DNA of 63,967 nt, filler included, from Vicugna vicugna (taxonomy: Eukaryota): NCBI GenBank assembly GCA_013265495.1. It is 80 parts of 79 records of this genome, joined end to end, with 100 filler letters (N's around TTAATTAATTAA, not from the genome) between each part and the next. Parts side by side here need not be neighbours in the genome. Positions count along the whole stretch, not along the records: positions 18,440 to 18,887 come from PNXW01006056.1; 79 more parts are not named here. One strand, 5' to 3'. Shown in pieces: positions 1 through 63,967 of this stretch. Below the pieces are notes generated by a model, which did no database searches, was not told where the DNA came from, and saw only the letters and a list, made by a program, of their open reading frames with translations. Within the stretch, counting starts at the first letter, position 1. Each line of letters begins with the position of its first letter. The translations under genes and the position numbers were made by a program.

Positions 1-1187
1 ATGCAGAATATTGAATAGAGATTATAGAATGTAGAACACAGAATTAAAACATGGAGTGCAGAATACAGAATTTGGAATATAATATACAGAATACTAAGTA
101 TAGAATTTAGAATATAGAATGTAGAACACAGAATTAAAACATGGAGTGCAGAATACAGAATTTGGAATATAATATACAGAATACTAAGTATAGAATTTAG
201 AATATAGAATGTAGAACACAGAATTAAAACATGGAGTGCAGAATACAGAATTTGGAATATAATATACAGAATACTAAGTATAGAATTTAGAATATAGAAA
301 GTAGAATATAGAATATGAAAAACAGAATACAAAACCAGGAATTGAGAACATGGTATGCAGAACACAGATTTAGAATATAGAAAAAAGAATACTGAATATA
401 GAATTTCCAATATAGAATGTAAAACACATAATATAGTATATAGAATAAAGAATACTAAATATAGAAATCAGAATATAGAATGTAGAACACAGAATATAGA
501 ATAGAGAATAGAGAATAGAGAACCCAGATTTTAGAATATGGAATGCAGAACACAGAATTTAGAATATAGAAAACAGAATACTGAATATAGAATTTAGAAT
601 ATACAATGTAGAACGCAGAATATAGAATAAAGACTTCGGANNNNNNNNNNNNNNNNNNNNNNNNNNNNNNNNNNNNNNNNNNNNNNNNNNNNNNNNNNNN
701 NNNNNNNNNNNNNNNNNNNNNNNNNNNNNNNNNNNNNNNNNNNNNNNNNNNNNNNNNNNNNNNNNNNNNNNNNNNNNNNNNNNNNNNNNNNNNNNNNNNN
801 NNNNNNNNNNNNNNNNNNNNNNNNNNNNNNNNNNNNNNNNNNNNNNNNNNNNNNNNNNNNNNNNNNNNNNNNNNNNNNNNNNNNNNNNNNNNNNNNNNNN
901 NNNNNNNNNNNNNNNNNNNNNNNNNNNNNNNNNNNNNNNNNNNNNNNNNNNNNNNNNNNNNNNNNNNNNNNNNNNNNNNNNNNNNNNNNNNNNNNNNNNN
1001 NNNNNNNNNNNNNNNNNNNNNNNNNNNNNNNNNNNNNNNNNNNNNNNNNNNNNNNNNNNNNNNNNNNNNNNNNNNNTATAGAAAACACTGAATATAGAAT
1101 TTCGAATATAGAATGTAGAACACAAAATTTAGTATATAGAATAAAACATACTGTAAATAGAATTTAGAATATTGAATGTAGAACACA
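1..1187 (+). repeat. SatF: AT-rich heptamer (AGAATAT-type) satellite
   Basis: 7-bp register AGAATAT/AGAATGT/AGAACAC/AGAATTT/GGAATGC; three near-exact 90-bp copies (GTAGAACACA at 31, 121, 211). Confidence 0.92.
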
Positions 1188-1287
1188 NNNNNNNNNNNNN
1201 NNNNNNNNNNNNNNNNNNNNNNNNNNNNNNNTTAATTAATTAANNNNNNNNNNNNNNNNNNNNNNNNNNNNNNNNNNNNNNNNNNNN
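1188..1287. other. Synthetic scaffold spacer N44-TTAATTAATTAA-N44 (first of ~79; other cores at 2522, 3172, 4096 ... 62383, 63394)
   Basis: Identical 100-bp palindromic-core linker with stop codons in all six frames, separating unrelated sequences. Confidence 0.98.
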
Positions 1288-2477
1288 CCTAGCATTTCCT
1301 GGCACAGAGACATGAGGAAAAAAATCAGGGGAGACGAGTACTGGCATTCCCATCGAACCCACGCGCTGCCGACCGTTGGTGGAACCTCCTTACGCTCAGG
1401 ATTCCGGAAACATTGTCATTGAGTGGGGGAGATAGAGAGACAACTCCATGAAGCTCTCTTCAGTCTCAGGTGTTTCCTGCTCGGGGAAGTCCGAGAAATA
1501 ACTTCCCTGAACTTTGGGGGCATCCTCGGTCACTGGGATTTCCTGCAACCCCCCTAGCATTTCCTGGCACAGAGACATGAGGAAAAAAATCAGGGGAGAC
1601 GAGTACTGGCATTCCCATCGAACCCACGCGCTGCCGACCGTTGGTCGAACCTCCTCACGCTCAGGATTCCGGAAACATTGTCATTGAGTGGGGGAGATAG
1701 AGAGACAACTCCATGAAGCTCTCTTCAGTCTCAGGTGTTTCCTGCTCGGGGAAGTCCGAGAAATAACTTCCCTGAACTTTGGGGGCATCCTCGGTCACTG
1801 GGATTCCCTGAAACCACCCCTAGCATTCCCTTGCACAGAGAAATGAGGAAAACCCTCAGGGGACACGAGCACAGGCATTCCCTTAGAACCCACGCGCTGC
1901 CGACCGTTGGTGGAACCTCCCCACGNNNNNNNNNNNNNNNNNNNNNNNNNNNNNNNNNNNNNNNNNNNNNNNNNNNNNNNNNNNNNNNNNNNNNNNNNNN
2001 NNNNNNNNNNNNNNNNNNNNNNNNNNNNNNNNNNNNNNNNNNNNNNNNNNNNNNNNNNNNNNNNNNNNNNNNNNNNNNNNNNNNNNNNNNNNNNNNNNNN
2101 NNNNNNNNNNNNNNNNNNNNNNNNNNNNNNNNNNNNNNNNNNNNNNNNNNNNNNNNNNNNNNNNNNNNNNNNNNNNNNNNNNNNNNNNNNNNNNNNNNNN
2201 NNNNNNNNNNNNNNNNNNNNNNNNNNNNNNNNNNNNNNNNNNNNNNNNNNNNNNNNNNNNNNNNNNNNNNNNNNNNNNNNNNNNNNNNNNNNNNNNNNNN
2301 NNNNNNNNNNNNNNNNNNNNNNNNNNNNNNNNNNNNNNNNNNNNNNNNNNNNNNNNNNNNNNNNNNNNNNNNNNNNNNNNNNNNNNNNNNNNNNNNNNNN
2401 NNNNNNNNNNNNNNNNNNNNNNNNNNAAGAACACACGCGCTGCCGACCTTTGGTGGAACCTGCCCACACTCAGGATT
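1288..2477 (+). repeat. SatA: GC-rich ~265-bp tandem satellite
   Basis: ATTCCGGAAACATTG at 1401 and 1666 (period 265); near-identical monomers. Confidence 0.93.
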
Positions 2478-2577
2478 NNNNNNNNNNNNNNNNNNNNNNN
2501 NNNNNNNNNNNNNNNNNNNNNTTAATTAATTAANNNNNNNNNNNNNNNNNNNNNNNNNNNNNNNNNNNNNNNNNNNN

Positions 2578-3127
2578 ATTCAGTATTCTTTATTCTATAT
2601 ACTAAATTCTGTGTTCTACATATTATATTCGTAATTCTATATTTAGTATTCTCTTTTCTATATTCTAAACACTGTTTTCTGCATTCCATGTTCTCAATTC
2701 TGGGTTTTGTATTCTGTTTTCCATATTCTATATTCTGTGTTCTACATTCAATATTCTGTATTCTATATTCTGCATTCCGAAGACTTTATTCTATATTCTG
2801 CGTTCTACATTGTATATTCTAAATTCTATATTCAGTATTCTAGTTTTATATACTCTAAATTCTGTGTTCTGCATTCCTTATTCTAAATTCTGGGTTCTCT
2901 ATTCTCTATTCTCTATTCTATATCTGTGTTCTACATTCTATATTCTGATTTCTATATTTAGTATTCTTTATTCTATATACTAAATTCTGTGTTCCACATT
3001 CTATATTCGAAATTCTTTATTCAGTATTTTGTTTTCTATATTCTAAATCTGTGTTCTGCATACCATGTCCTCAATTCCTGGTTTTTTTATTCTGTTTTTC
3101 ATATTCTATATTCTGTGTTCTACATTC
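2578..3127 (-). repeat. SatF heptamer satellite
   Basis: ATATTCT register; closely matches the reverse complement of ~340-640; internal ~378-bp period. Confidence 0.9.
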
Positions 3128-4151
3128 NNNNNNNNNNNNNNNNNNNNNNNNNNNNNNNNNNNNNNNNNNNNTTAATTAATTAANNNNNNNNNNNNNNNNN
3201 NNNNNNNNNNNNNNNNNNNNNNNNNNNCAGTGGGGGGCCTCCAGGCTTGCTCTGCTCCGAATGAGGGATGCCTGTGCCAGTCACATGCCAAGAGTCTTGT
3301 TCCCCACCCCATGGACTCTCTAGCTTCAGCCTGAGAGTGGGGCTCCCTTGTGTCCCATTCGCACCCCCTGTTCTCCTGTGTGTCACTCTGCCCCTGTGCC
3401 TACCCAGCCAGAGCAGCGAAGGATGCTGACAGGGGAGACAGGAGTACACTGGGACTTTCAGGGCCCTGGCACTTCTATCTTCCTGGGCCTCTGCATTCAC
3501 AAAATACTCTTAAAACTTGCAATATACAACTGCATTGATATAAACNNNNNNNNNNNNNNNNNNNNNNNNNNNNNNNNNNNNNNNNNNNNNNNNNNNNNNN
3601 NNNNNNNNNNNNNNNNNNNNNNNNNNNNNNNNNNNNNNNNNNNNNNNNNNNNNNNNNNNNNNNNNNNNNNNNNNNNNNNNTGATTTTAAAAAAAGTAAAA
3701 CTTTCTGTGCATCCCTAGATGTCTCAGGGGCTAGGAACGCTACCTAGTGTGCTGACCGATAAGTGGGTCCTGGCAGGTGACGATCCTGTAGGTGCCCAGA
3801 CAAGGCTGCAGACACTAAATGCCTTCTGCTGTCTTTTCCAGGATGACTTCACCTCGTGGTTCTCTTTCAGCTCCTAGTTTCAGCTGAAGTGGTCCATGGG
3901 AAATAGGAAGCTGACCCTGAGCAGAGGTCACCCTTGACCCAAATCCCTGCCTTCACAGCACCGTGCCTGCCATCGCAGGTCCCTGCAGAGGGCAGGGGGC
4001 AGGGGCTGAATCCTTCCCCTTGTCCCTGTGAGAGGGACAGGTGGTGGGTCANNNNNNNNNNNNNNNNNNNNNNNNNNNNNNNNNNNNNNNNNNNNTTAAT
4101 TAATTAANNNNNNNNNNNNNNNNNNNNNNNNNNNNNNNNNNNNNNNNNNNN

Positions 4152-4719
4152 CATTGGTATGATCCATAGAGCTTTTTGTGATTTTGCCGGTTTCCCATGC
4201 ACCCATGTATGTGTGCGTGCATGTATGCCTGCATGTATCTGTGCAGTTTTATTACATGTTGATTTGTGTAACCATCACTATAGTGAAGATACAGAATTGT
4301 TCCTCCTCTGCAAAATCTCTCACACTCTTTCCCTTTTCCTTTTCCTGACTCCTTGCAGACACGAATGTGTTTTCCATCTCTGTAATTCTTGTCATTTTTG
4401 ACAGTGTTAAATAGTATGTAATAGAGTATGTAACCTTTTGATATTGGCTTTTTATCACTCAGTAGAATTAATTCCCTTGATATCCATCCAATTGTTGATG
4501 TTGAGTGTAAGTTCACTTTACATTGTTGAGTAGTAGTATTCCGTGGTATGAAAGCACCAAAATTTGTTCCATACATTGAGGGACATTTGGGTTGTGTTGA
4601 AGTTTTAGCTATCACAAATCAAACTGTTACAAATATTCATGTGTATTAACTTTTGTGTGCGGATACATCTTCATTATCTTTGTGATAAGTGACCAGCATT
4701 GCATCTGCTGTGTTGTATA
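4152..4719 (-). mobile_element. Old LINE-1 3' fragment (L1M-type)
   Basis: Minus-strand translation IAKTSTQPKCPS resembles the L1 ORF2 C-terminus; followed by typical L1 3'UTR-like sequence. Confidence 0.7.
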
Positions 4720-5379
4720 NNNNNNNNNNNNNNNNNNNNNNNNNNNNNNNNNNNNNNNNNNNNTTAATTAATTAANNNNNNNNNNNNNNNNNNNNNNNNN
4801 NNNNNNNNNNNNNNNNNNNGCAGGGCATTTGAAATCCTTCCTTTCCCTCCAGTGTTGGTCACCAGTGGGAAGAACCTGGGATGCTCAGTTCCATGGCAGG
4901 AAAGCCCTGTGCATGAAGGGGCAGGTCCTCTCAAGGGAAGGCTCGCTGTGGCCCAGAGCTACATGGGACAGAGTGAGTCTCTAATTCTGGGACACAGTGT
5001 CATGACATGCATTTCTCACAGCCCTGAAGTTCATGGAGAATGTGGCTTCATCAGTAACAAAGAAGACATTTATCGCATGCCTACTGTTTTGTGTCATCTC
5101 TCAGTTGGCTGCTGGAGAGAACATGTGTATAAGTATTGGATCTCCTTAGGCCCCAACATATATGAAGTAACAAATAATTCTGTGGCTTAACGTTGGTTCA
5201 GGGTGACTGTGTAACAGTTCTTACTCTGCTGATGCTTAATTATGGTTATAGGAAATATGGAACCTCCTCAAATATCTTTCATCATAAAACCAGCTTTTCT
5301 TATTTTCCTGTTTCTTAGTAATTGCCAAAGACTCTCAAATGATGGCTTCACACAAAACAGCAGCTAAAGTTTTTGAGCC

Positions 5380-5525
5380 CTCTTGACATAACCACTGTGG
5401 TAAATACTATACATAATTTCTAATTCTCACAATTCTACAAAGTAGATACGAATGCCCCCATCTCACAGACGAGGGAAAATCTCAAAACGAACTGACTCAG
5501 GTTCACGTGGCTCAGTGGCACTCAG
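5380..5525 (-). mobile_element. MIR SINE fragment
   Basis: AATTCTCACAA...CCCATCTCACAGACGAGGGAAA...AGGTTCAC resembles the MIR core. Confidence 0.55.
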
Positions 5526-6289
5526 TGGCAGCGCGTGCACGCAAAACAAAGTCAAAAACTACACCCCTTTGTAAATGCACCAAATCTCCTACCACCAATT
5601 AACACACAGCGGAGGGGTCAATACTCAGGGAACTCAATACACTTTTCAGCTTTAACGTNNNNNNNNNNNNNNNNNNNNNNNNNNNNNNNNNNNNNNNNNN
5701 NNTTAATTAATTAANNNNNNNNNNNNNNNNNNNNNNNNNNNNNNNNNNNNNNNNNNNNAAAGCTATAATCTGGCCATGGGTAGGCAGCAGAGAGAGCTCA
5801 TCTATACAGCATCATTCATGACTCAGTTTCTGGTGTCAACACGTTACTTCGCCTAAAGAGCATTCAGCAATGTGTTCCACAGTTCAAAGCAGCTTACCTT
5901 CCTGGTTTGGGGATAGCTTTACAATAATAGTTACACGGTTACACTTCAGGATGCTCCATGCAAATTCAATGTTTCTCCTGTCAAAAGAATTTCCTAAGAT
6001 CACTTCCAGAGTATTGTGACCAAGTTAAGGCGATAAGATCAGATCCCTTCTGCTATTTTGGTTGTGGGTTTGGTGTAACAAACTAGTGAGACATGTACTA
6101 TTCATTGTTTCTGAGAACAGTTTAGAGCTTTAGCTTTTTAAACTTACCTAGTTATCAAAGGAATAAAGCCAACCACAATGTAAGGGTCAACAGAATGCAG
6201 TAATCCAGTCAGTCATAAAGGACAGTCAAGTGTGCTTACACATATTCAAGAAATCAATCATCTAGGTTATAAATAATATGTAGTTGATT

Positions 6290-6579
6290 TGTATCTTTTT
6301 TTTTAGATTCCACATATAAATGATATCATATGGCATTTTTCAACTTAGAATGATTATCTCCAGGTCCATCCATCTTGCTGTAAATGGCATTATTTTATTA
6401 TTTTCATGGCTGAGTAGTATTCCATTGTGTGTGTGTGTATGTGTGTATACACACACACATACACACACACACGCACAACCCCCACACCTTCTTTATCCAG
6501 CCATCTGTTGGTGGATATTTGGGCTGTTTCTACATCTTGGCTATTGTAAAGAGTGCTGCTGTGAACATTGGGGTGCAGG
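6290..6579 (-). mobile_element. LINE-1 ORF2 end/3'UTR fragment with TG/CA microsatellite
   Basis: TTAGATTCCACATATAA...GGTCCATCCAT...GGCTGAGTAGTATTCCATTGTG...GAACATTGGGGTGCA are classic antisense L1 3' motifs. Confidence 0.88.
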
Positions 6580-6679
6580 NNNNNNNNNNNNNNNNNNNNN
6601 NNNNNNNNNNNNNNNNNNNNNNNTTAATTAATTAANNNNNNNNNNNNNNNNNNNNNNNNNNNNNNNNNNNNNNNNNNNN

Positions 6680-7571
6680 CATGCAACGCTGATTGCTCAA
6701 ACATGAATTTCTGAGTTGTGAGCATGTGGATTACAGTCTTTCATACACCAAACAAGGCATATAAACACTTAGAAATATTTACTCATATTTCAAAGATTTT
6801 TTCTATCACCAGTTTCTAAAATCGGACATTTGGCACACGAAAAATCTCTTTGAGCTAATTCTAACCAATATAGATGTAAGTTAAATTTTTTGCATAACCG
6901 TGGCATTCCGTATTCGGAACGTGTTTCATGAATCATGGATTCCTCAAACATGCATTTCTGAGTTGTGAACATGCGCATGACTGATGTTTCAACCACCAAA
7001 CAAGTTACCTACGCACTTTGAAATATTTACTTTGACTTCAAACTTCTTCCTATCACCAGTTTCAAGAATCACAAATTGAGCCCAGTTAAAACTTCTTGTA
7101 GCGAATTCCACCCTAGAGATAAGTAATTTGTATCGATTCTATCAAAATAATATTCCGTGTTCTGTACATGCTACATGCTTGACGGATTCAACAAACATGC
7201 ATTCCTGAGTTGAGAGCATGTGCATTACTGATTTTTCATCCTCTATAAAAGGAATATTTTCATTAGAAACGTGTACACATTTTCACAANNNNNNNNNNNN
7301 NNNNNNNNNNNNNNNNNNNNNNNNNNNNNNNNNNNNNNNNNNNNNNNTTCTGGAGCGATTACCACCTAATAGATATGTAATTTACATGAATTCCATCAAC
7401 ATGGCATTCCAGGTTCCTAACATGCTACATGCATAACGGATTCAGCAAACATGCATTTCTGAGTTGTGAGCACGTGGATTACTGACCTTTCATCCAAAAA
7501 ACAATGCATATATACACTTAGAAATGTTTGCTCTGATTTCATACGTTTTTTTATCAACAGGTTCTAAAATC
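6680..7571 (-). repeat. SatC: AT-rich ~248-bp-monomer satellite
   Basis: CATGCATTTCTGAGTTGTGAGCATGTGGATTAC-like motif recurring at ~250-bp spacing; matches the reverse complement of 56472-57283. Confidence 0.9.
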
Positions 7572-8699
7572 NNNNNNNNNNNNNNNNNNNNNNNNNNNNN
7601 NNNNNNNNNNNNNNNTTAATTAATTAANNNNNNNNNNNNNNNNNNNNNNNNNNNNNNNNNNNNNNNNNNNNGAATGTCAGTGACCTCGTTCAAAAACATG
7701 GTACTGACACCTACCCGTCAGGTTATGTGTCATGAACAAAAATGTGGTAACAAACGTGAAAACACATTGTCAGCTGTAAAGGGTGCTATAGAAATGTAAG
7801 ACAGAATGATGACAGTGGCCACTAGTGACCTACTAAAATGTTGAGGACACTTTTTTAAGATCTGAAGGATGATAAAATGGGAAAGTTAGAGCGGGCACGG
7901 GATCTCTCATTTGGGGTATGTTGAGTGTCGGTAGGCTGTTATCGGACATCTCCGATAGGTATATAGTGCTTTGGTACTTGATGCCCTCTGGGGATTTTAG
8001 ATGTATTAGATGTCTTGACCTTAAGTAAATTCCTGTTCCTGAACACCTGCTATGCATCAGGCAGCTAGACACTGGATGTAGCAGCTGACGGGTTAGGCTG
8101 CAGTGGCAGGAACAGAAGAAAAAGTGAACAGGAACAGTTTTTCAGGGACAGTAAGTCCTTCATACGAGGAACGTGGAGAGAGTTAGGTTAGACAACAGTG
8201 GGGGACTTTGTAGTTAGGACGGGGGTGGAGTAAGGGTGGAATTTAGGTAGTCAGGCAAGAGCTGAGTGTGACCAAAGCTGCCAGGTGATGGACAGGAAGG
8301 AGCCAGTCACACGAAGGTCCAGGGGAGGGATGTTCTGGACAGAGAGAACAGCGGGTCCCATCTGCTCATCACCGCACTCCAGCATCTTGGAGTGGCCAGG
8401 AAGCAGCAAGTGGGTAACCATCCTTAGAATTACCTTTTATTATTGCTGTGTGTAGAAAAGAAAATGTGCATCATAAGGGCCTGGCACATGCAGATGGTCA
8501 ATTAACAGTGTTCTTATTCCTCCCATATTAAAGTAAAGCTTACGGTACNNNNNNNNNNNNNNNNNNNNNNNNNNNNNNNNNNNNNNNNNNNNTTAATTAA
8601 TTAANNNNNNNNNNNNNNNNNNNNNNNNNNNNNNNNNNNNNNNNNNNNCTTCTGTGATAATCCGGGGGTGGGCTGATACGAGCCTTGCATTAATGAGAA

Positions 8700-8805
8700 T
8701 AAAAGAGAAAGGGGCTGTGGAGGGGAAGGGAGTATATGGAAATCTCCATAATTTCCTCAGTGTTGCTGTGAACTTAAAGGGCTCTAAAAAACCAATAAGT
8801 CTTCA
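8700..8805 (+). mobile_element. Old L1 (L1MC/MD-like) 3' terminus
   Basis: GTATATGGAAATCTC...TGTGAACTTAAAGGGCTCTAAAAAACCAATAAGTC resembles old L1 3' ends. Confidence 0.55.
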
Positions 8806-8870
8806 AAATGTGAGAGGTAGTCTATAAACTTCAAAGGAAAACTTAAATTCTAGGTGACTTCGTTCACATA

Positions 8871-9084
8871 CAGCTGACCCTTGAACAACACGGGTTTGAG
8901 CTGTGTGAGTCCACTTACAGTCAGGTTTTATTCACTCCATGCATACCCCAGTACTGCCCACCTGGTTGGCTGAGCCCAAGTGTGCGGACCTGCAGGTACT
9001 GAGAACTGACTATAAATTAAATACAGATTTTGGACTGTGCAGAGGGCTTTACTCCTAAGCCCTGTGTTGTTCAAGGGACACCAG
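8871..9084 (+). mobile_element. Tigger2-type (TcMar-Tigger) MITE
   Basis: Terminal inverted repeats CAGCTGACCCTTGAACAACACGGG / CCTGTGTTGTTCAAGGGACACCAG, flanked by TA at 8869-70 and 9085-86. Confidence 0.88.
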
Positions 9085-9363
9085 TATGAGTAACATAAGA
9101 GAGGAAGTAGCCTGTAATTGTAATTGATGGGACAATGGATGGATATACTTAATAGAAGTGATTCGTTGTCTCAGATATTTTAATTTTCAATCTATCACGT
9201 ATCTTTTCTTCAAAGAATAAGAGACTCTGTCATCTGAGTATTACATCTCCTTGTTGACGGGGTNNNNNNNNNNNNNNNNNNNNNNNNNNNNNNNNNNNNN
9301 NNNNNNNTTAATTAATTAANNNNNNNNNNNNNNNNNNNNNNNNNNNNNNNNNNNNNNNNNNNN

Positions 9364-10466
9364 GAACAGGGAACCCACCTGTGACTGAAGAGAGCTGCGT
9401 GGAATAGTGTCTCGAGCTCCCCCACGCACTGAGAATGCCTCCGGAAACCTGAGCATGGGGAGGTTCCACCATCGGTCGGTAGCGAGTGTGTTCTAACGGA
9501 ATGCCTGAGCTCGCCTCCTATGAGGATTTCCCTAATGTCTATTTGCCCGGGAATGCTAGGGAGATTTGCAGGCAATCCCAGTGACAGAGGCTGCCTCCCC
9601 AAGGTCAGGAAAGTTATTGCTCGGATTTCCCCGAACAGGGAACCCACCTGTGACTGAAGAGAGCTGCGTGGAATAGTGTCTCGAGCTCCCCCACGCACTG
9701 AGAATGCCTCCGGAAACCTGAGCGTGGGGAGGTTCCACCAACGGTCGGCAGCGCGTGGGTTCTAACGGAATGCCTGAGCTCGCCTCCTATGAGGATTTCC
9801 CTAATGTCTATTTGCCCGGGAATGCTAGGGAGATTTGCAGGCAATCCCAGTGACAGAGGCTGCCTCCCCAAGGTCAGGAAAGTTATTGCTCGGATTTCCC
9901 CGAACAGGGAACCCACCTGTGACTGCAGAGAGCTGCGTGGTGTTGTCTCTCATGCTCCCCCACGCACTGAGAATGCTTCCGGAACCCTGAGCGTGGGGAG
10001 GTTCCAGCAACGGTCGGCAGCGCGTGGGTTCTAACGGAATGCCTAAGCTCGCCTCCTATGAGGANNNNNNNNNNNNNNNNNNNNNNNNNNNNNNNNNNNN
10101 NNNNNNNNNNNNNNNNNNNNNNNNNNNNNNNNNNNNNNNNNNNNNNNNNNNNNNNNNNNNNNNNNNNNNNNNNNNNNNNNNNNNNNNNNNNNNNNNNNNN
10201 NNNNNNNNNNNNNNNNNNNNNNNNNCCGGAATCCTGAGCGTGGGGAGGTTCCACCAACGGTCGGCAGCGCGTGGGTTCAATCGGACAGCCTAAGCTCGTC
10301 TCCCCTGAGGGTTTTCCTAATGTCTCTCTGACAGGGAATGCTAGGGGGGGGGGCTGGCAATCCCAGTTGCAGAGGCTGCCTCCATAAGGTCAGGGAAAAT
10401 ATTGCTCGGTCTTCCTCGAATAGGGAACCCATCTGTGAATGAAGAGAGCTGCGTGGAGTTGTCTCT
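9364..10466 (-). repeat. SatA, 269-bp subfamily
   Basis: GAACAGGGAACCCACC at 9364, 9633, 9902. Confidence 0.93.
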
Positions 10467-10566
10467 NNNNNNNNNNNNNNNNNNNNNNNNNNNNNNNNNN
10501 NNNNNNNNNNTTAATTAATTAANNNNNNNNNNNNNNNNNNNNNNNNNNNNNNNNNNNNNNNNNNNN

Positions 10567-11376
10567 ACCACCAGCACACGTGCGAAGAATTGTTCTCGAT
10601 TCCTGAGTGTGTTGAGGCTCAGCCAACTAACAGCAGCACCAGGGATCAAGTAGTATCCCTTAGCATGACTTCCTTGAGTGTTCTCCTAGGCCGGGCTTTG
10701 AGAGAAGGTGGGGTTTGGATTGTAAAGCCAAGTAATATCCAATGCCTCTCTATGGGCATTGAAGGTGTTTAAACTACATCATCTACCTAGGAATAACTGT
10801 GCCCCCATAAAGAAGCATGGACTCTGTTTCCCCACTTCCAACACACACACAAAGACGTGCTCAGGTATCCTGAGTGTGGGCCGGCACTTTCAAGTGAGTT
10901 CTAATAGTATCCTTTAGCTTGTAATACCTGAGTTGTACCCTAGGCCTGGCTCTGAGGGAAAGCTGGGGTTTGGGTTTTGAGACCAAATAATAGCGAGTGC
11001 CCCCCGATGGACTGAGGAAGTGTTTAGATGAATTCTCCCTAAAGTGTTACACATGTGCCCACATCCATCTACGTGGAGTGCGGATAATCAAATCCCTCCC
11101 CCCACAAGTCTGGCTACCGGAATATGAGAGTGGGAAAGTTCCTCCAGCTTACATCAGTGCCAGTGTTCTAGTAGAATCCTTAAGCTTCTGTTCCCTGATG
11201 GATTGCATTAGCTGGAGTGCGGTCCAAAATGGGATTTGTTCTCTAAATCCAAGTAATAATGAGTGCCTCTCCATGGGAATTGGAGGTGTTTAACCAACAA
11301 CCCCCAACAAGGGTATACCTTTGCCCATGGTATACGTTTGCCCCCTGGAATATGCGTGGACACTGTTTCTCCACCA
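10567..11376 (-). repeat. SatD: diverged ~266-bp-monomer satellite related to SatA
   Basis: TCCTGAGTGTG...CAACT...CAGCAGCAC motifs; reverse-complement similarity to 43352-44215. Confidence 0.8.
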
Positions 11377-11476
11377 NNNNNNNNNNNNNNNNNNNNNNNN
11401 NNNNNNNNNNNNNNNNNNNNTTAATTAATTAANNNNNNNNNNNNNNNNNNNNNNNNNNNNNNNNNNNNNNNNNNNN

Positions 11477-11947
11477 TTTAGAATATAGAATGTAGAACAT
11501 AAAATATGGAATGTAGAATACAGAATGCAGAATATTCAATACAGAATATAGAGTGTAGAAATCTGAATTTAGAATATAGAGTATTGAATACTGAATATAG
11601 AATTTAGAATATAGAATGTAGAACACATAATTTAGAATATAGAGTATTGAGTACTGAATATAGAATTTAGAATATAGAATGTAGAACACAGAATTTAGAA
11701 TATAGAATACAGAATACTTAATATAGGTTTTAGAATATACACAATGTAGAACACAGAATATAGAATATAGAATAAGGAATGCAAAATATAGATACAGAAG
11801 ATTGAATATAGAACACAGAATATAGAATATGGAAAACAGAACACAAACCCAGAATTTAGAACATGGAATGTAGAACACAGAATTTAGTATATAGAAAAGA
11901 GTATACTGAATATAGAATTTCAAATATAGAAAGTTGAACACAGAATT
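11477..11947 (+). repeat. SatF heptamer satellite
   Basis: AGAATAT register; 63-bp (9x7) duplication, AGAGTATTGA at 11578 and 11641. Confidence 0.9.
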
Positions 11948-12582
11948 NNNNNNNNNNNNNNNNNNNNNNNNNNNNNNNNNNNNNNNNNNNNTTAATTAAT
12001 TAANNNNNNNNNNNNNNNNNNNNNNNNNNNNNNNNNNNNNNNNNNNNTCCACTTCCTACCACCGGCAATTATGATAAGACTGAGTATAAGTTTTTACAAC
12101 ATATAGTGTAGAAATCATAATTTCTACTTGATTGAAACCGCTTCTTCTATAAAATTTGAATCTTTTTTCTTCAGACGGATTTGTGCCATTTGACCTAGTG
12201 ATAAAATTTTCAACTGGCTTTTAGTAAAAATATTCACCATAGTGNNNNNNNNNNNNNNNNNNNNNNNNNNNNNNNNNNNNNNNNNNAAACCCTTGTGCCT
12301 TGTCACTCTCTTTCATAATATTTCCTGTGGAAAATTCAATCCTTCATTCAGGAAAAGGCTGAGCAATATTTCTCATGGAAATCCGTCCTAAACTGCAACC
12401 CAAGAAAATGAAATTGACACTGAACAGCCATGAAGCCGGCAGACACATGCAGTGCACTATTGTGTTCCCGCCTCGAATTTCTNNNNNNNNNNNNNNNNNN
12501 NNNNNNNNNNNNNNNNNNNNNNNNNNTTAATTAATTAANNNNNNNNNNNNNNNNNNNNNNNNNNNNNNNNNNNNNNNNNNNN

Positions 12583-13279
12583 CGTTCGTTCATCCAGCAC
12601 AAGGGGAACGGTTTGCAGGTGAAACACATAATCTGGTTTCTCAGTCTGTTTCCTAGTGCCAGTTTTATGTGCTTGCCGTTTTCACTGTAAAAACGAGTTG
12701 TAGCTTGTACCTCCCCATATATATGTAAGGAGTGGGATTTGCAACGAAATGAAACTATGTGTTCCCATAAATCTAGTTGATGGACGGCTTTCACACACAC
12801 TTCTCTCTCAGAACTAGAGACGTTCGTTCATCCAGTACAAAGGGAACGGTTTGCATGAAAGACAATTACTCTGGTTTGTCAGTCTGTTTACTTGTGCTGG
12901 TTTGAAGTGCCTGCCTATTTCACTGTAAACACGAGTTGGTGCTTATTCTTTCCCATATATATGTATGGAGTGGGGATTGCAAATTAAAAGAATCTATGTG
13001 TTCCCTTCAAGCTAGGTGAAGGACGGCTTTCACACACACTTCTCTCTCAGAACTGAGCATGTAGAGAGACGTTCGTTCATGCAGCACAAACGGAACGGGT
13101 TGCAGGAGAAACACTTACTCTGGTTTCTCAGTCTGTTTCCCGGTGCAGGTTTAAAGTACCTGCGGTTTGAACTGTAAAATCGAGTTGGAGCTTGTACCAC
13201 TTCATATATATGTATGGAGTGGGGATTGCAAATTAAAAGAATCTATGTGTTCCCTTCAAGCTAGGTGAAGGACGGCTTT
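12583..13279 (+). repeat. SatB: 249-bp tandem satellite
   Basis: CGTTCGTTCATCCAG...GTGTTCCCTTCAAGCTAGGTGAAGGACGGCTTTCACACAC monomers. Confidence 0.92.
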
Positions 13280-13379
13280 NNNNNNNNNNNNNNNNNNNNN
13301 NNNNNNNNNNNNNNNNNNNNNNNTTAATTAATTAANNNNNNNNNNNNNNNNNNNNNNNNNNNNNNNNNNNNNNNNNNNN

Positions 13380-13950
13380 CTCACAACCCGGCCAAGGTCT
13401 ATACACAGGGAAGTGAAACTAATGGATCCAATTAGATCCCAGGTGCTTCTCTCTGTTGCAGGAGCCTCCCCACACTCAGGATACCAGAAAACTTCGTGTG
13501 TGTGTGGANNNNNNNNNNNNNNNNNNNNNNNNNNNNNNNNNNNNNNNNNNNNNNNNNNNNNNNNNNNNNNNNNNNNNNNNNNNNNNNNNNNNNNNNNNNN
13601 NNNNNNNNNNNNNNNNNNNNNNNNNNNNNNNNNNNNNNNNNNNNNNNNNNNNNNNNNNNNNNNNNNNNNNNNNNNNNNNNNNNNNNNNNNNNNNNNNNNN
13701 NNNNNNNNNNNNNNNNNNNNNNNNNNNNNNNNNNNNNNNNNNNNNNNNNNNNNNNNNNNNNNNNNNNNNNNNNNNNNNNNNNNNNNACGCAGATGAATAT
13801 GTGCTCAGGTGTTTCCCTTTAGGGAGAATTCCTCTAAGAACTTCCTCAGGCCATCGGAGGGTACTGGCTGCTAATTGGCCTCCAAGCCCAACCCACAGCT
13901 TTCCCCAAGGCCCGGCCTAAGGAAACACTCAGGGAACACAAGCTAAGGGA
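13380..13950 (+). repeat. SatD
   Basis: CCCCACACTCAGGATACCAGAA and CCCGGCCTAAGGAAACACTCAGGGAA shared with 43352-44215. Confidence 0.8.
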
Positions 13951-14095
13951 NNNNNNNNNNNNNNNNNNNNNNNNNNNNNNNNNNNNNNNNNNNNTTAATT
14001 AATTAANNNNNNNNNNNNNNNNNNNNNNNNNNNNNNNNNNNNNNNNNNNNAGATAGACTTTTTTCTCTTTCTTTTTCTTTTTTCTCATTCTTAGG

Positions 14096-14476
14096 GTGTG
14101 TTGGAGCCTATGTGATTACCAGTCTAAAGGAAATAGATATAGTAATGGGTTTATATACTTGAAAAATAGGGTAACCACAAATCGAAAGCATATAATAGAG
14201 TTAAAAAAAAACCAAAAAGAAACAAACTCTAAATGGCTTAAATACTTAAACATTAGACAAGATGCTATAAAACTCTCAGAAGAAAACATAGGCAAAACAT
14301 TATTTGACATATAAGACATATATCTCAGCAGTGTTTTCCTAGGGCAATCCACCCAAGCAACAGAAATAAAAGCCAAAATAAGCAAATGGGACGTAGTTAC
14401 ACCTATCAGCTTTTTCAAATCAATAAAAACTATAAGCAAAACGAAAAGACAACCTATGGATTGGGAGAAAATATTT
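14096..14476 (+). mobile_element. LINE-1 fragment: inter-ORF-like segment fused to ORF2 3' part
   Basis: Translation NSKWLKYLNIRQDAIKLSEENIGKTLFDI is L1 ORF2-like; upstream GGGTAACCACAAATC segment resembles the artiodactyl L1 inter-ORF spacer. Confidence 0.8.
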
Positions 14477-14576
14477 NNNNNNNNNNNNNNNNNNNNNNNN
14501 NNNNNNNNNNNNNNNNNNNNTTAATTAATTAANNNNNNNNNNNNNNNNNNNNNNNNNNNNNNNNNNNNNNNNNNNN

Positions 14577-15065
14577 CTGAAAAATAAAGAGCACTACTAC
14601 ATGAGTTAAAAAATAAAACAGCATAAATCGAGTATTACATGTAAGTATTTTGTTCTATTTGATGTAAAGGACAACTGCATAAAACAATACTTATGAAAGT
14701 GTATAGATGTGCTTATAAATGCATAAAGGTGCAATTTGTATGACAGTGACAGCATGAGGAGGGGGAGGGAAAAGACTGATACCAAAGCAAAGTTTTTGTG
14801 TACTGTTGAAATTAAGTTAGTATTCATGTGAACTAGATTGCTTTAAAACAAGATGTTAATTATAATCTCACCAGGGCAATAGAAGGAGGAGCAGGAATAG
14901 GAAGAGGAGAAGAAAAAGATAAAATAAACAAATTAAAATGACACACTTGAAAATGCTTACTTTGTACAAAAATGTGTAGTAATACAGGAATGGGAAAAAA
15001 AGACATATAGAAAGTAGACTGCAGATGTAACTTCAACCTGATAAGAAATTACATTAATGTAAATG
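14577..15065 (+). mobile_element. Old L1M fragment (inter-ORF to ORF2 start-like)
   Basis: A-rich; AATTAAGTTAGTATT...TAGATTG and ATTACATTAATGTAAATG (ORF2 endonuclease start-like). Confidence 0.55.
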
Positions 15066-15379
15066 NNNNNNNNNNNNNNNNNNNNNNNNNNNNNNNNNNN
15101 NNNNNNNNNTTAATTAATTAANNNNNNNNNNNNNNNNNNNNNNNNNNNNNNNNNNNNNNNNNNNNAAGAGTCCAGTTGGTAATTGGGCGTGTTTTTCTTC
15201 AAGTTCCTCAGTTTGGAATTTGGTTGTATACATACACACGCACATACACATGTGTATATATGTCTGTATACACATGTGTGAAAAAATAAGACTGACCTCA
15301 GGATGGTTAAGTGGAAAAATAGGTAAAAGGGATGAGAAAGTGTATTCATTGTCACTCGCTGTGTGTGTCCAAATTTTAG

Positions 15380-15546
15380 GAAAGAACACAGAGTACATTC
15401 CGTATGTTACCTGCCCAGAAGGATGGATCGGATTTGGGAGTAAGTGCTTTTATTTTTCTGAAGACTCAAGGAATTGGACATTCAGCCAGATGTTCTGTGC
15501 CTCGTTAGATGCTGGTCTTGCTCAGTTTGAAACCAAGGAGGAGCTG
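15380..15546 (+). CDS. CLEC2D: Internal exon of a CLEC2-family (CLEC2D/LLT1-like) C-type lectin, first CTLD exon
   Basis: TTTTAG acceptor at 15378-79, GTAAGA donor at 15547, phase 1-0; [55 protein letters not shown] has the CPxxWIGFxxKCFYFS...NW...C motif. Family is secure; exact ortholog is not. Confidence 0.85.
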
Positions 15547-16015
15547 GTAAGAAATATTTTCGGATCAAGCCTGAAACTCTGTGAGACAAGTTAGATACAT
15601 TCTTGCATGTCATCCTCACAGTTAACCTGTGAGACCAGACATTCTTCCCATTGTACCAAGCAACATGGTAATCGTGTAATTTATCACCCAGATTGGGACA
15701 TTTCGGGGAGTGACCTAATTAATATTAATATTACGTTGGGACCGCAGGCGTAAACTGGGACTTTCGGAATCAAGATGGGTTGGATGGTCGCTTTCAAGTA
15801 ATTGAGGCTCACAGACATTTCAGTGACGTAAGCTGAGAATTGAGGACTGGGCTGTCTCTGGAGTCTAAGCTTCTCAGTTATTACGAGGCTCCCACCCAAA
15901 GGGAGAAGGAGGCCANNNNNNNNNNNNNNNNNNNNNNNNNNNNNNNNNNNNNNNNNNNNTTAATTAATTAANNNNNNNNNNNNNNNNNNNNNNNNNNNNN
16001 NNNNNNNNNNNNNNN

Positions 16016-16454
16016 CATGAGTCTCTGAGTTGTGAGCATGTGGTTTATTGAACTTTCATCGACCATACAAGGCATATTTACACATAGAAAGATTTACTCT
16101 GACTTCATAGGTTTTTTCTATCACCAGGTTCTAAAATCGGACATTTGACACCAGAAAACACTCTTTGAGCGAATTCTCACCAATACACATGTAATTTACA
16201 TTGTTTACATAACCATGGACATGGCATTTCATATAACGAACATGTTTCATGCATCACGAATTCCTCAAACATGCATTTCTGAGTTGTGAACATGCGCATG
16301 ACTGATGTCTCAACCACCAAAAAAGTTACATATGCACTCTGAAATATTTACTTTGACTTGCTAGCATCTTCCTATCACTAGTTTCAAGAATCAAACTTTG
16401 ATCCCACAGAAAATCTCTTAGAGCGAATTCTACCCTAGAGATATGTAATTTGAA
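16016..16454 (-). repeat. SatC
   Basis: Same monomers as 6680-7571 and 59903-60206. Confidence 0.9.
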
Positions 16455-16557
16455 NNNNNNNNNNNNNNNNNNNNNNNNNNNNNNNNNNNNNNNNNNNNTT
16501 AATTAATTAANNNNNNNNNNNNNNNNNNNNNNNNNNNNNNNNNNNNNNNNNNNNTGA

Positions 16558-16850
16558 ATTCGACTTTATGGGAGACACAAAGAGATTCTGGCCGAAAACT
16601 TGGCTGAACGGATTGAGGAGAGATGCGAACACATTGATGAGATTTGTTCTGCTACAATGGAGAATACTGGCCTGGAGACAGCTGGAGAGGATACCAGGCT
16701 CGAAAGACATACATGAGACATATTGAACCTCGCTGATACTGGCAGAAACATAAGGAGCGCCAACGTGGACATGAGGAAGTTCCTCAATTCTCTGCTCCAA
16801 GAACGGGTCCAAGATCCCTGACGTCTAAAAGAGAAGAGAAGGCAGAGATG
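16558..16850 (+). pseudogene. Possible decayed coiled-coil retrocopy (cTAGE/MIA2/MIA3-like, tentative)
   Basis: IRLYGRHKEILAENLAERIEERCEHIDEICSATME...*...* with in-frame stops; LY-x6-L-x3-L-x5-ER-x-E spacing recalls the MIA3/cTAGE5 coiled coil as I remember it. Confidence 0.3.
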
Positions 16851-18439
16851 ATCAAAACGCTCATGTTCTTGGAAGAGGAAGAGGTCGTGAGAATCCACAC
16901 GTCCCAAGGGGCATTTCCAAGACAATCAGACCAAAATGCAACAAGCCCAGGTAAGAGTTTTCCCAGGTTTGGGCCTAGATAGCAAGCACTTGCTCTTCCC
17001 TCCACTCCACTCAGGTATCTATTTGGAAGGATCAGTACCTGAGCTGCAATGAAGCCATTACGAGAAGAGCAAGCCCCTCCTAGAATCAGAGTTCCTCTAG
17101 CTTCACACTCTGTGAACAACAGTGAACCCCTTAAAGGTCAAAGAGTCTCGACTGAAATAAATAGGAATTGAATACTTAGCTCCCACAGAGAAATGCTGGC
17201 CTTCTGCTAGATTCAGCAAATCCTGGGTTTATGTCTTCTCTGGGGTGAAGGGAGTGTGGTAAATGAGGGGATTCTTTGACTGAACTTGAATATGAATCAG
17301 GCCTCCATTTGTCAAGAGAGTCTAGGTAAATAGTATAAGTCAGATTGTGAACTGAACTGTAAAGGTCGCCAATGGCATTAAAGACACAGCTNNNNNNNNN
17401 NNNNNNNNNNNNNNNNNNNNNNNNNNNNNNNNNNNTTAATTAATTAANNNNNNNNNNNNNNNNNNNNNNNNNNNNNNNNNNNNNNNNNNNNCGAATTAGA
17501 AAATTCAATCCATTTCTGAGAGTAGGCAGTCTGTTACTCTGTATTCAATGCTGGAGGGAAACTTATTTTGTGTTCTTTTTGTTCATGGGAGATAGAATTT
17601 TCATGTGCTTTTTGAATTATTTTTGTTCCTCTAAAATAAAGTGCCTTTGATGGTGATTTCCTGACCTCAGTTTCCTCCTACCTGTTTTCCCCATGATCAT
17701 TAATGACACATCAACTGACTTTTTAGTTATGCCTCTTAGCTGCTGATGGGGAACAGATACTGACAGATGACCCTGGAGCCCTCCACCCGTGCTTCGTTAG
17801 GCGTCGCACCCAGCCACCAACACTAGTCTCCTTCGCCTGAAGCACCTTTCTCTGCTTTTCTGCCTGGAAGGACTCTTGCCAAGCCTTGGCAGTGAACCCT
17901 CCACTTTTTAGAGATTTTCTGCTCTCCTCTCTAGGCATGAATTGCACTTGATTCTTGTCTTGATGGTGCGTAATCGTGTCCGTGTCCATTGTGCTCCCCN
18001 NNNNNNNNNNNNNNNNNNNNNNNNNNNNNNNNNNNNNNNNNNNNNNNNNNNNNACCCTGGTTCTCATACGTGTTTAAGTGACTTGAGCTTGGAGTTTCAA
18101 CAGACTCACACACAACTGTTAGATGAGTTGGCGGTAACATTGCCCCCAAGGCCCCCACAAGGTTCTATAGGACATATTTTTTTTTCTGAGTGAAATTTCT
18201 CTTTTATTTGTTTTAGTGAATTCTCTACCATCCTTTGAGATTATTAGAGTAACCTTAATTTATTAACCACAATATCTCTCTCCCCTCAGTGAATGATCCT
18301 GCTGTCTGAGAACTCAGACATGGGACATCAGAGAAATAANNNNNNNNNNNNNNNNNNNNNNNNNNNNNNNNNNNNNNNNNNNNTTAATTAATTAANNNNN
18401 NNNNNNNNNNNNNNNNNNNNNNNNNNNNNNNNNNNNNNN

Positions 18440-18731
18440 GATAAAGTTGGGGATGTCACATTTCATGAGTCTGTTCGGCTCCTCGTCTGGCCACCTGCTG
18501 CTTCTGATGGCTTTCTGGAGCGGAATATCACTGTAAAGGGCTATGGTAGGGATACCAGCTTTGGCCTTGTCCAAGTGGTCCACTCCATTGATGTAGCAGT
18601 GAAAGAGGGACCTAGATTCGTGATTGCACTGCCAGAGAACACCTTGGGCAGCAGCCATCTTCCAAAGTCTGACACAAAGCTGTTCAGTCTGAATAAGCTG
18701 TTCAGATCTCTTCTCGGGAGACTCTGCATTG
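18440..18731 (-). CDS. MRAP2: MRAP2-like last coding exon (divergent; compensated frameshifts; cut off at scaffold end)
   Basis: TTTTCTTTATAG acceptor (AG at 18733-32); NAESPEKR, FRLNSFVSDFGR (alternate frame), ESRSLFHCYIN...LDKAKA...AIRSS...NRLMKCDIPNF match the MRAP2 C-terminal domain. Confidence 0.85.
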
Positions 18732-18987
18732 CTATAAAGAAAACCAAAATAAAATATCGTTCACACTTTAGCTCGGTTACCTGAAGAATCAGTTTTTGCC
18801 ATCTACAGAGAGCAAATCCCTGCACAGAGCATACTGACATGAACTGGAAGTGAAAGACATCACTTCTGAACACATACAATTAAACCCNNNNNNNNNNNNN
18901 NNNNNNNNNNNNNNNNNNNNNNNNNNNNNNNTTAATTAATTAANNNNNNNNNNNNNNNNNNNNNNNNNNNNNNNNNNNNNNNNNNNN

Positions 18988-19499
18988 GAATTTAACAAAC
19001 GTTCATTTCTGAGTTGTGAGAACGTGGATTATGTAAATTTCACCCACCATATTAGGAATATTTGAATTTATACAATTTACATTATTTTAGAGGTGTTCCC
19101 TAATGCCAGTTTCAAAATCAGGAATTTTTCAAAGAAAATTTCTCTTAGAGCGATTTCTAACTAATACCTATGCATTTTACAGGTTCCCTTATCATGAAAT
19201 TCCAAGTTCCAAACATGGTACATGCAGCACAGTTTCGGCAAACATTCATGACTCAGTACAGAGCATGTGGATTACTGAACTTTCATCCTAAATACAAGGG
19301 AATTTTACATATTGAGGGCTTTACTCTGATTTTGCAGGTTTTTCCAAACACACAAACACTGTTTAAAAATCAGAGTTTTTCCACACAAAAATTTTATTGG
19401 AGCGAATTCTAAACAATAGAAATGTTATTTACATAGTTTCCATCAGCATGATACTCCATGTTCTGAACATGGTACATGCATGATGGATTTAACAAATGT
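18988..19499 (-). repeat. Diverged SatC monomers
   Basis: CATTTCTGAGTTGTGAG / GAGCATGTGGATTACTGAACTTTCATCC, period ~243, many substitutions. Confidence 0.75.
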
Positions 19500-19726
19500 N
19501 NNNNNNNNNNNNNNNNNNNNNNNNNNNNNNNNNNNNNNNNNNNTTAATTAATTAANNNNNNNNNNNNNNNNNNNNNNNNNNNNNNNNNNNNNNNNNNNNG
19601 GGAGGGGTGGGGTGGACTGAGGATGACTATGATTGATGAGAAGGGTGTTTCAGATTTTCCCATGTGAGACATGGGAACCTGCCAGCAGCCACCGCAGATT
19701 TATTTCACAGGCATTATCGCTTGTGT

Positions 19727-20086
19727 TGTTACAGAAACAACACGCTAGCCAAGAAACAAGCACCACACAGAGGGTGGGAGTACTGAGATTTATTACGCCT
19801 GCAGGTGCAGAGTGGCTTCNNNNNNNNNNNNNNNCCTGCACATGAAGTTTTATAGGGTTAATTACAAGTACGGGGCTATTAGCCAATAAGACTCAAAGAG
19901 CAAAAAGCAAGGAATCAGTACACTGAAGCTTATCAATTTGGAACAGATCTCGTTAATGACAATTGTTGATCTTGGATTTAGGAGTTAGCTTATTAGCCCA
20001 GTAAACTGACACTAAACTTCAGGTTTACCAGGTAGCCCAAAAAAACTGAGATCAGTAAACTGACACTTATCACACTTATATTTCTG
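19727..20086 (-). mobile_element. Probable ERV LTR (3' part)
   Basis: On the minus strand TATAAAA (~19850), then AATAAA (19794-89), ending ...GTAACA at 19727. Confidence 0.5.
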
Positions 20087-22279
20087 NNNNNNNNNNNNNN
20101 NNNNNNNNNNNNNNNNNNNNNNNNNNNNNNTTAATTAATTAANNNNNNNNNNNNNNNNNNNNNNNNNNNNNNNNNNNNNNNNNNNNCAGAAAAGCTTTTG
20201 TATTAACTTAGGAATTACAGTTGCCTGACAAGCACGTGGCAAAGTGTCTGTTATGCCAAAACAGCATGACCAGCTTTAGCTCACCGCACGATTCAGTAAT
20301 CTGGGCCCAAGACGATCAGGTGTCTTTCCAATTTTGCATTCCACTGTGACATCTGGAGGGTTTGATAGTGAAAACAAACAGGCAATTTGTTGACTAAGAT
20401 TGGTGAATTCTGTCAGAAGGTATCAGAACACCAGTATCCACCAAGGTGGGGTTCAACAAGACTGACAAAAGCCAGGAATAGCTCCATTCCTCCAAGGGGC
20501 CTGAGAAACCAGGAAAACTACCCAATCAGTTCTCAGAAACAGAGCTTTGTGCCAAAGCCCATTTGTCAGAATAAGAGCATGGATCAAGGTTGCTGATCTA
20601 CAGTGGTAGTATATTTCTGACCTGCAATTATAGAAGATCTAAGGAAACCTCAAAAGATGACCATGTAGGGGCCCAACTATGAACAGCTAAAAACAAACTA
20701 AGGCTTTATAACTTTCTCAAAAGTCATTTCTAATTTAAATATTCNNNNNNNNNNNNNNNNNNNNNNNNNNNNNNNNNNNNNNNNNNNNNNNNNNNNNNNN
20801 NNNNNNNNNNNNNNNNNNNNNNNNNNNNNNNNNNNNNNNNNNNNNNNNNNNNNNNNNNNNNNNNNNNNNNNNNNNNNNNNNNNNNNNNNNNNNNNNNNNN
20901 NNNNNNNNNNNNNNNNNNNNNNNNNNNNNNNNNNNNNNNNNNNNNNNNNNNNNNNNNNNNNNNNNNNNNNNNNNNNNNNNNNNNNNNNNNNNNNNNNNNN
21001 NNNNNNNNNNNNNNNNNNNNNNNNNNNNNNNNNNNNNNNNNNNNNNNNNNNNNNNNNNNNNNNNNNACTAATATGCAAAAAAAACAAGACTGAAAATAAT
21101 TGCATAACTTCCCCAAGGGTACATACTTATGTCTGATCAACTCTGAAACTCTTCTTTCTATTCCAGCAGGATGCCTTCTGTAATCAAATCATGTTGTCAT
21201 GTCCTCCATTTCAAGAGTTTAATTTTTCTTAAACATGAAAACAATTATATGAGCTAGAATTAGCTTTAANNNNNNNNNNNNNNNNNNNNNNNNNNNNNNN
21301 NNNNNNNNNNNNNTTAATTAATTAANNNNNNNNNNNNNNNNNNNNNNNNNNNNNNNNNNNNNNNNNNNNGGCACGGCCTGTGATACACGATAGAAATATC
21401 TCTGCTCTTGACTGAGTGCCTCCGATTCCCCTGCAGTGTAAGAATGCCGGTGACCGAGTTAGAAGCATGCTTCCAAGCTGTCCGTGTCCTCGGCATTCAG
21501 AAGCGGAGCCTGGAAGCTCCAGAATTTCTCCAGATTGCGGTCTACATTCACCTTCGTCAGGTGAGGGTATGTCCTTACACAAGTGGAGGAATTACTGCAG
21601 TTTTCCTGAAACTTTCTCACCACTAGTCCATCTGATTTTTCTGTGCTAGGATTCAGTATGGCCTGCTAAAAACTCTGGAGTGAGATCTTGAAACCCTGAT
21701 GAAGAGGATTATTTATTTCATATCCCTATATGATAGACTTTTACTTTTAAAATTCAGAAATTTGTTTCTTTCAAGAATGTTTTGGGGGGTTGGAGAATCA
21801 ATTTTGCTCTTACCACCTTTGCGACCTGTCGCTTTGTGCCTCTCACCTATCTTCTGTCACTTGTGAAGCGGTTCCATTTGTGACCCTGTCCGGGTTGTTC
21901 ATGTTATAAAACATAAAGTCTGTAAAAGTACAGTCCCTTTTACTCCGAAGACATTCCACAAATACTCCTTAAACTTTAAACTGGGTGTGGTTTTAAGAAG
22001 ACAGAATCATTGAACATGACCTTGCCGGTTGCTAGTGCAAAATCTCCAAATCAATAGTCTAGCTCAACATCTAAACTCTTTCTAATCTACCTTGTATTTG
22101 TATGGATAAGTGAAGCAGTTTGCAAAGAACTCATGACCAGGGTTACAATACAGGCAGGTGTAGCTCAGCAGGTCCTCCTNNNNNNNNNNNNNNNNNNNNN
22201 NNNNNNNNNNNNNNNNNNNNNNNTTAATTAATTAANNNNNNNNNNNNNNNNNNNNNNNNNNNNNNNNNNNNNNNNNNNN

Positions 22280-22716
22280 ATCATTTCTTTATCCTTGACT
22301 CTGGCCATCTTGATAATGATATGTTTTGTTGTGGGTCTGTTTGGGTTCTTCCTGTTTGGGACTGTCTGAGCCTCCTGTACTTGGATATCTGATTCCTTCT
22401 TTAGGTTTGGGAAGTTTTCAGTCATGATATCTTCAAATACCTTTTCAATCCCCTTTGTTCTTTCTTCCCTTTCTGGAACCCCTATTATGTGTAGATTGGC
22501 ATGCTTTATATTATCCCATAGGTTCCTTATATTGTTTTCATTGTTTTTTATTTGTTTTTCTTTCAGCTGTTCTGATTGGGTGCTTTCTGTTGNNNNNNNN
22601 NNNNNNNNNNNNNNNNNNNNNNNNNNNNNNNNNATTATCAAGCTTGTACAGCCTTTAGGTCAGCTCTCATATCAGCAAATGAGTTTATTAATTCTACTTG
22701 GTTCTTCTTTATAGCT
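22280..22716 (-). mobile_element. LINE-1 ORF1 fragment
   Basis: NIRNLWDNIKHANLHIIGVPEREE...ENFPNLKKESDIQVQEAQTVPNRKNPNRPTTKHIIIKM. Confidence 0.95.
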
Positions 22717-22816
22717 NNNNNNNNNNNNNNNNNNNNNNNNNNNNNNNNNNNNNNNNNNNNTTAATTAATTAANNNNNNNNNNNNNNNNNNNNNNNNNNNN
22801 NNNNNNNNNNNNNNNN

Positions 22817-22955
22817 AGCTTCCCAGTAAAATCTGGGACAAGACAAGGATGCCCACTATCACCACTCCTATTCAACATAGTCTTAGAAGTCCTAGCTACA
22901 GCAATCAGGCAAGAGAGATAAATAAAAGGGATCCAAATTGGAAAAGAAAAGGTAA
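22817..22955 (+). mobile_element. LINE-1 ORF2 RT fragment
   Basis: [40 protein letters not shown] (one stop). Confidence 0.95.
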
Positions 22956-23055
22956 NNNNNNNNNNNNNNNNNNNNNNNNNNNNNNNNNNNNNNNNNNNNT
23001 TAATTAATTAANNNNNNNNNNNNNNNNNNNNNNNNNNNNNNNNNNNNNNNNNNNN

Positions 23056-24533
23056 ATGTTTGTCAAATCAGTCATGAATGTAGCATTTAATGAAAACGAA
23101 TATCATGTAGTTGGAATGTATTCAAATTACATATCTCAAGCTTAGAATTCGCTCCAAGAGGGTTTTTTGGGGATCAATGTGTGATTCTTGAAACTGGTGA
23201 TAGGAAGAAGCTACGAAGTCAAATTAAATANNNNNNNNNNNNNNNNNNNNNNNNNNNNNNNNNNNNNNNNNNNNNNNNNNNNNNNNNNNNNNNNNNNNNN
23301 NNNNNNNNNNNNNNNNNNNNNNNNNNNNNNNNNNNNNNNNNNNNNNNNNNNNNNNNNNNNNNNNNNNNNNNNNNNNNNNNNNNNNNNNNNNNNNNNNNNN
23401 NNNNNNNNNNNNNNNNNNNNNNNNNNNNNNNNNNNNNNNNNNNNNNNNNNNNNNNNNNNNNNNNNNNNNNNNNNNNNNNNNNNNNNNNNNNNNNNNNNNN
23501 NNNNNNNNNNNNNNNNNNNNNNNNNNNNNNNNNNNNNNNNNNNNNNNNNNNNNNNNNNNNNNNNNNNNNNNNNNNNNNNNNNNNNNNNNNNNNNNNNNNN
23601 NNNNNNNNNNNNNNNNNNNNNNNNNNNNNNNNNNNNNNNNNNNNNNNNNNNNNNNNNNNNNNNNNNNNNNNNNNNNNNNNNNNNNNNNNNNNNNNNNNNN
23701 NNNNNNNNNNNNNNNNNNNNNNNNNNNNNNNNNNNNNNNATTCCTTTTATAGAGGATGAAAGATTAGTAATCCACTTGCTCTCAACTCAAGAATGCTTGT
23801 TTGTCAACTCCGTCATGTATGTAGCATGTAATGAACACGGAANNNNNNNNNNNNNNNNNNNNNNNNNNNNNNNNNNNNNNNNNNNNTTAATTAATTAANN
23901 NNNNNNNNNNNNNNNNNNNNNNNNNNNNNNNNNNNNNNNNNNCCTTTTATAGAGGATGAAAGATTAATAATCCACATGCTCTCAACCAGGAATGCTTGTT
24001 TGTCAAATCATTCATGTATGTAGCATTTAATGAACACGGAATATTATGTAGATGGAATGTATTCAAATTACATATCTCTAGGTTAGAATTCGCTTCAAAA
24101 GGGTTTTTCTGGGATCAAAGTATGATTCTTGAAACTGGTGATAGGAAGAATCTACGAAGTCAAAGTAAATATTTCAGAGTGATCAGAGTGAATAGGAAAC
24201 TTGTTTGGTGGTTGAAACATCATTCATGCGCATGTTCACAACTCAGAAATGCATGTTTGAGGATTCCGTGGCGCATGAAAAATGTTCGTAATATGGAAAG
24301 CCATGCTTATGTAAACAATGCAAACTACGTGTGTATAGGTGAGATTTCGCTCAAAGAGGGTTTTCTGGTGCCAAATGTCCGATTTTAGAACCTGGTGATA
24401 GGAAAAAACTATGAAGTCCGTGTAAATATTTCTAAGAGTACATACACCTTGTTTTGTGGATGAAAGGTCTGTAATCAATATGCTCACAGTCCAGAAACGT
24501 ATGATTGCCGAATCCGTCATACATGTAGCATGT
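23056..24533 (+). repeat. SatC (two scaffolds: 23056-23842 and 23943-24533)
   Basis: GATTCTTGAAACTGGTGATAGGAAG and CCTTTTATAGAGGATGAAAGATT shared with 56472-57283. Confidence 0.9.
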
Positions 24534-24633
24534 NNNNNNNNNNNNNNNNNNNNNNNNNNNNNNNNNNNNNNNNNNNNTTAATTAATTAANNNNNNNNNNN
24601 NNNNNNNNNNNNNNNNNNNNNNNNNNNNNNNNN

Positions 24634-25056
24634 TTGAATACAGAATACTGAATATAGAATTTAGAATACAGAATATAGGACTCAGAATATAGAATATAGA
24701 AAATGAATGCAGAATATAGAATTTAGCATATAGAATGAAGAACACAAAATATTGAATATATAAAAAAGGATATAAAACCTAGAATTTATTAATGGAATGC
24801 CCAACACAGAATTTAGAATATAGAATACGGAATAGTGAATATAGAAATTAGAATATATCATGCAGAACACATAATTTAGAATATAGAGTACAGAATACTG
24901 AATATAGAATTTAGAATATATAATACAGAATACTGAATATAGAATTTAGAATATACAATGTAGGATACAGCATATAGTATATAGAATACGGAATACAGTA
25001 TATTGTATATATAGAATATAGAATGAATAACACAAAATATAGGATATACATTAGAG
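24634..25056 (+). repeat. SatF heptamer satellite
   Basis: AGAATAT register. Confidence 0.88.
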
Positions 25057-25156
25057 NNNNNNNNNNNNNNNNNNNNNNNNNNNNNNNNNNNNNNNNNNNN
25101 TTAATTAATTAANNNNNNNNNNNNNNNNNNNNNNNNNNNNNNNNNNNNNNNNNNNN

Positions 25157-25615
25157 ATCTTTATTTTCCTCATTTAAGTGACAACATAGATTGTTTTTCT
25201 CTGTATGAATTATTTTCCTATTTTCAACACTTTCTGGGTCCAGTCAAATTTTTCCAAATGGCAGAATTTTATTTTTTGATATGACAATGACTAAGAATTT
25301 ATTATGTTATCTATATCTCACATCAACTTCAGCCAATCATCTATTGATGGGCAGTTGAGTTGTGCTTCTCTCCTTGGCTACTATAAATGATGATGAACAT
25401 TGTGTGTAATATATCCTTTAAGTCAATGTTTTCTATTTTTTTCAGATTTATACCCAGAACTAATTGCTGCAAAATATAATGCTTCTATTTCTAGTTTAGT
25501 TTTCTCTGTCCACCCTTTTATAACAGTGGATGCATCAATTTATATTTCCACCAGCAGTGAATATTTGTCTCCCCTTATCCACATTCTTATTAATGTTTGT
25601 CATTTGTAGACATTT
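25157..25615 (-). mobile_element. Old LINE-1 ORF2 3' fragment
   Basis: CATCTATTGATGGGCA...TTGGCTACTATAAAT...TATACCCAG...TTCCACCAGCAGTG antisense L1 motifs. Confidence 0.7.
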
Positions 25616-26496
25616 NNNNNNNNNNNNNNNNNNNNNNNNNNNNNNNNNNNNNNNNNNNNTTAATTAATTAANNNNNNNNNNNNNNNNNNNNNNNNNNNNN
25701 NNNNNNNNNNNNNNNCAAAATTAACGTCTTGCCTTTCCCTAGCAATATTCTTACTCCTTTACTTCATTTACCTCTTTCCTTTTTTCCTTTCCCCGTTTCC
25801 CTCCTCCACAGAAAGAGAATGAGACTCTCAGAACACTAGATTCAAATTACTTTAAATGTTGGCTCATCCCCATGAAATGACAGTGACATTAAAAAAAACC
25901 TGTACACATCCCAGACTTGATTGTATTTGATTTACACACACACACACACACACAAAGGCTACATCCCACTTGCAGAGGGAGAAGGACTACTTTTTCTGAG
26001 TTTTCATTCACTGAGCGTGACGACAAAGTCTCTTACGCAGACATTCACCAAGCTTCGTGCATGGTGTTTCTAATTGGATTTCTGCTTTGTGGCCATAGAT
26101 ATAGTCTCCTAATAGAAGAGAGAAAGTGGAGACATAGAGATTCTTGTGAGATATTGGTGTCATCATATTTGAGTTGGAAAGGACTTATGAGAGCATGGAG
26201 TCGTAACTATTTATGGGTGAGTATCCATGATGGNNNNNNNNNNNNNNNNNNNNNNNNNNNNNNNNNNNNNNNNNNNNTTAATTAATTAANNNNNNNNNNN
26301 NNNNNNNNNNNNNNNNNNNNNNNNNNNNNNNNNGAGGATCTGGAAATGCATCAAGAGGAAATCTACCAGGGAAAAGAAGGAGAAGTAATTCTCAGTTATC
26401 TCCGAGGCTGATCCTAAATGAAAAAAATTTCCTTGGCTTCCAGAATAGACAACCTGCATGGTTCCCTTAGCAGAAGAGTGAGGAGGAGAGAAAACT

Positions 26497-27106
26497 GAAT
26501 GTGTGTGCAAACCATCCTTCACCAACCGTGTTGGAACACAGAATTTTGGTAGGGTTAGGGGCACTGCCTGACCTATAAATATAAGAGAAGGAACAAGCTC
26601 TAATAAGGTTTTTGAGCAAAAAATGCTTTTAACTTTAAACCTACTCTAGGAAACATGCTGAGAAATCATGATAAGTGCTTGAGGTGTAGCCTTGCTGTTT
26701 ACGTTACATAAAGGAATGAGTCACCACATGTACCATTTTGGGAACGGAATCTGTGTTGCAGCCTCCTTCACTTAGGTTTTTGGAAACCCTGTGTTTCTGG
26801 CCACGGGGAATTAGGCTTGTTACATATCTAAGGGGCGGCAAAAACTCCAGGGCTCTTTTCCATTGCAAACCGCTTTTACTTGAGACCGGCTTTAAGAATC
26901 ATGCTGAGAAATCAGAGTAAGTGTTTCTACACATCACTCTACACTTTATGCTGGATGAAAGAATGTCTCACCACATGGTCACCTCTGACATCAGTATGTG
27001 TGTTAGAGACGTCCTTCACATAACTTCTTGGAAAGCCAGAGTTTCTGGTCTATGTCTAGAAGAACTACGCAACTTACATATCTAAGGGGAAGCAATCGCA
27101 GCAATT
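26497..27106 (-). repeat. Highly diverged SatB-like monomers
   Basis: CCTTCAC at 26516, 26765, 27013 (period 249/248); CTGAGAAATCAGAGTAAGTGTTTCT and GCTGGATGAAAGAATGTCTCACCACATG match the SatB reverse complement. Confidence 0.8.
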
Positions 27107-27206
27107 NNNNNNNNNNNNNNNNNNNNNNNNNNNNNNNNNNNNNNNNNNNNTTAATTAATTAANNNNNNNNNNNNNNNNNNNNNNNNNNNNNNNNNNNNNN
27201 NNNNNN

Positions 27207-27725
27207 ACAGCTGAGAGAAAAACAAATAAAAAAAATGAAAACAATATAAGGAACTTATGGGATAATATAAAGCGTGCCAATCAAAGCATAATAAGGGTTC
27301 CAGAAGGGGAAGAAAGAACAAATGGCATTGAAAAGGTATTGGAAGAAATCATGACTGGAAACTTCCCAAACCTAAAGGGGGAATCAGATATCTAAGTACA
27401 GGAGGCTCAGAGGGTCCCAAACAGGAAGAACCCAAACAGACACACACCAAGACACATNNNNNNNNNNNNNNNNNNNNNNNNNNNNNNNNNNNNNNNNNNN
27501 NNNNNNNNNNNNNNNNNNNNNNNNNNNNNNNNNNNNNNNNNNNNNNNNNNNNNNNNNNNNNNNNNNNNNNNNNNNNNNNNNNNNNNNNNNNNNNNNNNNN
27601 NNNNNNNNNNNNNNNNNNNNNNNNNNNNNNNNNNNNNNNNNNNNNNNNNNNNNNNNNNNNNNNNNNAAAAAAGATGCAGTCTAGGATACTCCATCCAGCA
27701 AGGCTATCCTTTAGGATAAAAGGAG
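27207..27725 (+). mobile_element. LINE-1 ORF1 fragment
   Basis: Same family as 22280-22716 (AACTTCCCAAACCTAAAG...GAATCAGATATC...CCCAAACAGGAAGAACCCAAAC). Confidence 0.92.
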
Positions 27726-27825
27726 NNNNNNNNNNNNNNNNNNNNNNNNNNNNNNNNNNNNNNNNNNNNTTAATTAATTAANNNNNNNNNNNNNNNNNNN
27801 NNNNNNNNNNNNNNNNNNNNNNNNN

Positions 27826-28676
27826 TGTTCCAAGTTGGGGATTTGGTTTAAAAACTCCACTGCCCATAGTTGGGAACTCCCTAAACCTTGCCTTTAGAGC
27901 CCATCCCCCACATTCGCTCACAGCCCGGCCTAGGTAAACACTCAAGGAGGTCAAGGTAACGGATTCTATTAGACCCCAGGTGCTGCTGTCATTTGGAGGG
28001 AACTCCCACCATTCAGGATAGAAGAACACTTCCTCCTTTGTGTGCNNNNNNNNNNNNNNNNNNNNNNNNNNNNNNNNNNNNNNNNNNNNNNNNNNNNNNN
28101 NNNNNNNNNNNNNNNNNNNNNNNNNNNNNNNNNNNNNNNNNNNNNNNNNNNNNNNNNNNNNNNNNNNNNNNNNNNNNNNNNNNNNNNNNNNNNNNNNNNN
28201 NNNNNNNNNNNNNNNNNNNNNNNNNNNNNNNNNNNNNNNNNNNNNNNNNNNNNNNNNNNNNNNNNNNNNNNNNNNNNNNNNNNNNNNNNNNNNNNNNNNN
28301 NNNNNNNNNNNNNNNNNNNNNNNNNNNNNNNNNNNNNNNNNNNNNNNNNNNNNNNNNNNNNNNNNNNNNNNNNNNNNNNNNNNNNNNNNNNNNNNNNNNN
28401 NNNNNNNNNNNNNNNNNNNNNNNNNNNNNNNNNNNNNNNNNNNNNNNNNNNNNNNNNNNNNNNNNNNNNNNNNNNNNNNNNNNNNNNNNNNNNNNNNNNN
28501 NNNNNNNNNNNNNNNNNNNNNNNNNNNNNNNNNNNNNNNNNNNNNNNNNNNNNNNNNNNNNNGTACTGGAGGAAACAGATTCCACGCTTCTTTATGGGGG
28601 AACATGTTTTCCAAGTTTCGGGAAGTAGTTTAAACCTTCCACTGCCCACAGAGATGCACTCGCTAATACTTGGCTT
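27826..28676 (+). repeat. SatD
   Basis: CCACTGCCCATAG...GCTGCTGTCA...CAGGATA shared with 43352-44215. Confidence 0.8.
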
Positions 28677-28776
28677 NNNNNNNNNNNNNNNNNNNNNNNN
28701 NNNNNNNNNNNNNNNNNNNNTTAATTAATTAANNNNNNNNNNNNNNNNNNNNNNNNNNNNNNNNNNNNNNNNNNNN

Positions 28777-29252
28777 GGTGGAACCTCCCCACGCTCAGGA
28801 TTCCGGAATCATTGTCAGTTCCTGTGGGAGATCGAGAGACAACTCCACGAAGCTCTCTTCATTCACATGTGTTCCCTGTTCGGGGAAGTCCGAGAAATAC
28901 CTTCCCTGACCTTGGGGAGGCAGCCTCTGTCACTGGGATATCCTGTAAACCCCCCTAGCATNNNNNNNNNNNNNNNNNNNNNNNNNNNNNNNNNNNNNNN
29001 NNNNNNNNNNNNNNNNNNNNNNNNNNNNNNNNNNNNNNNNNNNNNNNNNNNNNNNNNNNNNNNNNNNNNNNNNNNNNNNNNNNNNNNNNNNNNNNNNNNN
29101 NNNNNTCCACGCAGATCTCTTCAGTCTCAGGTGTTCCCTGTTCAGTGAAATCCGAGAAATACATTCCCTGAAATGGGGAGGCAGCCTCTGTCACTGAGAT
29201 ACCTTGCAACCCCCCTAGCATTCCCTGTCACAGAGATATTAGGAAAATCCTC
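28777..29252 (+). repeat. SatA
   Basis: GGTGGAACCTCCCCACGCTCAGGATTCCGG. Confidence 0.92.
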
Positions 29253-30580
29253 NNNNNNNNNNNNNNNNNNNNNNNNNNNNNNNNNNNNNNNNNNNNTTAA
29301 TTAATTAANNNNNNNNNNNNNNNNNNNNNNNNNNNNNNNNNNNNNNNNNNNNTAGAGAGAGGTGGGGTGATATTACTCAAAGTCACACCGCTAATAAATG
29401 GCAAAGTCTATATCTCTGTTCTTCCCTTTGGCGTGATGCCACAGCTGGGAAGCCCACAGGGTTCTCTCGTGTCTGCCTGAACAGTCCTTTCCTGTCACTC
29501 ATAATCCAATACAGGGTCTGACTCTAGCCTGTCTTTTCAGCATCTTTTCCCTCCAGTCTCGCAGGAACAAGGCGGTTTGGGCCACTGTATGACTTCCGGC
29601 TCCCAGAAAACTCAGTGCTTAGGCTGGTCTTGCCTGTGCATCCGGCCCCCTGCTCAGAGGCTCTTCCTCCCCTGCAGGATGACGTATTCACTCTCCTCAG
29701 GGACACCTCCTCAGGGGAGCCCTCTTCTCGCCCTCAGCACGGCAGGTGTCCCAGGCCACATCCCGAGCTGCCCCATTAGGACTGCGGGTGCCCAGGTCTG
29801 CTAATCAGACCAGCAGCATCAGAGCCAGGGAGTATGCCCTGGCCACCCTGTAAANNNNNNNNNNNNNNNNNNNNNNNNNNNNNNNNNNNNNNNNNNNNNN
29901 NNNNNNNNNNNNNNNNNNNNNNNNNNNNNNNNNNNNNNNNNNNNNNNNNNNNNNNNNNNNNNNNNNNNNNNNNNNNNNNNNNNNNNNNNNNNNNNNNNNN
30001 NNNNNNNNNNNNNNNNNNNNNNNNNNNNNNNNNNNNNNNNNNNNNNNNNNTTCTCAACACTTTCTGATGACACCCTCCCACCCACAATACTCATATGCTC
30101 AAGACCTTTGGGTCCACGTGATTTTGTTTCTCTGACGCTAAGGGGCTCAAAACACTGCGGGATTCTTTCTCTTTTGAGGGTATTTTTACTCAGTATATAG
30201 GATTTAACCTGTTTTTGTCTCTGTCTTCAGTATCCCTAGCAGTTGCCACTTCTTATTCCCTTCAGCAGCCTCCCTTCCAACATCTAGTCTAGGAAATCTG
30301 TGATGAGGGGCCCAGGGGCAGTCACAGAAGATGCAACTAAGGCACAGAGAGGCTACATAATTTGCCCAAGAAGATCAGTTTCAACCCCAAACAGTGTGTG
30401 TCAAGGCCCTCTGTTAAACTCTTACGCTAAGCAAGCTTTTTGTAGATTATGGTTATAAACAGATGAGGTATAAAAATACANNNNNNNNNNNNNNNNNNNN
30501 NNNNNNNNNNNNNNNNNNNNNNNNTTAATTAATTAANNNNNNNNNNNNNNNNNNNNNNNNNNNNNNNNNNNNNNNNNNNN

Positions 30581-31284
30581 TTTGTGTTCCCTTCAAGCTA
30601 GGTGAAGGAAGTCTTTCAAACACACATATTTCTCAGAACTGAGTATGTGGAGAGAAGTTCGTTCATCCAGCCCCAAGGGAACGGATTGCAGGGAAAACAC
30701 TTACTCTTTTTTCTCAGTCTGTTTCCTAGGGCCGGTTTGAACTGCCTGCCGTTTTCACTGTAAAACCGTGATGGAGCTTGTACCTCCCCATATATACGTA
30801 TGGATTGGATTTGGCAACTTATTAGAAACTTTGTGTTCCCTTCAAGCTGGGTGAAGGACGGCTTTCACACACACTTATCTCTCAGTACTGAGCATGTGGA
30901 GAGACGTTCGTTCATCCAGCACCAAGGGAACGGGTTGCAGGAGAAACNNNNNNNNNNNNNNNNNNNNNNNNNNNNNNNNNNNNNNNNNNNNNNNNNNNNN
31001 NNNNNNNNNNNNNNNNNNNNNNNNNNNNNNNNNNNNNNNNNNNNNNNNNNNNNNNNNNNNNNNNNNNNNNNNNNNNNNNNNNNNNNNNNNNNNNNNNNNN
31101 NNNNNNNNNNNNNNNNNNNNNNNNNNNNNNNNNNNNNNNNNNNNNNNNNNNNNNNNNNNNNNNNNNNNNNNNNNNNNNNNNNNNNNNNNNNNNNNNNNNN
31201 NNNNNNNNNNNNNNNNNNNNNNNNNNNNNATGCCTGCCATTTTCACTGTAAAACCGAGTTGCAGCTTGTACATCCCCATATATA
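30581..31284 (+). repeat. SatB
   Basis: TTTGTGTTCCCTTCAAGCT at 30581 and 30830 (period 249). Confidence 0.92.
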
Positions 31285-31384
31285 NNNNNNNNNNNNNNNN
31301 NNNNNNNNNNNNNNNNNNNNNNNNNNNNTTAATTAATTAANNNNNNNNNNNNNNNNNNNNNNNNNNNNNNNNNNNNNNNNNNNN

Positions 31385-31489
31385 TAACGGAAAGCCTAAG
31401 CTCGTCTCCCCTGAGGCTTTTTTTAATGTTTCTGTGCCTGGGAAATCTAGGGGGGTTTGCAGGATATCCCAGTGTCAGAGGCTGCCTCC
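31385..31489 (-). repeat. SatA partial monomer
   Basis: GCCTAAGCTCGTCTCCCCTGAGG...GATATCCCAGTG. Confidence 0.88.
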
Positions 31490-31589
31490 NNNNNNNNNNN
31501 NNNNNNNNNNNNNNNNNNNNNNNNNNNNNNNNNTTAATTAATTAANNNNNNNNNNNNNNNNNNNNNNNNNNNNNNNNNNNNNNNNNNNN

Positions 31590-32411
31590 TATAGAATGAT
31601 GAACACAAAATATACAATATAGAACAGAGAATATGGAACCCAGAATTTAGAACATGGAATGGAGAACACAGAGTTTAGAATATAGAATTCAGAATACTGA
31701 ATATCGAATTTAGAATATGAATGTAGAACACAGTATATGGAATGTAGAATACGGAATGCAGAATATTGAATACAGAATATAGAATATAGAACACAGAATT
31801 TAGAATAAAGAATAAGGAATTCTGAATATAAAATTTAGAACATAGAACGTACAACACAGAATAGAGAATATAGAATAGAGAATATAGAACCCAGAATTTA
31901 AAACATGGAATGCAGAACACAGAATTTAGAATAAAGAATAAGGAATTCTGAATATAAAATTTAGAACATAGAACGTACAACACAGAATAGAGAATATAGA
32001 ATAGAGAATATAGAACCCAGAATTTAGAACATGGAATGCAGAACACAGAATTTAGAATATAGAATACAGAATACTGAGTATAGAATATAGAATATAGTAT
32101 GTAGAACACAGAATATAGAATATAGACTACGGAATGCAGAATATAGAATAAAGAATATAGAATGATGAACACAANNNNNNNNNNNNNNNNNNNNNNNNNN
32201 NNNNNNNNNNNNNNNNNNNNNNNNNNNNNNNNNNNNNNNNNNNNNNNNNNNNNNNNNNNNNNNNNNNNNNNNNNNNNNNNNNNNNNNNNNNNNNNNNNNN
32301 NNNNNNNNNNNNNNNNNNNNNNNNNNNNNNNNNNNNNNNNNNNNNNNNNNNNNNNNNNNTGAATAAAGACTTCGGAATGCAGAATATAGAATATAGAATA
32401 TAGAATGATGA
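31590..32411 (+). repeat. SatF heptamer satellite
   Basis: 126-bp (18x7) duplication, ATAAAGAATAAGG at 31805 and 31931. Confidence 0.9.
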
Positions 32412-32511
32412 NNNNNNNNNNNNNNNNNNNNNNNNNNNNNNNNNNNNNNNNNNNNTTAATTAATTAANNNNNNNNNNNNNNNNNNNNNNNNNNNNNNNNN
32501 NNNNNNNNNNN

Positions 32512-32988
32512 AAGGAATCATGAAGAAATGAAAATCTAAAATCTGAATTGACTAATTACTAGTAAGGCAATTAAAATAGTGATAAAAATTTTCCCAAGAA
32601 AAAAAATCTCAGGGCAAGATGGCTTCACTGGCAAATTCTAAAAAAACAACAAATAAACAAACAAAACATTTAAAGAAAAAACATTTAGAAGAGGAGAGAA
32701 ACCATCTAAGAACATTTTATGAAACTGGTATTGCTCTGAAACCAAAACCAGAGAAGAACATCATCAGAAAAAAAAAAAATCACAAGCCAATATCCTTGAT
32801 GACACAGATGCAAAAATCCTCAACAAAATAATAGGAAATTGAGTGCAAAATACATTAAAATAATCATATAACACAATCAAGTAGGATTTATTCCTGAGAT
32901 GCAAGGATGGTCCAACATCAGCAAATTAATTATAATGATATATCATATTAACAAAAATGAAGAATAAAAATAAAATAATCATCTCAAT
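32512..32988 (+). mobile_element. Old LINE-1 ORF2 fragment
   Basis: GATGGCTTCACTGG, CCAATATCCTTGATG...GATGCAAAAATCCTCAACAAAATA, GGATTTATTCCTGAGATGCAAGGATGG. Confidence 0.9.
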
Positions 32989-33326
32989 NNNNNNNNNNNN
33001 NNNNNNNNNNNNNNNNNNNNNNNNNNNNNNNNNNNNNNNNNNNNNNNNNNNNNNNNNNNNNNNNNNNNNNNNNNNNNNNNNNNNNNNNNNNNNNNNNNNN
33101 NNNNNNNNNNNNNNNNNNNNNNNNNNNNNNNNNNNNNNNNNNNNNNNNNNNNNNNNNNNNCCTCGCGTAAGCCCCCCCACCAGAAGGCCCGGGGAGGAGG
33201 CGCGGCCCAGGAGGCGGGGACCGGGCNNNNNNNNNNNNNNNNNNNNNNNNNNNNNNNNNNNNNNNNNNNNTTAATTAATTAANNNNNNNNNNNNNNNNNN
33301 NNNNNNNNNNNNNNNNNNNNNNNNNN

Positions 33327-35525
33327 TGTATTCTGTATTGTATATTCTATATTCTGTGTTCTGCATTCCATTTTCTAAATTCTTGTTTCTGTATTCTTTA
33401 TTCTATATTCTATAATCATTGTTCTGCATTCCGTGTTCTAAACACTGGGTTCTGACTTGTGTATTCTATATTCTATATTCTGTCTTCTACATTCAGTATT
33501 TTACATTCTATATTCTGTATTCTGTATTCTATATTCTAAATTCTGTGTACTGAATTCCATGTTTAAATTCTTGGTTCAGTATTCTGTATTCTGTAGTCTA
33601 TAATCTGTGTTCTGGATTCCAAGTTCTTTATTCTGGGTTCTGTATTCTGTATTCAGTATTCTATATTCTGTGTTCTACATTCTCTATTGTACATTGTATA
33701 TTCTGTATATTTTATTCCATATCCTATGTTCTGCATTTCATTTTCTGGATAATGGGTTCTGTGTTCTGTATTCTATATTCTATATAGTGTGTTTTGAAAT
33801 CAATGTTCTAAATTCTGGGTTCTGTATTCTTTATTCTATATTCTATATTCTGTGTTGTACATTCTATATTCTACATTCTATTTCTGTATTCTATATTCTA
33901 AATTCTGTGTCCTGAATTCCATGTACTAAATTCTGATTTCTGTATTCTGTATTCTATATTATGTATTCTGTGTTCTACATTCTATATACTATATTCTGTA
34001 TTCTGTATTCTGTATACTATATTCTGTGCTCTGCATTCCATATTCTATACTGTATTGTATATTCTATATTCTGTGTTCTGCATTCCATGTTCTANNNNNN
34101 NNNNNNNNNNNNNNNNNNNNNNNNNNNNNNNNNNNNNNTTAATTAATTAANNNNNNNNNNNNNNNNNNNNNNNNNNNNNNNNNNNNNNNNNNNNTATACT
34201 GTACTCTATGATCTGTGTTTTTCATTCTGTATTCTACACACAATATTCTGTGTACTGTATTCTATATTCTAAATTCCGGGTTCTACATTCTATATTTTCA
34301 ATATATATTCTGTATTCTGAACTGTATATTATTAATTCTCTGTTCTAAATTCCATGTTCTAAATTCTGGGTTCTCTAGTCTGCATTTTATATACTGTGTT
34401 CTACATTNNNNNNNNNNNNNNNNNNNNNNNNNNNNNNNNNNNNNNNNNNNNNNNNNNNNNNNNNNNNNNNNNNNNNNNNNNNNNNNNNNNNNNNNNNNNN
34501 NNNNNNNNNNNNNNNNNNNNNNNNNNNNNNNNNNNNNNNNNNNNNNNNNNNNNNNNNNNNNNNNNNNNNNNNNNNNNNNNNNNNNNNNNNNNNNNNNNNN
34601 NNNNNNNNNNNNNNNNNNNNNNNNNNNNNNNNNNNCTATATTCTATGACTTCTGAAATCCATGTTCTAAATCCTGGTATCTGTATTCTGTATTGTATATT
34701 CTATAGTCTGTGTTCTGCATTCCATGTTCTATATTCTGGTTTCTGTATTCTTTATTCTATATTCTATTCTCTTTGTTATGCATTCCGTGTTCTAAATACT
34801 GGCTTCTGACATGTGTATTCTATNNNNNNNNNNNNNNNNNNNNNNNNNNNNNNNNNNNNNNNNNNNNTTAATTAATTAANNNNNNNNNNNNNNNNNNNNN
34901 NNNNNNNNNNNNNNNNNNNNNNNGCAGAATATAGAATAAAGACATCGGAATGCAGAATATAGAATACATAATATACAATGTAGAACACAATATAGAATAT
35001 GGAAAACAAAATACAAGTCACAGAATTGAGAACATGGAATGCAGAACACAGAATTTGTAATATAAAATAGAGAATACTGAATATAGAATTAAGAATATAG
35101 AATGAAGAACAAAGAATATAGAATATATAATATAGAATATAGAACACAGAATTTGGAACATGGAGTGCAGAACACAAAATTTAGAATATAGAATACCGAA
35201 TTCTGAATATAGAATATGAATATACAATGTAGAGCACAGAATTTAGAATATAGAATAAAGAATACTGAATATAGGATTTATAATATACAATGTAGAACAC
35301 AGAATATAGAATACGGAATGAAGAAGAAAGAATACAGATAATAGAATGTAGAACACAGAATACAGAATATGGAAAACAGAATACAAAACCAAGGATTGAG
35401 AACATGGAATGCAGAACATAGAATTTAGAATAAAGAAAAGAGTATACTGAATATAGAATTTAGAATATACAATGTAAAACACAGTATATAGAATATAGAC
35501 TACGGAATGCAGAATATAGAATATA
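33327..35525. repeat. SatF (three scaffolds: 33327-34094 -, 34195-34823 -, 34924-35525 +)
   Basis: ATATTCT/AGAATAT heptamer register throughout. Confidence 0.88.
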
Positions 35526-35625
35526 NNNNNNNNNNNNNNNNNNNNNNNNNNNNNNNNNNNNNNNNNNNNTTAATTAATTAANNNNNNNNNNNNNNNNNNN
35601 NNNNNNNNNNNNNNNNNNNNNNNNN

Positions 35626-36210
35626 CATGTTGTGGGGTTTTGGTTAATAACCTCAAAATCCCATGGAGAATAACTCGCTAATGCTTGGATTTAGAGCCCA
35701 ACCCACCCTTTACCCAGCACTCCGTATCAGGCAACCAAAAAGGGTAGACAAGTTAAGCGATTTTATAAGAACCAAGGCCCTGCTCTCAGTTGGAGGAGGC
35801 TGCCCACTATCAGGATATCTGTGCAAGTGTTCGTGTGTGTGCTGGAGGTNNNNNNNNNNNNNNNNNNNNNNNNNNNNNNNNNNNNNNNNNNNNNNNAGGT
35901 TAGGGATTTAAACACCTCCACAAACCATAGAGAGGTCATCGCAAATACTTGGTTTTGGAGCCCAAACCACACTTTCCCCCGCACTCCCGCCTAGGCTTTC
36001 CATCAGGGAAGACAAGACAAGCNNNNNNNNNNNNNNNNNNNNNNNNNNNNNNNNNNNNNNNNNNNNTTAATTAATTAANNNNNNNNNNNNNNNNNNNNNN
36101 NNNNNNNNNNNNNNNNNNNNNNAGAGTCCACGCTTTTTTCAAGGAGCACAGCTATTACCATGTTCTGGGCTTTGGTTAATAACCTCCAAATCCCATGGAG
36201 ATGCACTCGC
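35626..36210 (+). repeat. SatD (two scaffolds: 35626-36022 and 36123-36210)
   Basis: AATAACCTC...CCCATGGAG...CTCGCTAAT...AGAGCCCAAC shared with 43352-44215. Confidence 0.78.
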
Positions 36211-36310
36211 NNNNNNNNNNNNNNNNNNNNNNNNNNNNNNNNNNNNNNNNNNNNTTAATTAATTAANNNNNNNNNNNNNNNNNNNNNNNNNNNNNNNNNN
36301 NNNNNNNNNN

Positions 36311-38245
36311 TTTACAGTGAAAACTGCAGGAACTTCCAACCGGCACTAGGAAAAAACTGAGAAACCACAGTAAGTGTTTCCCTGCAACCTGTTCCCTTTG
36401 TGCTAGATGAACGAACGTCTCTCCACAAGCTCAATTTTGAGAGTTAAGCGTGTGTGAAAGCCGTCCTTCACCTAGCTTGTTGGGAACACAAAGTTTCTNN
36501 NNNNNNNNNNNNNNNNNNNNNNNNNNNNNNNNNNNNNNNNNNNNNNNNNNNNNNNNNNNNNNNNNNNNNNNNNNNNNNNNNNNNNNNNNNNNNNNNNNNN
36601 NNNNNNNNNNNNNNNNNNNNNNNNNNNNNNNNNNNNNNNNNNNNNNNNNNNNNNNNNNNNNNNNNNNNNNNNNNNNNNNNNNNNNNNNNNNNNNNNNNNN
36701 NNNNNNNNNNNNNNNNNNNNNNNNNNNNNNNNNNNNNNNNNNNNNNNNNNNNNNNNNNNNNNNNNNNNNNNNNNNNNNNNNNNNNNNNNNNNNNNNNNNN
36801 NNNNNNNNNNNNNNNNNNNNNNNNNNNNNNNNNNNNNNNNNNNNNNNNNNNNNNNNNNNNNNNNNNNNNNNNNNNNNNNNNNNNNNNNNNNNNNNNNNNN
36901 NNNNNNNNNNNNNNNNNNNNNNNNNNNNNNNNNNNNNNNNNNNNNNNNNNNNNNNNNNNNNNNNNNNNNNNNNNNNNNNNNNNNNNNNNNNNNNNNNNNN
37001 NNNNNNNNNNNNNNNNNNNNNNNNNNNNNNNNNNNNNNNNNNNNNNNNNNNNNNNNNNNNNNNNNNNNNNNNNNNNNNNNNNNNAACCGGCACTAGGAAA
37101 CAGACTGAGAAACCAGAGTAAGTGTTTCTCCTGCAACCCGTTCCCTTTGTGCTGGATGAACGAACGTCTCTCCACATGCTTATATCTGAGAGATAAATGT
37201 GTGAAAGCCGTCCTTCACCTAGCTTGAAGGGAACACAAAGTTTCTTGTCAATTTCAAACTCCATTCCATACATATATATGGGGAGGAACAAGTTCCAACT
37301 CAGTTTTACAGTGCAAACCGAAGGAACTTCAAACTGGAAATAGGAAACAAACTGAGAAACCAGAGTAAAGGTTTCTCCTGCAACCNNNNNNNNNNNNNNN
37401 NNNNNNNNNNNNNNNNNNNNNNNNNNNNNTTAATTAATTAANNNNNNNNNNNNNNNNNNNNNNNNNNNNNNNNNNNNNNNNNNNNTGAAGTACGGCTTTC
37501 ACACACAATTATCTCTCAGAACTTAGCATGGGAAGAGACGTTTCTTCATCCAGCACAAAGGGAACGTGTTGCAGGAGAAACACTTACTCTGGTTTCTCAG
37601 TCTGCTTCCTAGTGCCAGTTTGAAGTTCCTTCATTTTTCACTGTAAAACCGAGTTGGAGCTTGTACCTCCCCATATATATTTATGGAGTGGAGTTTGCAA
37701 CTGAAAAGAAACTTTGTGTTCCCTTCAAGCTAGGTGAAGGACGGCTTTCACACACACTTATCTCTCAGAACTGAGCATGTGGAGAGACGTTCGTTCATCC
37801 AGCANNNNNNNNNNNNNNNNNNNNNNNNNNNNNNNNNNNNNNNNNNNNNNNNNNNNNNNNNNNNNNNNNNNNNNNNNNNNNNNNNNNNNNNNNNNNNNNN
37901 NNNNNNNNNNNNNNNNNNNNNNNNNNNNNNNNNNNNNNNNNNNNNNNNNNNNNNNNNNNNNNNNNNNNNNNNNNNNNNNNNNNNNNNNNNNNNNNNNNNN
38001 NNNNNNNNNNNNNNNNNNNNNNNNNNNNNNNNNNNNNNNNNNNNNNNNNNNNNNNNACGGGTTGCAAACCCTTACTCTGGTTTCTCAGTCTGTTTCCTAG
38101 TGCCGGTTTGAAGTTCCTGCGGTTTGCACTGTAAAACCGAGTTGGAGATTGTTCCTCCCCATATATACGAATGGAGTGGAGTTTGCAAATGACAAGAAAC
38201 CTTGCGTTCCCTTCACGCTAGGTGAAGGACGGCTTTCACACACAC
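36311..38245. repeat. SatB (36311-37385 -, 37486-38245 +)
   Basis: 249-bp SatB monomers. Confidence 0.92.
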
Positions 38246-38609
38246 NNNNNNNNNNNNNNNNNNNNNNNNNNNNNNNNNNNNNNNNNNNNTTAATTAATTA
38301 ANNNNNNNNNNNNNNNNNNNNNNNNNNNNNNNNNNNNNNNNNNNNATTTATGTAATCACTAGGATACTGTGAAAATTACATAAACATCCAGTTCATTACG
38401 TGGAACTATAACACTATACACATGTAAAATGGCTCAATATTATTCAGAGGAATATGAACTGATATTTCTATAGATTTTGCAAATATTCTAGAGCTCGAAT
38501 AAGTTTAAAGATTTAAGAGGCAAATTTAAAGGCAGATAGGCATAAATGATAAAATTTTAGAAGATTAAGTAATAGTCATTTTTCTAATTCCTTAGGAGCT
38601 ATACATGTT

Positions 38610-38760
38610 TTTCTAATCCTCACAAGAATTTTCAAAGCTAAGTATTATCCTTCTTAATTTACAGGGTAGGAAACTGAGTCTCAGAAAGACTGGCAAAAGA
38701 CTGGCTTAATTTCCCAGGATCACACAGCTGTTAAGTGGTAAAGGCCAGTTCTATGTAAAT
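38610..38760 (-). mobile_element. MIR SINE
   Basis: AATCCTCACAA...TTTACAGGGTAGGAAACTGAGTCTCAGA...CCCAGGATCACACAGCT. Confidence 0.75.
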
Positions 38761-39257
38761 CCAAAGTTTAGTTTATTCACAGTGCAAGCTACTGAGTATG
38801 AAAGACAATTAAGCTAATGGGATGATTGATGTAAAAGTAGATGACATTTAAAGAGTAAAGGAATAACACAAACTAAAAACCAATTATTAAAATGTATTCA
38901 AAAGAACTGCAAAACCATCTGGAGAGAATGAGGTTTATCAAGTCTTTGGATTATTCAAAGGCATCGGAATTGTGCCAAAAGGCTTTATGTTTAGAGTGAG
39001 GTGGGAAGCTCCGTTAGTGGCCAGCACAATCTGTTTCCCTGGCCCAGTGGCATTATCTTGCTTTTTGTCCCTGAAATGGCTGCTAGGAAAGTAGAACTTA
39101 CTCCTAAGATTATATTGGTTCCCTAAGCTAACTCCTGATTGGTCCATTTGTAGCACCNNNNNNNNNNNNNNNNNNNNNNNNNNNNNNNNNNNNNNNNNNN
39201 NTTAATTAATTAANNNNNNNNNNNNNNNNNNNNNNNNNNNNNNNNNNNNNNNNNNNN

Positions 39258-39720
39258 CGTGCCGGCCCAGGTGTGTGCAGGCCCTGGTGTGTGCAGTCCC
39301 AGGAGTTTACAAGCCCAGGTTCGTGCCGGCCCAGGGCTGTGCAGGCCCAGGAGTGTGCAGACAGAGGAGGGTGCAGGCCCAGGCCCGGGCAGGCCCAGGA
39401 GTGTACAGGCCCAGGTTCGTGCCGGCCCAGGTGTGTGCAGGCCCTGGAATGTGCAGTTCCAGAGCTGTGCAGACACAAGACGGAACAGGCCCAGAGGTGT
39501 GCAGGCCAAGGAGTGTGCAGACCCAGGACTGTGCAGTCCTAGGAGTGTGCAGACACGGGGGGGGGGAGCAGGACACGAGTGTACTGACCCAGGAGTGTAG
39601 AGGCCCAGGTGTATGCAGGCCCATGTATGCAGGCCCAGGAGTGTGCAGAGGAGTGTACAGGCCCAGTAGGGTGCAGGCCCAGGATTGTGCAGGCCCTGGC
39701 GGCCCTGGAGGGCAGGATGC
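39258..39720 (+). repeat. GC-rich 16-bp minisatellite (GTGTGCAGGCCCAGGA)
   Basis: Repeated 16-mer variants; CGTGCCGGCCCAGGTGTGTGCAGGCCCTGG at 39258 and 39418 (160 = 10x16). Confidence 0.85.
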
Positions 39721-39918
39721 CGTGACCAGGGGAGGCACTCTGTAGGACTGGGGGCGGAGTGCGGGAGAGCAGAAGAGCAGGTGGTTGGAGAGTCGGTGGT
39801 GAGGGCTGGAAAGGGGCANNNNNNNNNNNNNNNNNNNNNNNNNNNNNNNNNNNNNNNNNNNNTTAATTAATTAANNNNNNNNNNNNNNNNNNNNNNNNNN
39901 NNNNNNNNNNNNNNNNNN

Positions 39919-41567
39919 GAGTGGAGTTTGAAACTGAAAAGAAAATTTGTGTTCCCTTCAAGAAAGTTGAAGGATAGCTTTCACACACAATTAACTCTCA
40001 GAACTGAGCATGTGGTGAGACGTTCGTTCATCCAGCACAAAGGGAACGGGTTGCAGGAGAAACCCTTACTCTGGTTTCTCAGTCTGTTTCCNNNNNNNNN
40101 NNNNNNNNNNNNNNNNNNNNNNNNNNNNNNNNNNNNNNNNNNNNNNNNNNNNNNNNNNNNNNNNNNNNNNNNNNNNNNNNNNNNNNNNNNNNNNNNNNNN
40201 NNNNNNNNNNNNNNNNNNNNNNNNNNNNNNNNNNNNNNNNNNNNNNNNNNNNNNNNNNNNNNNNNNNNNNNNNNNNNNNNNNNNNNNNNNNNNNNNNNNN
40301 NNNNNNNNNNNNNNNNNNNNNNNNNNNNNNNNNNNNNNNNNNNNNNNNNNNNNNNNNNNNNNNNNNNNNNNNNNNNNNNNNNNNNNNNNNNNNNNNNNNN
40401 NNTCCCCATATATATGTATGGAGTGGAGTTTGCAACTGAAAAGAAACTTTGTGTTCCCTTGAAGCTAGGTGAAGGACGGCTTTCACACACACTTATCTCT
40501 CAGAACTGAGCATGTGGAGAGACGTCCGTTCATCCAGCACAAAGAGAACTGGTTGGAGGAGAAACACTGACTGTTTTTTCAATCTGTTTCCTAGTGCCGG
40601 TTTGAAATGCCTGCCGTTTTCACNNNNNNNNNNNNNNNNNNNNNNNNNNNNNNNNNNNNNNNNNNNNTTAATTAATTAANNNNNNNNNNNNNNNNNNNNN
40701 NNNNNNNNNNNNNNNNNNNNNNNTGAAGTGCCTGCCTTTTTCACTGTAAACCCGAGTTGGTGCTTATTGTTCCCCATATATATGTATGGTGTGGGGATGG
40801 CAACTGAAAAGAAATTTTTGGTTCCCTTCAAGCTGGGTGAAGGACGGATTTCACACACATATATCTCTCAGACTTTAGCATGTTGAGAGACGTTCGTTCA
40901 TCCAGTACAAAGGGAACGGTTTGCATGAAAGACAATTACTCTGGTTTGTCAGTCTGTTTCCTTGTGCTGGTTTGAAGTGCCTGCCTTTTTCACTGTAAAC
41001 CCGAGTTGGTGCTTATTGTTCCCCATATATATGTATGGTGTGGGGATGGCAACTGAAAAGAAATTTTGGGTTCCCTTCAAGCTGGGTGAAGGACGGATTT
41101 CACACACATATATCTCTCAGACTTTAGCATGTTGAGAGACGTTCGTTCATGCAGCACAAACGGAACGGGTTGCAGGAGAAACAAATACTCTGGTTTCTCA
41201 GTCTGTTTCCTAGTGCCGGTTTGAAGTTCCTGCCTTTTTCACTGTAAACACGAGTTGGNNNNNNNNNNNNNNNNNNNNNNNNNNNNNNNNNNNNNNNNNN
41301 NNNNNNNNNNNNNNNNNNNNNNNNNNNNNNNNNNNNNNNNNNNNNNNNNNNNNNNNNNNNNNNNNNNNNNNNNNNNNNNNNNNNNNNNNNNNNNNNNNNN
41401 NNNNNNNNNNNNNNNNNNNNNNNNNNNNNNNNNNNNNNNNNNNNNNNNTGGTTTCTCATTTCCCGGTGCAGGTTTAAAGATCCTGCGGTTTGAACTGTAA
41501 AATCGAGTTGGAGCTTGTACCCCTCCATATATATGTATGGAGTGGGGATTGCAAATTAAAAGAATCT
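39919..41567 (+). repeat. SatB (two scaffolds: 39919-40623 and 40724-41567)
   Basis: TGAAGTGCCTGCC at 40724 and 40973 (period 249). Confidence 0.93.
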
Positions 41568-41667
41568 NNNNNNNNNNNNNNNNNNNNNNNNNNNNNNNNN
41601 NNNNNNNNNNNTTAATTAATTAANNNNNNNNNNNNNNNNNNNNNNNNNNNNNNNNNNNNNNNNNNNN

Positions 41668-41900
41668 AATGGTAGAACATTGACAGATAGAAAATAGTAT
41701 ACATAAAGGAGACTAGCAACATTGATAGTCTGTATACATCATGGAATTATACACAATAGCTTAAAATAATTGTGTGTTACAATCATTGTAATAATTCATA
41801 ATGCATTATAATCTACAAAGTGGTTATAATTAACTATGCTGTACATCTGAAACTACACAATATAGTAAATCTACTCTACTTCAAATAAAAAGAAAACATC
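41668..41900 (+). mobile_element. LINE-1 3'UTR terminus
   Basis: ATAATCTAC...CTATGCTGTACATCTGAAACTACACAATAT...AAATCTACTCTACTTCAAATAAAAA resembles laurasiatherian L1 3' ends. Confidence 0.65.
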
Positions 41901-42254
41901 TCAGGTATAATTTAGTCCTTTTTCCGCTGATAGCAGCTTCCTTTAATATTGTTTTATTTTTATTTTTACCTTTGATGGTTACTGACTCAAATTATTTCTT
42001 TTACTGTTGTAAACACTTTACCAGTTTGAGGTATCTATATTTATTGTCCCTGATTTCCTATTTACTTTTCCCCCTTTAAACCAAATAGTATAGTAGCATT
42101 TAAAAGCATACCCAAAGAAACTGTTGAAACTTTCTCGGGGTATCTCCTTAGATTNNNNNNNNNNNNNNNNNNNNNNNNNNNNNNNNNNNNNNNNNNNNTT
42201 AATTAATTAANNNNNNNNNNNNNNNNNNNNNNNNNNNNNNNNNNNNNNNNNNNN

Positions 42255-43251
42255 TGGCTGAAGCTGGCAGGAAAAGGCCTAGAGCCAGGATTTGTCACCT
42301 AAGGTGTCCTCCAAAATGGTTCCATGTGGGAGCCCATTTTTGGGTTAAGAAATTTTAACAGACACCAGCCTCCTGTCAACTTTAAGAAGAAAAATATATG
42401 CTTAGTAACTGCTTTGCAAACAAGCGCCTGTGCATCCTCACTGCTGTCTCCTTGCCTTAAAAAGCAGAGACAATGCTTTGCTTGAGAAGTTGTGGTTTTA
42501 GATAGCACTCAGCTCATTGCAAAGCAATGACCTAGGCCCGCAGCTATAAACGCTGGGCTTGTGTGCAGTTAGATAGCCTATTATCCCGAAAACAAGGACC
42601 TAGCTGGTCTGGTGGTCTGTTGTGTAATTCACATACCTAAAGAATATATCTTACTCCCCTCACCCCATGACTTCCCTAAAGATATACTAAGCCTTTGTAC
42701 TCATGTTGGATTCTACAATCTCTGTCTGATCCCTTTTTTCCCAGGTTCCTGTTTAGTATCAACACTGTAGCTGTTAATGACTTTTTACTTTGATTATACA
42801 CAATAAACATGGGAGCATTTGAGAGGCTCGTGGAGTTGGCTCCCTAATCCTTCTCTATTTCTTGACTTTTTCCACAGAGTCTTGAGTAATCATTCCGTGT
42901 CGGTAAGACTTCTGCCAGCCAGAACCCACAGTTCCAGGTGAGAACGATGCAGACTTTAACTCTCCTACCCGAGGGAGAGAGAGAAGAAAATTGAGATATG
43001 CTCCCCTCGTGATCCCTTCCTGCCCCAGGGCCACTCCAGTTCACCTGCAGCCTTCTGGCCTCTGCTCAGAGGGCCTCTGTCCCAGGACTGACTGCAGCCT
43101 TTTCTTCCCTTGTCAATATTTCCTGTGCCTTTCGGAAGTTGGTCTCTTCTCAGCAATTCAACCCTGGCAGATGTGATGGTCGTCAGCGTGCTTGTGGGCA
43201 GTCACCTGGGGACTCCCAGGAGCCATGCTGTTTCCTCAGTCTCTCATTCGG
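42255..43251 (+). mobile_element. Probable ERV LTR plus 5' internal leader (copy 1)
   Basis: Colinear with 61505-62338; TATAAA ~42545, AATAAA ~42802, GC-rich leader-like downstream part. Confidence 0.55.
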
Positions 43252-43351
43252 NNNNNNNNNNNNNNNNNNNNNNNNNNNNNNNNNNNNNNNNNNNNTTAAT
43301 TAATTAANNNNNNNNNNNNNNNNNNNNNNNNNNNNNNNNNNNNNNNNNNNN

Positions 43352-44215
43352 AGGGGAGTTCCCTAAGTAATTCCTCAGTCAATCTGATGGCACAAGGTGC
43401 TACTTGGTCTCCAAGGCCAAACCCCAGGTTTTGCTCGCAGCCCGGCCTAGGGAAACACTCAGGGAATACAAGCTGAGTTATTGTATTCGAACGCAGGCGC
43501 TGCTGTCAGTTGGAGGAACTTCCACACACTCAGGATTCCGGATCCCAGCCTTGTGTGAGGGGTGTTGTGGAGACCCAGTCCACGCAGATGAATGGGGGCA
43601 CAAGTGTTCCATTTTAGGGTGAAATCCTCTAAGTATTTCCAAAGTAAATCAGGGGGCACTCGTTGCTACTTGGACTTCATGCCCAAACCCCACTTTCCCC
43701 CACACTCCAGCCTAGGCATGCCATCAGGGAAGACATGCTTTGGGATTCTATTAGAACCCAGGCGCTGCTGTCAGTTAGAGGAGACTCCCTACACTCAGGA
43801 TACCTGAGGAAGCTTTTATGTGTATGATGGATTTGGGGATAAATAGTCCACGCAACTCTATGGTGGCACAGGTGTTCACAGGGAGGGAATGTACTTTAAA
43901 CACCTCCACTGCCCATAGAGAGGCACTCGCTAATACTTGGTTTTAGAGCCCAACCCCCACCTTCGCTCCCAGCCGGTCCTTGGAAAACACACAGGGAAGT
44001 CAACCTAAGGGATCCTATTAGATCCCAGATGCTGCTGTCAGTTGGAGGTGCCTCCCCACACTCAGGATACCAGAACACTTCTTCATGTGTGTGCTGAGTG
44101 TGTGCTGGGTGAAACAGAGCCCACGCATTTTTCAAGGAGCACAGGTGTTCCGAGTTTTTGGGTTTTTGGCTAATAACCTCCACGTCCCATGAAGAAGCAC
44201 TCGCTAATACTTGGA
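43352..44215 (+). repeat. SatD: three diverged ~266-bp monomers
   Basis: GCTGCTGTCAGTT at 43499, 43764, 44031 (periods 265, 267). Confidence 0.85.
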
Positions 44216-44315
44216 NNNNNNNNNNNNNNNNNNNNNNNNNNNNNNNNNNNNNNNNNNNNTTAATTAATTAANNNNNNNNNNNNNNNNNNNNNNNNNNNNN
44301 NNNNNNNNNNNNNNN

Positions 44316-45157
44316 AACACCTGTGACTGAAGAGAGCTGCGTGGAGTTTTCTCTGGAGCTATCCAACTCAATGACAATGCTTCCGGATCCTGAGCATGGG
44401 GAGGTACCTCCAACGGTCGGTAGCGCGTGTGTTCTAAGGGAATGCCTGTGCTCGTCTCCCCTCAGGTTTTTCCTCATGTTTTCTGTGCCAGGGAATGCTA
44501 GGGGCGTTGAAGGAAATCCCAGTGACAGAGGCTGCCTCCCCAAGTTAAGGAAAATTATTTCTCGGACTTCCCCGAGCAGAGAACACCTGTGAATGTAGAG
44601 AGCTGCGTGGAGTTGTCTCTCGAGCTCCCCCACTCAATGACTATGTTTCAAGTAATCCTGAGAGTCGGGAGGTTCCAACAAAGTTCGGCAGCGAGTGGGT
44701 TCTATGGGAATGCCTGTGCTCATCGACTCTGAGGTTTTTCCTCATGTCTCTGTGCCAGGGAATGCTAGGGCTGGTTGCAGGAAATCCCAGTGACAGAGGC
44801 TGCCTCCCCAAGGTCAGGGAATTTATTTCTCGGACTTCCCCGAACAGGGAACACCTCTGACTGAATAGAGATGCGTGGAGTTGTCTCTCGAGCTCCCCCA
44901 CAACTCCCCCACGCACTGAAAATGGTTCCGGAATCCTGAGTGTGGTGTTGTTCCACCAACGGTCGGCAGCGCGTGGGTTGTAACGGAAAGCCTAAGCTCG
45001 TCTCCCCTGAGGCTTTTCCTAATATCAGTGTGCCAGGGAATGCTAGGGGGGTTTGCAGGAAATCCCAGTGACAGAGGCTGCCGCCCCAATTCAGGGAAGG
45101 TATTTCTCGTATTTCCCCCAACAGGGAACACCTGTGACAGAAGAGAGCTGCGTGGAG
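44316..45157 (-). repeat. SatA
   Basis: AACACCTGTGACTGAAGAGAGCTGCGTGGAG monomers. Confidence 0.92.
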
Positions 45158-45257
45158 NNNNNNNNNNNNNNNNNNNNNNNNNNNNNNNNNNNNNNNNNNN
45201 NTTAATTAATTAANNNNNNNNNNNNNNNNNNNNNNNNNNNNNNNNNNNNNNNNNNNN

Positions 45258-45777
45258 TCCGATTTTAGAACCTGGTGATAGAAAAATCATTGAAGTCAGA
45301 GTCAATATTTCTTAGTGTATATACGCCATGTTTGTTGGATGAAAGGTCAGTAATCCACATGCTCACAAGTCAGAAACGCATGATTGCCGAATCCGTCATG
45401 CATATAGCATGTACGCAACCCGGAATGCCATGTTGATGGAATTCGTGTAAATTACATNNNNNNNNNNNNNNNNNNNNNNNNNNNNNNNNNNNNNNNNNNN
45501 NNNNNNNNNNNNNNNNNNNNNNNNNNNNNNNNNNNNNNNNNNNNNNNNNNNNNNNNNNNNNNNNNNNNNNNNNNNNNNNTTATACAGGAGATTAGTAATC
45601 CAGATGCCCTCAACTCAGGAATGCATGTTTGTCGATTCCGTCATGTATGTAGCATGTACGGAACACGAAATATTATGTCGATGTAATGTAATCAAATTAC
45701 ATATCTCTAAGGAAGAATTCGATCCAAGAGGTTTTTTTTGGGATCAAAGTGTGATTCTTGTAACTGGTGATAGGAAG
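45258..45777 (+). repeat. SatC
   Basis: TCCGATTTTAGAACCTGGTGATAG; GATGAAAGGTCAGTAATCCACATGCTCACAAG. Confidence 0.9.
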
Positions 45778-45946
45778 NNNNNNNNNNNNNNNNNNNNNNN
45801 NNNNNNNNNNNNNNNNNNNNNTTAATTAATTAANNNNNNNNNNNNNNNNNNNNNNNNNNNNNNNNNNNNNNNNNNNNAGACAGAAGAGAGATCAAGTGTT
45901 TCATCAGAACAGAAACTCAAAGTCAGAAATTATCTTAAAACGTTAG

Positions 45947-46457
45947 TGTGGTAGTTAGAAAAATGATCCCTCCCAAGATGTCTATGTCCTAATCCCCAGA
46001 ACATATGAAGAGAACAGGTTCCCTGGCAAAGGGGGCCTATGTTTGCAGATGCGGTTAAAGTTGCTAACCAGCCGACTCTAAGAGAGACTAGCTGGATTAT
46101 AGAGGTGGGCCCAGTGTAATCACCAGGACGTTAAAAGAGGAAGGAGGAGGAAGAAGAGGGGAGAGAGGAGAAACAGGATCAGAGTCAGAGTCACACAACC
46201 ATGCTGACCTTCAGAGAGAGAAAAGAGGTCACAGGCCAAGAGACACAGGTGGCCTCTGGGAGCCAGAAAAGTCAAAGATACAGGTTCCCTGAGGCCTTCA
46301 GAAACAGCCCTGCCAATACTTTGACTTCAGCAGGCTTCTGCATTCAAGAACCCTACAAGGTTAAATTTGTGTTGTTTAGTGGAGACTTTTTCTTTTTTCT
46401 TCCTACTGCCATGACGTTTGGGGATACTTGTTACAGCAGCAACAGAAAGCGAATACA
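45947..46457 (+). mobile_element. MaLR solo LTR (MLT1D-like)
   Basis: TGTGGTAG start, GTCCTAATCCCCAGAAC, GGTGGGCCCAGTGTAATCAC, TGTTACAGCAGCAACAGAAAGCGAATACA end. Confidence 0.85.
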
Positions 46458-47267
46458 GTAATCTCCTTGAAATGTTCAGAAATTGCAGATAACACTGGAC
46501 TGTCCACTTTGATGTGGGATTGGGCTTATGTGAAAATCAAAAGGACAGTGTGACCTTTGCTAACATCTGCTTTTCTCATTTTTAGGAAGAGAACATTAAG
46601 TCAAAACATCTGAAGATATTATTTTAGACAAGTGCCTCTTAAAACATTATGTAACCCTGTGCCTTAGGACCCCAACAGTANNNNNNNNNNNNNNNNNNNN
46701 NNNNNNNNNNNNNNNNNNNNNNNNTTAATTAATTAANNNNNNNNNNNNNNNNNNNNNNNNNNNNNNNNNNNNNNNNNNNNGATGGAACCCACGGCTAATA
46801 CAAATCCTCTTTAAGCTGAAGATAAATGAGATTCAAAAGATGTAGAAGAAAAGCTGTCATGGAAGACAATTCTCTCCTCTCCCTTTGCCCTAATAAGTTA
46901 GTTTGATAACAAAGCCTTTAACTTTCACCATTTAACATGGTAGGAAATTTTCTGGTTGACTCCTGCGTGTGTATAAATAAACCGTTTCTCTCCTTCCCTT
47001 CAATCCAGAAGTGGGCTCTTTGGGAGGGACTCTGGATGATGGGGACTTGCTCTTTTCTCACCTTCTTTAGTGACATGTTTTGTCCATGGTGAAGTTCTTA
47101 AAAAAAAGAAAAGGCTCATTGATTTGGGGTCAGAATTGGAACATGTATACCTTTGGAGACCCCCTGGNNNNNNNNNNNNNNNNNNNNNNNNNNNNNNNNN
47201 NNNNNNNNNNNTTAATTAATTAANNNNNNNNNNNNNNNNNNNNNNNNNNNNNNNNNNNNNNNNNNNN

Positions 47268-48003
47268 TCAGGATTCCGGAACCATTGTCTGTGCATGGGG
47301 GAGCTCGAGAGAAAACTCCACGCTGCTCTCTTCATTTTCAGGAGTTCCCTGTTCGGGGAAGTCCGGGAAATACTTTCCCTGAACTTGGGGAGGCAGATTC
47401 GGTCAATGGGATATCCTGCAATCAACCATAGCATTCCTGGCACAGAGACATTAGGAAATCCCTCAGGGGAGACGAGCTTAGACATTCCGTTCGAAACCAC
47501 GCTCTGCCGACCGTTGTTGCAACCTCCCCACGCTCAGGTTTCCGAAACCATTGTCAGTGCGTGGGGGAGCTCGAGAGTCAACTCGAAGTAGCTATCTTCA
47601 GTCACAGCAGTTCCCTGATCGGGGAAGTCCGGAAAATAACTTCCCTGACCTTGGGGAGGCAGCCTCGGTCACGGGATATCCTGTAAACCCCCTTAGCATT
47701 CCCTGGCACAGAGATATTAGGAAAACCCTCAGGGGAGACGAGTTTAAGCATTCCGTTAGAACCCACGCGCTGCCGACCGTTGGTGGAACTTCCCCACGCT
47801 CTGGATTCCGGAACCATTGTCAGTGCGTGGGGGAGCTCATCTCTTCAGTCACAGGTGTTCCCTCTTCGGGGAAGTCTGGGATATAGCTTCCCTGAACTTG
47901 GGGAGGCCGCCTCGGTCACTGGGATATCCTGTAAACACCCCTAGCATTCCCTATCAATGAGACATTAGGAAAAAACTCAGGGGATACGAGCTTAGGCATT
48001 CCG
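47268..48003 (+). repeat. SatA
   Basis: ~267-bp monomers; one carries an internal deletion near 47838. Confidence 0.92.
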
Positions 48004-48103
48004 NNNNNNNNNNNNNNNNNNNNNNNNNNNNNNNNNNNNNNNNNNNNTTAATTAATTAANNNNNNNNNNNNNNNNNNNNNNNNNNNNNNNNNNNNNNNNN
48101 NNN

Positions 48104-48474
48104 ATCCGTGATGCATGAAACATGTTCATAATACGGAATGCCATGGTTCTTTAAACAATGTAAATTACATGTGTTTATGTGAGAATTCGCTCAAAGAGTG
48201 TTTTCTGGTGCCAAATGTCCGATTTGAAAACCTGGTGATAGAAAAATCTATGAAGTACAGAGTAAATATTTCTAAGTCTATATAGCATTTTTTCGGNNNN
48301 NNNNNNNNNNNNNNNNNNNNNNNNNNNNNNNNNNNNNNNNNNNNNNNNNNNNNNNNNNNNNNNNNNNNNNNNNNNNNGAACCCGGAATGCCAAGTTGATG
48401 GAATTCATTTAAATTACATATCTGTTAGATGGAAATCGCTACAGAACTATTTTTCTGTGAAAAATGCACGAATT
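48104..48474 (+). repeat. SatC
   Basis: ATCCGTGATGCATGAAACATG...GAGAATTCGCTCAAAG shared with 57035-57130. Confidence 0.9.
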
Positions 48475-48574
48475 NNNNNNNNNNNNNNNNNNNNNNNNNN
48501 NNNNNNNNNNNNNNNNNNTTAATTAATTAANNNNNNNNNNNNNNNNNNNNNNNNNNNNNNNNNNNNNNNNNNNN

Positions 48575-49252
48575 AGAGGAATGAATTAGTGACTTAGAAG
48601 ACAGGAAAATAGAAATCAGTAAAGCTACAAGAGGAACAATGAGAAACAAATAAAAAAAGCATAAGGGACCTATGGGTTAATAGAAAGCATGCCAATCGTG
48701 GCATGATAGAAGTCCCAGGAGGGGAGGAAAAATCAAATGGGATTGCAAAGATGTTTGAAGAGATCATGACTGAGAACTTCCCAAACTTAAAGAAGGAATC
48801 AGATATCCAAGTAAAGGATGCTCAGTGTGTCCCAAACAGGAAGAACCCAAATACACCCACAGCAAGTCATATAATTAATATGGCCAGTGTCAAGGATAAA
48901 GGAATGATCTAAAGGCAGCAAGAGAATAGCAAAGAGTGAGTTACAAAGGAATCCCCTTAAGACTCCCGGCTGATTTCACAACACATATACTACAGGCCAC
49001 AGGAGAGTGGCAAGATATATTCAAAGTCCTGAATGAAAAAATGATATATCCTAGCATATTTTAACCAGAAATGCGATCCTTTATGTTAGAAGGAAACATA
49101 AAGAATTTCACAGATAAGAAAAAGCTACAAGAGTTTATCAACACAAGACCCATGCTAAAAGAAATATTGAAAGTTCTACTATAAAAAGAAAGAACAAGGA
49201 TGCTACAAGGATGCTACAGAAATGTGAAACTCACAGCTGGAAAGGTGATAGC
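48575..49252 (+). mobile_element. LINE-1 ORF1 3' half (decayed)
   Basis: FEEIMTENFPNLKKESDIQVKDAQCVPNRKNPN; same family as the 22280 and 27207 copies. Confidence 0.93.
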
Positions 49253-49589
49253 NNNNNNNNNNNNNNNNNNNNNNNNNNNNNNNNNNNNNNNNNNNNTTAA
49301 TTAATTAANNNNNNNNNNNNNNNNNNNNNNNNNNNNNNNNNNNNNNNNNNNNTTTTTAGTGCTTACAGAGCACTAAAATAAAAAAAAAATTAACTTTATA
49401 TATAAGTACCTGAGAATTAAACATTTGTGAATATGTACAATTTTAATTTATGCCACTCTGTCTCACATTCTCAATGGTGTCTCTCCTTTGAAGGCCTCAT
49501 CAGGCTGAGATCACTAAAATCGGCCATTTATGGAGTCACAGGAGTTCGGGTAACCACTCAACGGGAGACTAATTAGAGGAGCAATAGAG

Positions 49590-49735
49590 AATGCAGTGTG
49601 CAGCCTGGGTTCCAGCACCAAGCTAGCCACCGCCAGCTGCGCGTGATTCGGGACAAGCTGCTCCATCTCTCAATCCCTCAGCTGCAAAAAAGGAGACATT
49701 GATACCTACCCTCAAACACATGCTATGAAGTAAAA
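49590..49735 (+). mobile_element. MIR SINE fragment
   Basis: CCTGGGTTC...AGCTGCGCGTGATTCGGGACAAG...CCTCAGCTGCAAAAAAGGAGA. Confidence 0.55.
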
Positions 49736-50016
49736 CAAGAGGAAAGCATTTTAGACTTAGGACCAAACTCAGAGCGAGTTTGGTCAATATGATGATGAGG
49801 ATGGCTGTTAGTAAATTAAGCTAGGCCAAAAAGGAGAAATCACCTTAAAGGAGAAACATTTTAATGAGCACTTCTTTTTGGATGGATTGCAGAATATTCT
49901 ATTGATTTTTTTAATANNNNNNNNNNNNNNNNNNNNNNNNNNNNNNNNNNNNNNNNNNNNTTAATTAATTAANNNNNNNNNNNNNNNNNNNNNNNNNNNN
50001 NNNNNNNNNNNNNNNN

Positions 50017-51025
50017 TCTATCCCTGAGTCTATCCCTGAATCTAACCCTAACCCTAACCCTTAGTCTATCCCTGAGTCTATCCCTGAGTCTAACCCTAAA
50101 CCTAACCCTGAGTCTAACCCTAACCCTAACCCTGAGTCTATCCCTGAGTCTATCCCTGAGTCTATCCCTGAGTCTAACCCTAACCCTGATTCTACCCCTG
50201 AGTCTAACCCTAAGCCTAACCCTAACCCTGAGTCTATCCCTGAGTCTAACCCTAACCCTAACCCTGAGTCTAACCCTGAGTCTATCCCTGAGTCTAACCC
50301 TAACCCTAACCCTGANNNNNNNNNNNNNNNNNNNNNNNNNNNNNNNNNNNNNNNNNNNNNNNNNNNNNNNNNNNNNNNNNNNNNNNNNNNNNNNNACCCC
50401 TAAGCCCTGACTCTAACCCTAACCCTAACCCTACCCTAACTCTAACCCTAACCCTGAGTCTAACCCTAGCCCTAACCCTAACCCTGAGTCTAATCCTCAG
50501 CCTAATCCTGAGTCTAATCCTGAGTCTAACCCTAGCCCTGAGTTTAACCCTGAGTCTAACCCTGAGTCTAACCCTAGCCCTGAGTCTAGCCCTGAGTCTA
50601 ACCCTGAGTCTAACCCTACCCCTGAGTCTAACCTTGAGTCTAACCCTAACCCTAACCTTAGTCTAACCCTGAGTCTAACCCTAACCCTAACCTTAGTCTA
50701 ACCCTGAGTCTAACCCTAACCCTAACCCTAAGTCTAACCCTGAGTCTAACCCTAAGTATAAGCCTAACCCAGAGTCTAACCCTGAGTATAACCCTGAGTC
50801 TAACCCTAACCCTACCCCTAAACCCTCAGTCTCACCTTGAGTCTATCCCTCACCCTCTAACCCTTAACTCTTAGTCTAACTCTAGTCTTTCCTCTGGTTG
50901 TAGCCCTAGCCCTAACACTAACTCTTGCTATGGTTCTAACCCTAGCCCTAACCCTAAGCTGTTCCCTAATGTGTAACCTTACTTGTACCCCAGCCCATAC
51001 CTTACGCATACCCTGAACTTAACCT
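50017..51025 (-). repeat. Variant telomeric repeat array: (CCCTAA)n interleaved with CCCTGAGTCTAA/CCCTGAGTCTAT, degenerating rightwards
   Basis: Runs of CCCTAA plus 12-bp variants; decay after ~50810. Confidence 0.92.
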
Positions 51026-51416
51026 NNNNNNNNNNNNNNNNNNNNNNNNNNNNNNNNNNNNNNNNNNNNTTAATTAATTAANNNNNNNNNNNNNNNNNNN
51101 NNNNNNNNNNNNNNNNNNNNNNNNNCTGTCTAGTTTCCAAAATAATATTTAATTAAAGATACTTCATACGAATCTCTTAACAAAGAAAGTAATTGCTGCC
51201 AGTCTTCCAGATAGCCTGCAATGAATTCAAGAGTTGAATTATGGAGAATTAACTGGATAAGTCAAGCTGGAAGTAGATTTACCAGTGGTGCAGCATTTAA
51301 CCTGTAATGAAAAGAGGCAGAAGCAGTCTTTCGATGGAATCTCAAAGTACGCTCATTTCTTTCCTCGTTTCTAGGACCAGGAAGAGCAGTACTACCTTTC
51401 TCTACCTAAAAAGGTA

Positions 51417-51653
51417 TGTGGAGGAGGCGGAGGATTTGGAGGACTAGGAGGAGGTGGAGGNNNNNNNNNNNNNNNNNNNNNNNNNNNNNNNNNNNNNNNN
51501 NNNNNNNNNNNNNNNNNNNNNNNNNNNNNNNNNNNNNNNNNNNNNNNNNNNNNNNNNNNNNNNNNNNNNNNNNNNNNNNNNGTGGAGGAGGAGGAGGAGG
51601 ATGTGGATTAGAGGAGGATGTGGAGTAGGATGTGGAGGAGGAGAATGTGGAGG
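51417..51653 (+). repeat. GGA-rich simple repeat (GGAGGATGT-like)
   Basis: Low-complexity GGA tract flanking a gap. Confidence 0.8.
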
Positions 51654-52430
51654 ANNNNNNNNNNNNNNNNNNNNNNNNNNNNNNNNNNNNNNNNNNNNTT
51701 AATTAATTAANNNNNNNNNNNNNNNNNNNNNNNNNNNNNNNNNNNNNNNNNNNNGAACTCTTGCAAATGTATCATGCCACCCAAAACCTTTGCTTTTTTT
51801 AACACATCAAAAATGCACTCACCAAATTTCAGAAAAACTGTCAAAGATAGAAGGCATGTTTCTTTTTCTCCCTCCACTTTTGAGATTTCCTAACGGATTT
51901 TCAAGAGTAGCATGATGTATCTACTTACCAAGTTTCAACAATTAACACATATAACANNNNNNNNNNNNNNNNNNNNNNNNNNNNNNNNNNNNNNNNNNNN
52001 NNNNNNNNNNNNNNNNNNNNNNNNNNNNNNNNNNNNNNNNNNNNNNNNNNNNNNNNNNNNNNNNNNNNNNNNNNNNNNNNNNNNNNNNNNNNNNNNNTTC
52101 CTAAATAATCCAATATCTACTCAGAGTTCATATTTTTGTAATAGACTTATCAGTTCTTAGAAAATGTGTTTACCTGACCTAGGATCAAAATAAGGCCTAT
52201 TCTTTGCTATTGCCTGATAAGACTCTTACATATTATTTGGTCAATTTGTTCAGATTTCTTTCTTTATTTGTAATTTTGCAATTTTCTTGTTGTTGTAGAA
52301 ACTGGATAGTTTGTGGTGAAATTTCCCATAGTCTAGATTTTACTGGATGCATAATCATGGTATCATCTTCCCGTGACCCCTGCAATTCCCATAAGTTAAT
52401 TGCTAGAGATAAGGAATTGATTAAATTGTC

Positions 52431-52552
52431 TTTTTCTTCCTCCCTTCCTCCCTTCCTCCCTTCCTTTCTCTCTCCCTTTCTTCCTACCTTCCTACCTTTC
52501 TCTCTTTCTCTCTTTCTCTCTTTCTCCCTTTCTTTCTTTCTTTCTTTCTTTC
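52431..52552 (+). repeat. Pyrimidine microsatellite (TTCC/TTTC)n
   Basis: Directly visible. Confidence 0.9.
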
Positions 52553-52652
52553 NNNNNNNNNNNNNNNNNNNNNNNNNNNNNNNNNNNNNNNNNNNNTTAA
52601 TTAATTAANNNNNNNNNNNNNNNNNNNNNNNNNNNNNNNNNNNNNNNNNNNN

Positions 52653-53100
52653 AGAAAAATGTGGGAGAATATTTGTCATAATTTTGAAGTAGGAAGGGCT
52701 TCCAAAGCACAACCCAAATCCAAATTCATTTTTTAATTTGAGTTCAAAAATGTTTAAATAGCTAATACCATAAAACATAACAAATCAAAGGAAAATGAAA
52801 AATAGGAATAAAATATTGGCAACATACATGGCAGGCATAGGGCTAACTTCCTTGCTACATAAATAACGTGCATGTGCAAACATGTCAAGTCTATGAGGAA
52901 TGCCAACAACCCAATAGAGAAATGTACAATAAAGAAGAAATTAAATTGTCGGTCCACAAAGCAGGAAACACAAATGCATTTTACACATCGGAACTGATGC
53001 TCACCCTCACACATGGCAGGAAATGCAAATTAAAACTGCAATGCGATCCAGTTTTTCATAGATCAGGTTGGCAAAATATGCTTAAATATACACAGTGCTG
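52653..53100 (+). mobile_element. Very old L1 (L1ME-like) ORF2 3' fragment
   Basis: GGGAGAATATTTG, CAACCCAATAGAGAAATG, GAAATGCAAATTAAAAC. Confidence 0.6.
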
Positions 53101-53729
53101 TTGAACCACCTATCAAGTGTCAAGCTGTAGCCATAGAAATTTGCACTGATTTCCTGCCTCTCCTTGGAGAGCCCTCATCCAGTCACTTGCGAGGTCAGAG
53201 GTCAGAGAAAACACCTTAGAGGCCTTTCCTTTGGCTCCTGAGGTCCTTCCACAGCTTGGCTCAGCAAAAAACACTGAATTTTTCAAAGTAATCCGGAACC
53301 CAAAGCCCCTGAAATTAAACGTAAAAGAGGGTATGTGTCTGGTACATGGTTCTGGGCACGCCACCTGCTTTTCTAGAGAGCTAGTCTGTGGCTCTCACCC
53401 ATTTCTCAAAGGGGTTCACTTCCCAAAGAGGCTCACACTTGATACACACAACCCCCATTTTCAATGGTCCCAGGAACACCTGGTGAGTTCGGCTAAGCCC
53501 AGGCCACCTTCTGGAAACTCCCAATAAACCTGGTATTCCTGCTCCTCGTTGAAGAAGCACTGTTCTAAATTTTCTGGGCACCTAGGATATTCAGTTTCTA
53601 CCCTATGGAGCTGGAAATGTCAGAGCTTGNNNNNNNNNNNNNNNNNNNNNNNNNNNNNNNNNNNNNNNNNNNNTTAATTAATTAANNNNNNNNNNNNNNN
53701 NNNNNNNNNNNNNNNNNNNNNNNNNNNNN

Positions 53730-54270
53730 AAAAAATCAGTTCAAAAAGATGTACTCATCAGAGCATTTGCACAGCACTGCATACAATGGTGGGAAGAAAA
53801 GCTGAAGTGAAATCATATCCAGCGATAGAGAATTGGTTACATAAGTTATTTTACATCTTTTCATTCCCCACTGGAGAAGGAATTTCTAGAGTCACTTGAA
53901 AGGAGCCTGTGATGTATGTAATTGTCACATCCAGGGACTAAATTTTCAGAATCCTTAACTAAACGAATACTCATACAAGATCACAGGAATGTTTGTACNN
54001 NNNNNNNNNNNNNNNNNNNNNNNNNNNNNNNNNNNNNNNNNNNNNNNNNNNNNNNNNNNNNNNNNNNNNNNNNNNNNNNNNNNNNNNNNNNNNNNNNNNN
54101 NNNNNNNNNNNNNNNNNNNNNNNNNNNNNNNNNNNNNNNNNNNNNNNNNNNNNNNNNNNNNNNNNNNNNNNNNNNNNNNNNNNNNNNNNNNNNNNNNNNN
54201 NNNNNNNNNNNNNNNGGAGGACGTTTATGATATACACCTGAGTGAATAAACCGAGCTTCAGAAAACATAT
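53730..54270 (+). mobile_element. Very old L1 3' fragment
   Basis: GCAGCACTG-like, GAATTGGTTACATAAGTTAT, TGAGTGAATAAACCGAG motifs. Confidence 0.4.
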
Positions 54271-55199
54271 AGCATGGCTTTATTTTTCAATAAAGTATAT
54301 ATACACACACATATACATAGATTTCTCATATACGTGTCTGTATGTATGTGTATATATATATATGACATAGGCATAAAGGTCATGAAATATATACTCCACA
54401 TTATCAGCAGTTTTTACTCTCAGGAAAAATGGGAAGGGATGTAGAGGCCTTTTAGTACAACCACAGTTCCCTTTTCAGTATATCAGTTAAGTATACTTGG
54501 AATTTAAAAGTTTATTTAAGTCCGAAGTAAAATGGACGATGCCTCCACAAGACAGAATGCTATACTGGTCATTAAAAATCATGCCAGGGGAGATAGAATA
54601 TTGTNNNNNNNNNNNNNNNNNNNNNNNNNNNNNNNNNNNNNNNNNNNNNNNNNNNNNNNNNNNNNNNNNNNNNNNNNNNNNNNNNNNNNNNNNNNNNNNN
54701 NNNNNNNNNNNNNNNNNNNNNNNNNNNNNNNNNNNNAGATGTTAAAAATAATTATCTCTGAGTAGTGGGACCAGGATAGAATCTTTTGCCCCTTTTTTCA
54801 GACTTTTATATTAAATACACATTATTTNNNNNNNNNNNNNNNNNNNNNNNNNNNNNNNNNNNNNNNNNNNNTTAATTAATTAANNNNNNNNNNNNNNNNN
54901 NNNNNNNNNNNNNNNNNNNNNNNNNNNCTCAAATGGTTTGGAGGAAAATAAATATAATAACTAAAACCATATTTATTCCAAGATAATTTATCTTAAAATA
55001 GCCCATGTGCCAAGGATTTTTTCAAGTATAAATTTAGACCATAAAAAGAGGCAAATTTTGGGTCAGTTTAGTAGGTTTCTAGCAATTTCTAATGCAAGTG
55101 ATGAAAATTCTGCTTCCAGTCACATTCTGAAGCCAATTGTGTATATCACTTCCCAAATTTGCATTTAGTGATATTCTAGTTCATAGTTTAAAATTATTC

Positions 55200-55527
55200 A
55201 TGGTAGGAGCACTTGTATATGTTGTAAATAAGCACTTTATTGTCTACAAAGATCCAGGTGCAGAGATGTACCAGCATACACAATTAAAATGTCCCTAATC
55301 TCTTGAAGTTTACCTTCTAATGGAGGAACTAGGCATTAAAACCATCCGAATAAAGTGTATTACTAATTATGATATGATATTGTAGGAAAAGCATACAGTG
55401 CAATTGGAAATGAGTACACAGTTGATGTTTTTTTAAATTACAGATTTAGTTTGGAGGGAGGTTGTATCAGAACAGGCTACGTTGAGGAACTAGAGTTAGC
55501 ACTAAAGGCTGCAGTGAGGACAGGAGC
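55200..55527. mobile_element. L2 LINE fragment
   Basis: GAGCACTTGTATATG...GTCCCTAATCTCTTGAAGTTTACCTTCTAATGGAGGA resembles the L2 3' region. Confidence 0.45.
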
Positions 55528-55627
55528 NNNNNNNNNNNNNNNNNNNNNNNNNNNNNNNNNNNNNNNNNNNNTTAATTAATTAANNNNNNNNNNNNNNNNN
55601 NNNNNNNNNNNNNNNNNNNNNNNNNNN

Positions 55628-56371
55628 TCTACATTCTATATTCTAAATTCTATATTAAGTTTTCTGTATTCTTTATTCTAAACCCTGTGTTCTGCCTTCC
55701 ATGTTCTAAATTCTCAGTTGTGTATTCTGTTTTCCATATTCTATATTCTGTGTTCTACATTCTATATTCTGTATTCTATATTTTGCATTCCGTATTCTAC
55801 ATTTTATATTTTGTGTACTACATTCAATATTCTAAATTCTATATTCAGTATTCCGTANNNNNNNNNNNNNNNNNNNNNNNNNNNNNNNNNNNNNNNNNNN
55901 NNNNNNNNNNNNNNNNNNNNNNNNNNNNNNNNNNNNNNNNNNNNNNNNNNNNNNNNNNNNNNNNNNNNNNNNNNNNNNNNNNNNNNNNNNNNNNNNNNNN
56001 NNNNNNNNNNNNNNNNNNNNNNNNNNNNNNNNNNNNNNNNNNNNNNNNNNNNNNNNNNNNNNNNNNNNNNNNNNNNNNNNNNNNNNNNNNNNNNNNNNNN
56101 NNNNNNNNNNNNNNNNNNNNNNNNNNNNNNNNNNNNNNNNNNNNNNNNNNNNNNNNNNNNNNNNNNNNNNNNNNNNNNNNNNNNNNNNNNNNNNNNNNAT
56201 TCTCTGCTCTAAAATCTATATTCAGTAATATGTATTTTATATTCTAAATACTGTGTTCGGCTTTCCATATTCTAAATTCTGTGTTGTATATTCTCTATTC
56301 TATATTCTATATGCTGTGTTTTTTAATCTATTTTCTACATCCCATATTCTGCATACCGTATTCTATATTCT
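55628..56371 (-). repeat. SatF heptamer satellite
   Basis: ATATTCT register. Confidence 0.88.
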
Positions 56372-56471
56372 NNNNNNNNNNNNNNNNNNNNNNNNNNNNN
56401 NNNNNNNNNNNNNNNTTAATTAATTAANNNNNNNNNNNNNNNNNNNNNNNNNNNNNNNNNNNNNNNNNNNN

Positions 56472-57283
56472 TACACCTTGTTTGGTGGATGAAAGTTCAG
56501 TAATCCAAATGCTCACAAGTCAGAAACGTATGATAGCCGAATCCGACACACATGTAGAATGTACGGAACCCGGAATGGCATGTTGAAGGAATTCATGTAA
56601 ATTACATACCTATAAGGTGGAATTCGCTCCAGAATAATTTTTCTGTGAAAAATGCACATATTCGAACCTGGTGTTAGGGAAAGCTTGTGAAAATTTTACA
56701 TGTGTCTAGATGAAAATATTCCTTTTATAGAGGATGAAAGATTGGTAATCAAGATGAGCTCACATCAGGAATATATGTTTGTCGAATACATCATATATGT
56801 AGCATGAACGAAACACGGAATATCACTTAGATGGGATCTATTCAAATTACATATCTCTAGGGTAGAATTCGCTCCAAGAGGGTTTTTGTTGGATCAAAGT
56901 GTGATTCTTGAAACTGGTGATAGGAAGAAGCTACGAAGTCAAAGTAAATATTTCAGAGTGCATAGGTAAGTTGTTTGGTGGTTGAAACATCAGTCATGCG
57001 CATGTACACAACTCAATAATGCATGTTTGAGGAATCCGTGATGCATGAAACATGTTTGGAATACGGAATTCCATGGTTATGTAAACAATGTAAATTACAT
57101 GTGTATTGGTGAGAATTCGCTCAAAAAGTGTGTTTTCTGGTGCCAAATGTCTGATTTTGGAACCTGGTGATAGGAAAAAAGTATGAAGTCAAACTAAATA
57201 TTTCTAACTGAATATACACCTTGCTTGGTGGACGAAAAGTCAGTAATCCACATGCTCACAAGTCAGAAACGCATTGTTGCTGA
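56472..57283 (+). repeat. SatC: full 743-bp trimeric higher-order unit
   Basis: TACACCTTG at 56472 and 57215; monomer anchors at 56488, 56733, 56981, 57231. Confidence 0.9.
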
Positions 57284-57383
57284 NNNNNNNNNNNNNNNNN
57301 NNNNNNNNNNNNNNNNNNNNNNNNNNNTTAATTAATTAANNNNNNNNNNNNNNNNNNNNNNNNNNNNNNNNNNNNNNNNNNNN

Positions 57384-58419
57384 GCCAGGGAATGCTAGGG
57401 GGTTTACAGGATATCCCAGTGACAGAGGGTGACTCCCCAAGTCAGGGAAGGTTTTTCTCGTACTTCCCCGAACATGGAACACCTGTGACTGACGAGAGCT
57501 GCGTGGAGTTTTCTCTAGAGCTCCCCCACGCACTGACAATGGTTCCGGAATCCTGAGCGTGGGGAGGTTCCACCAACGGTCGGCAACGCGTGGGTTGTAA
57601 CGGAAAGCCTAATCTTGTCTCCCCTGAGGGTTTTCCTAATGTCTCTCTGCCAGGGAATGCTCGGAGGGTTGGCAGGATATCCCAGTGTCAGAGTCTGCCT
57701 CACCAAGGTCAGGGAATATTTTTCATGGACTTCCCCGAACATGGAACACCTGTGACTGAAGAGAGCTGGGTGGAGTTGTCTCTCGAGCTCCCCCACGCAC
57801 TGACAATGGTTCCGGAATCCTGAGCGTGGGGAGGTTCCACCAACGGTCGGCAGCGCGTGGGTTCNNNNNNNNNNNNNNNNNNNNNNNNNNNNNNNNNNNN
57901 NNNNNNNNNNNNNNNNNNNNNNNNNNNNNNNNNNNNNNNNNNNNNNNNNNNNNNNNNNNNNNNNNNNNNNNNNNNNNNNNNNNNNNNNNNNNNNNNNNNN
58001 NNNNNNNNNNNNNNNNNNNNNNNNNNNNNNNNNNNNNNNNNNNNNNNNNNNNNNNNNNNNNNNNNNNNNNNNNNNNNNNNNNNNNNNNNNNNNNNNNNNN
58101 NNNNNNNNNNNNNNNNNNNNNNNNNNNNNNNNNNNNNNNNNNNNNNNNNNNNNNNNNNNNNNNNNNNNNNNNNNNNNNNNNNNNNNNNNNNNNNNNNNNN
58201 NNNNNNNNNNNNNNNNNNNNNNNNNNNNNNNNNNNNNNNNNNNNNNNNNNNNNNNNNNNNNNNNNNNNNNNNNNNNNNNGTGGAGTTGTCTCTCGAGCTC
58301 CCCCACGCACTGAAAATGGTTCCGGAATCCTGAGCGGGGGGAGGAGCCACCAAAGTTCGGCAGCGCTTGGGTTTTAATGGAAAGCCTAAGATCATCTCCC
58401 CTGAGGGTTTTCCTAATGT
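57384..58419 (-). repeat. SatA
   Basis: ~267-bp monomers. Confidence 0.92.
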
Positions 58420-58519
58420 NNNNNNNNNNNNNNNNNNNNNNNNNNNNNNNNNNNNNNNNNNNNTTAATTAATTAANNNNNNNNNNNNNNNNNNNNNNNNN
58501 NNNNNNNNNNNNNNNNNNN

Positions 58520-58969
58520 TCTATATTCTTTGTTCTACATTCTATATTCTGAATTCTATATTCACTATTCTGTATTCTATATTCTAAATTCTATGTTCTA
58601 CATTCTATACTCTAAATTCGATATTCAATATACTGTATTTTATATTCTAAATTCTGTGTTCTACATTCCATGTTCTATATTCTGGATTCTATATTCTCTA
58701 TTTTATATTTTGTGCTGATTATTCTACAATCTATATTCTATATTCTGCATTCCGTAGTNNNNNNNNNNNNNNNNNNNNNNNNNNNNNNNNNNNNNNNNNN
58801 NNNNNNNNNNNNNNNNNNNNNNNNNNNNNNNNNNNNNNNNNNNNNNNNNNNNNNNNNNNNNNNNNNNNNNNNNNNNNNNNNNNNNNNNNNNNNNNNNNNN
58901 NNNNTGTTCTGCATTCCATATTCCAAATTCTGGTTTCTATATTCTGTTTTCCATATTCTATATTCTGTG
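58520..58969 (-). repeat. SatF heptamer satellite
   Basis: ATATTCT register. Confidence 0.88.
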
Positions 58970-59069
58970 NNNNNNNNNNNNNNNNNNNNNNNNNNNNNNN
59001 NNNNNNNNNNNNNTTAATTAATTAANNNNNNNNNNNNNNNNNNNNNNNNNNNNNNNNNNNNNNNNNNNN

Positions 59070-60206
59070 TACCCATTTTCACAATCTTTTCCTAAAACCA
59101 GTTTCGAACTCGTGAATTTTCCTCAGAAAAATACTTCTGGAGCGATTTCCACCAAACAGATATGTAATTTANNNNNNNNNNNNNNNNNNNNNNNNNNNNN
59201 NNNNNNNNNNNNNNNNNNNNNNNNNNNNNNNNNNNNNNNNNNNNNNNNNNNNNNNNNNNNNNNNNNNNNNNNNNNNNNNNNNNNNNNNNNNNNNNNNNNN
59301 NNNNNNNNNNNNNNNNNNNNNNNNNNNNNNNNNNNNNNNNNNNNNNNNNNNNNNNNNNNNNNNNNNNNNNNNNNNNNNNNNNNNNNNNNNNNNNNNNNNN
59401 NNNNNNNNNNNNNNNNNNNNNNNNNNNNNNNNNNNNNNNNNNNNNNNNNNNNNNNNNNNNNNNNNNNNNNNNNNNNNNNNNNNNNNNNNNNNNNNNNNNN
59501 NNNNNNNNNNNNNNNNNNNNNNNNNNNNNNNNNNNNNNNNNNNNNNNNNNNNNNNNNNNNNNNNNNNNNNNNNNNNNNNNNNNNNNNNNNNNNNNNNNNN
59601 NNNNNNNNNNNNNNNNNNNNNNNNNNNNNNNNNNNNNNNNNNNNNNNNNNNNNNNNNNNNNNNNNNNNNNNNNNNNNNNNNNNNNNNNNNNNNNNNNNNN
59701 NNNNNNNNNNNNNNNNNNNNNNNNNNNNNNNNNNNNNNNNNNNNNNNNNNNNNNNNNNNNNNNNNNNNNNNNNNNNNNNNNNNNNNNNNNNNNNNNNNNN
59801 NNNNNNNNNNNNNNNNNNNNNNNNNNNNNNNNNNNNNNNNNNNNNNNNNNNNNNNNNNNNNNNNNNNNNNNNNNNNNNNNNNNNNNNNNNNNNNNNNNNN
59901 NNATGTAATTTAAATGCATTCCATCAACAGGTCATTCCGGATACTGTAAATGCTACACGCATGTCGGATACGGCAAATATGCATTTCTGAGTTGTGAGCA
60001 TGTGGATTACTGAACTTTCATCCACCAAACAAGGCATATATTCACTTTGAATTATTTACTCTGACTTCATAGTTTTTTTGTATCACTTGGTTCTAAAATC
60101 GGACATTTGGCACTAGAAAACTCTCTTTGAGCGAATACTCACCAATACTCATGTAATTTATATTGTTTACATAAGCATGGCATTCCGTATTCCGAACATG
60201 TTTCAT
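59070..60206 (-). repeat. SatC
   Basis: GCATTTCTGAGTTGTGAGCATGTGGATTACTGAACTTTCATCCACC. Confidence 0.9.
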
Positions 60207-60306
60207 NNNNNNNNNNNNNNNNNNNNNNNNNNNNNNNNNNNNNNNNNNNNTTAATTAATTAANNNNNNNNNNNNNNNNNNNNNNNNNNNNNNNNNNNNNN
60301 NNNNNN

Positions 60307-61404
60307 AGGGGTGTTTGTAGGATATCCCAGTGACATATGCTGCCTCCCCAAAGTTAGGGAAGGTATTTCCCGGACTTCCGCGAACAGGAAACTCCTGTGA
60401 ATGAAGAGAGCTGCGTGGAGTTGTCTCTCGAGCTCCCCCACGCACTGACAATGGTTCCGGAATCCTGAGCGTGGGGAGGTTCCACCAACGGTCGGCAGCG
60501 CGTGGGTTCTAACGGAATTCCTAAGGTCGTCTCCCCTGAGGGTTTTCCTAATTTGTCTGTGCCAGGGAATGGTAGGGGTGTTTGTAGGATATCCCAGTGA
60601 CATATGCTGCCTCCCCAAAGTTAGGGAAGGTATTTCCCGGACTTCCCCTAACAGGGAACCCCTGAGAATGAAGAGAGCTGCGTGGAGTTGTCTCTCGATT
60701 TCCACACGCACTGACAATATTTCCGGAATCCTGAGCGTGGGGAGGTTCCACCAACGGTCGGCAGCGCGTGGGTTCTAACGGAATTCCTAAGGTCGTCTCC
60801 CCTGAGGGTTTTCCTAATGTCTCTGTGCCAGGGAATGCTAGGGGTGATTGCAGGATATCCCNNNNNNNNNNNNNNNNNNNNNNNNNNNNNNNNNNNNNNN
60901 NNNNNNNNNNNNNNNNNNNNNNNNNNNNNNNNNNNNNNNNNNNNNNNNNNNNNNNNNNNNNNNNNNNNNNNNNNNNNNNNNNNNNNNNNNNNNNNNNNNN
61001 NNNNNNNNNNNNNNNNNNNNNNNNNNNNNNNNNNNNNNNNNNNNNNNNNNNNNNNNNNNNNNNNNNNNNNNNNNNNNNNNNNNNNNNNNNNNNNNNNNNN
61101 NNNNNNNNNNNNNNNNNNNNNNNNNNNNNNNNNNNNNNNNNNNNNNNNNNNNNNNNNNNNNNNNNNNCGGACTTCCCCGAACATGGCACTCCTGTGAATG
61201 AAGAGAGCTGTGTGGAGTTGTCTCTCGAGCTCCCCCACGCACTGACAATGGTTTCGGAATCCTGAGCGTGGGGAGGTTCCACCAACGGTCGGCAGCGTGA
61301 GGGTTCTAACGGAATGCCTAAGCTCAAATACCCTGAGGGTTTTCCAAATGTCTCTGTGTCCGGGAATGCTAGGGGTGATTGCAGGATATCCCAGTGTCTG
61401 AGGC
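60307..61404 (-). repeat. SatA
   Basis: GATATCCCAGTGACATATGC at 60321 and 60588 (period 267). Confidence 0.93.
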
Positions 61405-61504
61405 NNNNNNNNNNNNNNNNNNNNNNNNNNNNNNNNNNNNNNNNNNNNTTAATTAATTAANNNNNNNNNNNNNNNNNNNNNNNNNNNNNNNNNNNNNNNN
61501 NNNN

Positions 61505-62338
61505 AAGCAAGTTCCTGTGCATCCTCACTCCAGTCTCCTTGCCTTAAAAGCAGAGACAATGCTTTGCTTGCATAGTTGAAGTTTTAGATAGCACTCTGCT
61601 GGTTGCAAAGCAAGGACCGAGGCCCTCAGCTATAAACGGTTGGCTTATGTGCTGTTAGAAAGTCTATTATCCCCAAAACAAGGCCTGGCTGGTCTGGTGG
61701 TCTGCTTTGTAATTCACATATCTAAAAATGTATCTTGTTCCCTTCACCCCATTAGTTCCTTAAAATTAAACTAATCCTTTGTACTCATTGTGTATTCTAC
61801 AAATCTCTGCCTCACCCTGTCTTTCCCGAAGTTCCTCCTTACTATCACACAACTGTTAATGAATTTTTCCTTTGATTATACACAATAAATATGGGAGCAT
61901 TTTAGAGCCTCTTGGAGTTGACTCCCTACTCCCTCTCGATTTCTTGACTTTTTCCACAGAGTCTTGAATAATCATTCCGTATGGGTAAGACTTCTGCCAG
62001 CCAGAACTCACAGTTCCAGGTGAGAAATTATCTCTCCTACCAAATGGAGAGAGAGAAGAGAATTGAGATCTGCTCCCTAGTGGTCCCTTCCTGCCCCAGG
62101 GCCACTGCAGTTCACCTGCAGCCTTCTGGCCTCTGCTCAGAGGGCCTCTGTCCCAGGACTGACTGCAGCCTTTTCTTCCCTTGTCAACATTTCCTGTGCC
62201 TTTCAGAAGTTGGTCTTTTCTCTGTATAACGCTGGCAGATTTGATGGTGGACAGCGTGCTGGTGGGCAGTCCTTTGGGGACTCCCAGGAGCCATGATGAT
62301 TCCCTGAGTCTTTCAATCTGGGTTACCCAACAGTCGAG
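61505..62338 (+). mobile_element. Probable ERV LTR plus 5' internal leader (copy 2)
   Basis: Colinear with 42420-43240 (e.g. CCTGCAGCCTTCTGGCCTCTGCTCAGAGGGCCTCTGTCCCAGGACTGACTGCAGCC identical). Confidence 0.55.
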
Positions 62339-63449
62339 NNNNNNNNNNNNNNNNNNNNNNNNNNNNNNNNNNNNNNNNNNNNTTAATTAATTAANNNNNN
62401 NNNNNNNNNNNNNNNNNNNNNNNNNNNNNNNNNNNNNNAGTCCTCAAATATGCAAAGACAATAATTATTTTTGTATTTCATACCTCTTAATTGGAATCCC
62501 CTTACTCCATGTGCTCAGTAAATGTTTCAGGACTCAGACGTCATAATTTCAATTAATGAGTCTTTCAATTTTCATCTTTAGCCACAGTCTCACAAAACCT
62601 ACCATGAGCCAACCACTGATTCCAAGCAAAATATCCACATTCACTTTTCCATTCATGCAACTAGCAGCAATCTCTTCCTTGCTCCTTCCTATTCAGGACA
62701 TTTTGTATATCATGCTTGGTGAATATTCCTTCTCATCATATGTACACTTTGTATAAGTTTTATCTCAGTTGTAAAATCTTGAGAAGAGTGACTGTGGACC
62801 ATCACTCATCATTGCCCTGATAAGTGACCACTTGGTCTCTTATAAATAGGACATTCTTCATAAATATGCATTAAATTGAAATGTCTTTAAGTGAGCACCA
62901 AAGAAAGCAGGCACAGCATCCTATTGGCCTCACTTCTTATGCCGTAATAAGGATTCCTTCTGTTNNNNNNNNNNNNNNNNNNNNNNNNNNNNNNNNNNNN
63001 NNNNNNNNNNNNNNNNNNNNNNNNNNNNNNNNNNNNNNNNNNNNNNNNNNNNNNNNNNNNNNNNNNNNNNNNNNNNNNNNNNNNNNNNNNNNNNNNNNNN
63101 NNNNNNNNNNNNNNNNNNNNNNNNNNNNNNNNNNNNNTATGGGACTCTTTATTTCTTTCTAGGGAAGCCCCTTGTTTTATGACCCAAATAGCATTTCCCT
63201 AAATAAAACTGCATGAAACAGAATGCCATTATGATTTCCAACATTCATTTCCAGTGACGTTTCTGTTAGGTTGCAGCTATAACTGTGATGGAAGGGGTGG
63301 GTGCAGAGCCCTCTGTGGTAGTAACTGTGTCTTCATACATCAAACCAAGNNNNNNNNNNNNNNNNNNNNNNNNNNNNNNNNNNNNNNNNNNNNTTAATTA
63401 ATTAANNNNNNNNNNNNNNNNNNNNNNNNNNNNNNNNNNNNNNNNNNNN

Positions 63450-63820
63450 CTCCAGCTTCATTCTTTTTCTTCAGTATTGTTTTGGCAATTCTGGATCTTT
63501 TGTGATTCATATACATTTTAGGATTATTTGTTCTAGTTCTGTGAAAAATGTCCTAGGTAATTTGATAGGGATCACATTAAATCTGTAGATTGCTTTGGGT
63601 AGTATGGCCATTTTAACAATATTAATTCTTCCAATCCAAGAACATGAGCTATCTTTCCATTTCTTTAAATTGTCTTTAATTTCCTTAGTCAATGTTTTGT
63701 AGTTCTTCGAGTATAAGTCTTTCACTTCCTTGGTCAGATTTATTAGTCAGATTTATTCCTAAGTATTTTATTTTTTTTTTGGATGCAATTTTAAAAGGGA
63801 TTGTTTCTTTACTTTCCTTT
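63450..63820 (-). mobile_element. LINE-1 ORF2 fragment
   Basis: [69 protein letters not shown]. Confidence 0.96.
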
Positions 63821-63967
63821 TTGACTATCTCTTAAGCTGTATAAAATATATAGGAGATGAACCATAAAACAGGCAGATAAAGTTTGACTAGTATGTTGGG
63901 TTCAAATACTGCTTTTGAAAAGAAAAGTTGTGACTGAATTTCAGAAAACTATTTTAGAGGAATTGAT

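Follow-up and report, generated by a model that had tools for sequence, protein, structure and literature searches.

Probable chance restoration of the reading frame in one of many camelid copies of the last MRAP2 exon

Introduction

MRAP2 is an appetite-regulating gene. Its product dimerises via its transmembrane domain, as stated in passages of bioRxiv 10.1101/2020.08.03.235200. Two described systems come close to the locus presented here. The first is the compensatory frameshift pair, in which two non-triplet indels sum to a restored frame and the stretch between them is recoded. According to passages of PMC8935012, such pairs occur in real, working genes, and the counts there are confined to pairs whose indels are 1-2 nt long, fall on a single branch and leave no surviving single-indel state. 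The second is the set of pseudogene-rich repeat blocks of the alpaca genome, which hold fragmented, multi-copy gene pieces (NEK10-like, ATF5, FMN2-like and ABHD17A-like) and which the authors explain, in passages of PMC13751797, by duplication and decay.

We analysed a stretch of 63,967 nucleotides, filler included, of Vicugna vicugna (assembly GCA_013265495.1), hereafter the window. It consists of 80 short scaffolds of 88-1190 bp (median 726), the adjacency of which is uninformative, joined by spacers of 100 nt (a 12-nt stop linker with 44 N on either side). The initial annotation had reported on one of these scaffolds an MRAP2-like exon rescued by two compensating frameshifts, and had read it as either a divergent paralogue with a recoded cytoplasmic segment of about 25 amino acids or an unprocessed pseudogene.

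Results

The piece is a whole unplaced scaffold of 448 bp (PNXW01006056.1, positions 18440..18887 of the window), both ends of which are assembly ends flanked by the 100-nt artificial spacers; the exon is therefore truncated at 18440 and the feature has no true neighbours around it. On the minus strand, intron accounts for 156 nt of the scaffold and exon for 292 nt, with truncation at both ends. The intron remnant (18732..18887) carries a pyrimidine tract and an AG acceptor at 18733-18732, with pyrimidines at 14 of the 20 preceding positions and no second AG within 30 nt. The remainder (18440..18731) aligned by codons with the last coding exon of MRAP2 and agreed with camel MRAP2 in 70 of 92 aligned codons, the acceptor lying at the same position. 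The acceptor was intact, as had been claimed, and the retained intron remnant rules out a processed retrocopy, in agreement with the initial annotation.

The minus-strand frame beginning at 18730 had no stop to the end of the piece, which confirmed the open frame reported earlier. In this MRAP2-phase frame, 25 "recoded" codons (18632..18706, minus strand; 22 codons in true MRAP2) are followed by an in-frame remnant of the MRAP2 tail (18441..18631, minus strand). The conserved MRAP2 motif was, as described, readable in the other frame alone, and the alternative-frame peptide of the recoded stretch is largely common to camelid copy models. Within the piece, the restored frame includes neither a start nor a transmembrane domain; it would depend on MRAP2 exons 2-3 lying upstream, and these are present in no related model. 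A Pfam search of the ORF of the piece returned no family, and tblastn of 11 query proteins against the other 79 pieces of the window found no other exon of MRAP2 and no 5' exon of the copy models with a match better than E 0.3.

Repeats were observed elsewhere in the window, many scaffolds of which are satellite DNA. A GC-rich satellite with a unit of 265-269 bp was found at 1288-2477, 9364-10466, 44316-45157, 47268-48003 and 60307-61404, to which BLAST added 57384-58419, these pieces being 79-87% alike in their best alignments. A satellite with a 249-bp unit was present at 12583-13279 and 40724-41567. An AT-rich satellite of 7-bp subunits, with 63-bp higher-order units in most of its pieces, occurred at 1-1187, 2578-3127, 11477-11947, 24634-25056, 31590-32411, 33327-34094, 34195-34823, 34924-35525, 55628-56371 and 58520-58969. 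When 110 ORFs of the window were scanned against Pfam, L1 ORF1 fragments (PF02994) were detected at 22282-22590 (minus strand, E 1e-15) and 48643-48909 (plus strand, E 1e-6), and five other matches were weak (E 3e-5 to 3e-4, none or one passing stretch), lay mostly within repeats and look like chance. The Rfam search of the window gave no match.

Frameshift-aware alignment of the piece to five reference MRAP2 proteins (two camel records, pig, horse and cattle) showed the same three events against all five: a gain of 13 nt near 18706, a loss of 3 nt near 18645 and a loss of 1 nt near 18633. The 13-nt insert after the eighth codon (NAESPEKR) and the 1-nt loss near 18630-36 had both been announced and were both recovered. 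The net change had been given as +12 nt and is instead +9 nt (+13, -3, -1), because an additional 3-nt loss, that of an Asp codon near 18645, had been overlooked. The two losses (18643..18647 and 18630..18636, minus strand, both approximate) together form a family-wide loss of 4 nt, found in Camelus and Vicugna. Of 61 full-length MRAP2 proteins with the two flanking motifs, 60 have an interval of 32 amino acids between them; in the piece this interval is 35.

The insert itself (18695..18707, minus strand, placement sliding by 1 nt) had been described as a partial duplication. This was correct insofar as an 11-nt direct repeat joins 18705-18695 to 18687-18677, and only 35 of 20,000 shuffles yielded such a repeat so close by. 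It is better described, however, as a partial tandem copy of the adjoining 18-nt unit (18677..18694, minus strand), the first copy lacking 5 nt; TRF returned a period of 18 and 2.1 copies for this region.

Searches with the ORF of the piece returned four longer proteins and seven of similar length. One of these 11 was a whale MRAP2, and the other 10 were models of copies like the piece (nine of them assigned to camelids); cluster look-ups gave three more, for a total of 13. RefSeq and GenBank already list the copies as models, under the names "uncharacterized", "MRAP2-like" or "MRAP2". They include XP_072813705.1 and XP_072812642.1 of V. pacos, LOC141579767 (XP_074234389.1) of C. bactrianus, and LOC116151471 (XP_064349169.1), KAB1252368, KAB1252374, KAB1264735, KAB1271210, KAB1252349/50 and KAB1251259 of C. 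dromedarius. Their contigs differ: 23.6 and 113.9 Mb in the alpaca, 71.4 Mb in the Bactrian camel, 71.1, 85.4, 52.1, 1.47, 0.91 and 0.27 Mb in the dromedary, and two more of 5 and 3 kb. The duplicate described in the initial annotation is one of many copies, with 13 public models lying on different contigs.

Intact MRAP2 proteins of camelids (XP_032340435.1, EPY87908.1, KAB1275568.1 and XP_072821662.1) were found on other contigs, of 79 Mb in the alpaca, 81 Mb in the dromedary and 99 Mb in the Bactrian camel. The intact parent gene is thereby present in alpaca and camels apart from the copies, and a camelid loss of the gene is ruled out. Among the best 120 of 465 matches to pig MRAP2, none was named as a second full-length protein of this kind from a camelid.

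A tree was built from the in-frame tail, with 29 rows and 92 columns, its orthologues being two from camelids and 13 others selected among those retrieved. It placed the piece and the 13 copy models in a single clade with support of 100/100, apart from intact camelid MRAP2. The clade is star-like internally. The piece is sister to alpaca XP_072813705 (100/96), the closest model, with which it shares 90 of 93 codons. Branch lengths of the copies from the family root were 0.06-0.16, versus 0.03 for the whole distance between camel and alpaca MRAP2. The copy models and the piece have in common the exon, the diagnostic substitutions of the tail, the clade and, where the segment is shown, the 4-nt loss; they are unlike in that the 13-nt insert is present only in the piece, in which it makes a stop in the phase that those models use.

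Comparison of the indels across the family showed that the 4-nt loss is present in all 10 copy models in which the segment is seen, both genera being represented, while three of the 13 models skip the segment and are uninformative on this loss. In these 10 models, 31 codons separate the exon start from the return to the MRAP2 frame, a stretch 4 nt shorter than in MRAP2. The 13-nt insert was absent from all 10, and it was the sole indel of the piece in comparison with the eight models aligned at the codon level, including the nearest one. The presence of the loss in both genera indicates that it is older than the split of Camelus and Vicugna, which is put at 11-25 million years in passages of PMC13751797. 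The 13-nt gain, judged from the sequences compared, appears to be recent and private to this copy. Since the loss is family-wide and the insert private to the piece, the two indels are far apart in time, and their mutual cancellation is most likely accidental. The rescue by two compensating frameshifts that had been proposed does not fit an old loss common to the family and a gain seen in the piece alone.

The phase in which the exon is entered was also informative. Only entry from MRAP2 exon 3 restores the frame. In the camelid models, a foreign 5' exon leads into the exon one base earlier, and under this phase the insert introduces a stop codon (18702..18704, minus strand) after nine codons and so breaks the frame. 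A paralogue with a recoded segment of about 25 amino acids, as had been suggested, is at odds with this stop in the phase used by the related models.

The N-terminus of the models had no similarity to that of MRAP2, and the first 101 residues of a camel model gave no usable match for the foreign 5' exon in the ESM Atlas. The RefSeq models P0003, P0006 and P0171, of camel and alpaca, have the same foreign 5' start and the same junction to the exon. Alpaca P0171 and camel P0003 agree in their first 16 residues and in the sequence of the junction, and the camel locus has several isoforms in RefSeq; this shared start and junction, with the isoforms, suggests that the copy family is probably transcribed.

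The transmembrane domain of the MRAP family (PF15183) was found in none of the 11 copy models scanned and in three of five true MRAP2 proteins, the two misses being forms without exons 2-3. The remaining two of the 13 models were covered by a hydrophobicity check, in which a hydrophobic 19-mer appeared in only one of the 13, downstream of the MRAP2 part. The copy models end 19 to 149 residues past the DIP motif, versus 41-42 in MRAP2. From these relatives, which are themselves gene predictions, we infer that exons 2-3, which encode the transmembrane part, were probably lost in this copy.

We then compared the tail of the piece with the conservation of MRAP2, its columns being classed as conserved or variable from 42 non-camelid placental orthologues. 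Over the last 55 codons, 7 of 26 conserved and 6 of 29 variable columns differed between the piece and alpaca MRAP2 (Fisher p 0.75), while the 42 orthologues differed at 26 of 1099 conserved (2%) and 435 of 1209 variable positions in the same columns. The share of differences that fell in conserved columns was 7/13 in the piece versus 26/461 in the orthologues (binomial p 2e-6); no single orthologue had more than four conserved columns changed, and none of 47 differed between camel and alpaca MRAP2. Among 11 copy sequences, three near-duplicates having been left out, 12 amino-acid changes were shared (7 in conserved and 5 in variable columns), and the 55 changes that followed the amplification were distributed as 25 in conserved and 30 in variable columns, over 48 and 44 columns, respectively (p 0.35 for blind placement). 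By this protein-level proxy, which covers 55 columns, is distinct from dN/dS and is compatible with selection for a function unrelated to MRAP2, the constraint on MRAP2 appears to be gone in the copy family.

Judged as a member of the MRAP family (Pfam PF15183), the piece resembles its parent in last-exon homology, including that of the C-terminal tail (70/92 codons), and in the position of the acceptor. It is unlike the parent in that the N-terminal region and the single transmembrane helix are absent from it and from the related models, in that purifying selection on the residues conserved in mammals was not detected with the protein-level proxy, and in that its copies are many. The paralogue proposed earlier is not supported, conserved MRAP2 residues being changed as often as variable ones and the related models being devoid of transmembrane exons.

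Discussion

The piece is very probably a copy of the end of an intron and the last exon of MRAP2, from a multi-copy camelid family, and a likely pseudogene fragment in which the frame was restored by chance. It retains an intron (156 nt and the acceptor), an intact parent exists elsewhere in alpaca and camels, and disablements accompany unconstrained divergence, whereas the intact acceptor and the MRAP2-phase frame, free of stops to the end of the piece, speak on the other side. Of the two options left by the initial annotation, the unprocessed duplicate or pseudogene stands, in view of the intron, the acceptor and the intact MRAP2 elsewhere, while the recoded paralogue is not supported.

The history of the piece may be outlined in four steps. 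Before the split of Camelus and Vicugna, a duplication at the DNA level would have taken in no less than the last exon and the adjoining end of its intron; the intron remnant is seen in the piece, and the timing is suggested by the sharing among genera. The ancestral copy then lost 3 + 1 nt and gained the 12 shared amino-acid changes, and was amplified to the many contigs on which the public models lie, likely within a duplicated block. Finally, in this copy alone, 18 nt were duplicated in tandem with 5 nt missing, a structure visible in the sequence and one likely due to replication slippage or repair. As about one third of new indels would belong to the frame class that restores the MRAP2 phase, one such case would be expected among many drifting copies.

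Families of this kind are already known, as multi-copy gene fragments in camelid repeat blocks in passages of PMC13751797 and as duplicated pseudogenes generally. The MRAP2 copies resemble the alpaca blocks as fragmented multi-copy gene pieces. They are unlike them in two respects: MRAP has no occurrence in the main text and one supplement of PMC13751797, and the blocks are described there as absent or reduced in camels, whereas the MRAP2 copies are many in the dromedary. Literature searches at the level of listings, in which subscription papers were thinly covered, turned up no account of MRAP2 duplicates forming a family in camelids, and passages of PMC6598621 contained no mention of MRAP.

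The comparison with compensatory pairs leads in the same direction. As in a pCFM, the indels of the piece sum to a multiple of three (+9) with no intervening stop in the MRAP2 phase. The single branch and the missing single-indel state that mark the pairs in passages of PMC8935012 were not found, since 10 of 10 models carry the 4-nt loss alone. Those pairs are of 1-2 nt, on a single branch and in working genes, whereas here the state with a single frameshift survives in 10 models, one indel is of 13 nt and the host is unconstrained.

Among the other explanations, the one that survives best attributes the 13-nt insert to an error in the reads or in the assembly of an orphan low-coverage scaffold, the piece being an allele or near copy of XP_072813705, in which case it would still be a pseudogene fragment. 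The scaffold is unplaced, 448 bp long and found amid satellite debris, and none of the 10 public models that show the segment has the insert. However, the insert has the structure expected of a biological tandem duplication that lost nucleotides internally, rather than that of a homopolymer slip, and 3 of 93 codons differ from the nearest model, as in a distinct copy or allele. In an index of sequencing runs, 20 of the 24 runs listed contained part of the 448 bp and none reached half of its 39 sampled words (best share 0.33), which speaks neither for nor against the insert. We consider such an error unlikely.

It is considerably less probable that the family encodes a real chimeric protein, in which a foreign GC-rich 5' exon is spliced in the shifted phase, and that this copy was knocked out by the new stop. 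The old 1-nt loss would return the MRAP2 tail to frame in such a protein, the common start and junction of P0171 and P0003 and the several RefSeq isoforms are in keeping with it, and the shifted segment of 31 codons is free of stops in 10 of 10 models, although models are open frames by construction. Against it, the later changes are blind to the conservation of MRAP2, the C-termini and 5' exons differ among models, the copy branches (0.06-0.16) exceed the camel-alpaca distance of MRAP2 (0.03) and no Pfam domain is present. Equally improbable is an extended form of this idea, in which an amplified transcription unit, made by an old frameshift that joined the foreign 5' exon and the 31-codon alternative-frame peptide to the MRAP2 tail, would encode a soluble protein found only in camelids and lacking a transmembrane domain. 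More than 11 million years later, the late 13-nt duplication would then revert this copy to the ancestral MRAP2 frame, which would be a resurrection if transmembrane exons survive upstream.

The least credible reading of all is that of an MRAP2 paralogue resurrected at full length, its cytoplasmic segment of 25 aa recoded, which still modulates melanocortin receptors, for although the acceptor is intact, the MRAP2-phase frame is open and compensatory pairs exist in real genes (passages of PMC8935012), the frame would have been broken since before the split (11-25 million years in passages of PMC13751797) while conserved residues decayed, no copy model has the transmembrane domain by which MRAP2 dimerises (passages of bioRxiv 10.1101/2020.08.03.235200), and the best 120 of 465 matches to pig MRAP2 name no second full-length camelid protein.

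Returning to the pseudogene fragment as the preferred reading, an open frame produced by two indels is no evidence of rescue before the indels are dated against relatives. If the chimeric unit outlined above were real, a lineage-specific new gene would have been derived from a regulator of energy balance in mammals of deserts and high altitudes. As it stands, the piece is likely an ordinary dead duplicate of little consequence in itself, as opposed to a new partner of a receptor. Its relatives may matter more in practice: seven dromedary copy models in GenBank are named plainly "MRAP2" and can mislead camelid gene counts, and copies so named would perhaps also mislead variant calls at camelid MRAP2. 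MRAP2 is a selective-sweep candidate in Kazakh Bactrian camels, according to passages of PMC13564503, and a multi-copy exon family could disturb the mapping of reads at this sweep.
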